A DNA stretch of 56,876 bases from Trueperaceae bacterium (GTDB taxonomy: Bacteria; Deinococcota; Deinococci; Deinococcales; Trueperaceae), in the NCBI GenBank assembly GCA_035703635.1, contig DASSXV010000076.1, positions 1-56,876 on the forward strand, written 5' to 3'. The position numbers were made by a program, and so were the translations under genes. Of the stretch, positions 1-56,876 are shown in pieces. The notes beneath the pieces were generated by a model. That model saw only the letters and a program-made list of their open reading frames with translations. It had not been told where the DNA came from and searched no databases. The stretch's first letter is position 1. Each line of letters begins with the position of its first letter.

Positions 1-28
1 GGAAAGTGGCAGTGGCTGGCACCCAATT

Positions 29-92
29 GTCCGCAAGAGTGATATCCATAAGTCCGCAAAAGTGATATCGACAAGTCCGCAAAAGTGATATC
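29..92 (+). repeat. Three 18-bp direct repeats GTCCGCAA(G/A)AGTGATATC with a 23-bp period, probable operator array
   Basis: Copies at 29-46, 52-69 and 75-92 with one mismatch in total; the third overlaps the -10-like TATCGT (89-94) 6 nt before GTG 101. Confidence 0.9.
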
Positions 93-100
93 GTGGCTTC

Positions 101-1381
101 GTGCCCGGCTATCTACCGCGGATTGTTGACAACACAATAAAGGCCTCATTGGAAACGTTCGGCGCCGTTCTACTCCAAGGTCCCCGCGCGGCTGGCAAGA
201 CTACGAGCGGGCTTCAGGCAGCAGCTAGCTCGGTTCGCCTCGACGCCTCACCCGACTTAGTGACTTTAGCTACAATCTCGCCGGAGACGGTGCTAGCTGG
301 GGCCGTCCCCCGGCTGATCGATGAGTGGCAGCTCGCGCCTACCGTCTGGAACGCCGTTCGCCACGAAGTTGACCGAAGGGGCGCTCCGGGCCAGTTCATC
401 CTCACGGGCTCTGCTACCCCTGCGGACGACCTTACACTTCACAGCGGCGCAGGTCGGTATCAAAGCGTGACTATCCGACCCATGACGCTCTCGGAGAGCG
501 GTAACAGCACGGGATCCGTGGCCTTGACCGAACTCCTGAAGGGGAACTCCGTAGCTGGGTTAGGTGGGCCAACCGTTCAGGACTACGCTGAACTCATCGT
601 CCGTGGCGGCTGGCCCGCCCTCGTGCGCGACGGCGGTAGATCCGCTAGCGACTATCTCACCAGCTATCTCGAGGACGTGGCGCGCGTCGATCTACCCGCA
701 AGCGACTTGACGGTGGACCCCGTTAGGATGCTGGCTCTGATCCGGGCCTTGGCGCGGAACGTTGCTTCCGAAGCGTCGGCAACTTCACTTGGCAAAGAAG
801 CGGAAATTGGCCAAGGCAGCGAGCCGCCTCAGACGGTGTCCGCTCAGAGCGTCCGCAAGTACCTGGACGCATTGAGCCGGGTCTTCGTCATCGAGGAGCA
901 GCCGGCATGGGCGGTCCACTTGCGCTCGAAAGTACGCGTGAGGGTGCAGCCGAAATGGCACTTCACTGACCCGTCGCTCGCCGCCGCGGCGCTTCGGGCC
1001 AGCCCGGCCAGCCTCCTGACCGACCTCAACACACTTGGATCGCTGTTCGAATCGTTGTGCGTGAGGGACTTGCGAGTTTTCGCCGACGCAATCGGCGGCA
1101 AGGTCTACCACTACCGCGACGAATCGGGCCTAGAGGTGGACATCATCCTAGATCTAGGTGACGGCAGCTGGTCGGCGTTCGAGGTAAAACTAGGCGGCGC
1201 CGAGCACATAGACTCCGCGGCCGCCAACCTCAAGAAGCTGCGCGAGAAGGTCTCACGACAGCGTGTCGATCAACTGCGGTCACTTAACATCATTACCGCA
1301 GGCAATCTCAGCTTCACGCGCGCCGACGGCGTGAACGTAGTGGCACTTGGTCACCTTGGCTTAGCAAGCTCAGCGCCGTAA
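101..1381 (+). CDS. AAA_14 / DUF4143 ATP-binding protein
   Basis: N-terminal YLPRIVD, Walker A GPRAAGKTT, Walker B LIDEWQ, FILTGSA, C-terminal EVDIIL..AFEVK (PD-(D/E)xK-like). Confidence 0.9.
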   Translation: MPGYLPRIVDNTIKASLETFGAVLLQGPRAAGKTTSGLQAAASSVRLDASPDLVTLATISPETVLAGAVPRLIDEWQLAPTVWNAVRHEVDRRGAPGQFILTGSATPADDLTLHSGAGRYQSVTIRPMTLSESGNSTGSVALTELLKGNSVAGLGGPTVQDYAELIVRGGWPALVRDGGRSASDYLTSYLEDVARVDLPASDLTVDPVRMLALIRALARNVASEASATSLGKEAEIGQGSEPPQTVSAQSVRKYLDALSRVFVIEEQPAWAVHLRSKVRVRVQPKWHFTDPSLAAAALRASPASLLTDLNTLGSLFESLCVRDLRVFADAIGGKVYHYRDESGLEVDIILDLGDGSWSAFEVKLGGAEHIDSAAANLKKLREKVSRQRVDQLRSLNIITAGNLSFTRADGVNVVALGHLGLASSAP

Positions 1382-1394
1382 CCAGCTCTCCCAA

Positions 1395-2177
1395 CTAATC
1401 CGCGCCATGAGCCTCAGCGTTCGCGACGATCGCCGCGGACACGTATGCCGCCAATCCTGTCGCGCGCTTCTCGTAGTAGGCCGTGAAGCGCGGGTCGGCC
1501 ACGTACATCTCACCCAAGCCCTTGTGGATCTCGTAGCTGCAGTCGTAGTAGTAGCGCGAGATCAGTTGTCCATGCGCCTCGGCCTGCTCCAGAGCGCGCG
1601 GGTCCGTTGCCGGCACGCCAGCCGCCATGAGTTCGGCGAACTTGGCTTCGATGGCGGCAGTTTCCGCGCTGATGCGTAACCAGTCGTCCTTGCCGTAGCT
1701 CCGCGTGCGCCGTTGGCTCTCGCTGTATGCACTCGTGTTACCCCAGCGCTCTTCGGCCTCCTGCGCGTGCTTGGTTGGATCTTCGTTGCCGAAGACCTCG
1801 AGCAGCTCCTTAGGGTTCAGGTTGATTCCCATGGTCTTTGTCTCCATCTGCTTGCGTAGCGAGCGGCGGACGGCGAGCAGGCGTTCGATGCGGGCGTTGA
1901 TGACCGCCTCCTGGCGCCTCAGGTGCTCGCGGGCGTCGCTCTCGGGGTGAGCGAGGAGCTCCGCGATGGCGTCCAGCTCGAAGCCGAGTTCGCGGTACGC
2001 CAGCACGTCGTGCAGGCGTTCAAGGTCGGCTGCGCCGTAAAGGCGGTAACCGGCGTCGGTGCGCGCGCTTGGCGAGAGCAGGCCGATGGCGTCGTAGTGG
2101 TGCAGCGTCCGGACGCTGACGTTCGCCAGCCGGGCCACCTCGCCGATCGTGTAGGACTCGCTTGCTGTAGTAGTCAT
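1395..2177 (-). CDS. tipA: MerR-family regulator with TipAS antibiotic-recognition domain (TipA/Mta-like)
   Basis: MerR HTH YTIGEVARLANVSVRTLHHYDAIGLL; C-terminal MGINL..EVFG..ERWGNT..YDC.Y..H..LGEMYV.D.RF as in Streptomyces TipAS. Confidence 0.9.
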   Translation of the reverse strand: MTTTASESYTIGEVARLANVSVRTLHHYDAIGLLSPSARTDAGYRLYGAADLERLHDVLAYRELGFELDAIAELLAHPESDAREHLRRQEAVINARIERLLAVRRSLRKQMETKTMGINLNPKELLEVFGNEDPTKHAQEAEERWGNTSAYSESQRRTRSYGKDDWLRISAETAAIEAKFAELMAAGVPATDPRALEQAEAHGQLISRYYYDCSYEIHKGLGEMYVADPRFTAYYEKRATGLAAYVSAAIVANAEAHGAD

Positions 2178-2202
2178 GAGGTGCTCCTCCCTCCCAAACA
2201 GC

Positions 2203-2233
2203 AGGCTAAAGCCTAACGTTACGTCAGGGTCAA
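2203..2233 (-). promoter_or_regulatory. MerR-type autoregulatory promoter TTGACC-N19-TAGCCT with dyad operator
   Basis: Minus strand -35 TTGACC (2233-2228), 19-nt spacer, -10 TAGCCT (2208-2203); dyad CCTAACGT-T-ACGTCAGG (2212-2228, 7/8 match) resembles tipA/mta operators. Confidence 0.85.
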
Positions 2234-2280
2234 GCCCTCACCCAACACCGCTGACTGCGCGGCACGTTACTCTTGGGGCA

Positions 2281-3144
2281 ATGGCATCCGACCACGCTAC
2301 GGACCTGGGCCCACTCGACCTAGCGCCGCTTGACCTCGAGCGGTTGCGGGAGGGCATCGTCGCCCTCGCCGACGCGGCTGGCGCGGCTATCCTCAAGATC
2401 TACGCCACCGATTTCGCCGTCACAAAGAAGGCGGACGCCTCCCCCGTTACGGCGGCCGACGTAGCCTCGCAACGAGTGATCATCGAAGGCCTCGCCCGCC
2501 TCACGCCGAGTGTGCCGGTGATCGCGGAGGAAACGCAAGCGCCCAGCTTCGCGGAGCGCCGCGGTTGGCGGCGCTTCTGGCTCGTCGATCCGCTCGACGG
2601 CACCAAGGAGTTCGTCAAGCGCAACGGCGAGTTCAGCGTGAACATCGCCTTGGTCGAGGACGGAGTGCCGGTCTTGGGCGTCGTGCACGCGCCAGTGGCT
2701 GGCATCACTTACACGGGTGTGGCGGCCCACGCGGGACACGCCGCCAGCGCCTGGCGCTTCGACGCGGAAGGCGGCGCCCACCCCATCCACACGCGCCCAC
2801 CCGAGAACGGCGTGGTGCGCGTGATGGTCAGCCGCTCGCACTCCAACGAAGCCACGCAAGCCTTCATCGAGAAGCTTAGGCAGGAGTATGGCGCCGTCGA
2901 GACCATCGCCCGCGGCTCCGCCATCAAGAGCTGCTTGGTAGCGGACGGTACCGCACACTTCTACCCGCGGCTCGGGCCGACGATGTGGTGGGACACTGCA
3001 GCGGCGCAGGCGGTATTGATGGCGGCTGGGGGGGAGATGGTCGTAACCGGTGAAAGCGGGGGTGCTTTACGGTATGACCGTGACGTACTGTCTAACCCGA
3101 GCTTCGTCGCGCTGTTCTCTCTCGCGGCGACGTTCCCGTCATAG
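2281..3144 (+). CDS. cysQ: 3'(2'),5'-bisphosphate nucleotidase CysQ
   Basis: K.DASPVT.AD, WLVDPLDGTKEF, SRSH, YPRLGPTMWWDTAAAQAV; start moved to ATG 2281 (TACTCT 7 nt upstream). Confidence 0.92.
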   Translation: MASDHATDLGPLDLAPLDLERLREGIVALADAAGAAILKIYATDFAVTKKADASPVTAADVASQRVIIEGLARLTPSVPVIAEETQAPSFAERRGWRRFWLVDPLDGTKEFVKRNGEFSVNIALVEDGVPVLGVVHAPVAGITYTGVAAHAGHAASAWRFDAEGGAHPIHTRPPENGVVRVMVSRSHSNEATQAFIEKLRQEYGAVETIARGSAIKSCLVADGTAHFYPRLGPTMWWDTAAAQAVLMAAGGEMVVTGESGGALRYDRDVLSNPSFVALFSLAATFPS

Positions 3145-3221
3145 CCGCTGCCTGCGGTCAGTGAGGTCACGGTCGCGGGCGGCAAGAGTTGCCAAGCGAA
3201 GGCCACGGTTGAGGCCCGGAA

Positions 3222-4694
3222 TTGAAGCAGCTGCGTTCGAGTCTTAGTCGCTTGCTCCCGACGTCTAGACTCGGGCGCTCGGTCGGTGTGCTTGCTTCCG
3301 GGACAGCGTTAGGTCAACTGCTTGTCGTGGTCTCGTCCCCGATCCTGACGCGCATTTATGCGCCAGCTGACCTTGGGGCCCTCGCGGTTTATGCATCCAT
3401 ACTTGGACTGTTCTCGGTGGTTGCTTCACTTAGGTATGAACAGGCGATAGCCCTCCCCGAAGATTCGGCCGAGGCGACCAACACAGTTGTATTGGCGCTC
3501 GTAGGCCTAGTCACGACCACGGTGTTTCTACTTCTTTGCGCTTTCTTGGTGATCCCGAGACTTCCGTTACCGGGGCCTTGGGAGGTAACTCGCCCACTTC
3601 TTTGGTTGCTACCGATCAGCGTGTTCGCCGTCGGCCTCTATCAGCTCTTGAGCGTGTGGGCGATCCGAACCAAAGAGTTCGCTGTCCTTGCCGGAACCGC
3701 TTGGCGTCAAGGGCTTGCAGGAGCAGCTACCCAGATACTTCTTGGCCTGCTAGGCCTAGGTGCTACAGGACTGATCGTGGGGCAAGTCGTCGGTCAGAGC
3801 TCCGGCGCGTTCTCGCTGGCTCGTTTGCTGAGAGGCTCACACGGGTTCGTCGCCTCTGACATAGCGCGCCAGTCGGTCTGGGAAGCGGCTAAGCGGTACC
3901 GGCGGTTCCCGCTCTACTCGACGTGGTCTGGCCTGCTCTTGGTGGCTAGCATGAGCGTGCCGGTGGCCATAATTGCCGTCTTCTTCGGTCCGGCCGCCAC
4001 CGGCTTCTACTCTCTGGGCCTACGCGCCCTACAAACACCCATGCGCACACTCGGCAACGCCGTAAGTCAGGTCTTTCTCGCGGAGTCCCCGAAGGCGGCC
4101 CGCGAAGGTCGACTCGGGGAGCTAGTGCTTCCCGCGCTGGCTCGGCTATCGGCTCTAGTCTCACCCATCGCAGTGGTACTAACTCTCTCTTGTGCGCCCT
4201 TGGCTCAGCTGGTCTTCGGCCAAGGTTGGCGCGAAGCTGGCGTCTACATGCAGTGGCTCACTCCTTGGGTGTTCTTGACGATGATCACATCGCCGCTGGC
4301 GCCGCTATTCACTACGCTCGAGCGCCAGGAAGTCGGGCTCTTGTTCAACGCATTATCCTTGGTTGTTCGCTCGGCGGCCTTGATCGCGGGCAACTACTTT
4401 GGTGGGGCAGAGCTGGCAATTGCGTTGTTCGGCGTATCAAGTTTTCTAGTGCAATGGTGGCTACTGGAATGGTTGAGTTCAGCCGCTGGTGTAGCCCGGG
4501 GAGAGGTTAGGCGAGTGGTGGGCGGCAGCATCATGCGCGCCTTGCCTCTTGCGCTACCGTTGATCGCGCTCAGGGCTGTAACGCCAACGCGGTTGAGCGA
4601 CGTACTCTCCATCTGCTACGCCGCGATAGTCTTGGCGTACTTCGGGTTCAAGGCCGTCGCCATGCGGCGGCAGCACCGAGCGCATCCTTCCTAA
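3222..4694 (+). CDS. wzx: Wzx-type polysaccharide flippase
   Basis: Many TM segments; SPILTRIY.P.D.G, SLRYEQAI.LP and KRYRRFPLYS motifs; first gene of the glycan cluster. Confidence 0.85.
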   Translation: MKQLRSSLSRLLPTSRLGRSVGVLASGTALGQLLVVVSSPILTRIYAPADLGALAVYASILGLFSVVASLRYEQAIALPEDSAEATNTVVLALVGLVTTTVFLLLCAFLVIPRLPLPGPWEVTRPLLWLLPISVFAVGLYQLLSVWAIRTKEFAVLAGTAWRQGLAGAATQILLGLLGLGATGLIVGQVVGQSSGAFSLARLLRGSHGFVASDIARQSVWEAAKRYRRFPLYSTWSGLLLVASMSVPVAIIAVFFGPAATGFYSLGLRALQTPMRTLGNAVSQVFLAESPKAAREGRLGELVLPALARLSALVSPIAVVLTLSCAPLAQLVFGQGWREAGVYMQWLTPWVFLTMITSPLAPLFTTLERQEVGLLFNALSLVVRSAALIAGNYFGGAELAIALFGVSSFLVQWWLLEWLSSAAGVARGEVRRVVGGSIMRALPLALPLIALRAVTPTRLSDVLSICYAAIVLAYFGFKAVAMRRQHRAHPS

Positions 4695-4753
4695 CCTCAA
4701 CAGCTTGACTCTAGTGGTCCGAAACGCCCAAAGGTTAGGAGTAAACTTTACCG

Positions 4754-6109
4754 ATGACCGCCCCCATCGGAGCTTTGCCGAATGCACCGCTATTCACGAA
4801 GGTGTCTGTTGCTGGCAATAGACTGAGCGCAAAGGTGAATCCAGCACTCTATGGGCGGTACGTTCGGGACGAGTTCTTCGCCGAATACTCTCCAGAGTTC
4901 GACCTCGCGCTGCTACCACCAAGCGTTCAGATAGTCCCTGCCCTATTCAATATCGCACCGGTTGCTTGGTTGTCTGGGATGACCTTCGAGGTTCCCGAGC
5001 TAGACGACGCCGTCTCTGAAACGCTTATCCGCACCAAAGCGGCGCTGGAAAGCATGTATCCACACCTGGATTGGTCCGGCCAGATAAACCCACTGCGACG
5101 TTCCCCGCCAGGCCCCCTTGGCGGTCCAGGCCACGATGAAGGCACGCCGACGAGGCTAGCGCTCTTCAGCGGGGGACTTGACTCAGTATGCACCTCACTG
5201 CGGCACCAGAAGCACAAACAGTTGTTGGTTTCGGTATGGGGCGCCGACGTTGCATTAAGCGATGAGCATAAGTGGCGCAACGTAGCTGGTTGGACGCGGG
5301 ACTACGCCGCCCGTTTTGGCCATGACACGGCCTTCGTACGCTCCAATCTGCGCAGCTTCCTGAACGAAGACTACTTGAACAATTTCAGCGACGACATTAC
5401 CAATTGGTGGGGGGGAGTTCAGCACGGCCTCGGGCTTACAGGGCTTACTGCCCCGCTTGCCACCAGTCAAGGAGTTGCCGAGGTCCTGATCGCTTCCTCC
5501 CACTCCACGGCCTTTCACGCACCATGGGGGTCGCACCCGACGATCGACAACCACATCGGTTGGCAACAGACTCGAGTCGCTCACGACGGGTTCGAACTGA
5601 CGCGCATGGGGAAACTGGCCTTCTGCCGCGACTATTTCCGCAACACGAACAGTGCGCCCGCCCTCATCCGCGTTTGCTACGCCGCCAGCAGCAATGACGG
5701 CGAGAACTGCTGCAAGTGCGAGAAGTGTCTGCGCACTATGGCGGCACTGATCGTCCTGGACGAAGACCCCTGCCGCTGGGGTTTCAAGGCGCCCATCGAC
5801 GAGGCGATGCAACGCATCAGGAACGGCTTCTTGAATCACGAGTTCAAATTGGGCGCGAACGGTGTCTACATGTGGGAAGACATCCAAACTTGGGCCCACG
5901 AAGCCCAGTCACGAATGGATGCCTCGCGCATTGAAACGTCCACCCGGCTGGAGCTCATCGACTGGTTCGCGCAGACCGACTTCAGTTCCTGGTTGGACCA
6001 AGAGTTAAGACCCAACTCAGGGTTCTCGCGAGTCAAACGCTTTGCGAAGGTAAGGTTCCCGCGCATCACTAGCCTCTTGAGGCGGCTCATGAGGGGCGCG
6101 GCAACCTAG
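4754..6109 (+). CDS. Uncharacterised PP-loop (adenine nucleotide alpha-hydrolase/QueC-like) protein in glycan locus
   Basis: LFSGGLDS PP-loop, PWGSHP.ID, HDG....R..K, RVC...NCCKCEKCLRT Cys cluster. Confidence 0.75.
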   Translation: MTAPIGALPNAPLFTKVSVAGNRLSAKVNPALYGRYVRDEFFAEYSPEFDLALLPPSVQIVPALFNIAPVAWLSGMTFEVPELDDAVSETLIRTKAALESMYPHLDWSGQINPLRRSPPGPLGGPGHDEGTPTRLALFSGGLDSVCTSLRHQKHKQLLVSVWGADVALSDEHKWRNVAGWTRDYAARFGHDTAFVRSNLRSFLNEDYLNNFSDDITNWWGGVQHGLGLTGLTAPLATSQGVAEVLIASSHSTAFHAPWGSHPTIDNHIGWQQTRVAHDGFELTRMGKLAFCRDYFRNTNSAPALIRVCYAASSNDGENCCKCEKCLRTMAALIVLDEDPCRWGFKAPIDEAMQRIRNGFLNHEFKLGANGVYMWEDIQTWAHEAQSRMDASRIETSTRLELIDWFAQTDFSSWLDQELRPNSGFSRVKRFAKVRFPRITSLLRRLMRGAAT

Positions 6110-6134
6110 AAGGCCTGCGGGGTAGAATCCGCGG

Positions 6135-7595
6135 ATGGTATGGGCCGCTAGGATCGCCACGGACTCGATCCGCCGCCCCCGGGCGAGCTTCGGGATGAGT
6201 GACCGGCGAGGGGCTCGCGCTGGTGAACCCAGTTCAATCGCAGACGAAGGGCAACCCGAGCACTCACCTGGGGTCAGGAAAGTGCTGCTTGTCAACGGGT
6301 GGTCGGACGATAACAAGGGCGATGCCGCCATCGTCCAAGGTTTCCAAGTCCTGATGGGTGGGGCCGCCAAGCGCCGCGGATTTGAACTCAACCTGGGAAT
6401 CGTCTCGAACTTCTCTAAGGAATCCGAGGATTTTGGTTATCACTACCGGCATTCGAAGCGAATGTTCAAAGGTGGGATCTTCGGAGCGGTGATACCAACG
6501 AACCTGCGGACGGCAAGCGGCGGCGCTTTGGGCAAGTCGCTCCGGCGCTCGGCCCAGCTTCTAACTTCGCTTGTTGCGCTGGCCGTGCCACGCAGCAGCA
6601 TGATTCAGGGGTGGCTGTCGCCTTTCCAAGCAGAAACGCTGGAGCAGTTCCGCCAGGCGTCGATGGTCGTCAGCAAAGGCGGGCACATCTACGCCACCAC
6701 TGGTTCGCCACTCTCGCTTGTCGGCCTTTACTCCAACCTCTACCCGCTGCTCTTGGCCCAACGCCTGGGGATCCCAACGGGCATCTATGCACAATCGGTC
6801 GGGCCAGTAATCGGAGGGCCGCATCGGCGTCTTCTCGCTTCTGCCCTAGCGCGCTGCAAGTTCGTCTACGTGAGAGAAGAGCCGTCGCTAGACTATGTTC
6901 GCGCTCTGTTACCCGGCAACTCGAGCACGAAGCCGGAACTCGTTTGGGACACTGCATTCGCCGTGGGCGAGGAACCGCTACCACCAGGGGTGATTTCACT
7001 CCTTCCTTCGGAGTTCGTCGCGGTAACCGTAAGGCAATGGCGTTTTCCTTATTCACCCTCGCAGGATCGTGACGCGCTCTACGCCCGTTACCTAGAGGCG
7101 TTGGCAACCGTGATCAGGCGACTGGTCACCGACTTGGGGGTTCCTGTCGTTGTCGTGCCCCAAGTCATCGGACCAACTGAACTGGAGAACGACCTACTAG
7201 CTGGTGAGCAGCTAGCTAAGGTCCTTGCAGGACTTGAAGGCGTTCAGTTCTTGACCACTGACTTCACAGCTGGTCAGCTACGGCAGCTATACTCGCGGGC
7301 CTCGATGCTCATCGGCACCCGCTTCCACTCCGTGATTCTAGCGTTGGCGAGCCTGACTCCCGCGATTGCGATCTCGTATCACGGCTTCAAGACCCAAGGC
7401 ATCATGAGAATGCTCGACCTGTCCGATCATGTGCTTGACATCGGTGAACTTTCGCCTGACGAGCTCTGGAGCCGCGTGAAGTCCGCGTATGAGGCGCGAG
7501 GCGAGTATCGCGCGACGCTTGAAACCCAAATGCCAGCCGTGATGCGAGCAGCGGCGGCGGAAGCTGACCGTGCGATCACCAGCTTGGCGAGCTAA
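6135..7595 (+). CDS. Polysaccharide pyruvyl transferase (WcaK/AmsJ family)
   Basis: NKGDAAI, GG.IY, AQSVGP, VYVRE..S, DTAF, IGTRFHSVILAL, ISY..KT.GIM; TAGAAT 6 nt before ATG 6135. Confidence 0.88.
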   Translation: MVWAARIATDSIRRPRASFGMSDRRGARAGEPSSIADEGQPEHSPGVRKVLLVNGWSDDNKGDAAIVQGFQVLMGGAAKRRGFELNLGIVSNFSKESEDFGYHYRHSKRMFKGGIFGAVIPTNLRTASGGALGKSLRRSAQLLTSLVALAVPRSSMIQGWLSPFQAETLEQFRQASMVVSKGGHIYATTGSPLSLVGLYSNLYPLLLAQRLGIPTGIYAQSVGPVIGGPHRRLLASALARCKFVYVREEPSLDYVRALLPGNSSTKPELVWDTAFAVGEEPLPPGVISLLPSEFVAVTVRQWRFPYSPSQDRDALYARYLEALATVIRRLVTDLGVPVVVVPQVIGPTELENDLLAGEQLAKVLAGLEGVQFLTTDFTAGQLRQLYSRASMLIGTRFHSVILALASLTPAIAISYHGFKTQGIMRMLDLSDHVLDIGELSPDELWSRVKSAYEARGEYRATLETQMPAVMRAAAAEADRAITSLAS

Positions 7596-7614
7596 CGGAA
7601 ACCGGGTCAAGGCG

Positions 7615-8856
7615 TTGACCGTTCGGTTTGGCACGCCGAAACTGGCCGATGTCGCGCTCTTGCTCCTACTTGCCTCGCTCGTCGCACCATACATACACCT
7701 CACACCTACGACAACGATACGCATCGAGATGCTTTGGTTGCCAGTGCTACTCGTGGTGGCCTTACCCCGAATCAAGGTTCCGCGCGTTGCGTGGTTGTTA
7801 GCCGGGTACTGGCTTTGGATCGCGATCGTCACTTGTATCTCATTAGCGCGCGGGGTCGAGGGAGGGCTACATTATGCATCTGCCCTCGGTTACGCACGAA
7901 CTGTCGCGATAACCGTGCTCTTTTACAGCCTCGGGGTACGGCCTGCCCAGTTGCTAAGCGCGCTCAGGTGGTTCGTCTATCTCGGAATCCCGATGGGCCT
8001 GCTGGGTGTCGCGCAAGCCATCAACTTAGGTCCCATCGTGAGTCTCACGTTGGCTGCATACTCCGGGGCGAACCGGGGCGCGCTCGCTAGTCAAATCGCC
8101 ACTTTCGGTCGACTTTCAAGGGCTACGGGGTCATTTGAGGCGCCCTCGTTCGCCGCTGTGTATTTTCTCCTCGTCGTCGGCACCGGGCTGTGGCTGCTCA
8201 CCGGGCAGGCGCAACGCCTTAGCCACCGCGTGCGGACCCTACTGATCGCTGGTGTCGTCAGTTCACTCATCGGCGGGGTGATGACGCTTTCGAGCACCTC
8301 CATCGCTGGCCTTGCCGCGCTGGTCTTGGTTCTGTTGGCAGTCGGCCCATGGAGCGCGAGGATTCGGCTCGTAGCTACCGGAACCGTCGCCGCCGCACTC
8401 GCATTACCCCTATTCGCGTTCTCGGTAAGCAAGAGCCCAGTGGCGGCCGGATCGCTCAATTACCAGCTGGCGCGGTTGGGCAACCTGAACGTCTTCGCAA
8501 CCCGCTTTGGCGACCAGGGCCTCCTGGTACCGACCATCGAGGCCGTACGCCGCATGCCGTTGACTGGTTGGGGCTTCATCAGTCAGCCGGGTATTTTCCT
8601 CGGCGATTCAGCGTATGTCGTGTGGCTTTACATGGGTGGAGCGGTCGGCTTGCTATTCATTCTCGGTATCTTGGTGCTTTGCGCTTACCAGGTAAGGTCG
8701 CTCGGGCCCCTAGGGACCATCGTGCTCGTCTGGCTCGTGGTGCTGCTCGCTTCAGGCTTCGGGAGCCCCAGCTTCTCGATCCCGCGCATCGGCGACTGGT
8801 GGTGGGCACTTGCCGCGATGACCGCAGCTGGGGCGAAGCACTGGAGGACCCAGTGA
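7615..8856 (+). CDS. Wzy-like polymerase / O-antigen ligase family membrane protein
   Basis: Highly hydrophobic; RATGSFEAPS loop, TLSSTS, PLTGWG..DSAY; start uncertain (TTG 7615; ORF open from 7570). Confidence 0.7.
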   Translation: MTVRFGTPKLADVALLLLLASLVAPYIHLTPTTTIRIEMLWLPVLLVVALPRIKVPRVAWLLAGYWLWIAIVTCISLARGVEGGLHYASALGYARTVAITVLFYSLGVRPAQLLSALRWFVYLGIPMGLLGVAQAINLGPIVSLTLAAYSGANRGALASQIATFGRLSRATGSFEAPSFAAVYFLLVVGTGLWLLTGQAQRLSHRVRTLLIAGVVSSLIGGVMTLSSTSIAGLAALVLVLLAVGPWSARIRLVATGTVAAALALPLFAFSVSKSPVAAGSLNYQLARLGNLNVFATRFGDQGLLVPTIEAVRRMPLTGWGFISQPGIFLGDSAYVVWLYMGGAVGLLFILGILVLCAYQVRSLGPLGTIVLVWLVVLLASGFGSPSFSIPRIGDWWWALAAMTAAGAKHWRTQ

Positions 8857-9989
8857 GTCGCGTTCGGGTTCTACAGTTGTTACCTAGCCTCGGCATGGGG
8901 GGCGCGGAGCGCCTAGCGGTTCATCTGGCGCGATCGCTCGATCCCCAACGGTTTGAGGTGAAGGTCGTATCCATGTTCGGGCCAACGGATTCGGACTTGA
9001 GTGAAATGCTTAGTTCTCGCTCGATTCCACTCGAGTACCTTGACAAGCGTCCCGGCTTCGACGGTTCGATGGTTACCAAACTGCACCGCGCCTTCAGGCG
9101 GTTTTCGCCTGACGTCGCCCACTCGCATCTGCGGGTGCTGCAATATGCTTTGCCAGCTTTCGTAGGTAGCGGGGTGACTGCGAGGGTGCACACCTTTCAC
9201 AGCGTCGCGCAAAAGGAGGCGAAGTGGTCGGGCAGGATGATCCAGCGCCTGGCATTCAAGTCCGGAGTCACGCCCGTAGCGATTTCCGATGAAGTAGCCC
9301 GCACGGTGCAAGACGTATACAAGATCTCGCCGCTAACGATCCCGAACGGGATACCGGTCGCCGACTATCGTGACAACTCCGCCGCTGGCACTGACCTGCG
9401 GGAGAGTCTGGGACTTAGCGCTAACGACTTCGTGTTCGTATGCGTAGCCAACCTTAGTCAAGCGAAGAACCACGCGCTGCTGTTGTCCGCACTCAAGGAA
9501 GTCGTCGCCGCGTCGCCTCAGAAGATCATGCTTCTTCTCGTAGGAGACGGCCCGTTGCGGCCGGCGCTCACCAGCGCTGCGTCCGAACTCGGCAACGCCG
9601 TTCGCTTCCTCGGCCGCCGCACTGACGTTCCTGCGATCCTAGCGGCCGCCGACGCGTTCGTGCTCGCGTCCGACTATGAAGGGAACCCGCTAGCGGTGAT
9701 GGAGGCCATGGCGGCAGCAAGGCCGGTCGTCGCGACGGCGGTAGGCGGAATCCCTGAGCTGATCACTGACGGCGTGGACGGTCTCCTAGTCCAACCTGGG
9801 TCTCCTGAAGGGCTGGCAGAGGGCATGATCAAGTTGGCTTCCAACCCGAACCTAGCGTCAGCGCTGGGAACGGCGGCGTCAGAAACGGCACGCGCACGTT
9901 TCAGCATCGACGCCATGGCGAACTCGTATGGCGAGCTATATCACCGGCTGACATCAGGCCGCAATCAACGCCAGCGGACCACACCATGA
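8853..9989 (+). CDS. GT4 glycosyltransferase
   Basis: RVLQLLPSLGMGGAER, IPNGI, KNHALLL, AADAFVLASDYEGNPLAVMEAMA; GTG overlaps the upstream TGA. Confidence 0.92.
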   Translation: MSRVRVLQLLPSLGMGGAERLAVHLARSLDPQRFEVKVVSMFGPTDSDLSEMLSSRSIPLEYLDKRPGFDGSMVTKLHRAFRRFSPDVAHSHLRVLQYALPAFVGSGVTARVHTFHSVAQKEAKWSGRMIQRLAFKSGVTPVAISDEVARTVQDVYKISPLTIPNGIPVADYRDNSAAGTDLRESLGLSANDFVFVCVANLSQAKNHALLLSALKEVVAASPQKIMLLLVGDGPLRPALTSAASELGNAVRFLGRRTDVPAILAAADAFVLASDYEGNPLAVMEAMAAARPVVATAVGGIPELITDGVDGLLVQPGSPEGLAEGMIKLASNPNLASALGTAASETARARFSIDAMANSYGELYHRLTSGRNQRQRTTP

Positions 9990-11215
9990 CGGCGGCCAGC
10001 CACAAAGAGCTCCGACTCCTCGTGGTAACCCAGCAGTTCCCGCAAGGCTCAGCAGAGGCGTTCCTTGCGCCAGAGCTGAGCGAGATGAAGAAGCGCGTCG
10101 GCGCCCTGATCCTCGTACCCAGGTCGCCAGGCTCCAAGGTCGTTCACGGCGACGCCGCCGAGTTCCTCCCCGACGCGCACGTTCGCAAGCTCGTTTCCGG
10201 CGAGATACTCGGAGTGGCAATTCGAACCATCGCCCGCCGGCCCGTCGCCTTCTTGAAGGTACTTGGCCTGCTGCTTCGTTCCCGGAACCCCGCCATGTTC
10301 ATGAGGAACCTAGGCGTCCTACCTAAAGGTTTGTGGCTCGGCGCACTGACACAGGAGTTGAAAGTCGATCACATCCACTGCCATTGGGCGGCCACCGTGA
10401 GCACCATGGCCATCATCGCCAGCACGGTCGCGGATGTCCCCTGGAGCCTGTCGACCCACCGCTGGGACATCGTCGAGAACAATCTCTTGCGTGAAAAGTC
10501 GCGATCCGCGCGGTTCGTGCGCTTCATCTCCCGCAGCGGGGTGCAGCTCGCGAAAGGCAACCTCAGCGCGGACGCGAACTGCCAAGTCATTCACCTTGGC
10601 GTCTCCGCTAAACCACTTGTCGAGCCCACTTCTCAGAACCGCACTTTTACCGTCTTGTGCGCAGCTAATCTCATCGAGGTCAAAGGCCACCGCTACCTGC
10701 TCACCGCCGTTGCGGAACTGATACGCAACGGTGACGCCGTACGGCTACTGGTCGCGGGCAAGGGCGTGCTCAGGCAGTCGCTCGAGCAGCAAGCGGAGCA
10801 GCTTGGAATCGCCTCATCCGTGGACTTCTTAGGTGTAGTCCCCCACGAACGCCTCCTAGATACTTATGCTCGGGGAGAGATCGACGTGGTCGTGCTACCA
10901 AGCGTTGACCTAGGCAACGGCCACCACGAGGGAATACCTGTGTCACTTATGGAAGCGATGAGTTTCGGCATCCCCGTCGTTTCAACTAGTACGGGTGGGA
11001 TACCCGAACTACTTGGCGAAGGCGCCGGCGTACTAGTGCCTCCCGCGGACGCCCCGGCTCTAGCAGGCGCCTTGAGAGAACTAGCTACGAACTCGCAGAG
11101 GGCCGCAGAGGTCGGGATGCGCGGGCGAGCTCGAGTTAGCAGCGAGTTCTCTGCAGTGGATGGCGCCGCTAGACTACTGGAACTGATCCAGCCGACGGAC
11201 GGGAGCAAGGCGTGA
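9986..11215 (+). CDS. GT4 glycosyltransferase (WcaL/AmsK-like)
   Basis: HIHCHWA, KGHRYLL, EGIPVSLMEAMSFGIPVVST..GGIPEL; ATGA coupling. Confidence 0.9.
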   Translation: MTAASHKELRLLVVTQQFPQGSAEAFLAPELSEMKKRVGALILVPRSPGSKVVHGDAAEFLPDAHVRKLVSGEILGVAIRTIARRPVAFLKVLGLLLRSRNPAMFMRNLGVLPKGLWLGALTQELKVDHIHCHWAATVSTMAIIASTVADVPWSLSTHRWDIVENNLLREKSRSARFVRFISRSGVQLAKGNLSADANCQVIHLGVSAKPLVEPTSQNRTFTVLCAANLIEVKGHRYLLTAVAELIRNGDAVRLLVAGKGVLRQSLEQQAEQLGIASSVDFLGVVPHERLLDTYARGEIDVVVLPSVDLGNGHHEGIPVSLMEAMSFGIPVVSTSTGGIPELLGEGAGVLVPPADAPALAGALRELATNSQRAAEVGMRGRARVSSEFSAVDGAARLLELIQPTDGSKA

Positions 11216-12426
11216 GCAGCATTACCATCGTGATTCCCCATTTCGCGCCTGAATCCAACGCTGGAGCTAAGCGCATCACGGCGCTCGCTGACCTTCTCGT
11301 GACCAAAGGCTGGCACGTCGTGGTGGTCACACAACTGCCCCACCAACCTCAGAACAGCATCTACGCTGGCTACGATGTGGCTACTCCACACGTTACGGAG
11401 ACCGGCGGCCTGAAAATCATCAGACTGAAGCCGTGGATAGTATCTAAACAGAGCCTAGTCCTGCGCCTGCTTTCGGAGTCCGTCTTTACTCTGCGAGCCT
11501 TCCCCCACCTGCTGCGCGCGCGCACCGACGTCATACTGGCGTCCAGTCCCTACATGTTCCTCGGCCCCCTCGCCTATCTGGTGGCCCTGGTGCGTTCTAA
11601 ACCCTTCGCCTGGGACGTGCGCGACCTCACATGGCAATACCCCAGCGCGAGTGGCAAGCGTACGTTCGGCTTGGACCTACTCCTCGCACAGGCGATGAAG
11701 TTCACAGGACGCCGCGCTGACCTCCTTACCGCCACCACGCAAGGACAACTTGACTACTTCGGCCGAGTGCGGGGAGCCGCTCGAGTAGTGCCCAACGGCG
11801 TCACGCGTCAGATATATGACGCGCTGTCTCAGCTACCCGCGCCGTTCGCGCCGGGGCGTCCGAGGGCGCAGGTCGGTTATGTCGGGCTCTTCGGGTTCAA
11901 CCACGCGACAACTAAGATCGTCGAGGCCGCCCGTCAACTGCCCGATGTTGACTTCGTGTTCGTTGGTGATGGGCCAGACCGCGGCGTGCTTGAGGACGCC
12001 GCGCATGAACTGGCGAACGTGACGGTCAAACCCTATATGGCTTTCAGCGAGTTGGTGGCGGTTTACGAAGGTTGCGATGTTCTCGTATCTCAGTTTCGGC
12101 GCAGCCCCGTCTTCAAGTGGGTGCAGGCCGCGAAGGTCTGGGAGTACTTGGCGACTGGCCGACCCGTGATACATGCAGGCGAGGGCGAGACGGCCGAAGT
12201 CCTGGAAGAGAACAACATCGGAGTCGCAGTCGAGCCCGAGAACCCCACCGCACTGGCTACGGCGATTCAGCGACTGCTCGCAGACCCGCGCGCAGCGAGG
12301 GAGATGGGAGAGCGCGGCAGGGAGTTCGTTCGAGCCTCGCGGATCCGCGAGGATACGTTCGAGAGTGTCGACAGCGACCTGAGGGACCTAGTGGCCGGGC
12401 AGGAAACTACCAACAGAACCGCATGA
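11212..12426 (+). CDS. GT4 glycosyltransferase (WbuB-like)
   Basis: HFAPE..AGA.R, DVRDL.W, VPNGV, KVWEYLATGRPVI; GTGA coupling. Confidence 0.9.
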   Translation: MSSITIVIPHFAPESNAGAKRITALADLLVTKGWHVVVVTQLPHQPQNSIYAGYDVATPHVTETGGLKIIRLKPWIVSKQSLVLRLLSESVFTLRAFPHLLRARTDVILASSPYMFLGPLAYLVALVRSKPFAWDVRDLTWQYPSASGKRTFGLDLLLAQAMKFTGRRADLLTATTQGQLDYFGRVRGAARVVPNGVTRQIYDALSQLPAPFAPGRPRAQVGYVGLFGFNHATTKIVEAARQLPDVDFVFVGDGPDRGVLEDAAHELANVTVKPYMAFSELVAVYEGCDVLVSQFRRSPVFKWVQAAKVWEYLATGRPVIHAGEGETAEVLEENNIGVAVEPENPTALATAIQRLLADPRAAREMGERGREFVRASRIREDTFESVDSDLRDLVAGQETTNRTA

Positions 12427-13904
12427 GCATCCGCTGGTGGCTAAGCCTCCTCGGTTCAACCGCGGCTTTGCTCTTCGCGCCCGCCGCGGTCGTGAACTTC
12501 TCAGTGCACTGGCTGCTGGGGGACAAGCGCTGGCGAGAATCGACTCCCTGGCTGCTCGTGTGGGTCCCTATTCTCTTGCTTGGATTGTGGCGCATCACGT
12601 TCGGAGACGGCTGGTGGTTGATCGCCGTCTCCGTAACGGGCGCCAGCTACTCACTCGTGATCAAGCCACGCAGGGTAACGCCAGTGATCATCGGCTTGGG
12701 TGTCGCGATCCTAATCTTCGTCGCGACTGCTTTCGCGAGCACCATGATGCAGCGCAAGAGCTGGCATACATACTCCTACTCCGCCAATCAGCTGCGTGTT
12801 GCGTTCGATTGGCTGCGTGGCACCAGCCTCTTAGTAGCTAAAGGAGGCGACGCTGCCTTCGGACAGCTGTGGGAAGTGCCTGCTGGAACCTCGAAGCTGT
12901 CCGTGTCCTTAGACTTGCGGACCCCCGTCGCCGGCGCGGATCCCGCAACAGTCAGGGCCTTCCTGACCAGAGCCGGTGGCCAGGTGAGCCAGCCCTTATC
13001 GCCCGCGGCCGACGCAACCACAGAGTGGGCCCGGACTACCTGGACGTTCCCGGTCGAACGAAGCGAACGAGTTACCCGCCACACCGTTGTCTTGCGGGTT
13101 GCCGCCGGCCAGGCCGTCGAGGCGCGCGCCATCCACGTCAGCTCCAACGGTGGCGGCGTACCTCGTCAAATCGCTTTCTCACCACGGGCGCAGCTCTGGT
13201 ATGGAGACCCGAATATCGCTGGTCATTCAGTTGCCATGGCTGGGTTAGTTGCGCTGTCGCTGACGTCCTCACCTGGGCTAGCGGCCATCTTGCTGGCCGC
13301 TAGCGGCGGCGCCGTGGCGTTGACCGGTAGCCGTACGGCGCTGATCGCACTGGCACTGGGGGCCATCGCACTCGTCGCGGCGCACAGACGCGCTAGACGA
13401 CTCCGGCTACTCACGCTCCTTGCAGGCGCACTAGCGGTGGCCGCGCTCCTTCTGCTTCGGCCTGAGGTTCTAGGTAGCTTGTCTCGCTTCGTTATCGACG
13501 GGAACAGTGTGCCAAGGCAAGAGATCTGGCGGTTCGCCATGGGGCTTAGCGCCGAGCGACCTTGGTCTGGCTGGGGTGCTGGAGGTTTCGCCGACGCGTG
13601 GCAACTAGCTCACGCTGGTGCCTCCAATCTTCAAGTGACCCACGCTCACAACCTCCTCCTTGAGTTCTTGGTCGCATATGGCATCCCCGGTGGCCTCACC
13701 GTGGCCGTATTCAGTTGGGGCCTGCTGAGGGTCGCGTGGTTACGTCGGCGGAGCGCTGGAGCGACCATCGCCTTGGTCGCCCTCCTTCTCAGTACGACGG
13801 ATTACACCCTGTTCAGTTCCGCGGTCTTGGCACTGTTGATTCTCGGCGTCAACACGGACGAGCTGCTGGTGGCGAATGGCGCGTCGCGGCCGGGGGCGAA
13901 GTGA
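12423..13904 (+). CDS. O-antigen ligase / oligosaccharyltransferase (Wzy_C) family protein with an inserted extracytoplasmic domain
   Basis: GDPNIAG, LTGSRTA, R.EIW......RPWSGWG.GGF, HAHNLLLEFLVAYGIPG; ATGA coupling at 12423. Confidence 0.85.
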   Translation: MSIRWWLSLLGSTAALLFAPAAVVNFSVHWLLGDKRWRESTPWLLVWVPILLLGLWRITFGDGWWLIAVSVTGASYSLVIKPRRVTPVIIGLGVAILIFVATAFASTMMQRKSWHTYSYSANQLRVAFDWLRGTSLLVAKGGDAAFGQLWEVPAGTSKLSVSLDLRTPVAGADPATVRAFLTRAGGQVSQPLSPAADATTEWARTTWTFPVERSERVTRHTVVLRVAAGQAVEARAIHVSSNGGGVPRQIAFSPRAQLWYGDPNIAGHSVAMAGLVALSLTSSPGLAAILLAASGGAVALTGSRTALIALALGAIALVAAHRRARRLRLLTLLAGALAVAALLLLRPEVLGSLSRFVIDGNSVPRQEIWRFAMGLSAERPWSGWGAGGFADAWQLAHAGASNLQVTHAHNLLLEFLVAYGIPGGLTVAVFSWGLLRVAWLRRRSAGATIALVALLLSTTDYTLFSSAVLALLILGVNTDELLVANGASRPGAK

Positions 13905-13988
13905 TCCCTCCGCATCGACCAGTCTGGTGCTAGCCTGCTGGCGTCCTCACAGCTAGGGACGCCAGTCGCACTGACGTAAGATGCCCTG

Positions 13989-16900
13989 ATGTCCGTAGCC
14001 ACCCCACGCCTGAGGCGCGGCCTCGCTTTCATCGCGGGCATCGGCATCGCGGCCATCCCCTCGGTTGGGCCGTTCCTTGCGATTCTGACGATCTTCACCG
14101 GTCAGCTTGCCATCCAGCGGGCCGATTTCTGGTGGTTGGCTTCGGCGGCCCTACTCAGTCTTCCCTATCTTCTCGCGGGTCACCCCGTGGCGGCGCTTCT
14201 GACCGCCCTGCAGATCGCCGCGGTGTGGCTCATCTACCGCTCGGCGGCCGAGTTCAGGAGCGGCGTTCGCAGTCGGACCATCTCGGACGACCTCGGCGCT
14301 GGCCTGATCGTCGGGCTTGGGGTAACGCTCGCGTTCGGCTTGCGGCAACTGGGCGACTTTCGCTTCGATGTCGCCAAGACCGCCCTAGACGCCATCACGT
14401 GGAACACTCACCCTGCCGTTTTCGGACACGCGATCCTCGTGATGGCCGCCTTACTCGCCTTGGTCGTCCCCTCGCCTGGGTTGAGAGTGATCGCGCTCGG
14501 CTTGGGCGCGGCTGGAGTCATCATCTCCGGGGCCCGCGAAGCGGTCTGGGCGTGGCTGGTCATCGCCATCGGCCTGCAGTTCGTGGGCCGCCGCGGCGGT
14601 CGCGGGACCAAGATCGCCAGCTGGGTGCTCACCGGCATGATGGCGCTCCTCGTTACGGGCCTTGCCACGCAGTTGGGGCTCGGCCGCACCGGCTTCCTGA
14701 CCGATTACGTGCCGCCGCCAGATAACCCGAACCTGTTCCGCGGCACCGAGGTCGCGAACGGCGACTGGTGGTTCCCGCTCGGCGTCACGTTCACGAGTCA
14801 CCACGAGACCATCGATGGCAAAGTCCGGTCCGTCATGGATGTCACCAAGACCTCTCCCGAACCGTGGTCCAGGCTGCAACAGGCCGTGACCTTGAATCCG
14901 GGAGAGACTTACACGCTGAGCGCGCTCCTCAAAGCCACATCCGGCGCAACACCCGGGTTCGATAGTTGGGGTCAAGACGGTGGGCAAGGAGCGACCGTCA
15001 CCGTTGGCACCGTCCTGGAAGGCGACACTCACCGCGTCAACTCTGCCGCCGAAGTCAAAGTCATCTCTACGAGTAGCGAAGCCGTCGACGGGGATTGGGT
15101 AAGGGCGATCGTCACCTTCGAGTACACGGGCGCCAATGCGCTTACTTGGTATGTGGGCGTCGTTCCGGACCGGTCCGTGCTCACCGGAATAACGGCGAGC
15201 TTCGCCGAGCTACAGCTTGTGCAGTCGTACACAAGCACGCTTTACCGTCCTGGCGCGGCGGTCCGCGGGGTCACCGACCTTAGTCAGTCTCGTCTACCGA
15301 TCTGGCAAGATGCCATCAGCGCCATTCGCGCGAAGCCTCTCCTCGGCTGGGGTCCCGATGGTTTCCCTAGGGCCGTGGCCGCGGCGCACGCCGACGAACC
15401 GCTCTTACGGCCCGTAGCCGCGCACGCTCATAACGCCTTCCTGGGTACGTGGGTCGACCGCGGCATCGTAGGGCTCGTCGGCCTTCTTGGCTTGATCGGA
15501 CTGCTGTTCCTCCGCGCCATTCAACAGCGTGATAAAGCTGCACTAGTCGTGCTAGCCGGCATCATCGTGCTGAACATGTTCGACTCCACTATCTTCTCAG
15601 GGGCCGTCATCTACCCATTGGCCGCCGTGCTCGGCTGGCGAGCAGCGGGCCACCGACAGGTTGCGGGTCACGAGGCGGGCTCAGGCGCGAACCTCTTCAC
15701 GCGCGTCAGTCTCGCGGCAACCGATTGGGTTCTGGCGGTAACCGCCTTCGCCACGGCGTACGTCCTCGCAGGACCAGCGCCAACGGCAGCCACGGCGAAC
15801 GACGAGGTCCTGATAGTCCTTTACCTCGCCTTGCTCTGGCCACTGGCGAACGCGCTCGCAGGGCAGTACCCGGCGTATGGCCGGCCGAGTTGGGCCGAGT
15901 TCCAATGGAGCTTCAGCGGCGCGGTCGCGGCAGGCGGGTTCGCGCTGCTGATCAGCGCCGCGTTCCCCAGCCAGATTCACGTGCCGCTGGCGGTAACTTT
16001 CCTAGCAACGGTGATCACATGCGTCATCAACCCGCTTGGGCGGGCCATAGCCAAGCGTGCGCTCTACACCCTCCGCGTTTGGGGCAGGCCCGTCGTGATC
16101 GTTGGTCACCAAGGGTCCGCAGATCAACTCGCCCTCTCGCTGCTGGCGCAGCCACTACTCGGGCTGCGCCCGGTCGCCATCGTCGATGCGGAGCCGAAGG
16201 CAGCGATGGACCCGGCCCTCACGGCCATCGCCCACCACGACCTCAGCCCTGGCGTCGAGGCGATGTCGAACCACTGCATCGTTCAGCCTGGGCAACAACC
16301 TTCCGAGCTACCCCGCCGCGTCCTGAGCGCAGCCGGAAGGGACGCGTTCCGCTATATCCAGGTCGTCCCCGACCTGCACGACGTGCCCAGCTCAGACGTC
16401 GTCGCGAGGCCCCTCGGCATGGCGTTGAGTCTCCAAGTTCAGAACAACCTGGCTTCGCCAGCCAACCGCGCGTTCAAGCGCACGTTCGACATGGCCGCCG
16501 TACTGCTCGGTGGGGTCCTCGCTGCCCCCCTCGTGGCGCTTCTCGCGGTTGCCATCCGGCTTGACTCCCCGGGGCCCGCGTTCTTCAAGCAGCGCCGCAT
16601 CGGCCGCGACGGCGTGCCCTTCTTCGTGTGGAAGTTCCGCAGCATGGTGGCGGACGCTCCAGAGCGGCTGAAGTCACTGCTCGAGAACGACGCAGAGGCC
16701 CGCAAGGAGTGGGAGTCCACTCAGAAGCTAGTGAACGACCCGCGCATAACGCGGGTGGGTCGGCTGCTGAGGAGGACGAGCCTGGACGAGCTTCCACAAC
16801 TGTGGAACGTGGTGCGTGGTGAGATGAGCCTCGTTGGACCTCGCCCGATAGTGGACGACGAGATTCCCAAGTACGGCGACCAGTTCCACTACTACATCCA

Positions 16901-17072
16901 GGTGAGGCCAGGCATGACTGGCGCCTGGCAGGTCTCCGGCAGGTCGGACACTTCCTACGACTATAGGGTCGCGCTCGACACCTACTACGTTAGGAACTGG
17001 AGCGGTTGGATCGACGTGGACATCCTGGTGAAGACGGCGGCCGTGGTCCTGAAGCGCGAGGGCGCCTACTAA
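13989..17072 (+). CDS. wbaP: Fusion of an O-antigen ligase/OTase (Wzy_C) domain and a WbaP-type polyprenyl-phosphate hexose-1-P transferase
   Basis: N-half: [14 protein letters not shown]...KPLLGWG, HAHNAFL...DRGIVG. C-half: [71 protein letters not shown]. Confidence 0.92.
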
Positions 17073-17094
17073 CCCCATCGCGGTAGAGTACCGC

Positions 17095-17925
17095 GTGCCC
17101 TCAACGCCCCAAACGAACGGTGCGCTCCGCGCCTTCGGCGTGGTGACCGCCGTCTCCAAACCGCTTTACTGGTTGTATGAGCGGCGGCTGTTGCGCGCCG
17201 TCAAGGACGAAGGGCACCTACCGCGCCACATCGGCATCATCATGGACGGCAACCGTAGGTTCGCGCGGGCGGCCGGGATCGACGTGAAGGCTGGCCACGA
17301 CTACGGCGCAGGCAAAGCGCGGGAGGTGCTCGACTGGTGCCTCGAGTTGAGCATCCCTCACGTCACCCTGTGGGGGTTCAGCAGTGAGAACCGCTCGCGG
17401 TCGCCTGAGGAAGTCAAGCACCTCCACCAGCTCTTCGGGGAGCAAGCGAAGAGCCTCCTCAACGACGAGCGCTTGCATGCCAACAAGGTGCGGGTGCGCG
17501 TGATCGGCGACATCGCTGACTTTCCTGACGATGCCAAGGCCGCGCTCGCCGCGATGGAGGAAGCCACGCGCGATTACACGGGCATGTCGGTCAACGTGGC
17601 GCTCGGCTACGGGGGCCGCGAAGAGATCGTAGACGCCGTGAGGCGCCTGGCCGCCGAGGAAGCGAGCAACGGCGTGACCATCGACGAGTTGGCGCGTACG
17701 CTCACGGCCGACCAGATCACCCATCACCTCTATACGGCTGGCATGCCGGACCCGGATTTCGTCATCCGCACGTCCGGTGAGGTGCGGCTCTCCGGCTTCC
17801 TGCTGTGGCAGACCGCCTACAGCGAGTTCTACTTCTGCGACGCCAACTGGCCGGAGTTCCGCAAGGTCGACTTCCTACGCGCCGTTAGGTCGTTCCAGGC
17901 GCGCGAGCGCCGCTTCGGCAAATGA
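17095..17925 (+). CDS. uppS: cis-prenyltransferase (polyprenyl diphosphate synthase)
   Basis: PRHIGIIMDGNRR, FSSEN, YGGREEI, PDFVIRTSGEVRLSGFLLWQ, FQARERRFG. Confidence 0.93.
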   Translation: MPSTPQTNGALRAFGVVTAVSKPLYWLYERRLLRAVKDEGHLPRHIGIIMDGNRRFARAAGIDVKAGHDYGAGKAREVLDWCLELSIPHVTLWGFSSENRSRSPEEVKHLHQLFGEQAKSLLNDERLHANKVRVRVIGDIADFPDDAKAALAAMEEATRDYTGMSVNVALGYGGREEIVDAVRRLAAEEASNGVTIDELARTLTADQITHHLYTAGMPDPDFVIRTSGEVRLSGFLLWQTAYSEFYFCDANWPEFRKVDFLRAVRSFQARERRFGK

Positions 17926-17947
17926 CCGCAATGGGGGATGGCAACTG

Positions 17948-19030
17948 ATGGACAGACCTTTCGTCGCCGTGATCATGGCGGGCGGGCAAGGGCAACGCTT
18001 CTGGCCTCTCTCCACCGCTAACAAGCCGAAGCAGTTCCTGGACTTGCGGGGGAGCGGGCGCACGCTACTCCAGGCCACCTACGACAGGGTGCTGCCGCTC
18101 GCCGGTTCACCCGAACGCGTGCTGGTTGCCACCGCCGAGCGTTACGTAAAGCTCGTGCAGCAGCAACTACCTGACCTGCCGCCAGGCAACCTGCTCGTAG
18201 AGCCAACACCGCGCGACTCTGCTCCGGCCATCGCCCTCGCCTGCCTGACCATCGAGGAGCGCTTCGGTGACGTCGTAGCCGGCTTCTTCTCATCCGATCA
18301 CGAGATCGGCGACGTGGAGGAGTTCCAGGCCGTCCTTCACCGGGCGGCGCAGCTGGCGAACGTCGAGGACGGGCTCGTCACCATCGGCATCAGCCCAACG
18401 CGGCCCGCCACCGGCTACGGTTACATCGAGGTCGGCGAACCCGCTGGCGACGAGGCAGGCAGCGGCAATCACGTAGCGCGCTTCGTAGAGAAACCGAACT
18501 TGCCGACCGCCAAGTCGTACGTGGCCGGTGGACGTCACCTGTGGAACGCGGGCATATTCGTGTGGCGCGTAAGCACGGCCCTGGCCGAACTCGATGACCT
18601 CGACCCAGAACTCATGGTGCCGCTGCGGCGCGCGTTCGCCAGCGGCGAGGTGGCCGACGTCTTCCCTAGTCTCAAGAAGATCAGCATCGACTTCGCGCTC
18701 ATGGAGCGCACCGACAGGGCGCTGGTGGTGCCTGGCAGCTTCGCGTGGGACGACATCGGCGACTGGGTGGCGCTCGAGCGCCTCCTCACGCCGGAGAACG
18801 GACCGGGCGGCGCGAACACCGTGGTGGGGCGGCACGTCGGCCTGGACACGTCGCGCAACATCGTTTACACCGAGGACCCTGACGACGTCATCGTCACGCT
18901 CGGCGTGCACGACCTGGTCATCGTCAAGCGCGGCAACGCCGTCCTGCTCGTGCATAAGGAGCGCGTTCAGGAACTGAAGACGCTGCTCGCGGACGAGCGG
19001 CTGGCCGGCCTCCTGCAGCGCGAGGACTGA
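17948..19030 (+). CDS. manC: Mannose-1-phosphate guanylyltransferase
   Basis: VIMAGG.G.RFWPLS...PKQFL, SDH, TGYGYI, FVEKP, WNAGIF, ISIDFALME, WDDIGDW. Confidence 0.93.
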   Translation: MDRPFVAVIMAGGQGQRFWPLSTANKPKQFLDLRGSGRTLLQATYDRVLPLAGSPERVLVATAERYVKLVQQQLPDLPPGNLLVEPTPRDSAPAIALACLTIEERFGDVVAGFFSSDHEIGDVEEFQAVLHRAAQLANVEDGLVTIGISPTRPATGYGYIEVGEPAGDEAGSGNHVARFVEKPNLPTAKSYVAGGRHLWNAGIFVWRVSTALAELDDLDPELMVPLRRAFASGEVADVFPSLKKISIDFALMERTDRALVVPGSFAWDDIGDWVALERLLTPENGPGGANTVVGRHVGLDTSRNIVYTEDPDDVIVTLGVHDLVIVKRGNAVLLVHKERVQELKTLLADERLAGLLQRED

Positions 19031-19039
19031 ACACCCCGC

Positions 19040-20161
19040 TCACGCCTTGACGGCGCTCAGGTAGAGGCTCTCGTAGGCGCTGGTCATAGCGTCCACCCCG
19101 AAGACCTCGGCGGACCGCGCGGCAGCCTCGCCGAGGCGCCGCGCCAGGCCCGGCTCTGCCGCCACCCGCGCCAGCGCCGCGCTCAATGGCCCGGACGCCG
19201 AGGGGGGCACGAGCAGGCCGTTCACGCCGTCGGCAACGAGCTCCGGAACCCCACCCACGGCGGTGGCCACCACGGGGAGGCCAGCCGCGAGGGCCTCCAT
19301 GACAGACAACGGGTTGCCCTCGAAGTCCGACGCCAGTGCGAACGCGTCGGCCGCGCCTAGTGCCGCCACCACGTCGTTGCGCACGCCCAGGAACCGCACT
19401 CGCTCCGCCACCCCGAGCTGACGGGCGCGCGCCTCGAGGTCGCCTCGCAGGGCGCCGTCGCCCACGAGCACGAGCCAGGCGTCTTGCCGCTGCCTGGCCA
19501 CGTCCGCGAAGCCCTCTAGCAGCAGCGCGTGGTTCTTCTGTGCCATGAGCCGCGCCACGCACACGTACACGAAGGCGTCAAGCGGCAGGCCCTCCGCCTT
19601 GCGCCAGGCCGCCCTTCCCGTCACCGCGGCCCGCAGCGGGGCGAGGTCGATGCCGTTCGTTATCACGGGCGCCTCGCGGCCGTACATGCGGCGCACGCCA
19701 TCCGCCACCGCGCCTGCTACCGCCACCGGCCTCACGCGCCAGCCGTAGAGGAGGCGGCCGGCCACGCGGCCCGCCCCGTCCGCCTCGCGCTCGACCACGT
19801 TGTGGAGCGTGTGGACGGCCGCAACGCCCGGCGCAGCCAGGTAGGCGGGCAGGGCGTACGGCAGCACGGCCAGGTGCGAGTGCACCACGTCGGGACGGAA
19901 CTCGGTCAGCGCGCGCGCTATGCGCCCGAAGACGCGCGGGTCGAAGCCGAGGCGCTTGCCAAGGTAACGCACTTCGAGGCCGCGCGCCGCCAGCTCGGCC
20001 TCGAAGCGAGTGCCGCGCGGGCCGTAGAAGCTGGCGGCGCGCACGTCGAAGCGCGCTGGGTCGAGGTGCAGCATGAGGTTGGCGACCATGGCCTCGGCCC
20101 CGCCCACCCCGAACTCGGGGAGGAGTTGGAGGACACGGGTGCGCGCACCCTCACTTCGCAT
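19040..20161 (-). CDS. GT4 glycosyltransferase, paralog of 8853-9989
   Basis: RVLQLLPEFGVGGAE, QKNHALLL, AADAFALASDFEGNPLSVMEALA; start set at ATG 20161. Confidence 0.9.
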   Translation of the reverse strand: MRSEGARTRVLQLLPEFGVGGAEAMVANLMLHLDPARFDVRAASFYGPRGTRFEAELAARGLEVRYLGKRLGFDPRVFGRIARALTEFRPDVVHSHLAVLPYALPAYLAAPGVAAVHTLHNVVEREADGAGRVAGRLLYGWRVRPVAVAGAVADGVRRMYGREAPVITNGIDLAPLRAAVTGRAAWRKAEGLPLDAFVYVCVARLMAQKNHALLLEGFADVARQRQDAWLVLVGDGALRGDLEARARQLGVAERVRFLGVRNDVVAALGAADAFALASDFEGNPLSVMEALAAGLPVVATAVGGVPELVADGVNGLLVPPSASGPLSAALARVAAEPGLARRLGEAAARSAEVFGVDAMTSAYESLYLSAVKA

Positions 20162-20219
20162 GCTCACATCATGCGGCGGCTGGCCGCGCGTTGGGGGTGC
20201 GGTTGCGCGGCGCGCCGCC

Positions 20220-20699
20220 TCAGCCGGACACGGCGGCCTCGATGGCCGCAATGTCGATCTTCTTCATCGTCATCATGGCGTCGAACGCGCGCTTGGCCGT
20301 GGTGGGGTCGTTGCTCGTCGTCAGGTCGAGGAGCACGCGCGGCGTGATCTGCCATGAGTAACCCCAGCGGTCCTTGCACCATCCGCAAGCGCTCTCGGCG
20401 CCGCCGCCACTCACGATGGCGTTCCAGTAGCGGTCGGTCTCGGCCTGGTCGGCGGTCACCACCATGAAGCTCACCGACTCGTTCGGCTTGAAGTCGGGAC
20501 CGCCGTTGAGGCCCACGTACTTCTGCCCGAGGACGGTGAACTCGACGGTGAGCTCGTTGCCTTCTGTGCCGCCCGGGTAATCGCCGGGGGCGCCGTTCAC
20601 GCGGCCAACGCTACTGTCCGGGAACGTCGCGGCGTAGAACTGCGCCGCCTTGAGGGCCTCCCCGTGATCGAACCACATGCACGTGATCAGCTCAGCCAT
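20220..20699 (-). CDS. VOC/PhnB family protein (3-demethylubiquinone-9 3-methyltransferase-like)
   Basis: [52 protein letters not shown] before ATG 20699. Confidence 0.9.
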
Positions 20700-20731
20700 G
20701 GTGCCTCTCCATCCGTAGCGCGGCAGCCGTG

Positions 20732-22300
20732 CTAGAACAGGTCTTCGACGCTCACGGGCGCCTGCGGCTCGACGTACGCCGTGTCCATCTGCGCCAGCTG
20801 CAGCTTGCCAGACACGTCGTCGTTCACGCCGTGCCAGTACGTGTAGCTGTCTATCACCCAGATGCCGCTTTCGCGCGTACCGTTGCCGCTCGCCTTCACG
20901 CCGCCGAACGGCATGTGCGCCTCCGCGCCGTTGGTGGTGTTGTTGATGCTCGTCATGCCGGCCTGGATGTTGTCCTTGAAGGCGAAAGCCCACTCGCGGT
21001 GATTGGTGTAGATGCTGCTTGAGAGGCCGTAATCAACGGCGTTCGCAGCAGCTAGTGCCTCGTCGATGCCGTCGACCTTCACGAGGTTGATGGTCGGCCC
21101 GAAGATCTCTTCCTGGAAGAGCTTCATGCCAGGCTTGACGCCCTCCCACACCGTTGGCCAGCCGAAGATGCCGGCGTTAGCATCGCCAACGAAGCCGCTC
21201 GGCTTCGAGTCATCGGTGATGCGGCCCTTGCCGTAGAGGAGGGTGGCGCCGTCCTCCTTGCCCCACTCGTACTGCTGCTCCCAGCGCTTGAAGAAGCGCT
21301 CGTTGATGAACGGGCCGTACAGCACGTCCTGCGTCTGGAGCGGATCGCCGATGCGGATGCCCTCGACCGCGGCGAGGAAGCGTTTCTTGAACTCGTCGTA
21401 AACGGGAGCGTCGACGATGACGTTGCCAGCGCTCGTGCAGCGCTGACCGCCAGTAGCGAAGGCGGAGAACACGGCGCCCTGGACGGCGTTGTCAAGGTCG
21501 GCGTCGCGCATGACCACGAGCGGGTTCTTGCCGCCTAGCTCGAGGGTCGGGTGCTGCAGGTTGCGACCCGCCACCTCACCGACGTAACGGCCGACCGCGC
21601 TGGAGCCGGTGAACGCCAGCTTGTCGACCAGGCCGTCGTCCATGAGTTCGATCATGTACTGACCGGCAGCGTCCTTACCGCCACCGAACACCACGTTGAA
21701 GACCCCGGCGGGCAGGCCAGCGCCCAGAAGGATCTGCGCGAAGGCGTACGAGCAGGCAGGCACATCCTCAGACGGTTTCCAGACGATGGTGTTGCCCGTC
21801 ACGAGCGCGGGGATGATCTTCCAGCTCGGCACGGCGATCGGGAAGTTGCCTGCCGTGACGATGCCGACGACGCCCAACGGCCGGCGGTAGGTGGTCAGGT
21901 CCTTGTTAGGCATCTCGCTAGGGACGGTCTGACCGTAAAGGCGGCGGCCTTCGCTCTGGAAGAAGTAGCAGGTGTCGATAGCCTCTTGAACGTCGCCGCG
22001 GGCTTCCTTGAGGGTCTTGCCCATCTCGCGCGTGATGAGGCGCGAGAGCGACTCCTTCTCCCGCTCGATGGCCTGGCCGACGAGGCCGATGATCTGACCG
22101 CGGATGGGCGCGGGCGTCTTGGCCCATGACTTAGCCGCGGCTTTGGCGGCGCGTGCGGCCTCCTGCACCTGCTCCTTCGTTGCTTCGTAGAACGCGCCGA
22201 GCACGTCGGAGGTGTTGCTCGAGTTGCGGGTCTCGAAGGTCCGCGCCCCTAGGACCTCACGACCCCCGTAGAGGTGTGGGTAAGTCTTGGTTTGAGTCAT
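20732..22300 (-). CDS. Aldehyde dehydrogenase family protein
   Basis: [20 protein letters not shown], catalytic [31 protein letters not shown]. Confidence 0.93.
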
Positions 22301-22452
22301 GTTCGCTCCTTGCCGTCATTACAACATGACGCGGCGCGCGGGCCTGCAGTGGGAATGAGAGCCCCTCAACTTGACTAACCAAGAACGCCACCTCGGAGGG
22401 TGGCAGCCAAACGACTTAGGTGACCCGAGCATGCATGTGATACTGTGAAGAC

Positions 22453-22689
22453 ATGCGCAATATCACAGTCACCGTAGACGAGGAGACGTACCGCCGTGCC
22501 AGGGTGAAGGCGGCCGAGCTCGACACGTCGGTCTCAAGGCTCGTACGCGATTACCTCATCGAGTTGGCGGCTGACGATAGCGAGTTCGAACACCTCGAGC
22601 GCCTTGAGGCTGAGCAGCGAGGCCGGGTCGTCGACTTCAGCGCGAAGGACAGGCTCACGCGCGACCAGGTCCACGAGCGTCACGCGTGA
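22453..22689 (+). CDS. Antitoxin (VapB/ribbon-helix-helix type)
   Basis: MRNITVTVDEE..RRARV.AA...TSVS.LVRDYL RHH signature; overlaps the downstream PIN gene (GTGA). Confidence 0.82.
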   Translation: MRNITVTVDEETYRRARVKAAELDTSVSRLVRDYLIELAADDSEFEHLERLEAEQRGRVVDFSAKDRLTRDQVHERHA

Positions 22690-23111
22690 GCAGGTTCCTC
22701 GACACGAACGTCCTTCTCTACTCCATCAGCACCAACCCAGACGAGGCGGAGAAACGCTCGATCGCAGTGGCTGCCCTGGCGCATCCGCGCAACGCGCTGT
22801 CGGTGCAGGTGCTGCAGGAGTTCTACGTGCAGAGCACGAGAGCGTCGCTACCCACGCCCCTCCCTCATGAACTGGCGGTTCAACTAATGCGGGCGTGGAC
22901 GCGCTTCCCGTTGCAGGTCACCACCCCAGAGGTCATGTTCCTGGCCCTCGCCCTGCGCGAGCGTTACCGCTTCTCCTACTGGGACGCGGCAGTTGTAGCG
23001 GCCGCTCAAACCCTCGGCTGTTCCGAGTTGTGGTCGGAGGACATGCAGCACGCTCAAGTGGTAGGAGGCGTGACGATCGTGAATCCGTTCCTGGGCGCCG
23101 CAGCAAGCTGA
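22686..23111 (+). CDS. PIN-domain toxin (VapC family)
   Basis: FLDTNVLLY, QVLQEF, SYWDA.VVAAA..GC..LWSEDMQH, NPF. Confidence 0.9.
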   Translation: MSRFLDTNVLLYSISTNPDEAEKRSIAVAALAHPRNALSVQVLQEFYVQSTRASLPTPLPHELAVQLMRAWTRFPLQVTTPEVMFLALALRERYRFSYWDAAVVAAAQTLGCSELWSEDMQHAQVVGGVTIVNPFLGAAAS

Positions 23112-23141
23112 GTCTTGAACCCAAGCGCGAGTGGCAGACCC

Positions 23142-23924
23142 TCACCCCTTCCGCAAGAACCACACCTGTTCGCTCGGCCACGCGGCCGCCCACTCACCGG
23201 AGACGAAGAAGCGTGTCTCCTCGCTGGGCGCGGCCGGCCGCGGCTCCTTGAACCCCTCGATGCTGAAGCCCGTGCGCCTGAAGAGGCTCACCCACTCCTC
23301 GAAGGTGAGGTTGAACTCCACACCGCCCGGGTCTATCGGCACGTTCGACCAGTCGTAGCGGTGACCCCCGAAGTAGGGCCTTTGCAGTCTAAGGGTGAGG
23401 GCGCTGCCGTCCGCTGGGCTGAAGGCTGGCACGAAGGGGTGGTTGCCGAGGAAGCGCAGGAGTCCGCCTGGCCGCAAGATGCGGTGCGCTTCCGGCAGCC
23501 ACGCGTGGGGGTCGCACCAGATGGCGGCGCCGTACTCGCTGATGGCGAAGTCGAAGCTGTCGTCCGCGAACGGTGTGTGCTCGGCATCGCCGTGCACGAA
23601 CTCGACGGTGGCGCCGTGTTCGGCAGCCAGCCGTCTGGCGGTCGCGAGTTGCCCTTCCGCGACGTCGATGCCCGTCACTTGAGCCCCGCGCCGCGCCATC
23701 CAGCCGGACACGTAGCCGGTACCGCAACCGAGCTCCACGGCCCGCAGGCCGCTCATGGCTGCTGGGAGGAGGCCGAGCTCGTGCTCAGGCACGTTCCAGA
23801 TCCCCCAGTACGGCTCCGGCGCCGACCAAGCGCGTTCGCCGGCCGCCACCCAATCGAGGGCTCGTTCGTTCCAGTAGCTGCGGTTGAGGGCCACGTGCGC
23901 TGGCCCGCCATCGTTCTGGTCCAT
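23142..23924 (-). CDS. Class I SAM-dependent methyltransferase
   Basis: VELGCGTG motif I, TGID, HGDAE..PF.D.SFD, RILRPGG; TAGCAT 5 nt before ATG 23924. Confidence 0.9.
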
Positions 23925-24030
23925 GAGGAATGCTAACGGGAACGGGGCCAGTGCTGTCGTTCGTGGGCGCCCGCTCAGGCTTCTGCTCTCAGACTTCTGG
24001 CCCGCACCCCCGAAGCGGTATGCTCCCTCA

Positions 24031-24065
24031 AACCTTTTAACCGGTCCAGCGAGGCCGGAAGGGAG
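24031..24065 (+). promoter_or_regulatory. PyrR-binding RNA stem-loop (pyrR leader) overlapping the SD
   Basis: AACCTTTTAACCGGTCCAGCGAGGCCGGAAGGGAG fits the PyrR binding-loop pattern (CCUUU.AA..RGUCCNGNGAGGY..AAGG); -10 TATGCT at 24019-24024. Confidence 0.85.
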
Positions 24066-24072
24066 ACACAGC

Positions 24073-24642
24073 ATGGTCAACGTCCAACACCCGCACCCGA
24101 ACCTGGTCATGAAGGCCACCCTCTTAGGGGCGGCCGAACTCGAGCGCGCGCTCAAGCGCATCGCGCACGAGGTCATCGAGCGCAACAAGGGCGCAGAGCG
24201 CCTCGCGCTGGTCGGCATTCACACGCGCGGGGTGCCCATCGCGGAGCGCCTCGCGGCCTACATCGCGGAGTTCGAAGGCGTCACGCCGCCCGTCGGCAAG
24301 CTAGACATCACGCTTTACCGCGACGACCTCACCGAGATCGCACTGCAACCGATCGTCAAGCGTACCGAGGTGGAGTTCGACGTTCATGGCATGCGCATCG
24401 TGTTATGCGATGACGTGCTCTTCACGGGCCGCACTGCGCGCGCCGCGCTCGACGCGCTCATCGACATGGGGAGGCCAGACGTCATCCAGTACGCCGTCGT
24501 GGTCGACCGCGGCCACAGGGAACTGCCCATCCGCGCCGATTACGTCGGTAAGAACGTGCCGACATCCTCGACAGAGGTGGTGCAGGTGAAGTTGGTTGAG
24601 ACGGACGGCGTCGACGCGGTCGAGCTGTGGGAACGCGCTTGA
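24073..24642 (+). CDS. pyrR: Pyrimidine operon regulator / UPRTase PyrR
   Basis: [55 protein letters not shown]. Confidence 0.96.
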
Positions 24643-25616
24643 TGGCGGCGCCGACCGTCACTGGACCGTCGCCTCTCCGCTCCCGCCACCTCCTCGACTT
24701 CGCCGCTTGGGCGCCTGCGGACATCGTTGGGCTGCTAGACACGGCGGACGTCATGGCGCAGGTCCTCACCCGCACCATCAAGAAAGTCCCTGCCCTGCAG
24801 GGTTTCACGGTCGCTACCCTCTTCTTCGAGGACAGTACGCGGACGCGTCTCAGCTTCGAGCGCGCCGCCCGCGCCCAAAGCGCTGACGTCATCGGGTTCG
24901 CGGCTGGGGGTTCGTCGCTCAAGAAGGGCGAGAGTCTGCGCGACACGCTGCGCACCGTCGACCAGTTGCAGGTCGACCTGTACGTGGTGCGCCACCCGGC
25001 AAGCGGCGCACCTTACCAGTTGACGCAGTGGACGGACGCCGCCATCGTCAACGCTGGCGACGGCCGCCGTGCCCACCCGACCCAAGCCCTCCTCGACGCG
25101 TACACGCTGCGCAAGCGTTTCGGTGCAGCTGCGGGCGGCGAGCTGCCGTTCACGGGCAAGCGCCTCGCCATCATCGGCGACATCGATCACTCGCGCGTGG
25201 CGCGCTCGAACATCGAGCTCTTCACGAAGCTCGGGGGTGAGGTCACGTTGTGCGGCCCGGCCACCCTAGTGCCGCGCGAGTTCGGTAACCTGCCGGGAGT
25301 GCGGCTCGCTAACAGGCTCGAGGAGGCGGTAGAGGGCGCGCACGCCGTGATGGCACTGCGCTTGCAGCGCGAACGCATGACCGCCGGCCTGCTGCCGTCG
25401 TTGAGCGAGTACGTCGCGCGCTTCCAGCTCACGGAGGCCACCATGAAGCTCGCTCGAGCGGACGCTGTGCTCATGCACCCTGGTCCACTCGTGCGCGACC
25501 TCGAGGTGGAAAGCAGCCTGGCTGACGGGCCGCGGAGCGTCATAGAAGAACAGGTCGCCAACGGCGTTCCTGTGCGCATGGCCGTGCTCTACACGCTGCT
25601 GGTCGGCAAGCGCTAG
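24642..25616 (+). CDS. pyrB: Aspartate carbamoyltransferase catalytic subunit
   Basis: FFEDSTRTRLSFE, KGESLRDT, NAGDG..AHPTQALLD, GDI.HSRVARSN, RLQRER, MHPGP; TGATG coupling. Confidence 0.96.
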   Translation: MAAPTVTGPSPLRSRHLLDFAAWAPADIVGLLDTADVMAQVLTRTIKKVPALQGFTVATLFFEDSTRTRLSFERAARAQSADVIGFAAGGSSLKKGESLRDTLRTVDQLQVDLYVVRHPASGAPYQLTQWTDAAIVNAGDGRRAHPTQALLDAYTLRKRFGAAAGGELPFTGKRLAIIGDIDHSRVARSNIELFTKLGGEVTLCGPATLVPREFGNLPGVRLANRLEEAVEGAHAVMALRLQRERMTAGLLPSLSEYVARFQLTEATMKLARADAVLMHPGPLVRDLEVESSLADGPRSVIEEQVANGVPVRMAVLYTLLVGKR

Positions 25617-25706
25617 TCGTGGTTGGCGCCGCGCCGGTCCCGGATCTAGCCCTGGCCACCCACCCCACCGCCTGAGAGGCGAACCCACCCGAAAGCGAGA
25701 CCGAGC

Positions 25707-26408
25707 ATCAGCATCCTAGAAGTTCAGAACATCAAGAAGTCATACGGTAGCGGCGAAAGCTACTTCGAGGCGCTCAAGGGCGTGTCCCTCACCGTCGAAG
25801 CTGGCGAGTCCGTGGCCATCGTCGGCAAGAGCGGCTCAGGTAAGTCCACGCTAATGCACTTGTTGGCTCTCCTCGACACGCCTGACTCAGGCAGGGTGCT
25901 GGCGGATGGCGCCGACGCCAGCGAACTCTCCCCCAGCGCGCTCAATCACCTGCGCAACAGCACGTTCGGTTTCGTGTTCCAACAGTTCTTCATGATTCCG
26001 AACGCCACCGTGCTCGACAACGTCATACTGCCTCTCAAGATCGCGGGCATGCCGCACGGCAAGCGCGTAGCTAGGGGCCGGGAGGTGCTGCGTCAAGTCG
26101 AGCTCGAGGACAAGGCCAAGAACCTCGCGACGGCACTCTCGGGCGGGCAGAAGCAGCGCACGGTCATCGCGAGGGCACTCTCGAACTCGCCGCGCATCAT
26201 CTTCGCTGACGAACCTACAGGCAACCTAGATAGCGCCACCAGCGAGGTCATCGAGGACCTCCTCTTCGACCTCAACAAGTCGCAGGGCATCACGCTCGTG
26301 ATCGTCACTCACGACGAGGACCTGGCCGCGCGCTGCGACCGGCGCGTCTACATCAAAGACGGCCTTATCGTCGATGCGCCGACTGCAACCACCGAGGTGT
26401 CGGCGTGA
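25707..26408 (+). CDS. ABC transporter ATP-binding protein (MacB/LolD type); true start probably the non-canonical ATC at 25707
   Basis: GKSGSGKST, LSGGQKQR, FADEPTGNLD, VTHD; the frame upstream of GTG 25782 reads SILEVQNIKKSYGSGESYFEALKG, a typical family N-terminus. Confidence 0.88.
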   Translation: MSILEVQNIKKSYGSGESYFEALKGVSLTVEAGESVAIVGKSGSGKSTLMHLLALLDTPDSGRVLADGADASELSPSALNHLRNSTFGFVFQQFFMIPNATVLDNVILPLKIAGMPHGKRVARGREVLRQVELEDKAKNLATALSGGQKQRTVIARALSNSPRIIFADEPTGNLDSATSEVIEDLLFDLNKSQGITLVIVTHDEDLAARCDRRVYIKDGLIVDAPTATTEVSA

Positions 26409-27700
26409 GGTTCGGGGAGATCATCACCACGGCCATCGGCAACGCGTTCCGCAGCAAGCTGCGGACCATCCTCACCATCCTCGCCATCTTCGTCGGCGCC
26501 TTCACCCTCACCCTCACGAACGGGGTCGGCACGGGAGTGACGCGCTACATCGACGCGCAGGTGAGCTCCCTAGGCGAGAACGACGTCATGCTAGTCAGTC
26601 AGGCGTCGATCAGAGAAGGTGGGTTCGGCGACAACTCGAGCGGCCCGACGCCGTACGACCCAGACAAGGCCGTCGTCGCCGGTCAGGGTGGGCCGCAGTT
26701 CGCGGCACTGACGAGGGCGGACCTCACCACCATCGGCGCCACGAAAGGCGTCCTGTCGGTCGAGCCGCTGCGCGTCGTGTCTCCCAACTACATCGCGGGC
26801 GCCAACGGCAAGAAGTACGAGCTGACCGTCAACCCGTCACCCACCGGCTCGAACATCGACCTAGTTGCGGGCTCCGCCTTCCCGCGCGACGAGGCGGCCA
26901 GCCTGCTGCTTCTCCCAGCCAGTTACGTTGAACCCCTCGGCTTCGCTAACGCCACTGCGGCGGTCGGGGCGCCCGTCTCGATCGGCATTCAGGACGTGTT
27001 CGGTAAGGAGCACGTCGTGCTTGGGGCGATCTCCGGCGTGCAGGAGGACACCATCCTGGCGTTCGGGATGAGCGTAAGCAGAGGCTTCACGGAGGCCCTT
27101 TACGCGGCGCAGACGGCTGGCCTTCCCGCGGTGGCCGCGGACATCTACCCGGTGGCAGTGGCGCGGTTCTCACCTAGCGCAAGCGCCGCGCAAGTGAGCG
27201 CCATCAAGGAGGCCCTCAGCACCAATGGCTACAGGGGCCGCACGGTCGCTGACCAGTTGGGCGCCGTCAACTCGGTGGTAAACGGCATCGTCGGCGTGCT
27301 CAACGCCTTCGCCGTCATCGCCCTCATCGCCGCGAGCTTCGGCATCATCAACACGCTCCTCATGTCCGTGCAGGAGCGCACGCGCGAGATCGGCCTCATG
27401 AAGGCGATGGGCATGGGCGCATCCAAGGTCTTCGCGCTCTTCTCGGCGGAGGCCGTCGTGATCGGATTCCTCGGCAGCGCGATCGGGGCCGCCGTGGCCA
27501 TCGGTCTCGGCACCATCATCAGCAACGTGCTCGCCGCCGGCCCGCTAAGCGACCTCGCCGGATTGCGCGTCCTCGAGTTCAACCCCATCTCGGTCATCAC
27601 GGTCATCGTCGTGGTCATGCTCCTCGCGTTCCTCTCGGGCACCCTGCCCGCGGCGCGCGCTGCGAGGCTCGACCCCATCGAGGCGCTAAGGTACGAGTAA
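26405..27700 (+). CDS. ABC transporter permease (MacB/FtsX family)
   Basis: KLRTILTILAIFVG, large extracytoplasmic loop, GIINTLLMSVQERTREIGLMKAMG, PAARAARLDPIEALRYE. Confidence 0.93.
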   Translation: MRFGEIITTAIGNAFRSKLRTILTILAIFVGAFTLTLTNGVGTGVTRYIDAQVSSLGENDVMLVSQASIREGGFGDNSSGPTPYDPDKAVVAGQGGPQFAALTRADLTTIGATKGVLSVEPLRVVSPNYIAGANGKKYELTVNPSPTGSNIDLVAGSAFPRDEAASLLLLPASYVEPLGFANATAAVGAPVSIGIQDVFGKEHVVLGAISGVQEDTILAFGMSVSRGFTEALYAAQTAGLPAVAADIYPVAVARFSPSASAAQVSAIKEALSTNGYRGRTVADQLGAVNSVVNGIVGVLNAFAVIALIAASFGIINTLLMSVQERTREIGLMKAMGMGASKVFALFSAEAVVIGFLGSAIGAAVAIGLGTIISNVLAAGPLSDLAGLRVLEFNPISVITVIVVVMLLAFLSGTLPAARAARLDPIEALRYE

Positions 27701-27752
27701 CCAGCGCGTGGGCTACCGCGGCGCCTCAACACCGCGGCAGCTCACGCACCCA

Positions 27753-27787
27753 AACCTTTTAACCGGCCCCGTGAGGCCGGAAGGGAG
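27753..27787 (+). promoter_or_regulatory. Second PyrR-binding RNA stem-loop (pyrC leader) overlapping the SD
   Basis: AACCTTTTAACCGGCCCCGTGAGGCCGGAAGGGAG, near-identical to 24031-24065; 7 nt before ATG 27795. Confidence 0.85.
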
Positions 27788-27794
27788 CAGTAGC

Positions 27795-29132
27795 ATGGCC
27801 AACCAAGCCTCAACGAAGTCTGCGAGCAGGCGCTCTTCGAGCGCCAAGCGCTCGAGTGGTCCGCGGACCGTCATCCGCAACGCGCGCCTAGCGACTGACG
27901 CTGGCCTCGGCCCCAGCGTGGACGTGTACGTGCGCGGCGCCGTCATCGAAGGCTTCGACCTCGGTGGCGCAGTCGACCGCGAACACGACGCCGGCGGCAA
28001 CCTCCTGACACCCGCCTTCATCGACCTCCACACTCACCTGCGCGACCCCGGCCAAGAAGTGAAAGAGGATCTGACCAGCGGCCTCAGCGCCGCCGCGGCC
28101 GGTGGTTTCGGGACCGTCGTCAGCATGGCCAACACGGCTCCGGTGATAGACGACGCCGGGTTGGTAGCTGACCTCGTGCGCCGCTCCGAACTCATCGGCC
28201 AAGCGCGCCTGCGGCCGGCCGCCACCGTCAGCGTCGGGCTAGCGGGCGAGCGCCTCACCGATTTCGCTGCGCTCAAGGAAGCCGGCGCCGTGATGCTGAC
28301 AGACGACGGCATACCATTGGTCGACTCCCACCTCATGCGCAGGGCTTGCGAGTACGCCGCCGAGCTCGGCCTCGTCATCCAGACTCACTCCGAGGAGCCG
28401 GCGCTCCGCAACGCTGGCGTCATGAACGAGGGCGCCGTAAGCCGCGCGCTTGGGCTGCCAGGCAACCCCGCCTCGGCGGAGGCCATCATGGTCTTCCGCG
28501 ACGCGGAGATCGCGCGCATGACCGGCGCCAGAGTACACATCGCCCACGTGAGCAGCCAACGCGCCATGCAAGTAGCGCAGTGGTTGCGGGCGGACGGCGC
28601 CCCGATAACGGTGGAGGTCACGCCGCAGCACCTGACCCTCACGGACGAGGCGCTGCGCGGCTTTGACCCCGTCTTCAAGGTAGCTCCGCCGCTGCGCACC
28701 GCCGCCGACGTTGCCTACCTGCGCGAGACCGTGCGCGCTGGCTTGGTTGACAACATCGGCACGGATCACGCGCCACACACGCGCGCCGAGAAGGAGCGCG
28801 ACCTGCTCGAGGCCCCGTTCGGGATAGCCAACCTCGAAGTCAGCTTTGCCCTGCTTTACAGCGAGCTGGTTGAGACGGGTGAGCTGCCCCTCGCCCGCCT
28901 CCTCCACCTACTGCAAGCCGGCCCGGCCGGAGTGATGGGATGGCAGCCGCCCGTGCTCGAGCCAGGCGCGCCAGCCGACCTTACGGTGCTTGACCTGACC
29001 ACCGCCCGCGAGGTGCGCGGGCAAAGGTTCAAGAGCAAGGCGAAGCACAACCCGTGGGAGGGCCGGTTGCTCCGGGGTTGGCCTCGCCTCACGATGGTAA
29101 GAGGTGAGGCCTGTTTCGTGGCGGAGGCCTAG
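27795..29132 (+). CDS. pyrC: Dihydroorotase
   Basis: DLHTHLRDPGQ, GGF.TV..MANT.P, TDDG, HIAHVS, EVTPQHL, KVAPPLR, TDHAPH, APFGI. Confidence 0.95.
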   Translation: MANQASTKSASRRSSSAKRSSGPRTVIRNARLATDAGLGPSVDVYVRGAVIEGFDLGGAVDREHDAGGNLLTPAFIDLHTHLRDPGQEVKEDLTSGLSAAAAGGFGTVVSMANTAPVIDDAGLVADLVRRSELIGQARLRPAATVSVGLAGERLTDFAALKEAGAVMLTDDGIPLVDSHLMRRACEYAAELGLVIQTHSEEPALRNAGVMNEGAVSRALGLPGNPASAEAIMVFRDAEIARMTGARVHIAHVSSQRAMQVAQWLRADGAPITVEVTPQHLTLTDEALRGFDPVFKVAPPLRTAADVAYLRETVRAGLVDNIGTDHAPHTRAEKERDLLEAPFGIANLEVSFALLYSELVETGELPLARLLHLLQAGPAGVMGWQPPVLEPGAPADLTVLDLTTAREVRGQRFKSKAKHNPWEGRLLRGWPRLTMVRGEACFVAEA

Positions 29133-29148
29133 GCAACAGCCTAGTTTT
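29129..29148 (+). terminator. Probable intrinsic terminator after pyrC
   Basis: CTAGGC-AACA-GCCTAG followed by TTTT. Confidence 0.55.
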
Positions 29149-29206
29149 CCTAGGTAAGTGACGACATTTCCTCTCCGCCAGCAGCAGCAATGCCTACAAT
29201 GTGCCC

Positions 29207-30067
29207 ATGACGGCAGCCGCGGACGCCAGCCACCACCTCCCCAACCACCCCCTTGGGCGTGGTGGCGTTGCAGACCCGCGTACAGCGCTGCAGCACGACG
29301 CCGCGCTCCCCACCCCAGCGCCGGCGTCAGGCTCGAACGCGGCCACCGTCATTCCCGCTGGCGCCGCAAGCGTTGCCGGCATGCACGGGGGCATGTCGGC
29401 TCACCGCGCGCACAGCTTAGAGGGCCTATCCGACGCCTGGCGCCTGCCCGCCCGGGCCCACGCACGCTTCGATCAGCTCTACCTCTCCGGCGCTCCTGCA
29501 GAGGCCGCGCTGATCATAGAGGCCGGCCTGGTGGCGCTTGAACTAGACGTGCCGCGCGCGCGCATCATGGCGTTAGCTGGCCCGGGTGATGTCATCGGCG
29601 CCCTCATGCCAGGGCACGGCCACTACCTAGAGAGCGCAACGGCCCTCAGCGGTGAGGTCGTCGTGCGGGTGTTGGACGAACGCGTCCACGCAGAGCTGGC
29701 GCCACAAGACCTCACCGAGGTGCTGCTCAGCGCCGCGGCCGCGCGGGTCGTAACCCTTACTCACGCACTCGAAGACGCCGAGCATCCCGTTCCGGCCCGC
29801 GTGGCGCGCGCGTTCCAGAGGCTCGGCTCGCGCTTCGGGCAAAAACTAGCCGACGGCACCGTCCGCCTGACGCTGCCCGTCACTCATGACACGCTCGCCG
29901 CCATGGTCGGCGCAGCGCGCGAGACGACCACTGCCGTCATCGCGCAGCTAAGGCAACTTGACCTAGTTCAAGGCACGAGGGGCAACTACCGCATACGCCC
30001 GGCGGAGCTCGCGGAGTACGCCCTCGAGGTCGCGCTCAGCGGCACAGCGCTACAGCCTGCGCAGTAG
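29207..30067 (+). CDS. Crp/Fnr family transcriptional regulator
   Basis: C-terminal RFG.......LPVTHDTLAAMVGAARETTT HTH; degenerate cNMP barrel (G.V.L....GPGDVIG); TACAAT 6 nt before ATG 29207. Confidence 0.82.
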   Translation: MTAAADASHHLPNHPLGRGGVADPRTALQHDAALPTPAPASGSNAATVIPAGAASVAGMHGGMSAHRAHSLEGLSDAWRLPARAHARFDQLYLSGAPAEAALIIEAGLVALELDVPRARIMALAGPGDVIGALMPGHGHYLESATALSGEVVVRVLDERVHAELAPQDLTEVLLSAAAARVVTLTHALEDAEHPVPARVARAFQRLGSRFGQKLADGTVRLTLPVTHDTLAAMVGAARETTTAVIAQLRQLDLVQGTRGNYRIRPAELAEYALEVALSGTALQPAQ

Positions 30068-30640
30068 CTCCGGCATGTCCTCGCCCAAGCGCACGACCAC
30101 GTCCTGGCCGTAGATGTAGCGCAAGTAACCGTCGCGGTCGACCACGCCAACCACGTCCGTGTGCGCGATCGTGCTGCCACCCTCCACGAAGCCAACGAAG
30201 AACGCCCGCGCCGCCTCAGCTACCTGCGAGTTCGAGCCAGTCAACCCAACGAAATCAGGGTGGTAGCGCTTCAAGTACTCCGCCAGCACCGCAGGCGTGT
30301 CGAAACCGGGATCAACCGTCACCAGCACGACGTTCAGGTCGTCAGGCGCCCCCAACTGCTCGTAAGCGTGCGTGAGGCGCGCCATCGTCAACGGACACAC
30401 GTCAGGGCAACGCGTGAAACCGAAGAACACCAGCGTCACCGCGCCGCTGAAATCCCCCGCCAGGTCGACGGGTTCGCCCCGCGTATCGACGAGGTCGAGA
30501 CCAGTCACCTTCACCGGGTTCTGCAGCTCCGTGCCGCCCAGCGCCTGCCGGGGACGCAACAACGTACCCAACGTGAAGGCGCCAACACCTAGGACCGCCA
30601 TCGCGGCAACGAACCACAAGACTTTAGCTGGGGCCTTCAT
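30050..30640 (-). CDS. SCO1/SenC family copper chaperone
   Basis: N-terminal TM, FFGFTRCPDVCP (CxxxC), VTVDP..DTP..L, conserved His (IAHT). Confidence 0.92.
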   Translation of the reverse strand: MKAPAKVLWFVAAMAVLGVGAFTLGTLLRPRQALGGTELQNPVKVTGLDLVDTRGEPVDLAGDFSGAVTLVFFGFTRCPDVCPLTMARLTHAYEQLGAPDDLNVVLVTVDPGFDTPAVLAEYLKRYHPDFVGLTGSNSQVAEAARAFFVGFVEGGSTIAHTDVVGVVDRDGYLRYIYGQDVVVRLGEDMPELLRRL

Positions 30641-30648
30641 GCAGGCAA

Positions 30649-33048
30649 CTATACGTGCCGCACGCTCCTAGACTCGTGGTCCAGCATCTCGAAGAACGCC
30701 TCCACCACGGCCGGGTCGAAATGCGTCCCGCTGCCATCGCGGATGAACTGCGCCGCCCGATCGACGGGCCACGCCTCCCGGTAAGGCCTCTCAGACGTCA
30801 ACGCATCGAAGACATCAACCACCGCGAAAATGCGCGCCGCCAACGGGATCTGCTCACCCTTGAGGCCGCGCGGGTAACCGCTGCCGTCCCACTTCTCATG
30901 GTGGCAGTAAGGGATATCCAACGCGGGCCGTAAGAACTCGATCGGCGACAAGAGCTCGTACGCGAACACGGGGTGCTTGCGCATGAAGTCGAACTCCTCA
31001 GAGGTCAACGGCCCGCGCTTCAACAGGATCTGATCAGGGATGCCCATCTTGCCGATGTCGTGCAGCAGCGCCCCGCGCTGGATGTGCACGAGCTCGTCAG
31101 ACGCCACGTTGAGGCGGCGCGAGAGCCTCACCGTCATGTCCGTCACGCGCTTGCTGTGCCCCGCCGTCTCCTCGTCCTTGAGGTCGAGCGCGCTAGCCCA
31201 ACCCTCGATGGTGCGGTCGTATGCGCGGTGCAACTCCTGGTTGCTGCGCTCAAGCGAACGCACCAACTGTGAGTTCTCCACGGCTATGGCGCCCTGGTCG
31301 GCGTACGTCTCGAGGAACTCGAGCCACTCGGCAGACGTCTCCATCGGCCGCTTCGAGTACAGCTCGATGACGCCCTGCAACTGCCCCTTGGCCACCATCG
31401 GCACCGCCATGTAAGACGAGTACTCCACCTGATGCTCCGGCTCGACCGCGGCACCCCAGCCGTCCTCACCGCGCAGGTCCGGCAGGTAAACGGAGCGTTG
31501 CTCCATGCCAGCCACGCCGGCGGGCCCGACGCCGAAGTCGACGCGGGCCCTCACGCGCAACTCGCTCGTGAAGCCAAGGCCCATGGCTGGCCGCAGCGCA
31601 TGCAGCTGCGGATCGTAAAGAAGCACGCCAACCGCGTCGATCCCGAGGTCCTGCACGACTTGCGTCATGAAGATGTCGAACACCAGCTTCACGTCGACGC
31701 TGTTGTTGATGGCCATGTCGATGCGCCGCAACGACTGAAGGTGGCTGAGGCGGCGCTTCAACTCGTCGTTGAGGGAGCGGATCCTGTCGACGACAGGCAC
31801 GCGGTCGCCCACGCGGCGGTAACTCAGGATGAACGCGCCGATGTTCGGGTCGTGCAGGAGGTTAGACACCGACCCCTCGAGCCAATGGTAGGTGCCACCG
31901 ACGTCACGAACCCTGAACCGCACCTCCTCGGTGGCGCCAAGCCGCGCCTCGACCATGTCGAAGGCGTCGGACAAGGCGGCCTGATCGTCAGGGTGCACGA
32001 GGTCGAGTTGGTTGGTGCCAAGCAGCTCGCTGTCGCGGTAGCCCATGCTCGACTGGTTATGGTAGTTGACCCGCTGCAGGCGCCTGTGCCTGTCGAGAAG
32101 CACGAGGCCCTGGTTGCTGCGCTCGAAGATCGCGCGGTAGTAAGCCTCGCTCGAGCGGAGTCGCCGCGTCTCCATGACGCTGGCGGTACCGTCCCGCGCC
32201 TGCACGAGCAACCCGCGCACATCAGGGTCGTCCGAGAGGTCGGTCGCCGTCACGTCGAACCAGCGCCACGCCCCGCTCACCCGCACGCGCACGACGGTGT
32301 TCACGTTGTTCAACGGGCCCTTGGTCGGGTCGTAACGCGACGCGAGCGCCGTCTGTGCCGCCTCGCGGTCGCGTGGGTGCACGATGCGCCACAGGTCGAG
32401 CTCGCGGTGCTCGCCGGCAACCAACCCGAGCGCGACAGCCGTGGGTGACGCGTAATCGATGCGCCCATGAGCGTCGATGACGAAGAACACGTCCGATGAC
32501 CGCTCGACCACGACGCGAAAACGTCGCTCGGCCCGACTAGCGCGTGAGTCGACAGGCTTGGTCGGCAGGGCCCGACACACGAGCACGGTGCGCCCATCCT
32601 CGACACGGAAGGCGCTCACCGCCGCTGGCACGACCCCACCTTGAGGCCGCACGAGCTCGACCTCGAGCTGCAGCGGCCCGGCACGGTCAGGCGCCACGAT
32701 CAGCGCCAGCAGCGGCGCCGAGACGGGCAGCAGCTTCACTAGCGACATGCCGAGGAGGGCGCCGGGCCGCACGTGCAGCAGGGCTTCGGCTGCCGGGTTG
32801 GCGGCGCTGACCAAGTCGTTGGTGTCGAGGACGAGGAGCGCGTCCTGCACGCGCGCGAATACTTCGGCGAGGAGCAGCGTGCCGAGGGACGTGTGCGGTT
32901 TGTCCGCGCCTGCGGCCCCGCCATGACCGACGTCGCCGTTTACTGCGCTTGGCCTAAGGCTGGGGGAACGTTCACGTGACACGGTTGGCGTTGCCTCCTC
33001 GGCGGCCTGTTGCGTCCCGACAGCTGACGGCGCCACACGCAACCCCAA
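30649..33048 (-). CDS. PAS-PAS-PAS-GAF-HD-GYP cyclic-dinucleotide phosphodiesterase
   Basis: PAS motifs (ANPAAE, VHPRD, VHPDD), GAF (YMAVPMVAKGQLQGVIE), ETAGHSKRV, LHDIGK, HHEKWDGSGYP, VDVFDALTSERPY; start uncertain. Confidence 0.92.
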   Translation of the reverse strand: MGLRVAPSAVGTQQAAEEATPTVSRERSPSLRPSAVNGDVGHGGAAGADKPHTSLGTLLLAEVFARVQDALLVLDTNDLVSAANPAAEALLHVRPGALLGMSLVKLLPVSAPLLALIVAPDRAGPLQLEVELVRPQGGVVPAAVSAFRVEDGRTVLVCRALPTKPVDSRASRAERRFRVVVERSSDVFFVIDAHGRIDYASPTAVALGLVAGEHRELDLWRIVHPRDREAAQTALASRYDPTKGPLNNVNTVVRVRVSGAWRWFDVTATDLSDDPDVRGLLVQARDGTASVMETRRLRSSEAYYRAIFERSNQGLVLLDRHRRLQRVNYHNQSSMGYRDSELLGTNQLDLVHPDDQAALSDAFDMVEARLGATEEVRFRVRDVGGTYHWLEGSVSNLLHDPNIGAFILSYRRVGDRVPVVDRIRSLNDELKRRLSHLQSLRRIDMAINNSVDVKLVFDIFMTQVVQDLGIDAVGVLLYDPQLHALRPAMGLGFTSELRVRARVDFGVGPAGVAGMEQRSVYLPDLRGEDGWGAAVEPEHQVEYSSYMAVPMVAKGQLQGVIELYSKRPMETSAEWLEFLETYADQGAIAVENSQLVRSLERSNQELHRAYDRTIEGWASALDLKDEETAGHSKRVTDMTVRLSRRLNVASDELVHIQRGALLHDIGKMGIPDQILLKRGPLTSEEFDFMRKHPVFAYELLSPIEFLRPALDIPYCHHEKWDGSGYPRGLKGEQIPLAARIFAVVDVFDALTSERPYREAWPVDRAAQFIRDGSGTHFDPAVVEAFFEMLDHESRSVRHV

Positions 33049-33110
33049 CAGGATATACGCTTAGCGCCCCGAGCGCCTGCCGAAGATGCCACTTGCGGAG
33101 CTTTGACGTG

Positions 33111-35243
33111 TCAGTCGCCGCTTACACCCGCGCCAGAACTTGCACCACCTTCGGGCGCGGCATGGTGATCGAAGAGCGCCTGAATGCCGTCGAGGCGTGC
33201 GGCCACCAGCTGAGCTACGTCAAGCACTTGCGGGGCGTTCTCCGCCTCCGCACCGTCGCTCGAGGAGAGCATGACCTTGCAGAACGGGCAGCCCGTCGCT
33301 ATGACTTGGGCCCCTGTCGCCACGGCCTCGTCGAAGCGTGCGTTTGACACGCGCTGGTCGCCCTCCTCCTCTTCCTTCCAGAACTGAGCGCCGCCTGCGC
33401 CGCAGCAGAAGGAGTCGTTGCGGTTGCGTGGCATCTCGATCACTTCGTTGCCTCCGCTGGCGAGGACGTTACGCGGCGCGTCGTAGATGCCGTTGTGGCG
33501 CCCGAGGTAGCACGGGTCGTGATACGTGATCGACTCGTCGAGCGTGAAAGTCGGAATGCGCCCCTCGGCCATCAGTTGCTCGATCAGTTGGGTGTGGTGG
33601 GTCACGCTGTACTCGCCGCCCAGCTGCGGGTAGTCGTTGAACAGGGCGTTGTAACAGTGCGGGCACGTCGTCAGCACTAGCTTGCGCTTGTCCTTGTCGA
33701 GCTTCTCGTCGACGAGCACGGCGTTGAGCGTTTCCACGTTCTCCGTCGCCAACTGGTAGTAGAGGTACTCGTTGCCTGCGCGGCGCGCGGGGTCGCCGGT
33801 GCACTTCTCACCCTTGCCTAGCACGGCGTAGTTGACTTTCGCTTGGTCCAGGATGCGAGCCATCGCCCTCGTCGTCTTCTGCGCGGCCGGGTCGTACGAG
33901 CCGGCGCAACCGACCCAGAAGAGGACCTCGAAGTCGGGGTTCTCCTCCACCGTCGGCACGGTAAGGCCATCGGCCCACTCCATGCGCTTGTCCTGGCCGA
34001 TACCCCACGGGTTGCCGCTACGCTCCATGCCGCGGAACGCGGTTTGCAGCTCGGCGGGGAACTCGCCTTGCATCATGACGAGGTCGCGGCGGATATCGAC
34101 GATGTCGATCATCTGCTCGCAACCTACGGGGCACACCTCCATGCAGGCGCCGCAGGTGGTGCACGCCCACACGGCCTCGGCCGGGATGGCGAACTCGAGG
34201 AGCGAGCGTGGGCTCTCCGCCCCACCGGCGAACTCCTCGGCGATCATGTTCAACTCGTAGCGTTTGTTGATCTCGAGCGCAGCCGGGCTGAGGGCCTTGC
34301 CCGTCTGGTTGGCGGGGCAGACGTTCGCGCAGCGGTTGCACTGGATGCAGGCGTAAGCGTCGAGGATCTGCGGGAAGCGCAGGTGCTCGAGTCGTGCCGC
34401 GCCGAACTGCTCCGCCGTGTCGTCCTCGAGGTCGACCGGCTCGAGCACCCCGAGCGGTACCGGGGCGAGCTCTTCCGTGCGGCGGTCGAGCGCGAAGTTG
34501 GCAGGCGCCGCGAAGAGGTGCAGGTGCTTGGAGCGCGGGAAGTACGGCAGGAACGCCAGGATGATGCCGAGAGCGCCCCACCAGAACACGTGCCAGCCGA
34601 TGATGCGGCCGTCGCCCGGCCCGATGAGGCCAGCGACGATGCTCGTGATCGGTTGGTAGGGGTCGGGGCCGCCGTGCGACGCGAGGAGGAAGCTCTCGGC
34701 CAGCAAGCGCGAGCCGACGTGCAACAGGATGAAGCCGCCGACGATGAGGCTGTCGAGCTGCACGCCGCCTGCCGCCACCTTCTCGTGGAGCTTCACGCGG
34801 GCGCCGTGGGTGATGGTCTTCGGTTTGACGACGAAGCGCCGGATGAGGAAATAGACCATGCCGACGAGGATCAAGAAGGTGAGGATGTCGGCGATCAACA
34901 AGTAGATGCTGCCGACGACACCAAAGTTCAATCGCGAAGTGAAACTGACGGGCAGGAAGCCGTTGAGGGCGTCGACCGCGTTGACTGCCAGGTAGAGCAT
35001 GAAGCCGTAGAAGATGAAGGAGTGAAAGAAGCTGGCGACGGGCCGTGCCCTGAAGACGGTGGTCTGGCCGAGCGTGCGCATTATCCCGTCGAAGATGCGG
35101 CGCGGTAGTTGATTGAGGCGCGGCACGGGCCCGTTCTGACCGCGAGCGATCACTTGAACAACGCGCCTGAAGCCAACGTACGCGAAGTAGAAGGAAGTGG
35201 CGGCTAACAGCAAGAAGATGATCTTCTCTGGGATGCTCAGCAT
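33111..35243 (-). CDS. fadF: Membrane-anchored Fe-S oxidoreductase (FadF/HdrD/GlpC family)
   Basis: N-terminal TMs, SKHLH, CIQCNRCANVCP and CTTCGACMEVCP [4Fe-4S] motifs, CCG domains (CPHC, HDPCYLGRHN, FCCGAGG, CPFC). Confidence 0.85.
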   Translation of the reverse strand: MLSIPEKIIFLLLAATSFYFAYVGFRRVVQVIARGQNGPVPRLNQLPRRIFDGIMRTLGQTTVFRARPVASFFHSFIFYGFMLYLAVNAVDALNGFLPVSFTSRLNFGVVGSIYLLIADILTFLILVGMVYFLIRRFVVKPKTITHGARVKLHEKVAAGGVQLDSLIVGGFILLHVGSRLLAESFLLASHGGPDPYQPITSIVAGLIGPGDGRIIGWHVFWWGALGIILAFLPYFPRSKHLHLFAAPANFALDRRTEELAPVPLGVLEPVDLEDDTAEQFGAARLEHLRFPQILDAYACIQCNRCANVCPANQTGKALSPAALEINKRYELNMIAEEFAGGAESPRSLLEFAIPAEAVWACTTCGACMEVCPVGCEQMIDIVDIRRDLVMMQGEFPAELQTAFRGMERSGNPWGIGQDKRMEWADGLTVPTVEENPDFEVLFWVGCAGSYDPAAQKTTRAMARILDQAKVNYAVLGKGEKCTGDPARRAGNEYLYYQLATENVETLNAVLVDEKLDKDKRKLVLTTCPHCYNALFNDYPQLGGEYSVTHHTQLIEQLMAEGRIPTFTLDESITYHDPCYLGRHNGIYDAPRNVLASGGNEVIEMPRNRNDSFCCGAGGAQFWKEEEEGDQRVSNARFDEAVATGAQVIATGCPFCKVMLSSSDGAEAENAPQVLDVAQLVAARLDGIQALFDHHAAPEGGASSGAGVSGD

Positions 35244-35341
35244 GCAGGCGTCCTCCTGCGCCGGCCGGGGCTCGGGCGCGTAACGCTAAGGTTCTGGGCC
35301 CCAGTCTATAGGCCACTGGCGCGGTGAGGCACCACGGCACA

Positions 35342-35369
35342 ATTGTACTCAGTACAAGTTACGGGTCAA
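35342..35369 (-). promoter_or_regulatory. fadF promoter TTGACC-N16-TACAAT overlapped by palindromic operator TTGTACTCAGTACAA (FadR-like)
   Basis: Perfect 7-1-7 inverted repeat at 35343-35357; -35 at 35369-35364 and -10 at 35347-35342 on the minus strand. Confidence 0.75.
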
Positions 35370-35466
35370 GGCGTCTACGCCGACCCTCGCGCGCATGAGA
35401 GAACGGTGTACGAGTCTTCGTAGCCTGGTCGCCACATGAGCGCCTGCTTGGTACTAACATGTCGCT

Positions 35467-35636
35467 ACCACGGAAAGGAGGTGGTCTATTATTAAACGCT
35501 TGGCAATGACCGGTGGAGGTGCCCGCCTAGGGTAGCCAAGAGCCGCCTCCTGGATGAGTCGGAACTCGAGGTTCCCCCAAATTCCAGGCTGGCACCGACT
35601 CGCCCCAGACAACTTGTCTGGGGCGAGTTTTTGTTT
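35467..35636 (+). ncRNA. Candidate stand-alone structured RNA (or sORF mRNA) with extended SD, pseudoknot-capable core and terminator
   Basis: Plus-strand TAACAT -10-like element (35455-35460) and U-tailed terminator between two minus-strand genes; several complementary segments (see findings). Confidence 0.6.
35598..35636 (+). terminator. Intrinsic terminator
   Basis: ACTCGCCCCAGACAA-C-TTGTCTGGGGCGAGT perfect inverted repeat followed by TTTTGTTT. Confidence 0.85.
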
Positions 35637-35660
35637 ACCGAGTTGGAGGCTCTTACGAGT

Positions 35661-36254
35661 TCAGCGCTTGCCGAGCAAACGCCACGCCGTTGGCAGCAGC
35701 ACGGTCGCCAGACCAAGCTTGATGAGGTCACCAGCCACGAACGGCAGCATGCCGAGCTCGATGGCCCGTAGCCAGGAGCCGCCTACGGCGAAGTGCAGCC
35801 ACGTGAGGCCGAACGCGTAGATGACGAGGCTTGCCACCAGCATGGCCACTGCCGTGAGGCGCATGGATCGGTCCCAACCGCGTTCGGCCAACGCGCCGAG
35901 CAATGTGGCGGCCACGACGAAGCCGACCAAGTAACCGCCCGTCGGCCCCATCAGGTAAGCGAAGCCGGACTGACCACCAGTGAAGAGCGGCATGCCTGCC
36001 ACGCCGAACAGCAAGTACGCGCCGCTCGTCATGGCGCCAAGGCGGGCGCCGTAAGCCGCCCCGAGCAGGAGCACGCCCAAGGTCTGGCCGGTGACCGGCA
36101 CAACGCCGATCTGCAACCTGATCTGCGCCAGGAGCGCCAAGAACGCCACGCCGGCAACCACGAGCGCAGCGGTGCGCAACCCACCACGCACGGCGGTCGT
36201 TGGCGTTGGCATTACGGTGCTTAAGAGAGTGGAACGGCGGTTGGCGCTGGTCAT
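35661..36254 (-). CDS. bioY: Biotin transporter BioY
   Basis: VPVTGQTLGVLL.GA..G, G.P.FTGG..G..YL.GPTGGYLVGF, PFVAGDLIK. Confidence 0.93.
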   Translation of the reverse strand: MTSANRRSTLLSTVMPTPTTAVRGGLRTAALVVAGVAFLALLAQIRLQIGVVPVTGQTLGVLLLGAAYGARLGAMTSGAYLLFGVAGMPLFTGGQSGFAYLMGPTGGYLVGFVVAATLLGALAERGWDRSMRLTAVAMLVASLVIYAFGLTWLHFAVGGSWLRAIELGMLPFVAGDLIKLGLATVLLPTAWRLLGKR

Positions 36255-36309
36255 GAACTGGCCTCCTCGGGCGAAGAAGCCGCAGCATACCAGCGCCTAT
36301 ACTTGCTTG

Positions 36310-36804
36310 GTGCCACACGATCCCTCCACCCCTCGGTCGTCCGATTGGGTCATCAGCGTCAGCACCGCCTTCCCGAACATGGCCAACCCGCTGGGAACGC
36401 TCTTCGGCGGGCACGTCCTCGAGCTCATGGACATGGGGGCCGCGGTGGCAGCCCAACGCTTCTGCCGCAACCCGGTGGTCACCGCCTCTACGGAACCCAT
36501 CGACTTCCGCAACCCCATCCACGTCGGCGAGATCATCGAACTCAAGTGCCGCGTCGCCTGGACCGGTCGCACGAGCATGATCGTGCGCTGCGAAGTGCAC
36601 GGCGAGAACCCGCTGACCGGCGAACGTCGACTTTGCACGATCGGGCACCTCAACTTCGTTGCGCTCGGCGCGGACGGTAGGCCAACGCCCGTACCGGAAC
36701 TGAAGTTGGAGACGGACATCCAGCAGCGTCACTGGGAGACGGGGCAGCGGGTCCGCGATGACCTGGAGCGCCGCCGCGCACGCAAGGCGTACGAACCAAC
36801 CTGA
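36310..36804 (+). CDS. Acyl-CoA thioesterase (hotdog fold, YciA-like)
   Basis: FP..ANPLGTLFGG..L..MD..AA, VTAS...IDF..PI.VG, GRTSM, FVA....GRP.PVP; TATACT 6 nt before GTG 36310. Confidence 0.92.
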   Translation: MPHDPSTPRSSDWVISVSTAFPNMANPLGTLFGGHVLELMDMGAAVAAQRFCRNPVVTASTEPIDFRNPIHVGEIIELKCRVAWTGRTSMIVRCEVHGENPLTGERRLCTIGHLNFVALGADGRPTPVPELKLETDIQQRHWETGQRVRDDLERRRARKAYEPT

Positions 36805-36912
36805 TGTCGGCCACGTGGGACTAAACCCACTAGCACGCCGCACCCCGCCTCGTAGCATTGCCACAACTGAGTTGACTTGAGCTGAGGCTCATGTGCTGCG
36901 AAGGGGTCAGAT

Positions 36913-38895
36913 ATGCGTCGTGTTCCGTTCTCTTTGGCTGCGCTCTTCGCAGCCGCCTCGCTCCTGCTCACACCGATGGCCAAAGCAGAGAGCCACGTCG
37001 AACTCATCCTCGACGCGTCAGGTTCCATGTTCAACAAGCTCGGTGACGGCCGCTACCGCATCGTCGCAGCCAAGGACGTCCTCACTCAACTCGTAGCCGC
37101 CCTGCCAGCGGACGGCGACCTCAACGTTGGACTGCGCGTCTACGGCTCAGAACTGCGCGCGGCAGACCCGGGCTCGTGCGAGGACAGTCGGCTACTAGTG
37201 CCCATCGCTGGCGTAGAACGTCAGGCGCTGCTAGACAACGTGCGCAACACGCAGGCGCGCGGCTCCACCCCGATCGCATACTCGCTGCAACAGGCGGCTG
37301 GTGACTTGGAGGGCCGCAGCGGCACGAAGGTCGTGGTGCTAATCACGGACGGACTCGAGGCCTGCGGCGGCGACGTGCGCGCGGCGGCGGGCGCGCTCAA
37401 GGCGGCCGGTGTCGACCTGCGCATCATCGGCTTCGACCTCGACCCGCGCTCCGCCGCGAGCTTCGACGGCCTCGGCACCTTCGTCAACGCCGCCAGCGCG
37501 GCCGAACTGCTAACGGCCCTCAACCGCGCCGTCGAGGCGGCAGCGCCGGTGAAGGAGGCCCCCACCTACCGGGTGACCGTCGCCCTCACGCGCGACGGGC
37601 AGCCGGTCACGGAAGGCGCCAGCGTAACGTTCGTCCCCTCTCTGGCAGACGCGGCGGACGGCGAGCGCTTCACGCCGCTCCAGAACGACCGCTTCGAGGC
37701 GCGCCTGCGGGCAGGCACCTACAGCGCTCACCTCGCCGACGCGTTCGCAGACGGCCCCGTGATCATCGCGGGCATCGTCGTCCTGCCAGAAGTCGAGAAC
37801 ACCTTCACCTTCGAGCTCGCGCCGCAACTGAGCGTCACCCTCACGCCCGCCACCCTCACGCCGGCGGCTGGCTCGACCCTCGCCGTTGCCTGGGAGGGGG
37901 CGCCAGCCGGCGGCGGTGACCTCGAGCTCGGACCAGATGGCGAGGACACCTACCTCATCGCCCTGCCCGCCGTTGGCGCCAAGAGCGAGGTAGACCTCCG
38001 CCTGCCACTAGTCACTGGTGCGCTCGAGTTGCGCTTCGTGATCGAAGGACCAGACGGCAGCAAGCTGGTCGTCGGCCGCGCAGTGCTCGACCTCAAGGAG
38101 GTGGCGGCAAGCCTGCAAGCGCCGGACGAGGCGACGGGCGGGAGCACCATCGCCATCACCTGGACTGGCCCAGACAACTTGAACGACTACATCACCGTGG
38201 TGGAGGCGGGCGCCCCGGAAGGCACCTGGCGGAACTACGAGGAAACGGCCACAGGCAACCCCTTGGAACTCACTCTCCCCGACACGCCCGGAGAGTACGA
38301 GCTGCGCTACCTAGACGGCTACCAGAACGGCACGTTGGCCAGCCGTCCGATCACGGTCGTCGAGGGCAGCGCCAGCATTCGAGCGCCTACCTCAGCGATG
38401 GCGGGCGCCACCGTCGAGGTTGAAGTGCTTGCCGCCACCGGCAACCCGGACGACTACCTCACCATCGTGGCCGCGGGCGCGGAAGAAGGCAGCTACCTCG
38501 ATTACGAGTTCGCGTCCGAACCAGGCACCTACTCGCTCCATGCGCCTGACGTTGCTGGCGAGTACGAGATCCGGTACATCACTGGCGGCGAGAATGTGAC
38601 CCTGGCGCGGCAGCCGCTTACCCTTACGGAGGCGGTCGCGAGCGTTCGCGCGCCCGCCGTCGTCGGGCCAGCCGAGTTCTTCGACGTTCACTGGGAGGGC
38701 CCTGACGGCGATGGTGATTACGTGACCATAGTGCCCGCCTCAACACCAGAAGGCGAGTGGGGTTACTCCCTCAACACGAGCGGAGGCAACCCCCTCACCC
38801 TAGAGTCGCCGGAGGAGCCAGGCGAGTACGAGGTGCGCTACGTGACAGGTTGGAGTGGCCTTACGTTGGCCACCTGGCCCCTCACCGTCCGCTAA
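36913..38895 (+). CDS. Secreted von Willebrand factor A domain protein with C-terminal beta-rich repeats
   Basis: Signal peptide ending AKA; MIDAS ILDASGSM, G.TPIA, LITDGLEACGGD; repeats ending P..PGEYE.RY. Confidence 0.88.
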   Translation: MRRVPFSLAALFAAASLLLTPMAKAESHVELILDASGSMFNKLGDGRYRIVAAKDVLTQLVAALPADGDLNVGLRVYGSELRAADPGSCEDSRLLVPIAGVERQALLDNVRNTQARGSTPIAYSLQQAAGDLEGRSGTKVVVLITDGLEACGGDVRAAAGALKAAGVDLRIIGFDLDPRSAASFDGLGTFVNAASAAELLTALNRAVEAAAPVKEAPTYRVTVALTRDGQPVTEGASVTFVPSLADAADGERFTPLQNDRFEARLRAGTYSAHLADAFADGPVIIAGIVVLPEVENTFTFELAPQLSVTLTPATLTPAAGSTLAVAWEGAPAGGGDLELGPDGEDTYLIALPAVGAKSEVDLRLPLVTGALELRFVIEGPDGSKLVVGRAVLDLKEVAASLQAPDEATGGSTIAITWTGPDNLNDYITVVEAGAPEGTWRNYEETATGNPLELTLPDTPGEYELRYLDGYQNGTLASRPITVVEGSASIRAPTSAMAGATVEVEVLAATGNPDDYLTIVAAGAEEGSYLDYEFASEPGTYSLHAPDVAGEYEIRYITGGENVTLARQPLTLTEAVASVRAPAVVGPAEFFDVHWEGPDGDGDYVTIVPASTPEGEWGYSLNTSGGNPLTLESPEEPGEYEVRYVTGWSGLTLATWPLTVR

Positions 38896-39007
38896 GCCTG
38901 GCGAGCACCCGGGCGGCGGCGTGGGGCCGCACGCTGCGGCCTTGGTATCGTGACGGAGCCGCACGCTGCCGCCTTGGCCCGGACGAGCGGCTCATGGAGG
39001 ACCGACA

Positions 39008-41083
39008 ATGCCTGACCTCACCGCCGCCACCGATAAGGCGCTCACCGAGCGCTCTGTTAACACCATCCGCGCCCTCACCATCGACGCCACCCAAGCGGCA
39101 GGCGACGGTCACCCCGGCATGCCGCTTGGCGCTGCCGGCATGGGTTACACGCTCTTCGCGAAGGCCATGCGTTACAACCCGCGCGACCCCAAGTGGCCGA
39201 ACCGCGACCGCTACGTGCAGTCGGCCGGCCACGGCTCCATGCTCCTCTACTCGCTCCTCCACCTGACGGGCTACGACTTGCCCATGGCGGAGCTGGAGCG
39301 CTACCGCCAATGGGGCTCGCGCACGCCAGGGCACCCGGAGTACGGCCACACGGCCGGCGTCGAAACGACGACCGGACCGTTGGGCCAAGGCATCAGCACC
39401 GCGGTGGGCATGGCGTTGGCCGAGGCGCACCTCGCCGCGCGCTACAACCGCCCCGGCTTCGAGGTCGTCGACCACTACACCTACGTCATCGCGTCGGACG
39501 GCGACCTCATGGAGGGCATCTCGGGCGAGGCCTCGTCGTTCGCCGGTCACCACGGCCTCGGCAAACTCATCGTGCTATACGACGATAACGGCATCTCGAT
39601 CGACGGTTCGACGAGCATCACTTTCACGGAGGACGTGCCCGCGCGCTACCGGGCTTACGGCTGGCACGTGCAGTCCGTGGCAGACGGCAACGACGTCGGC
39701 GCCATCACCCAGGCCATCGCTGCCGCGCGCAACGAGCCCCAGCGCCCAAGCCTCATAGCCGTGCGCACCGTCATCGGTTACGGCTCCCCCCACCTGGCTG
39801 GCACGCCGAAGGTGCACGGCACCGTGCTTGGCGCTGAGGAAGCCGCTGCCACCAAGGCCAACCTGGGCGTTGATTGGCCGGCGTTCACCGTGCCAGACGA
39901 CGTGCTAGCGCACATGCGCGCCGCACTAGACCGCGGCGCCAAGGACCAGGCCGCCTGGAACGCGCTCTTCGAGCGTTACCGCGCCGAACACCCCGACCTC
40001 GCGGCCGAGTTCGAACGCACGACCCGCGGCGAGTTGCCAGCCGACTTCGCGGCGGACCTGCCGACCTACCCTGTTGGCAAGAGCGGCGCCACGCGCAAGG
40101 CGTCCCACGACGCCATCAACGCCCTCGCCACCCGCCTGCCGGAACTGGTCGGCGGCTCTGCCGACCTCGCTGGCTCGAACTTCACGGACATCGCGGGTGA
40201 GAAGGCTATGCACCCAGGCGACTACTCAGGTCGCATCATCCACTTCGGCATCCGCGAACACAGCATGGCCGCCATCGGTAACGGCCTCTGCCTCCACGGC
40301 GGCGTACGCCCGTTCGTGGCCACCTTCCTGATCTTCTCCGACTACCTGAGGCCAGCGCTGCGCCTATCCGCCCTCATGGGTCAGGGCGTGGTGTTCGACT
40401 TCACGCATGACAGCATCGGCCTCGGTGGTGACGGGCCGACCCACCAGCCCATCGGTGAACTGATGGCCATGCGCCTCATGCCTGGACTCGACGTCATTCG
40501 GCCAGCAGACGGCAACGAGACGGTCCAGGCCTGGGCGCACGCCTTATCGTCGCGCACCCACCCGACCGCCTTGGCGTTGACGCGCCAGAACGTCCCCAAC
40601 CTGAACGTGCCTGCTGGCGCGGTGGCGCGCGGCGCTTACGTGCTAGCCGAAGCTGGCGTGACTGGCGGGCTCGCCGAGGGCGGCGCGGGCGCCACTACGG
40701 AACAACCGGACGGCACCGTCCACCCCGACCTCATCCTCATCGGCACCGGGTCCGAGGTGCAGCTCTGCCTCGCCGCCCGCGACGTCCTCGAAGCCGAAGG
40801 GGTCCGCACGCGCGTGGTCAGCATGCCGAGCTTCGAACTGTTCGACCGGCAGCCAGCCGAGTACCGCGCGGCAGTCCTGCCAAGCAGCACGCGGGCGCGC
40901 GTGACGGTCGAGGCTGGCGCCACGCTGGGTTGGGAGCGCTACGCTGGCGATCTCGGCGAGATCGTCGGTGTTGACCGCTTCGGGGCGTCTGCCCCCGGTG
41001 ACGTCGTCATGCGCGAGTACGGTTTCACCGCAGAGAACGTGGTGGCGGCCGCCCGGCGCACGCTTGCGCGTAGCCGCGGCTGA
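39008..41083 (+). CDS. tkt: Transketolase
   Basis: [68 protein letters not shown]. Confidence 0.97.
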
Positions 41084-41341
41084 GGGCAGTTGGGCGCAAG
41101 TCGAGCGCGGCTAGGCTTTCGCCCACTCGAGCTTCACTCTTGCCTGATCCTTGACGCAACTTTCACGTGCAAGCCCTACACTGTAACCGTGGCCAGCTGC
41201 CCCTTGGCAGTATTGCGCCTTGCGGGCGTACGCACGTCGCTCGGCACCGTCGTTCTAGCTGCGAACGCTGCCACAGAACACACGCCTTTACTGGCCCGAC
41301 CCATTAGCCTTGTGCTCTGCACACTACTCTTTGGAGGTCTG

Positions 41342-43090
41342 ATGAACCGCACGACCAACTCGATACGCAATCGCCCCGCCGGGCCGTTCGGCCGACTAGC
41401 GCTCGCGCTAGTGGCTGCTGCCTTACTCTCCCTCGCCGCGGCTCAATCACTCGCCACCCTGCTCCCGTCAGAAACGCTCCTGGCGGTCGGCGTCCAAGAC
41501 TTGAACAAGCACGCGGCCAAGATCCAACCGTTCATCGACGAGTGGCAGCGCCTCGACCTGACCAACCTCCTCGAGCAGTCGAGCGGCGAGGACGTTGACA
41601 CCGCCATGCCAGCGGAACTCCAGGGCCTCACCATCTTCGACGTCCTCGGCGACGAGCTGTGGGTAAGCGCTTCCGCGTCGAGCTACAGCCCCCTCCCAGC
41701 CATGACCATCGTCGCGCGCGTGTCGGACAAGGCCGTTGCCGTCATGGAAAGCGCCATCGCTAGCGAGGAGCCAGACGCTGAAGTGCAGACCCTCAGCGAG
41801 GGCCGCATCGAGTTCAAGGTCTACACGAACCCAGACGACGAAACGCCTCTCGCGTTCGCGCAGGACGGCAACTTCGTCGCCATCTCCACCAACCCTGACG
41901 CCCTCCGCGGCGTGCTGCGCCGCTACCAGGGCGCTGCCGAACCGAACTTCACGGACTCGAAGGCATACGCCGCCACGCTGGCCAACATCTCGCCGGCCGT
42001 CGTCTCCTTCTTGATCGACCTGCCAGGCGTCGTCGACGTGGCCAAACCTTTCGGCCAGGGCATGGGCTTCGATCAGAGCATCGAGCGCGTCTCCAAGCTC
42101 TTCAAGACCGTCGGCGTCGTCTCTAGCGTGGTGCGGCTCACGTCCTCCGGCATCGAGACCCTGTCACTTCAGGCGCTAGGCGACCGCTCGCTCGACCCAG
42201 CCCTTTACGACCTTCTCACCAGCACGGCTGGCTACCCGACGACGGTCCTCGGCTTCGCGCCAGATGGCGCCCTGGGCGTGCAAGCGAACAACCTGAACCT
42301 GCCAGGCTGGTGGGCTTACCTAGACAAGCTCGTAGCCGAACTGCCAGAACTCGGTATCGGCGGACTAGATTCCTTCGTCACCGACAACCTCGGCATCGAC
42401 CTCAGCCAGATGCTCTTCAGTTGGATGGGCGCAGGCGCTGGCGCCATCACCATCAGCGCCCCAGCGGCCGCAGAACCTGGCGCCATGACTGGTGACCTCC
42501 TCGGCGACTCCGTCTACCTCCTCGCCGTCAAGGACGAGGCAGCTGCCCAGGCCGGGCTCTCTCAATTCCTCACGATGGCAACCATGATGGCGTCGTCATT
42601 CATCGATGCCGATGGTGAAGCCGGGCTCGTACAGCCGACCACGCGCACCTCGAAGGGGGTCAACGTCACCTCGTACACACTCGACGAGAACATGACCGTC
42701 GAGACGGCGTTCGCAGGTGGCTACCTACTCATCGCCACCACCCCAAGCGGCATGGACGCCGCCCTGGCCGCCAACTCCACCAGGCGCTCCGGCCTCGTCG
42801 GCGCCCTCGCACCACTGCAGCAGGGTGTTCCTGCGGGAGCGGCGAGCATGTCGCTGTCCAACGACCAGGCCAGCCTGCGCACCCTCGCGGACACCGTCCT
42901 CTCCCAGTTCGGCCTAGTGGCAGGAATGGCAGGCAGCGAGGACCTAGACTTCGCCGCTGTTGACCAGGCAGGCCAGGCGCTCACTGAGTACGTCAATTTC
43001 GTCGCAGACAAGTTCGGCGGCTCGTACTCCTACCAGGTCGTAGACGGCGGCGCGTTGCGCGGCTACGCCCTCTCGCAGGTCGCCTGGTAA
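41342..43090 (+). CDS. Exported hypothetical protein (possibly DUF3352-like)
   Basis: GGAGG SD before ATG 41342; signal peptide ending AAAQ; long ORF with coding-like codon bias. Confidence 0.75.
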   Translation: MNRTTNSIRNRPAGPFGRLALALVAAALLSLAAAQSLATLLPSETLLAVGVQDLNKHAAKIQPFIDEWQRLDLTNLLEQSSGEDVDTAMPAELQGLTIFDVLGDELWVSASASSYSPLPAMTIVARVSDKAVAVMESAIASEEPDAEVQTLSEGRIEFKVYTNPDDETPLAFAQDGNFVAISTNPDALRGVLRRYQGAAEPNFTDSKAYAATLANISPAVVSFLIDLPGVVDVAKPFGQGMGFDQSIERVSKLFKTVGVVSSVVRLTSSGIETLSLQALGDRSLDPALYDLLTSTAGYPTTVLGFAPDGALGVQANNLNLPGWWAYLDKLVAELPELGIGGLDSFVTDNLGIDLSQMLFSWMGAGAGAITISAPAAAEPGAMTGDLLGDSVYLLAVKDEAAAQAGLSQFLTMATMMASSFIDADGEAGLVQPTTRTSKGVNVTSYTLDENMTVETAFAGGYLLIATTPSGMDAALAANSTRRSGLVGALAPLQQGVPAGAASMSLSNDQASLRTLADTVLSQFGLVAGMAGSEDLDFAAVDQAGQALTEYVNFVADKFGGSYSYQVVDGGALRGYALSQVAW

Positions 43091-43102
43091 GGTTTTAACT
43101 CC

Positions 43103-43768
43103 TCAAGCGTCCCCGGGTGGCGCACCGACTGGAGAGCGAGCGACCAGCTCGTCCCAGAGGTGCGCCACCTGCGTTTCAAGGTTCGCCTCGGCTCCCCCGT
43201 TGTCGATGACGAAGTCGGCTAACGCCACCTTGTCGTCGAGCGGCATCTGCGCCGCGTCGCGGGCGGCGGCGTCCTCGCGGCTCAAACCAGACCGCCGCGC
43301 CAAGCGGGCCGCGCGCACGTCGAACGGCGCATACACCACCACGACAACGTCAACGTCGGCATCCAAGCCCACCTCGTAAAGGAGGGGAACGTCGTGCACC
43401 ACCACGGCAGGCGGCGGGCGCCTCGAGGCCGCGGCGGCCTCCAACTGCAAGCGGCGGCGCGCCACCCACGGGTGAACGATGCCGTTGAGCAGCTCCCGAG
43501 CCTCCGGATCGTTGAACACGCGCTCCGCCGTAGCGGCACGGTCAAGGACCCCAGCGACAACCAAGTCAGGGCCGAGCGCCGCCGCGACCTCCTTCAATAC
43601 TCCTGGGTCGGAGGTAGCTTGCCGCGCCAACGCGTCGGCATCGATGACGACGGCGCCGCGCTCGGCCAGCAGCCGCGCGACCGTCGACTTGCCTGAGCCG
43701 ATGTTGCCGGTAAGGCCAACACTCAACGGCCGCGTCGCTCCGACTACAGTAGGGAGCGAGGAGGGCAC
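43103..43768 (-). CDS. coaE: Dephospho-CoA kinase
   Basis: [21 protein letters not shown]..., IVHP.V, DVPLLYE, ADFVIDN; start uncertain (GTG 43768 or later). Confidence 0.93.
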
Positions 43769-43772
43769 AGAC

Positions 43773-45110
43773 TTGCGCGTACCGCGATCACTAGACACGA
43801 GCCAGTTTATGCCGTGGCCGGCAGGTGCCGTCCTAGTGGGCGGCGCGGTGCGCGACGCGCTGCTCGGCCGCGGCGCCACCGACCTCGATTGGCTGGTCGA
43901 GGACCCAGAACTCAGCGCCAAGCAGCACGCCGAAGCTCTGCAAGGTTCGCCCTTCCTCATGGACCCCGTTCGCCGCCACTGGCGCGTCGTACTCGCAGGC
44001 GGCGTCACGCACGACTTCGTGCCGCTGCGCGCGGGCGCCAGCAACATAGAGGAGGACATGTGGCTCCGCGACCTCACCGTCAACGCCATTGCCCTCCCAC
44101 AGGATGGCGCGGTGTTCGACCCAACGGGTGGCCTTGAGGACCTGCAGCGTCAACGCGTGCGCATGACTTCCCGTGACAGCCTGCGCGCCGACGCCGTCCG
44201 TCCCCTGCGCGCCGTGCGCTTCGCGGCCACGCTAGCGTTCGAACTTGACGAGGAAACCAAGGAGGCGGTCGTCGCGCAGTTCGAAGCGCAGCGCACCGGC
44301 TCAGCGCCGCTACCAGCTTGGGAGCGCGTCAGCGCCGAACTGCAAGCGCTGCTCGCCGCACGCAGCGCGGCGCGAGGCTTTACGTTGCTCAAGGCGCTCG
44401 GCGGTCTCGCGCTCTACCTTCCCGAACTCGAGCTGGGGCGCGGGGTCAAGCAGGGGGCGCTCCACCACCTCGACGTGCTCGACCACCAGCTAGAGTCCCT
44501 CAACCAGTTGCTCAACGGCTTCCCTGACGCCGGGCCGGCGCTGCGCTGGGCGACGCTGATGCACGACGTCGGTAAGCCAGCCAGCGTCGGCCGCACGCCG
44601 CTCGGCAGCCCAACGTTCTACGGTCACGACAAGACGGGCGCCGAGATGACGCGTGAGGCCCTCAGGCGCCTACGTCTGCCGAACGAGGTCGTTGACCACG
44701 CCAGCGCACTCGTGCGGTACCACATGCTGCCGTTGCCCCGCGAGGAGCGCGCCGTTAGGCGCTTCGTGCACCGCCGCAAGGCGCTGTTACCTGACCTACT
44801 CAAACTGATGCTTGCCGACCGCGAGGCGGCGAGAGGCCGCGCTGCGAGCGTTGCAGGGCGGCAGGCTTACCGCATCTCCGTGTCTGGCGTGTTGGCCGAG
44901 ATGGAGGAGCAACCGCCGGTCGTGCCGCTACTGAACGGCGACGACGTCATGCAGCTCCTCGACCTAGATCCGGGGCCGAACATCGGCGAGGCGCTGGCGG
45001 TGGTGGCAGAGGCCCAGGCCGTTGGCGACGTCAAGAACCGTGAGGAAGCAGCCGCGTTACTGCACCGTTACGCCGCCGCGCAGGGCTGGCAACTCGCCCA
45101 GCGCTCTTGA
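43773..45110 (+). CDS. CCA-adding enzyme / poly(A) polymerase family protein with HD domain
   Basis: [12 protein letters not shown]....[55 protein letters not shown] before TTG 43773. Confidence 0.88.
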
Positions 45111-45118
45111 CTTCAGTT

Positions 45119-45619
45119 TCAGACTTTCGTTGCGCGCCGTTGAGACTTAGCTGGGGTGGCCAACTGCTTCATGAGGTTAGCCATCTCGACAGCGGTAGCG
45201 GCGGCCTCGGCGCCCTTGTTGCCCGCCTTGCCGCCGGCCCGGTCAAGGGCCTGTTCCATGGTGTCGGTCGTGACGACGCCGAAGATGACGGGTACGCCCG
45301 AGCTTTCACTGGCGTGCGCCACGCCGCTAGCCACCATGTTGCAGACGTGATCGTAGTGGCTCGTCTCGCCTCGTACGACGGCGCCGAGCGCGATTACGGC
45401 GTCGAAGTTGCCTGAGGCGGCCAACTTGGCGGCGACCAGCGGGATCTCGACGGCCCCAGGCACCCAGGCGACGGCGGTGCCCTGCTCGGTGGCGCCGTGG
45501 CGCCGCAGCGCGTCCAGCGCGCCGTTAAGCAGGCGGCTGGTGACCAGTTCGTTGAAGCGGCTGACGACCACGCCTATGCGTAGGCCGCTGGCCGCGAGTG
45601 TGCCTTCGTAAAGGATCAT
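45119..45619 (-). CDS. ribH: 6,7-dimethyl-8-ribityllumazine synthase
   Basis: [46 protein letters not shown]. Confidence 0.96.
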
Positions 45620-45647
45620 GTCTACCAGCTTAGCCGTGAAGGGCGAA

Positions 45648-46235
45648 TCATTGCAGTACTACGTCTAGCACGATGTCATCGACCGCAGGCACGACGGCGT
45701 AAGTGGCCTGCTCATCTGGGAAGCGCACGGTGAACACGTTCCAGCCGGGGTTGAGCTTCAGTTCGCTGCCGCCGCCCGTGATGGTGGCTGCCTTGTCGAC
45801 GTACAGCAGCGTGAAGAAGCCGACCGGCGCCTCCAGGCTAGCTATGCCGATGTAGAAGCGGTCGACCACGCGGTCGAAGAGCCCGTTGCCGTTCTGGTCC
45901 ACGTACATGTTGAAACGGGCGACTGCGACGTTGACGTCTTCTGGGCCAACGCGGTACTCGTTCTGCAGGCCAGGAAGGATGACGCTGCCTGAGCGGAACG
46001 GCCTGAGTTGGTCGGCTGGTATGGGGCCGGGTGTAACGCGGAAGGTACCACCGACAGGCGCAACTGACGCTACCTCGAGGCCCCAGACGTTGTCGTTGTC
46101 GACCACGTGGATGGCCACGCGGGTACCTTCCGCCAGCGGACCCTCGCTCTGCACGATGCCGCTCATTACCGCTCCCGACTGCGCCGAGGCCACCATGACC
46201 AGGGCAAGCAGGGCGGTGAGAACTAGTCGCTTCAT
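45648..46235 (-). CDS. Exported hypothetical protein
   Basis: [24 protein letters not shown] signal peptide; Y.D.NGNG..D and L.L.PGWN motifs. Confidence 0.75.
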
Positions 46236-46521
46236 TGCACACTCCAAGTGAGAACAAGAGTAGCACGGCACTTCTGCGCGGCCCGGAGCCTTCCGGCGAC
46301 TGTTCGCCAGCGGCCCTTAGTTTCCGGTCCGGCTAGTCCGGCTGTGCGCGCGTGCGGCTCCTCGCCGCTCCGCACCGTGAGTGACGCCCCCACGCCAGCC
46401 GTGGCAGTGGCCATCACGTCGAAACAGGTCATATCACATCTTCGGCGACGGCCGGTGCGCGCTGGGTGAGCGCCGAGGGACAGTAGTTCACCTGACCCTC
46501 ACACCTGAGCAAGCGCGGCGC

Positions 46522-47505
46522 CTAATGCCCGCCGTAACCGTCCGGGTGCGCGCGCTGCCACTCCCACGCCGTGCCAACGAGCACGTCGAGGTCGTCGAAG
46601 GCGGGCGTCCACCCGAGTTCGGTGCGGGCCTTCGTGCTGTCCGCCACGAGGACGGGCGGGTCGCCTGCGCGCCGGCCCACCGCGACTTCATCGATGGCCT
46701 CCCCCGTTACGCGCCTGCACGCCTCGATGACCTCGCGCACGGAATAACCCGTGCCGCTGCCGAGGTTGTAGTTCCGCGCTTCGCCAGGCTTCAGCGCCTC
46801 TAGCGCGAGGAGGTGAGCGTTCGCCAAGTCGCTGACGTGAACGTAATCGCGGATGGCCGTGCCGTCTGGCGTCGGGTAGTCGGTGCCGAACACCTGGATG
46901 GAGGGGCGCTTGCCAGCAGCTACCTGCAACACGAGGGGGATGAGGTGCGTTTCGGGTCGGTGGTCCTCGCCCAAGGTCGCCGTTGCGCCCGCGGCGTTGA
47001 AGTAGCGCAGGGAGGCCGACGCGAGGCCGGTCGTGCTGGCCAGCCAGCCGAGCGCCCGCTCGATCATGAGTTTCGACTCGCCGTAGACGCTCTCCGGGCG
47101 CAGTGCGGCCGTCTCGGGGATGGGCACGGCGTCCGGGGTGCCGTAGACGGCGGCCGTCGAAGAGAGCACGAAGCGCCCAACGCCGCGCCGCACGGCCGTG
47201 TCAAGCAGCGCGAAAGTGGCGGCCGTGTTGGCGAGGAAGTACTTCGTCGGTTTGGCCATGCTCTCGCCGACCAACGAGGCGGCAGCGAAGTGGATGATGG
47301 CCTCGACGCCGTGCTGTGCTATGGCGTAACCCACCATGTCCTCGTCGGCTACGCTGCCGTGCACGAACGGCACGCCGTCCGGTACGGAGTCGCGGTGACC
47401 GGTCGAGAGTTCGTCGAGGACCACCACCTGATGGCCCTTCGCTAGGAGCGTCGCGACCGTTACCGAACCGATGTAGCCGGCGCCGCCGGTGACAAGGACA
47501 TTCAT
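46522..47505 (-). CDS. galE: UDP-glucose 4-epimerase
   Basis: GGAGYIGS, HFAA..VGES, SSTAAVYG, YGESK, LRYFNAAGA, ETHLIP, DGTAIRDYVHV.DLA.AH. Confidence 0.96.
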   Translation of the reverse strand: MNVLVTGGAGYIGSVTVATLLAKGHQVVVLDELSTGHRDSVPDGVPFVHGSVADEDMVGYAIAQHGVEAIIHFAAASLVGESMAKPTKYFLANTAATFALLDTAVRRGVGRFVLSSTAAVYGTPDAVPIPETAALRPESVYGESKLMIERALGWLASTTGLASASLRYFNAAGATATLGEDHRPETHLIPLVLQVAAGKRPSIQVFGTDYPTPDGTAIRDYVHVSDLANAHLLALEALKPGEARNYNLGSGTGYSVREVIEACRRVTGEAIDEVAVGRRAGDPPVLVADSTKARTELGWTPAFDDLDVLVGTAWEWQRAHPDGYGGH

Positions 47506-47583
47506 GGCGCAGAGTCTAACTTCTCGCCCACCACGCCCCCGCGTGCGCGATACTGAGGAACCGAAGGCTGGAGGGCAGAACCC

Positions 47584-48540
47584 ATGAGCACCCAGGCAGG
47601 GGCGGCGCGCCCCACGACACTAGTAAACGACGCAGGCCTCATCTGGTTCGACGGTGAGTTGGTGCCAGAAGAGCAAGCCAAGGTGAGCGTCCTCACCCAC
47701 GCGTTGCATTACGGCACGAGCGTGTTCGAGGGCCTGCGGGCCTACGAAACGCCGCGCGGTGCGGCCGTTTTCCGCTTGCGCGAGCATGCGCGGCGGCTGC
47801 TGGACTCGGCCAAGATCCTAGGGATGCAGCCGAACCTCACCGTCGAGATGGTGGAGGCGGCCGTCGTCGACACACTGCGCGCCAACGGTAGGAAGCACGC
47901 CTACATCAGGCCGCTGATCTGGTACGGCGCCGAGACGCTCGGGGTCAACCCGCAACGCAACAGCCTGCACTTCATGGTCGCTACTCTGCCGTGGGGCAGC
48001 TACCTCGGCGAGGAAGTCATCCGCAAAGGCGCGCGCCTCATGACGAGCTCGTGGCGGCGCTCCGCTGGCGACATCCTTCCAACCAAGGCCAAGGCCGGCG
48101 GCAATTACGTGAACTCCGTGATGGCCAACCTCGAGGCCAAGGCCAACGGTTTCGACGAGGCGCTGCTGCTAGACAAGCAGGGTTTCGTGGCAGAGGGCTC
48201 GGGTGAGAACGTGTTCCTCGTGAACGGCGGCGTCCTGCAGCCCATAGCTCACTCCGTGAACCTGCGCGGCATCACGCGCGACAGCGTCGTGCACATCGCC
48301 GAGGCACTCGGTAAGCGCGTTGAGCCCATCATGGCGACCCGCGACGAGCTGTACACGGCAGACGAGGTCTTCTTGGTTGGCACGGCCGCCGAGTTGACTC
48401 CGGTTGCAAGCCTCGACCGCAGGCAGATCGGCAGCGGCGAGGCGGGGCCGGTGTCCCTCGAACTGCGGGCGCAATACCTGGAGGTAGTGCACGGCAGGGT
48501 GGCTCAGTTCGACCACTGGTTGACTTACGTCGACGGTTGA
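47584..48540 (+). CDS. ilvE: Branched-chain amino acid aminotransferase
   Basis: LTHALHYGTSVFEG.RAY, YIRP, AKAGGNYVNS, EGSGEN.F, L.GITR, GTAAE.TP. Confidence 0.95.
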   Translation: MSTQAGAARPTTLVNDAGLIWFDGELVPEEQAKVSVLTHALHYGTSVFEGLRAYETPRGAAVFRLREHARRLLDSAKILGMQPNLTVEMVEAAVVDTLRANGRKHAYIRPLIWYGAETLGVNPQRNSLHFMVATLPWGSYLGEEVIRKGARLMTSSWRRSAGDILPTKAKAGGNYVNSVMANLEAKANGFDEALLLDKQGFVAEGSGENVFLVNGGVLQPIAHSVNLRGITRDSVVHIAEALGKRVEPIMATRDELYTADEVFLVGTAAELTPVASLDRRQIGSGEAGPVSLELRAQYLEVVHGRVAQFDHWLTYVDG

Positions 48541-48555
48541 GCGGCTGAAGACCCC

Positions 48556-49410
48556 GTGACTCCGCTTGCGCTTGCGCTGGTCGGCGGATCGGCGGTGCTG
48601 CACGCCACCTGGAACCTGCTCGCGAAACGCGCGCGCGGGGGCGCGGAGTTCGTGTGGCTGTTCGCGTGCCTCACGGTGCTCGTCTACGCGCCACTCGTCG
48701 TCGGTTACGTGTTGGTGGTGCGGCCGACGTTCACGTGGCAGCACGCGGCGCTTGCTGCGGGCTCGAGCGTGCTGCACGTCGGCTACTTCATCTGCTTGCA
48801 GCGCGGCTACCGCGTGGCTGACTTGTCGCTCGTGTACCCGACGGCGCGCGGCAGCGGCCCAGCCATCGCCACCCTGTTGGCCATCCTGCTCTTGGGTGAG
48901 CGGCCGGGGGTGCAGGCGCTGGCTGGCACGGCGCTGGTCGTGGCGAGCGTGTTCGTGTTGGCTGGAGGTAACGGCGGCCGTCCTGGCGCGCGCAGCGGGC
49001 TGCGCTACGGGCTTTTGACTGGCCTCTTCATCGGTTGCTACACGGTGTTCGACGGTTACGCCGTTGGTCACGCCGGCGCGGAGCCGCTGCTGTACACCTA
49101 CGCAGGCGAGTTGGGGCGCACGCTGCTCTTACTGCCGTTGGTAGCGCGGCGACTGCCGCAACTGCAGGTGGTGTGGCGAGCTCACCGGCGCGAAGCTTTC
49201 GGTATCGCGCTTCTCAGCCCACTCGCCTACCTGATGGTGCTGACTGCAATGCAGTTCACGCCTGTCAGCCTGGTGGCGCCGACGCGCGAGATCAGCATCC
49301 TGCTCGGCACCCTGCTCGGTGCGCGGCTACTAGCTGAAGGCGACACTCGGCGGCGCCTGACCGGCGCCGCCGGGATGGTCGTCGGTGTCACGCTGCTCGC
49401 GCTCGCGTGA
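48556..49410 (+). CDS. DMT/EamA family transporter
   Basis: SAVLHATWNLLAK, DLSLVYP.ARG.GP, V.P.RE.SIL.G; about 10 TMs. Confidence 0.88.
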   Translation: MTPLALALVGGSAVLHATWNLLAKRARGGAEFVWLFACLTVLVYAPLVVGYVLVVRPTFTWQHAALAAGSSVLHVGYFICLQRGYRVADLSLVYPTARGSGPAIATLLAILLLGERPGVQALAGTALVVASVFVLAGGNGGRPGARSGLRYGLLTGLFIGCYTVFDGYAVGHAGAEPLLYTYAGELGRTLLLLPLVARRLPQLQVVWRAHRREAFGIALLSPLAYLMVLTAMQFTPVSLVAPTREISILLGTLLGARLLAEGDTRRRLTGAAGMVVGVTLLALA

Positions 49411-49421
49411 CGCGAGCCGAC

Positions 49422-49607
49422 TCAGCGCTCAGTGCGGCGCTTGCGCCAGATGCGCGAGTGCGCCTTGACGGAGCTTGGCTGGTTGGCCCAATGGTGCTTG
49501 ACGCGCGGAGCTGGTTCGCCGTCGTGGTAGCCGGCGCGGCGCAGGTCGGCGGCGCTGCGGTTCGCGCCCGTGCGGTTGAAGGTGTTGAAGCCGGAGGTCG
49601 TGTACAT
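49422..49607 (-). CDS. Small basic hypothetical protein (61 aa)
   Basis: Strong SD AAAGGAG 7 nt before the ATG; lies in intergenic space behind its own promoter-like element. Confidence 0.6.
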   Translation of the reverse strand: MYTTSGFNTFNRTGANRSAADLRRAGYHDGEPAPRVKHHWANQPSSVKAHSRIWRKRRTER

Positions 49608-49763
49608 GCTGTATCTCCTTTGTTAGGGGGCGAGTGGCGGCACCAGGCCGCCTGATTAGTTGAGGCGCACTGTGCAGTGAGCCTGGCGAATGCGCACCCG
49701 CTTGCGCGGATCCGTGACCGAATTGGGTTGTCTGGTGGGCCGCGGGGAATTCCGCGCGGTTGC

Positions 49764-49823
49764 TTACCCGGGCGCTTGTTGAGGTGGGCGTGCGGGGCGT
49801 AGCCAGTCGGGTGTCGGGGCCAT
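49764..49823 (-). CDS. Putative 19-aa Pro-rich leader peptide MAPTPDWLRPARPPQQAPG
   Basis: GGGAG SD, ATG 49823, TAA 49766-49764; downstream of TGGACT-N18-TAGCAT (49875-49846). Confidence 0.35.
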   Translation of the reverse strand: MAPTPDWLRPARPPQQAPG

Positions 49824-49930
49824 GCGGCTCCCGAGTCGGATAGCTATGCTACCAGATCGGGGGAGGGTAAGTCCAGCCGCCGCACACGCAAGTTCTCGGC
49901 TAAGGTAGGGCACAGGCGGAGGAGGCTACG

Positions 49931-51211
49931 GTGCCACAGGGCCAGCAACGCGAGGTAGTGATCGTCAGCGCCGTTCGCACGCCGATCGGGCGGCTTGGCG
50001 GCGCCCTTGCCAGCGTGCGCCCAGATGACTTGGCGGCGGTGGTGCTGCGGGCCGCGATCGAGCGCGCAGGCATCGACGCGGATGAGGTCGAGGAGGTTTA
50101 CCTCGGCTGCGCCAACCAAGCGGGTGAGGACAATCGCAACGTGGCGCGCATGGCCACCCTCCTGGCGGGCCTGCCAGAGGCCACGCCCGCCGTTACCGTC
50201 AACCGCCTGTGCGCCAGCGGCCTTACCGCCGTGAACTTGGCTGCGCGCTCCATCCTCGCGGGCGAGGGTGACGTCTACGTCGTCGGCGGCGTCGAGAGCA
50301 TGACCCGCGCACCGTACGCCATGGCCAAGAACTCGCGGCCGTTCGGCCCACCAGGCAACCAGACCGCGTACGACACCACCCTAGGTTGGCGCTTCCCTAA
50401 CCCGCGTCTAGCGGAGCTGTACCCGCTCGAGGCCATGGGCGAGACAGCCGAGAACGTCTACGAGCTGAGCTGTGCCGGCGGCGTAGCCGGCGGGCCGATA
50501 ACGCGCGCGCAGCAGGACGCCTTCGCGCTGCGGAGCCACGCTCGTGCCGTGGAGGCCATGAACGCCGGGCGCTTCGCTAACGAGATCGTGCCAGTGGCGG
50601 TCGGCGTTGGCCGCGACCAGACGGCGCTAGTTGAGCGCGACGAGCACCCGCGCTACCGCGTCGTCGGCAACCGGCTCGAGCTCGCCACCGACCTAGCGTC
50701 CCTCGCCCGCCTCGAACCCGCCTTCCGAGCAGGCGGCAGCGTAACGGCAGGCAACGCATCCGGACTCAACGACGGCGCCGCCGCCCTGGTGCTCATGAGC
50801 GCCGAGCGGGCACGCGAGCGCGGCGTGACGCCGCTGGCGCGCTGGCTGGCTTCCGGCGCCAGCGGCGTTAGTCCGCGCCTAATGGGGCTTGGCCCGGTTA
50901 CGGCGACGCGCAAGGCGCTGCAGCGCGCAGGCCTAGGTGTGCAGGACCTCGACCTCATCGAGTTGAACGAGGCGTTCGCCGTTCAAGCCTTGGCCGTCAT
51001 GCACGAACTGCAGCTTGGCGAGGAGTTGGTGAACGTGAATGGCGGGGCCATAGCCCTCGGTCACCCGCTCGGCTGCTCGGGCGCGAGGATCCTCACCACC
51101 CTCCTTCATGAACTCAAGCGTCGGGGCGCCGCGGCGGGGCGCTACGGGCTCGCTACCCTTTGTGTTGGAGTCGGCCAGGGCGAGGCAACGGTGATCGAGG
51201 CGCTGCATTAG
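49931..51211 (+). CDS. Thiolase (acetyl-CoA C-acyltransferase, PaaJ/PcaF-like)
   Basis: [67 protein letters not shown]. Confidence 0.95.
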
Positions 51212-51294
51212 CGGAGGCCGAGCAGCGCTTCGCTGCGCACGGCCGACAAGAGTACTTCACACCACGCGGCCCGCCAGAACCCTAGCCTTGCTGG

Positions 51295-54009
51295 ATGGCG
51301 CCACGCTATCTCCTCAGGTCTGCCCTGCTGTTCTTCTGCCTCGTCGGCCTATCTGCATGCGGGTTCGCGCCGGGCGGCCAGGCGCACGGCTGTTCTGGCA
51401 GCGCATGTTGCCGCCACGATCACGCGCGGCCAGCCGCGCTCGGCGCCCTTGGCGCCACGCTTCCCACCACCCTGCACCCGACTGCGAGCGCACCGGTCCC
51501 CACCCCAACGAGGCGTTGGTCGGACGCCGCGGGCTGGCCAGGCGGCGAGGTCCCCGCCGCGAACGCCGTGGTGACGATCCTCGCTGGCGAAGTCGTACTC
51601 CTCGACGTCTCGCCGCCGCCTCTTGGCGGGCTGACGATCGCGGGTGGGCTCGTGTTCGACCGCAGCGATCTCGAGCTGACCGCAGACCACATCCTGGTAA
51701 CTGGTGGGCTCTACATCGGCTCGGAGCAGGAACCGTTCGCGGAGCGCGCGGTCATCACCCTCACGGGCGACAAGGCGCCTGACGACGGCTGCCTCGGCGG
51801 CAACTACCTGGCGCTGCTGGACGGCACACTGGAGCTGTACGGCGACCCTAGGGGGTCGAGTTGGACGCGCCTGGCTGCCGACGCGGCGGCGGGAGACGAC
51901 CACATCGTCGTAGACGACGTGACCGGTTGGCGCGTTGGCGACCTGCTCGCCCTCGCCTCGACCGACTATTACGCGGCCGACTACTCCACAAACACCGTTT
52001 ACGACAAGCAAGTCGAGCAACGCGGCGTGACCGGCATCGAGGGCAACCGCCTCTACCTCGACGCTCCCCTCGCCTACGCGCATCACGGAACCGCGCAGAC
52101 GTTCGCTGCTGGCAGTGGCAAGGCGAACACGGTGTTGCAGTCGCGCGCAGAAGTCGCGCGCCTCACGCGCAACGTAACGGTGCAAGGCAGCCGAGAAACT
52201 GCCGACCCAAGTAGCAGCAACTACCGGTTCGGCGGCCAGGTCATGGCCATGGGGCAAAGTCGCGTGAGGCTCGACTCGATCGAGTTGACGCGCATGGGCC
52301 AAGCGGGAATCTTGCTGCGCTACCCCGTCCACTGGCACCTGATGGGCAACGCTGGCGAGGGCAGCTTCGTGCGCAACTCCAGCCTGCATGGGCTGTACAA
52401 CCGCTGCATCACGATCCACGGCACCAACGGCGTGCTGCTCGACGGCAACGCCGCCCACGACACGTTCGGGCACTGCTACTTCCTCGAGGACGGCGCGGAG
52501 ACGGGCAACGTGCTGCGCGGCAACCTGGCGTTGCAGGTGCGTTCGCCTGCCGCCGCCGACGCGCTCTTGCCAACGGACAGCGGTCACATGGGCCCGGCCG
52601 CGTTCTGGATAACCAACCCAGCCAACTACCTGATCGGTAACGTCGCCGCCTCCTCACAAGGTTCGGGCTTCTGGTACTCGTTGCCTGAGCACCCGACGGG
52701 CCCGTCCTACGCCATGTTCGACGGCGCCAACATCTGGCCGCGCAGGACGCCCCTTGGCATGTTCGCGGACAACGTCGCGCACTCCAACAACGACGACGGC
52801 CTGCACGTCGACCGCGGGCCGCGCGCCGGCAGCCTGAGGGCCGAAACGGCGTCATACACCCCGCGCGTCAACCCGGCGGACCGCGACTCCGCGCCCGTGC
52901 AGGCGGAGTTCACGGGCTTCGTGGCGTACAAGCAGCGCAACGCCGGCGCTTGGTTCCGCGGTGACTCGACCGTCTTGCGCTCCGCGCTGCTCGTCGATAA
53001 CGCCGTTGGCGTAACGTTCGCGTCCCGCTCGTCCGGTCTGGCAGACAGCGTGATCGTTGGTGAGAGCTCCAACCTCGGCACGCCGGAGAGCTGGGAGCCC
53101 GTCGGTGCTGACGGCCGCACGCTGCCGAAGCCGTGGGACCCGGATGTGGCCATCCGCGGTTTCGAGTTCTACGACGGCCCCGTGTACGTGACCAACACGC
53201 ACTTCGAGGCGTTCGTGCCTAACGGGTTGCGCCAAGCCGCTGGCATCAGCGTGCTCGATTACACGAGCTTCTCGCTGAGCCCGCTCTCCTACGCCTCCGG
53301 CCTCTCGTTCGGTAGCGCCACGAACCGCGTGTGGCTCGAGACGCGCGACATGGCCACGTACGACGCAGCCACGACCGACTCGGGCGAGGACGGCTACCGC
53401 AGCGCCGTGTTCTTAGACCAGGACGGCAGCGTGACGGGCACGGCCGGGCGTTACGTGACCGTCATGAACCCCGTGTTGGCAGCGGCTAGCTGCACTTACC
53501 GCGCCGCGTGGAACGCCAACGTGTGCGACGGCCGCTACGCGAGCCTGACGCTGTCTGACGATGGCGCTACGGGGCAGGGCTTCGCTCCTCTGAACCTGAG
53601 GCGCGGCAACGAGGCGACGACGCACGCCATGTACGGCAGCCCTAACGGCGGGCCAGCGGAACCTAACCGCCATTACCGCAGCATCATCCGCCTAGGCTCC
53701 GAGTACGCGTACGAGCACACGCGCGGCACTCCGGCGGAGTTCAGCATCGGCTTGGGTGAGGTGAAGGCCGGGGATCGGCTCGTGGTTAGCGTCCCTTACC
53801 GCGGGGTGGAGAGCCCTGCGATCTACCGCGACTGGTGGATCGACTCACGCAGCCTCCTACCGCCTTACGGCAGCGTGGCCTCGTTGCGCACAGGCACCGA
53901 GACCGGCTACTACCTGGACGCTGGCTCGGGCCACCTCTACCTACTGTTGATGGTGCAGCCAGGTCGCGATTACGCGCGCGTGACGGTCTGCCAAACGCCA
54001 GGCTGCTGA
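51295..54009 (+). CDS. G8-domain / parallel beta-helix lipoprotein (CEMIP/TMEM2/fibrocystin-like)
   Basis: Lipobox LSAC; G8-like WS...W..G.VP, SWTRLA, RAEV..LTRNV, MGQ.G.L.RYP.HWH, RC.TIHGT, GHCYFLEDG.E.GN, FWITNP.N, F..NVAHSN, GFEFYDGP. Confidence 0.85.
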   Translation: MAPRYLLRSALLFFCLVGLSACGFAPGGQAHGCSGSACCRHDHARPAALGALGATLPTTLHPTASAPVPTPTRRWSDAAGWPGGEVPAANAVVTILAGEVVLLDVSPPPLGGLTIAGGLVFDRSDLELTADHILVTGGLYIGSEQEPFAERAVITLTGDKAPDDGCLGGNYLALLDGTLELYGDPRGSSWTRLAADAAAGDDHIVVDDVTGWRVGDLLALASTDYYAADYSTNTVYDKQVEQRGVTGIEGNRLYLDAPLAYAHHGTAQTFAAGSGKANTVLQSRAEVARLTRNVTVQGSRETADPSSSNYRFGGQVMAMGQSRVRLDSIELTRMGQAGILLRYPVHWHLMGNAGEGSFVRNSSLHGLYNRCITIHGTNGVLLDGNAAHDTFGHCYFLEDGAETGNVLRGNLALQVRSPAAADALLPTDSGHMGPAAFWITNPANYLIGNVAASSQGSGFWYSLPEHPTGPSYAMFDGANIWPRRTPLGMFADNVAHSNNDDGLHVDRGPRAGSLRAETASYTPRVNPADRDSAPVQAEFTGFVAYKQRNAGAWFRGDSTVLRSALLVDNAVGVTFASRSSGLADSVIVGESSNLGTPESWEPVGADGRTLPKPWDPDVAIRGFEFYDGPVYVTNTHFEAFVPNGLRQAAGISVLDYTSFSLSPLSYASGLSFGSATNRVWLETRDMATYDAATTDSGEDGYRSAVFLDQDGSVTGTAGRYVTVMNPVLAAASCTYRAAWNANVCDGRYASLTLSDDGATGQGFAPLNLRRGNEATTHAMYGSPNGGPAEPNRHYRSIIRLGSEYAYEHTRGTPAEFSIGLGEVKAGDRLVVSVPYRGVESPAIYRDWWIDSRSLLPPYGSVASLRTGTETGYYLDAGSGHLYLLLMVQPGRDYARVTVCQTPGC

Positions 54010-54018
54010 AGCGCGTGG

Positions 54019-54456
54019 CTAGCGTTGGCTACTTGGCGCGTCTTGGTCGAGGAGACGTGCGCCTTCCTCGTCTGTCGCGACCTGCTGTAGCCGGCGCCTG
54101 AGGTGGCCGCGTCGTTCCGGACTGCGCAGCGCCTGCTCGTCGAGGCGCTCCATGAACACGAGCAGCAACTCGAAATGCTCACGCGCGAACGTGCTGCGCA
54201 GCACGTGCAGGTCGAACTCGAGGGCGTCATCCAACGCGGTCACGACTTGGAGTACCGCGTCGCGGTCGCCCTTCAGGAGCACCATGGCCACGTCGCTGGC
54301 GCGGCGCCCCTCACCGAAGCTGACACGCACGCCGTTGCGCAGCGCCTTCTGCAGGATGAGCGCCTGCGCGGTGAGGATGCGCCCTTGCAGGTCGTCGGGT
54401 GCTGGCAGCTTGGGTGCTCGCGGCTGACGCCTGGGATCGGAGTCGGCTGCTACCAC
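54019..54456 (-). CDS. Hypothetical protein
   Basis: GTG start 2 nt after the proS stop; helical amphipathic sequence; no recognised motif. Confidence 0.55.
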   Translation of the reverse strand: MVAADSDPRRQPRAPKLPAPDDLQGRILTAQALILQKALRNGVRVSFGEGRRASDVAMVLLKGDRDAVLQVVTALDDALEFDLHVLRSTFAREHFELLLVFMERLDEQALRSPERRGHLRRRLQQVATDEEGARLLDQDAPSSQR

Positions 54457-54458
54457 CT

Positions 54459-55958
<1,500 letters not shown>

Positions 55959-56876
55959 CTACGTGATCACTAGCGGCAGGTCGGTGAGCTCGATGACCTC
56001 GTCGAGCACGCCGCCAAGGAACTCCTCGAGCCACACCGGGCCGGAATGGCTGCCGAGGAAGAGGGCGTCGCAGCCGCGCTCGCGCGCCACGCGCGTGATC
56101 GCCTTGGCGATGGGGCCGTTGGCGCTGACGAGCTCGGCCGTGACGCCGAGTTCAGCCAAGTACGCGCCTGCACGTCCGAGGGGGCCAGCCGCGCTTGACG
56201 CGGGGACCGCCGACGGCTGACCGTCACCACCCGCCGCCCTGCGCTCGACGTACACGATGACAGGCGAGAGACCCCAGCGCAGCGCGAGGTAAGCGAGGGC
56301 GAACAGCGCCTCCTCCGACTTCGTCCCGCCGTCGTATGCGAGGAGCGGCCGCTGGAACCGCGGCTCGGCGTTGCCAACGATCAGGAGCGGTTTCGGGCAG
56401 CGCCGCATGAGGCTGCGGAGCCGAGCGTCGACCTCGCGGCCGCCGGTGAAATGCGCGGCGATCACCAAGTCGACGTAACGCGCCCGCTCACGCACCTCAG
56501 TTACGAGGTCGTGCGCCGCCCGCGCGAACTGGCCCGTCACCCCCGCCTTGAGACACGCCTCCTCGAGCCGCGCCCAGGCCGAATCGGGACTCAGCTCGCG
56601 CGTGTTGTTGGCGTCCGCCAGAGCCTTGGCGAGCGGGTCGTTAGTGGCCGTCGGCTTCGGGGCCCAGAGGGCGAACACGCGCGCGCCTTCCCTAGCCGCG
56701 AACGCCACGCCCGTGCGCACTACCACCGCGTCGCTGCTCGCGCCCGTGAGGATGAGCAGCACGCTGTCTGCTAGCACGCGCGCGGTGGCGTCCTTCAGTT
56801 CCGCCGCGCGTTCGTCCACGCTGCCCGGCCGGGTGCGCGCCAGGCCTTCGGCTAGTTGTGCGCCGTCCAGCTCCCA
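55959..56876 (-). CDS. Universal stress protein domain protein, 5'-partial (runs off the window)
   Basis: Two USP-like modules (LMRRCPKPLLIV; LLAYDG...SEEAL; FLGSH....EFLGGV.DEV....DLPLVI); frame open to the window end. Confidence 0.75.
   Translation of the reverse strand, partial: WELDGAQLAEGLARTRPGSVDERAAELKDATARVLADSVLLILTGASSDAVVVRTGVAFAAREGARVFALWAPKPTATNDPLAKALADANNTRELSPDSAWARLEEACLKAGVTGQFARAAHDLVTEVRERARYVDLVIAAHFTGGREVDARLRSLMRRCPKPLLIVGNAEPRFQRPLLAYDGGTKSEEALFALAYLALRWGLSPVIVYVERRAAGGDGQPSAVPASSAAGPLGRAGAYLAELGVTAELVSANGPIAKAITRVARERGCDALFLGSHSGPVWLEEFLGGVLDEVIELTDLPLVIT

Follow-up and report, generated by a model that had tools for sequence, protein, structure and literature searches.

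The plus strand of the window, by which we mean the whole stretch of 56,876 nucleotides of Trueperaceae DNA that was analyzed, carries at positions 35465-35636 what is predicted to be a single-copy, stand-alone small-RNA gene of ~170 nt, served by a promoter and a terminator of its own. We see about even chances that this element is the phylum's version of Ms_IGR-5, the actinobacterial small RNA known as IGR-5 or ncMSMEG15794c in M. smegmatis, and that its ribosome-binding core acts as a translation-gated switch; it seems to act by engaging ribosomes rather than via the peptide that it could encode. As judged from its sequence, the element lies beyond chance, the strongest argument being its conservation; in folding prediction it reaches z = -4.07, and none of 200 shuffles is as stable.

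The initial annotation had proposed a plus-strand transcript set between minus-strand genes, and all the motifs it listed were found in their places when the window sequence was re-read. Minus-strand genes do flank the element on both sides, coding for a CCG/4Fe-4S protein and BioY. The proposed -10 box TAACAT (35455-35460, plus strand) conforms to a TANNNT hexamer that recurs in all of the 96 unique upstream sequences of relatives and in 89 stands exactly 7 nt 5' of the CCAC of the first helix (see below), against 7/96 for a reversed-string control; from this box the transcript is predicted to start at ~35466-35468. The U-tailed terminator (35597-35636, plus strand) was likewise confirmed by terminator prediction, on the plus strand only, with a stem of 15 pairs (35597-35629) followed by a T run. 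It is kept in relatives, and all 10 of the 10 counted stem pairs have changed on both sides among 100 copies. In public RNA data, 7 RNA runs contain part of the stretch, and contigs examined from 4 of these runs (3 studies) span the element together with both flanking genes at similar depth, carrying no information on strand, start or end.

No named Rfam family had been recognized here by the initial annotation, which proved wrong, the element being a sub-threshold relative of RF02471 (Ms_IGR-5). An Rfam search of the window in gathering mode returned no match; RF02471 run against the window aligns over its full length (model positions 1-184) with 33.8 bits (E = 4.5e-6), below its cut-off of 45 bits. 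A copy from a second family (L069) likewise falls under this cut-off, and RF02471 run with strict filters on 141 genomes of the phylum gave two weak matches, both to unrelated sequence, and missed the window copy itself. For the reverse direction we used a covariance model (R1) built from 29 copies, all from the window's family. Its best genome-wide matches scored 41.8, 34.6 and 29.0 bits in the genomes G275, G276 and G272 (E = 3e-10, 7.2e-8 and 3.9e-6), equal to its scores on the loci L213, L209 and L219, respectively. RF02471 places L219 (175.5 bits), L209 (52.3 bits) and L149 (85 bits) above its cut-off; L213 was scanned and lies below. On loci also matched by R1, the scores of RF02471 range from 48.8 to 175.5 bits. 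The top R1 matches in a Micromonospora and a Kineococcus genome scored lower (E = 6.5e-4 and 0.039). Taken with two shared helices that covary in several phyla, these reciprocal model matches support the homology of the element with RF02471.

Within the window's family, the covariance model finds exactly one copy in 113/128 genomes, a tally that includes one unpublished genome (G233). Further copies were recovered by the covariance model in minor genera of a second family and by a motif scan in a third. In the genomes searched from three large genera (g21, g23 and g26) the RNA was not found, because pattern matches there were no commoner than those of a reversed-pattern control. We dismissed two weak R1 matches in g23 and g26 (L076 and L074) that fall within coding sequences or at their starts; another in g21, the largest genus (L075), was seen in the model alignment alone. 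Beyond Actinomycetota, the design occurs, with taxa taken from the sequence records, in the window's phylum, Acidobacteriota (where two loci score above the RF02471 cut-off), Latescibacterota and Eisenbacteria; it may also be carried by Planctomycetota, a heliobacterium, Syntrophobacter and SAR86, for which the support is weaker. The layout of a Shine-Dalgarno (SD) sequence, ORF, second SD and stop is common to 76/77 loci of the other phyla, in which the GAGGTG of the second SD was built into the scan pattern. RF02471 gave no match in 14 control genomes, including those of Corynebacterium glutamicum, Thermus thermophilus and Deinococcus radiodurans, so that even in groups where its presence might be anticipated the RNA is not universal. 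The neighboring genes vary: several genera of the window's family have others, and so do the second family and other phyla.

The element has an extended SD sequence, uncommonly strong as a ribosome-binding site. GAAAGGAGGTGGTCTA is present at 35473-35488, and the proposal that it pairs over 16 nt with the 3' end of 16S rRNA (14 Watson-Crick and 2 G-U pairs) holds, since the 16S rRNA of the same genome ends in GGATCACCTCCTTTCT; one extra G-U pair is possible on the 5' side. With at most 1 mismatch allowed, the 14-mer GAAAGGAGGTGRTC has a single occurrence in the window (0.01 expected) and three in the 2.9-Mb genome, one of these being the antisense of the 16S 3' end itself. The core of this region, SD1 (GGAAAGGAGG, 35472-35481, plus strand), is the complement of the final 10 nt of this organism's 16S rRNA and almost invariant in 29 copies. 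The second GGAGGTG, SD2 (35515-35521, plus strand), lies at a helix junction 11-12 nt upstream of the stop codon and has proved to be conserved, with GGAGGT invariant in 29/29 copies. A CsrA sponge and a decoy for Era or another 16S-tail protein were rejected, as neither showed a motif match; CsrA, moreover, is not known from Actinobacteria.

SD1 is presented by a hairpin that differs from the one first drawn. Instead of a local ACCAC/GTGGT stem, covariation pairs CCAC (35468-35471, plus strand) with the GTGG at 35513-35516, just 5' of the second GGAGGUG, to form helix H1a. Its three varying pairs in a MAFFT alignment across phyla are AU27/CG21/GC3/GU2, CG32/AU16/GC4 and GC25/CG16/AU7/UA2. Helix H1b, from the RNAalifold consensus, joins TGGTC (35482-35486, plus strand) to GACCG (35508-35512); its 5' strand extends the 16S complementarity (GGAUCA), and in 100 copies 93.9% of its cells are paired, with changes from GC to AU in 4 sequences. 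As H1a and H1b pair on either side of it, SD1 forms a 10-nt bulge between them. H1b and the SD yield little covariation because both are almost invariant. The 3' strands of the two helices (35508-35516) lie inside the ORF, as does the beginning of the next helix, P1, at the junction of which with H1 SD2 is found.

P1 joins GGTGCCCGCC (35518-35527, plus strand) to GGCTGGCACC (35587-35596). Its pairs vary within the phylum, one as GC42/AU27/GU23/UA4 and another as UG44/CG32/UA23, and they covary across phyla too. When 56 sequences from several phyla were aligned by MAFFT without regard to structure, H1a and P1 together were paired in 90.6% of cells, against 74.2% in shuffles and 31-48% with slid partners; the same sequences show 115 double-change cells against 36 in shuffles, and 9 of 14 pairs are double-changed. 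For the fold in 100 copies, pairing reaches 98.2% of cells, while shuffles give 84.5% and slid partners 31-55%. Since a MAFFT alignment of the 3' half is ragged and unfit for column-wise pair counts, the remaining helices, P2 and P3, were assessed by anchored scripts; a best-helix statistic for this half stands weakly over its controls (5.45 vs. 4.99 and 4.71).

P2 is formed by GGG(T)AGCC (35530-35537, plus strand), which holds the stop codon, and GGTTCCC (35570-35576), with its GGG/CCC pairs 99.3% paired in 100 copies; lineage-specific extensions such as AACUGGU/ACCAGUU and GGGUAACUG/CGGUUACCC were seen by eye. Both P1 and P2 appear in the single-sequence minimum-free-energy fold. P3 pairs CCTGGA (35549-35554, plus strand) with TCCAGG (35583-35588) and crosses P2, so that the pseudoknot suggested for these two strands, of the H-type, is upheld at the level of prediction. 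For P3, a 5-mer in the P2 loop that can pair with the copy's own junction is present in 46/100 copies, compared with 15.7% for the junction 5-mers of other classes, and variants include CUGAG/CUCAG, AUUGAG/CUCAAU, UCUUGAG/CUCGAGA and GUUCAAG/CUUGAAU; support for P3, which would overlap P1 and P2 by 1-2 nt, is moderate. The 3' strands of P2, P3 and P1 with their junction thus fill 35570-35596, as placed by pair counts and partner search. An alternative local hairpin, GGAAC...GTTCC (35561-35575, plus strand), competes with P2 for GGTTCCC and forms when the sequence around the stop codon is blocked in the folding to mimic a ribosome sitting there; one genus has GGAUCC...GGAUCC at this site (by eye). 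Another stem of the initial annotation, CTTGGC/GCCAAG, is present in the window sequence and was found by eye to be unconserved in the alignment.

The micro-ORF (35488-35535, plus strand) starts at the ATT of 35488 or of 35491, comprises IIKRLAMTGGGARLG and ends with the TAG at 35533-35535, i.e., 14-15 codons and a stop, with GGA GGT GCC CGC CTA GGG TAG as its 3' codons. The frame, its AUU-type start and its stop, all noted at the outset, are kept across the phylum. The ORF is 13-16 codons long across copies, an in-frame ATT/ATC/ATA/CTG start is present in 97/97 sequences matched by the motif regex (116 searched), and in all 83 unique phylum copies the start is the non-canonical AUU, AUC, AUA or CUG, placed 8 nt from the SD in 68 of them. 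The distance from the start to the conserved GGA is always 21, 24 or 27 nt in these copies; that from the SD to the GGA differs modulo 3 (69, 6 and 8 unique sequences), and an in-frame start is kept nonetheless. None of the 83 copies has an in-frame stop, whereas the +1 and +2 frames have stops in 59 and 49 copies and shuffling of the variable ORF parts yields a stop in 33.5%. The terminal stop codon is always there but varied (TAA 63, TAG 18, TGA 2), and in five copies a TAG immediately precedes the start codon. In the other phyla the start is a canonical ATG, GTG or TTG in 69/76 loci and the stop stands 9 nt after GAGGTG in 67/76. A frameshift or read-through signal was rejected, since in the window the stretch from SD2 to the stop contains no heptamer of the X XXY YYZ type (by eye); the +1 frame closes within 7-8 codons.

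The architecture that emerges is compact: the H1a-H1b hairpin presents the SD1 bulge, its loop carries the start codon ~8 nt 3' of GGAGG, the ORF is made of the H1 3' strands, the second GGAGGUG and the P1 5' strand, the stop codon lies in P2, and P1 encloses the P2/P3 pseudoknot and abuts the terminator. In the translation-gated switch that we propose, a 30S subunit would dock on the bulged SD, and initiation and translation would have to unzip H1, P1 and P2. With a ribosome near the stop codon, the 3' half would refold into P3 and the local hairpin, and the P1 3' strand and a C-rich, anti-SD-like loop (see below) would change their accessibility; once termination is over, the core would refold. 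The state of the RNA would then report ribosome and initiation status, with possible outputs being a trans target of the C-rich loop, 30S titration or the stability of the RNA itself. Ribosome loading close to the 5' end would probably shield the RNA from 5' decay as well.

Such shielding could also be the entire function. Under this alternative, the super-SD bulge would hold a 30S subunit against 5'-to-3' decay in the manner of the STAB-SD of Bacillus thuringiensis cry3A, without meaningful translation: the weak start would limit initiation, and the frame and stop would only release an occasional ribosome. The position of the SD, ~6-16 nt from the predicted 5' end, and its match to the 16S 3' end over 10-16 nt speak for it, as do the non-canonical start in every phylum copy, the unconserved peptide and the precedent itself, for which section 3.2 of PMC4113751 gives the proposal that a bound 30S subunit stops 5'-3' decay. 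Conservation of the open frame could, for its part, reflect selection merely for a "safety stop" on a ribosome-binding RNA. However, the start is held at a near-optimal spacing, is canonical in most relatives of the other phyla, and the stop has a fixed place relative to SD2 and P2. The passages of PMC4974804 on the homologs of Ms_IGR-5 in M. abscessus and M. smegmatis report significant ribosome-protected reads on them, which are compatible with docking or with translation. We consider docking as the whole function possible, though on balance unlikely.

The start region of the translation-gated element has a counterpart in the gene for IF3. In E. coli, IF3 discriminates against AUU-type starts. 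The infC start position reads ATA, ATC or ATT in 28/29 loci of the window's family and ATG or GTG in none, with GGAGG or GGAGGTG ~8 nt upstream as read from the sequences by eye. The suggestion of an IF3-sensitive ORF is strengthened by this: as infC and the small RNA share GGAGG, an 8-nt spacer and an AUH start, IF3-sensitive initiation at the micro-ORF start is plausible in the window's family. Because the start is non-canonical and mirrors that of infC, occupancy in the window's clade should be IF3-sensitive, i.e., high where IF3 is limiting and low where it is abundant. Taken further, the RNA might be a dedicated sensor or decoy of translation-initiation status, in which the SD senses the mature 16S tail, the start copies infC and feedback follows. 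The ribosome-loaded, unfolded share would then follow the level of free 30S subunits and the activity of IF3, with feedback via 30S titration, its own stability or the C-rich loop. We hold this to be speculative and rather improbable; moreover, as the start is canonical in most loci of the other phyla, IF3 sensing cannot serve as a function common to the entire family. If the sensor reading were true family-wide, it would amount to a widespread "ribosome test-drive" or "ribosome-status" RNA in at least six phylum-level groups.

A base-pairing role would put the weight on the sequence after the stop codon. There AGCCGCCTCCT was found at 35541-35551 as noted earlier, and the C-rich, anti-SD-like loop CCGCCTCCT (35543-35551, plus strand) can form 9 bp with SD1 or, alternatively, pair with SD2. 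A loop of the form CCGCCUCCU might repress mRNAs through their SD regions, the SD, ORF and P1 of the RNA serving as an internal lid. C-rich seeds against SD regions are common among Gram-positive small RNAs, and CCUCC stands 7-14 nt 3' of the stop in 53/100 copies compared with 4.2% of shuffles; the actinobacterial copies mostly lack CCUCC, though they have C-rich stretches after the stop (by eye). Against this, CCUCC is absent or altered in 47/100 copies, unlike the almost invariant SD, ORF and P1 core, and the C-rich stretch is partly taken up by P2, P3 or loop 1. Repression in trans as the main purpose thus appears improbable to us.

A gene for a functional micropeptide of 14-15 residues would explain the conserved open frame with its SD and stop, and the C-terminal ...SGGAR(R/L)G is indeed conserved within the phylum. 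However, the encoded peptides are polar, Gly/Arg-rich and variable, with a hypervariable N-terminal half; the conserved C-terminal codons lack synonymous variation (GGA GGT in all copies), those that change covary with the P1 partner strand, and in 68/76 loci of the other phyla GAGGUG is read in another frame (...EVA..). That conservation extends to the nucleotides but not to the peptide points to an old RNA acting through ribosome engagement, and a peptide function seems to us very improbable. The same short, polar and variable products speak against the type-I-toxin-like mRNA that had been suggested, for which a hydrophobic, membrane-active peptide would be expected.

Roles as a cis-acting leader or attenuator, or in antisense regulation of the convergent bioY through terminator read-through, can be practically set aside: the ORF is of the leader-peptide kind with a terminator after it, many loci of the window's family have BioY downstream in convergent orientation, and GAGTCGG in the window, which stands where it was reported, could pair with the CCGACTC at the terminator foot, but this pairing and its competition with the terminator are kept in only part of the genus (by eye, uncounted), the anti-terminator would have 7 bp against the 15-bp terminator, no same-strand gene follows in the window, and the neighbors vary between genera, families and phyla.

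What is new here is that the Ms_IGR-5 design is predicted well beyond Actinomycetota, the Rfam entry being labelled "Actinobacteria sRNA", and this points to RNAs of the type being old and ribosome-engaging. The clade of the window offers a natural experiment, in that all its copies have traded the canonical start for AUU, AUC, AUA or CUG at an infC-like spacing, and the swap therefore provides a testable link to IF3-dependent start-codon discrimination. Should a function come to light, it would be relevant to the way in which bacteria keep track of free ribosomes or of their initiation capacity. In the literature, PMC8079986, PMC8780764 and PMC10454040 only list or detect Ms_IGR-5; main texts on Ms_IGR-5 or ncMSMEG15794c give no function, and their supplementary tables may hold expression data. 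Names of the ncRv0812/0813 type gave no literature match.

Among known systems, the Caulobacter small RNA CC2171 (RF01867) appears to be an architectural analogue only: its consensus has GAAAGGAGGUGAUCC near the 5' end with a GUG start-like codon next, a long-range helix closing a variable domain and a terminator after it, but no second GAGGUG, and its model scores 18.9 bits on the window against a cut-off of 75. The STAB-SD shares an SD-like sequence near the inferred 5' end with complementarity to the 16S 3' end; it sits, however, in the leader of a long mRNA without initiation, whereas here a stand-alone structured RNA has a spaced start codon and a conserved short ORF. With infC, the small RNA shares GGAGGUGGUC followed by AUH at the 8-nt spacing, but it has no conserved protein product and holds its start within a hairpin loop; as infC encodes IF3 itself, its feedback loop is closed. 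The closest likeness is to Ms_IGR-5. Both have their own promoter and terminator, a GRAAAGGAGGUGGUC super-SD flanked by the H1a helix, a micro-ORF (11-17 codons), a second GAGGUG, a long-range P1 that adjoins the terminator, and P2 with the stop codon at its foot. The element of the window differs in belonging to another phylum, in starting with AUU/AUC/AUA/CUG rather than AUG/UUG/GUG, in reading GGAGGUG as GGA GGU rather than GAG GUG, in a stop, mostly UAA rather than UAG, that stands 11 nt past GAGGUG where Ms_IGR-5 has 9 nt, in an H1b register off by one, in a short P2 domain and in the presence of the CCUCC loop.

The element (35465-35636, plus strand) is a gene, and the motifs that the initial annotation had listed for it are all present in the window sequence. 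It is preceded by a -10-like box, TAACAT (35455-60), and carries on the same strand GAAAGGAGGTGGTCTA (35473-88), the motif proposed to pair with the 16S 3' end, the ATT codons (35488 and 35491) that open the micro-ORF IIKRLAMTGGGARLG, a second GGAGGTG (35515-21), the TAG stop of that frame (35533-35) and AGCCGCCTCCT (35541-51), as well as the stem sequences CTTGGC/GCCAAG, CCTGGA/TCCAGG and GAGTCGG/CCGACTC. The U-tailed terminator was recovered as the sole site of a terminator scan, on the plus strand only, with a stem of 15 pairs (35597-35629) followed by a T run; both flanking genes, encoding a 710-aa protein with CCG and 4Fe-4S dicluster domains and BioY, do lie on the minus strand. The sole sigma-70-type match within 34900-36000 is a minus-strand promoter-like TTGACC-16-TACAAT (35342-35369) directed at the divergent CCG/4Fe-4S gene (33111-35243).

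BLASTN identified the stretch in most same-family relatives. A covariance model, R1, trained on 29 copies (alignment A1), found exactly one copy per genome in 113 of 128 family genomes, a tally that takes in one unpublished genome (G233); a copy was present in 73/79 high-quality family genomes and in 35/36 genera. Across a sample of the phylum, R1 recovered the element in 12/12 family genomes and, outside the family, in a second one represented by three minor genera; the motif scan added copies in two further second-family genera and in a third family. Nothing better than weak R1 matches or motif-pattern matches at control frequency came from the phylum's three largest genera; two of the three weak R1 matches inspected were coding sequence and were discarded. 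A TANNNT box lies upstream of all 96 unique copies (control, 7/96), 7 nt 5' of CCAC in 89 of them. The divergent Fe-S protein and convergent BioY genes are kept across much of the family but are missing from several of its genera and from the second family. Given its conservation, its own -10 box and neighbours that are not fixed, the element is a unit of its own rather than a leader.

The 16S gene of the window's genome ends in ...GGATCACCTCCTTTCT, so the 16-nt pairing proposed for GAAAGGAGGTGGTCTA holds for the organism's own rRNA. Within this motif, a 14-nt core occurs once in the window against 0.01 expected. With at most one mismatch the whole genome (2.9 Mb) has three occurrences, of which one is the antisense of the 16S 3' end.

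Downstream of this motif, an in-frame ATT, ATC or ATA, or CTG in the second family, opens a frame of 13-16 codons in all 97 sequences matched by the motif regular expression (of 116 examined; in the 19 left unmatched, it is the motif that has diverged). The encoded peptides end in ...[TA][SG]GG[ATSV]R.G-stop. The distance from the Shine-Dalgarno (SD) sequence to a conserved GGA differs modulo 3 (69, 6 and 8 unique sequences), and the start-to-GGA distance is invariably 21, 24 or 27 nt. None of the 83 unique copies has an in-frame stop, as against 59 and 49 with stops in the other two frames, and shuffling the variable parts introduces an in-frame stop in 33.5%. These copies start with ATT (41), ATC (21), ATA (18) or CTG (3) and stop with TAA (63), TAG (18) or TGA (2); the directly upstream in-frame codon at 5-nt spacing is TTG in three copies and CTG in eleven. 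The N-terminal half of the micro-peptide is hypervariable, the conserved C-terminal codons have zero synonymous variation, and such changes as are present covary with the RNA partner strand. On these comparative grounds we consider the reading frame to be under selection and the micro-peptide itself not to be.

The infC gene of the window's genome (contig C15, L276:1460-1500) reads ...CAGGAGGTGGAGTCC ATT TCG AAA GAG CTG AAA GTG AAC GAG CAG ATC CGC. Of 30 infC loci sampled, one unpublished locus was set aside and another had no match to the regular expression; 28 of 29 family loci (L276-L304) have ATA, ATC or ATT 18 nt 5' of a (V/I)N(E/D)QIR motif, with GGAGG(TG) about 8 nt 5' of the start position when read by eye (script distances differ by the sub-motif picked). 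Neither ATG nor GTG was seen at this position, and infC translation in these 28 loci apparently begins with ATT, ATA or ATC. The shared arrangement argues that the micro-ORF copies the infC start region. IF3 discriminates against such start codons in E. coli; by analogy, it may do so on this RNA.

RNAalifold, together with counts of base pairs across 100 copies (alignment A2), supports a 5' hairpin of two helices, H1a (CCAC with GUGG) and H1b (UGGUC with GACCR), a long-range helix, P1 (GGUGCCCGYC with GRCGGGYACC, immediately 5' of the terminator), and P2, whose foot (GGG/CCC) has the stop codon inside. One P1 pair reads GC in 42, AU in 27, GU in 23 and UA in 4 of the copies. The share of paired cells in A2 is 98.2%, compared with 84.5% after shuffling and 31-55% with slid partners, figures biased towards the structure of the covariance model to which A2 was fitted. 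Because of this bias we made a structure-blind MAFFT alignment, A3, of 56 sequences from several phyla, in which H1a and P1 are 90.6% paired (74.2% shuffled, 31-48% slid) and double changes are abundant. The local ACCAC/GTGGT hairpin of the initial annotation is not upheld, as the covariation lies elsewhere; the modelled fold implies that GGAAAGGAGG bulges out where H1a meets H1b, with the start codon in the hairpin loop. A further helix, P3, pairs the P2 loop with the junction 3' of P2 and crosses P2, forming an H-type pseudoknot. In the window this is the CCTGGA/TCCAGG helix already proposed as part of a pseudoknot; in most relatives it is YUGAG/CUCAR, and a match to the own partner in 46/100 copies, against 15.7% for other-class partners, lends P3 moderate support. 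The single-sequence minimum-free-energy fold already includes P1 and P2, and when the stop region is masked to mimic a ribosome the 3' half is predicted to refold into P3 and a local GGAAC/GUUCC hairpin. CCUCC lies 7-14 nt 3' of the stop in 53/100 copies against 4.2% of shuffles.

The element has a selected open frame 3' of a bulged super-SD, and this frame runs through the covarying core. We propose that 30S docking and translation would unzip the core, which would refold after translation; the 5'-proximal ribosome would protect the RNA, and in this clade occupancy would depend on IF3. Ranked below this mechanism are a stabiliser that works without translation and a small RNA that base-pairs through the C-rich loop, then a micropeptide gene and an attenuator or antisense regulator; a toxin mRNA is likewise placed lower.

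The initial annotation had recognised no named Rfam family; a search in Rfam E-value mode gave a full-length match to RF02471 (Ms_IGR-5) at 33.8 bits (E = 4.5e-6), below the 45-bit cut-off. Scanning one genome per species for a two-part motif recovered at least 120 matching stretches, 80 of them listed as loci. By record title, those listed are mostly from Actinomycetota, and also from Acidobacteriota, Latescibacterota, Planctomycetota, Eisenbacteria, a heliobacterium, Syntrophobacter and SAR86. Of 20 loci tested with RF02471, nine exceeded the cut-off, among them mycobacterial loci at 172-175 bits, a pair from Acidobacteriota at 52.3 and 51.6 bits, and one from an acidimicrobial genome at 48.8 bits. 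R1 matched 74 of the 80 listed loci, which the motif had pre-selected; its genome-wide top matches in three of five genomes (G275, G276 and G272) scored the same as those on loci L213, L209 and L219, and those in the other two (E = 6.5e-4 and 0.039) were not tied to their loci. Among the matches listed, 76/77 other-phyla loci share the layout, with starts at TTG (28), ATG (28), GTG (13), CTG (5) or ATT (2) and the stop 9 nt 3' of GAGGTG in 67; this motif is read as GAG GTG in 68 of these loci, whereas in the window's phylum it is read as GGA GGT. RF02471 had zero matches in 14 control genomes including Corynebacterium glutamicum, where the RNA is either absent or lost to strict filters that also lost the window's own copy. 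The element is homologous to Ms_IGR-5.

Among the matches listed, the stop is UAG in 64/76 loci outside the window's phylum, despite GC-rich genomes, and UAA in 63/83 phylum copies; its position inside the P2 stem (GCUAGC) may be a reason for the choice of UAG. In many Actinomycetota (L192:2584-4868 and 12 further loci) the neighbours of the Ms_IGR-5 gene are a divergent gene for a FUR-family regulator, a GCV_T/YgfZ-like gene and, in convergent orientation, the gene of a THAP4-like heme-binding protein; with an Fe-S protein as the window's neighbour, a link to iron or other metals is possible. The Latescibacterota copy (L213:6893-7064) is immediately 5', on the same strand, of ORFs whose translations resemble, by eye, ribosomal proteins L13 and S9. 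The two SAR86 loci (L182 and L185) hold AT-rich candidate copies with ATT 8 nt 3' of GGAGG and the frame ...GGA GGT GCC TTC TGA, which R1 matches weakly (E about 3e-4 and 5e-4) and in which P1 is unconvincing by eye.

Published RNA-seq work on Streptomyces lividans (PMC8079986) and on S. avermitilis (PMC8780764) lists or detects Ms_IGR-5. In M. smegmatis it corresponds to the expressed ncMSMEG15794c (PMC10454040), and homologs in M. abscessus and M. smegmatis have significant ribosome-protected reads (PMC4974804). We found no functional study of Ms_IGR-5 in the literature on the family. The element can be seen as a variant within the known RNA family Ms_IGR-5. The Rfam consensus of the Caulobacter small RNA CC2171 (RF01867) has the same outline, namely a 16S-complementary SD, GUG, a long-range helix and a terminator, which hints that "SD-bearing" small RNAs may form a broader class.
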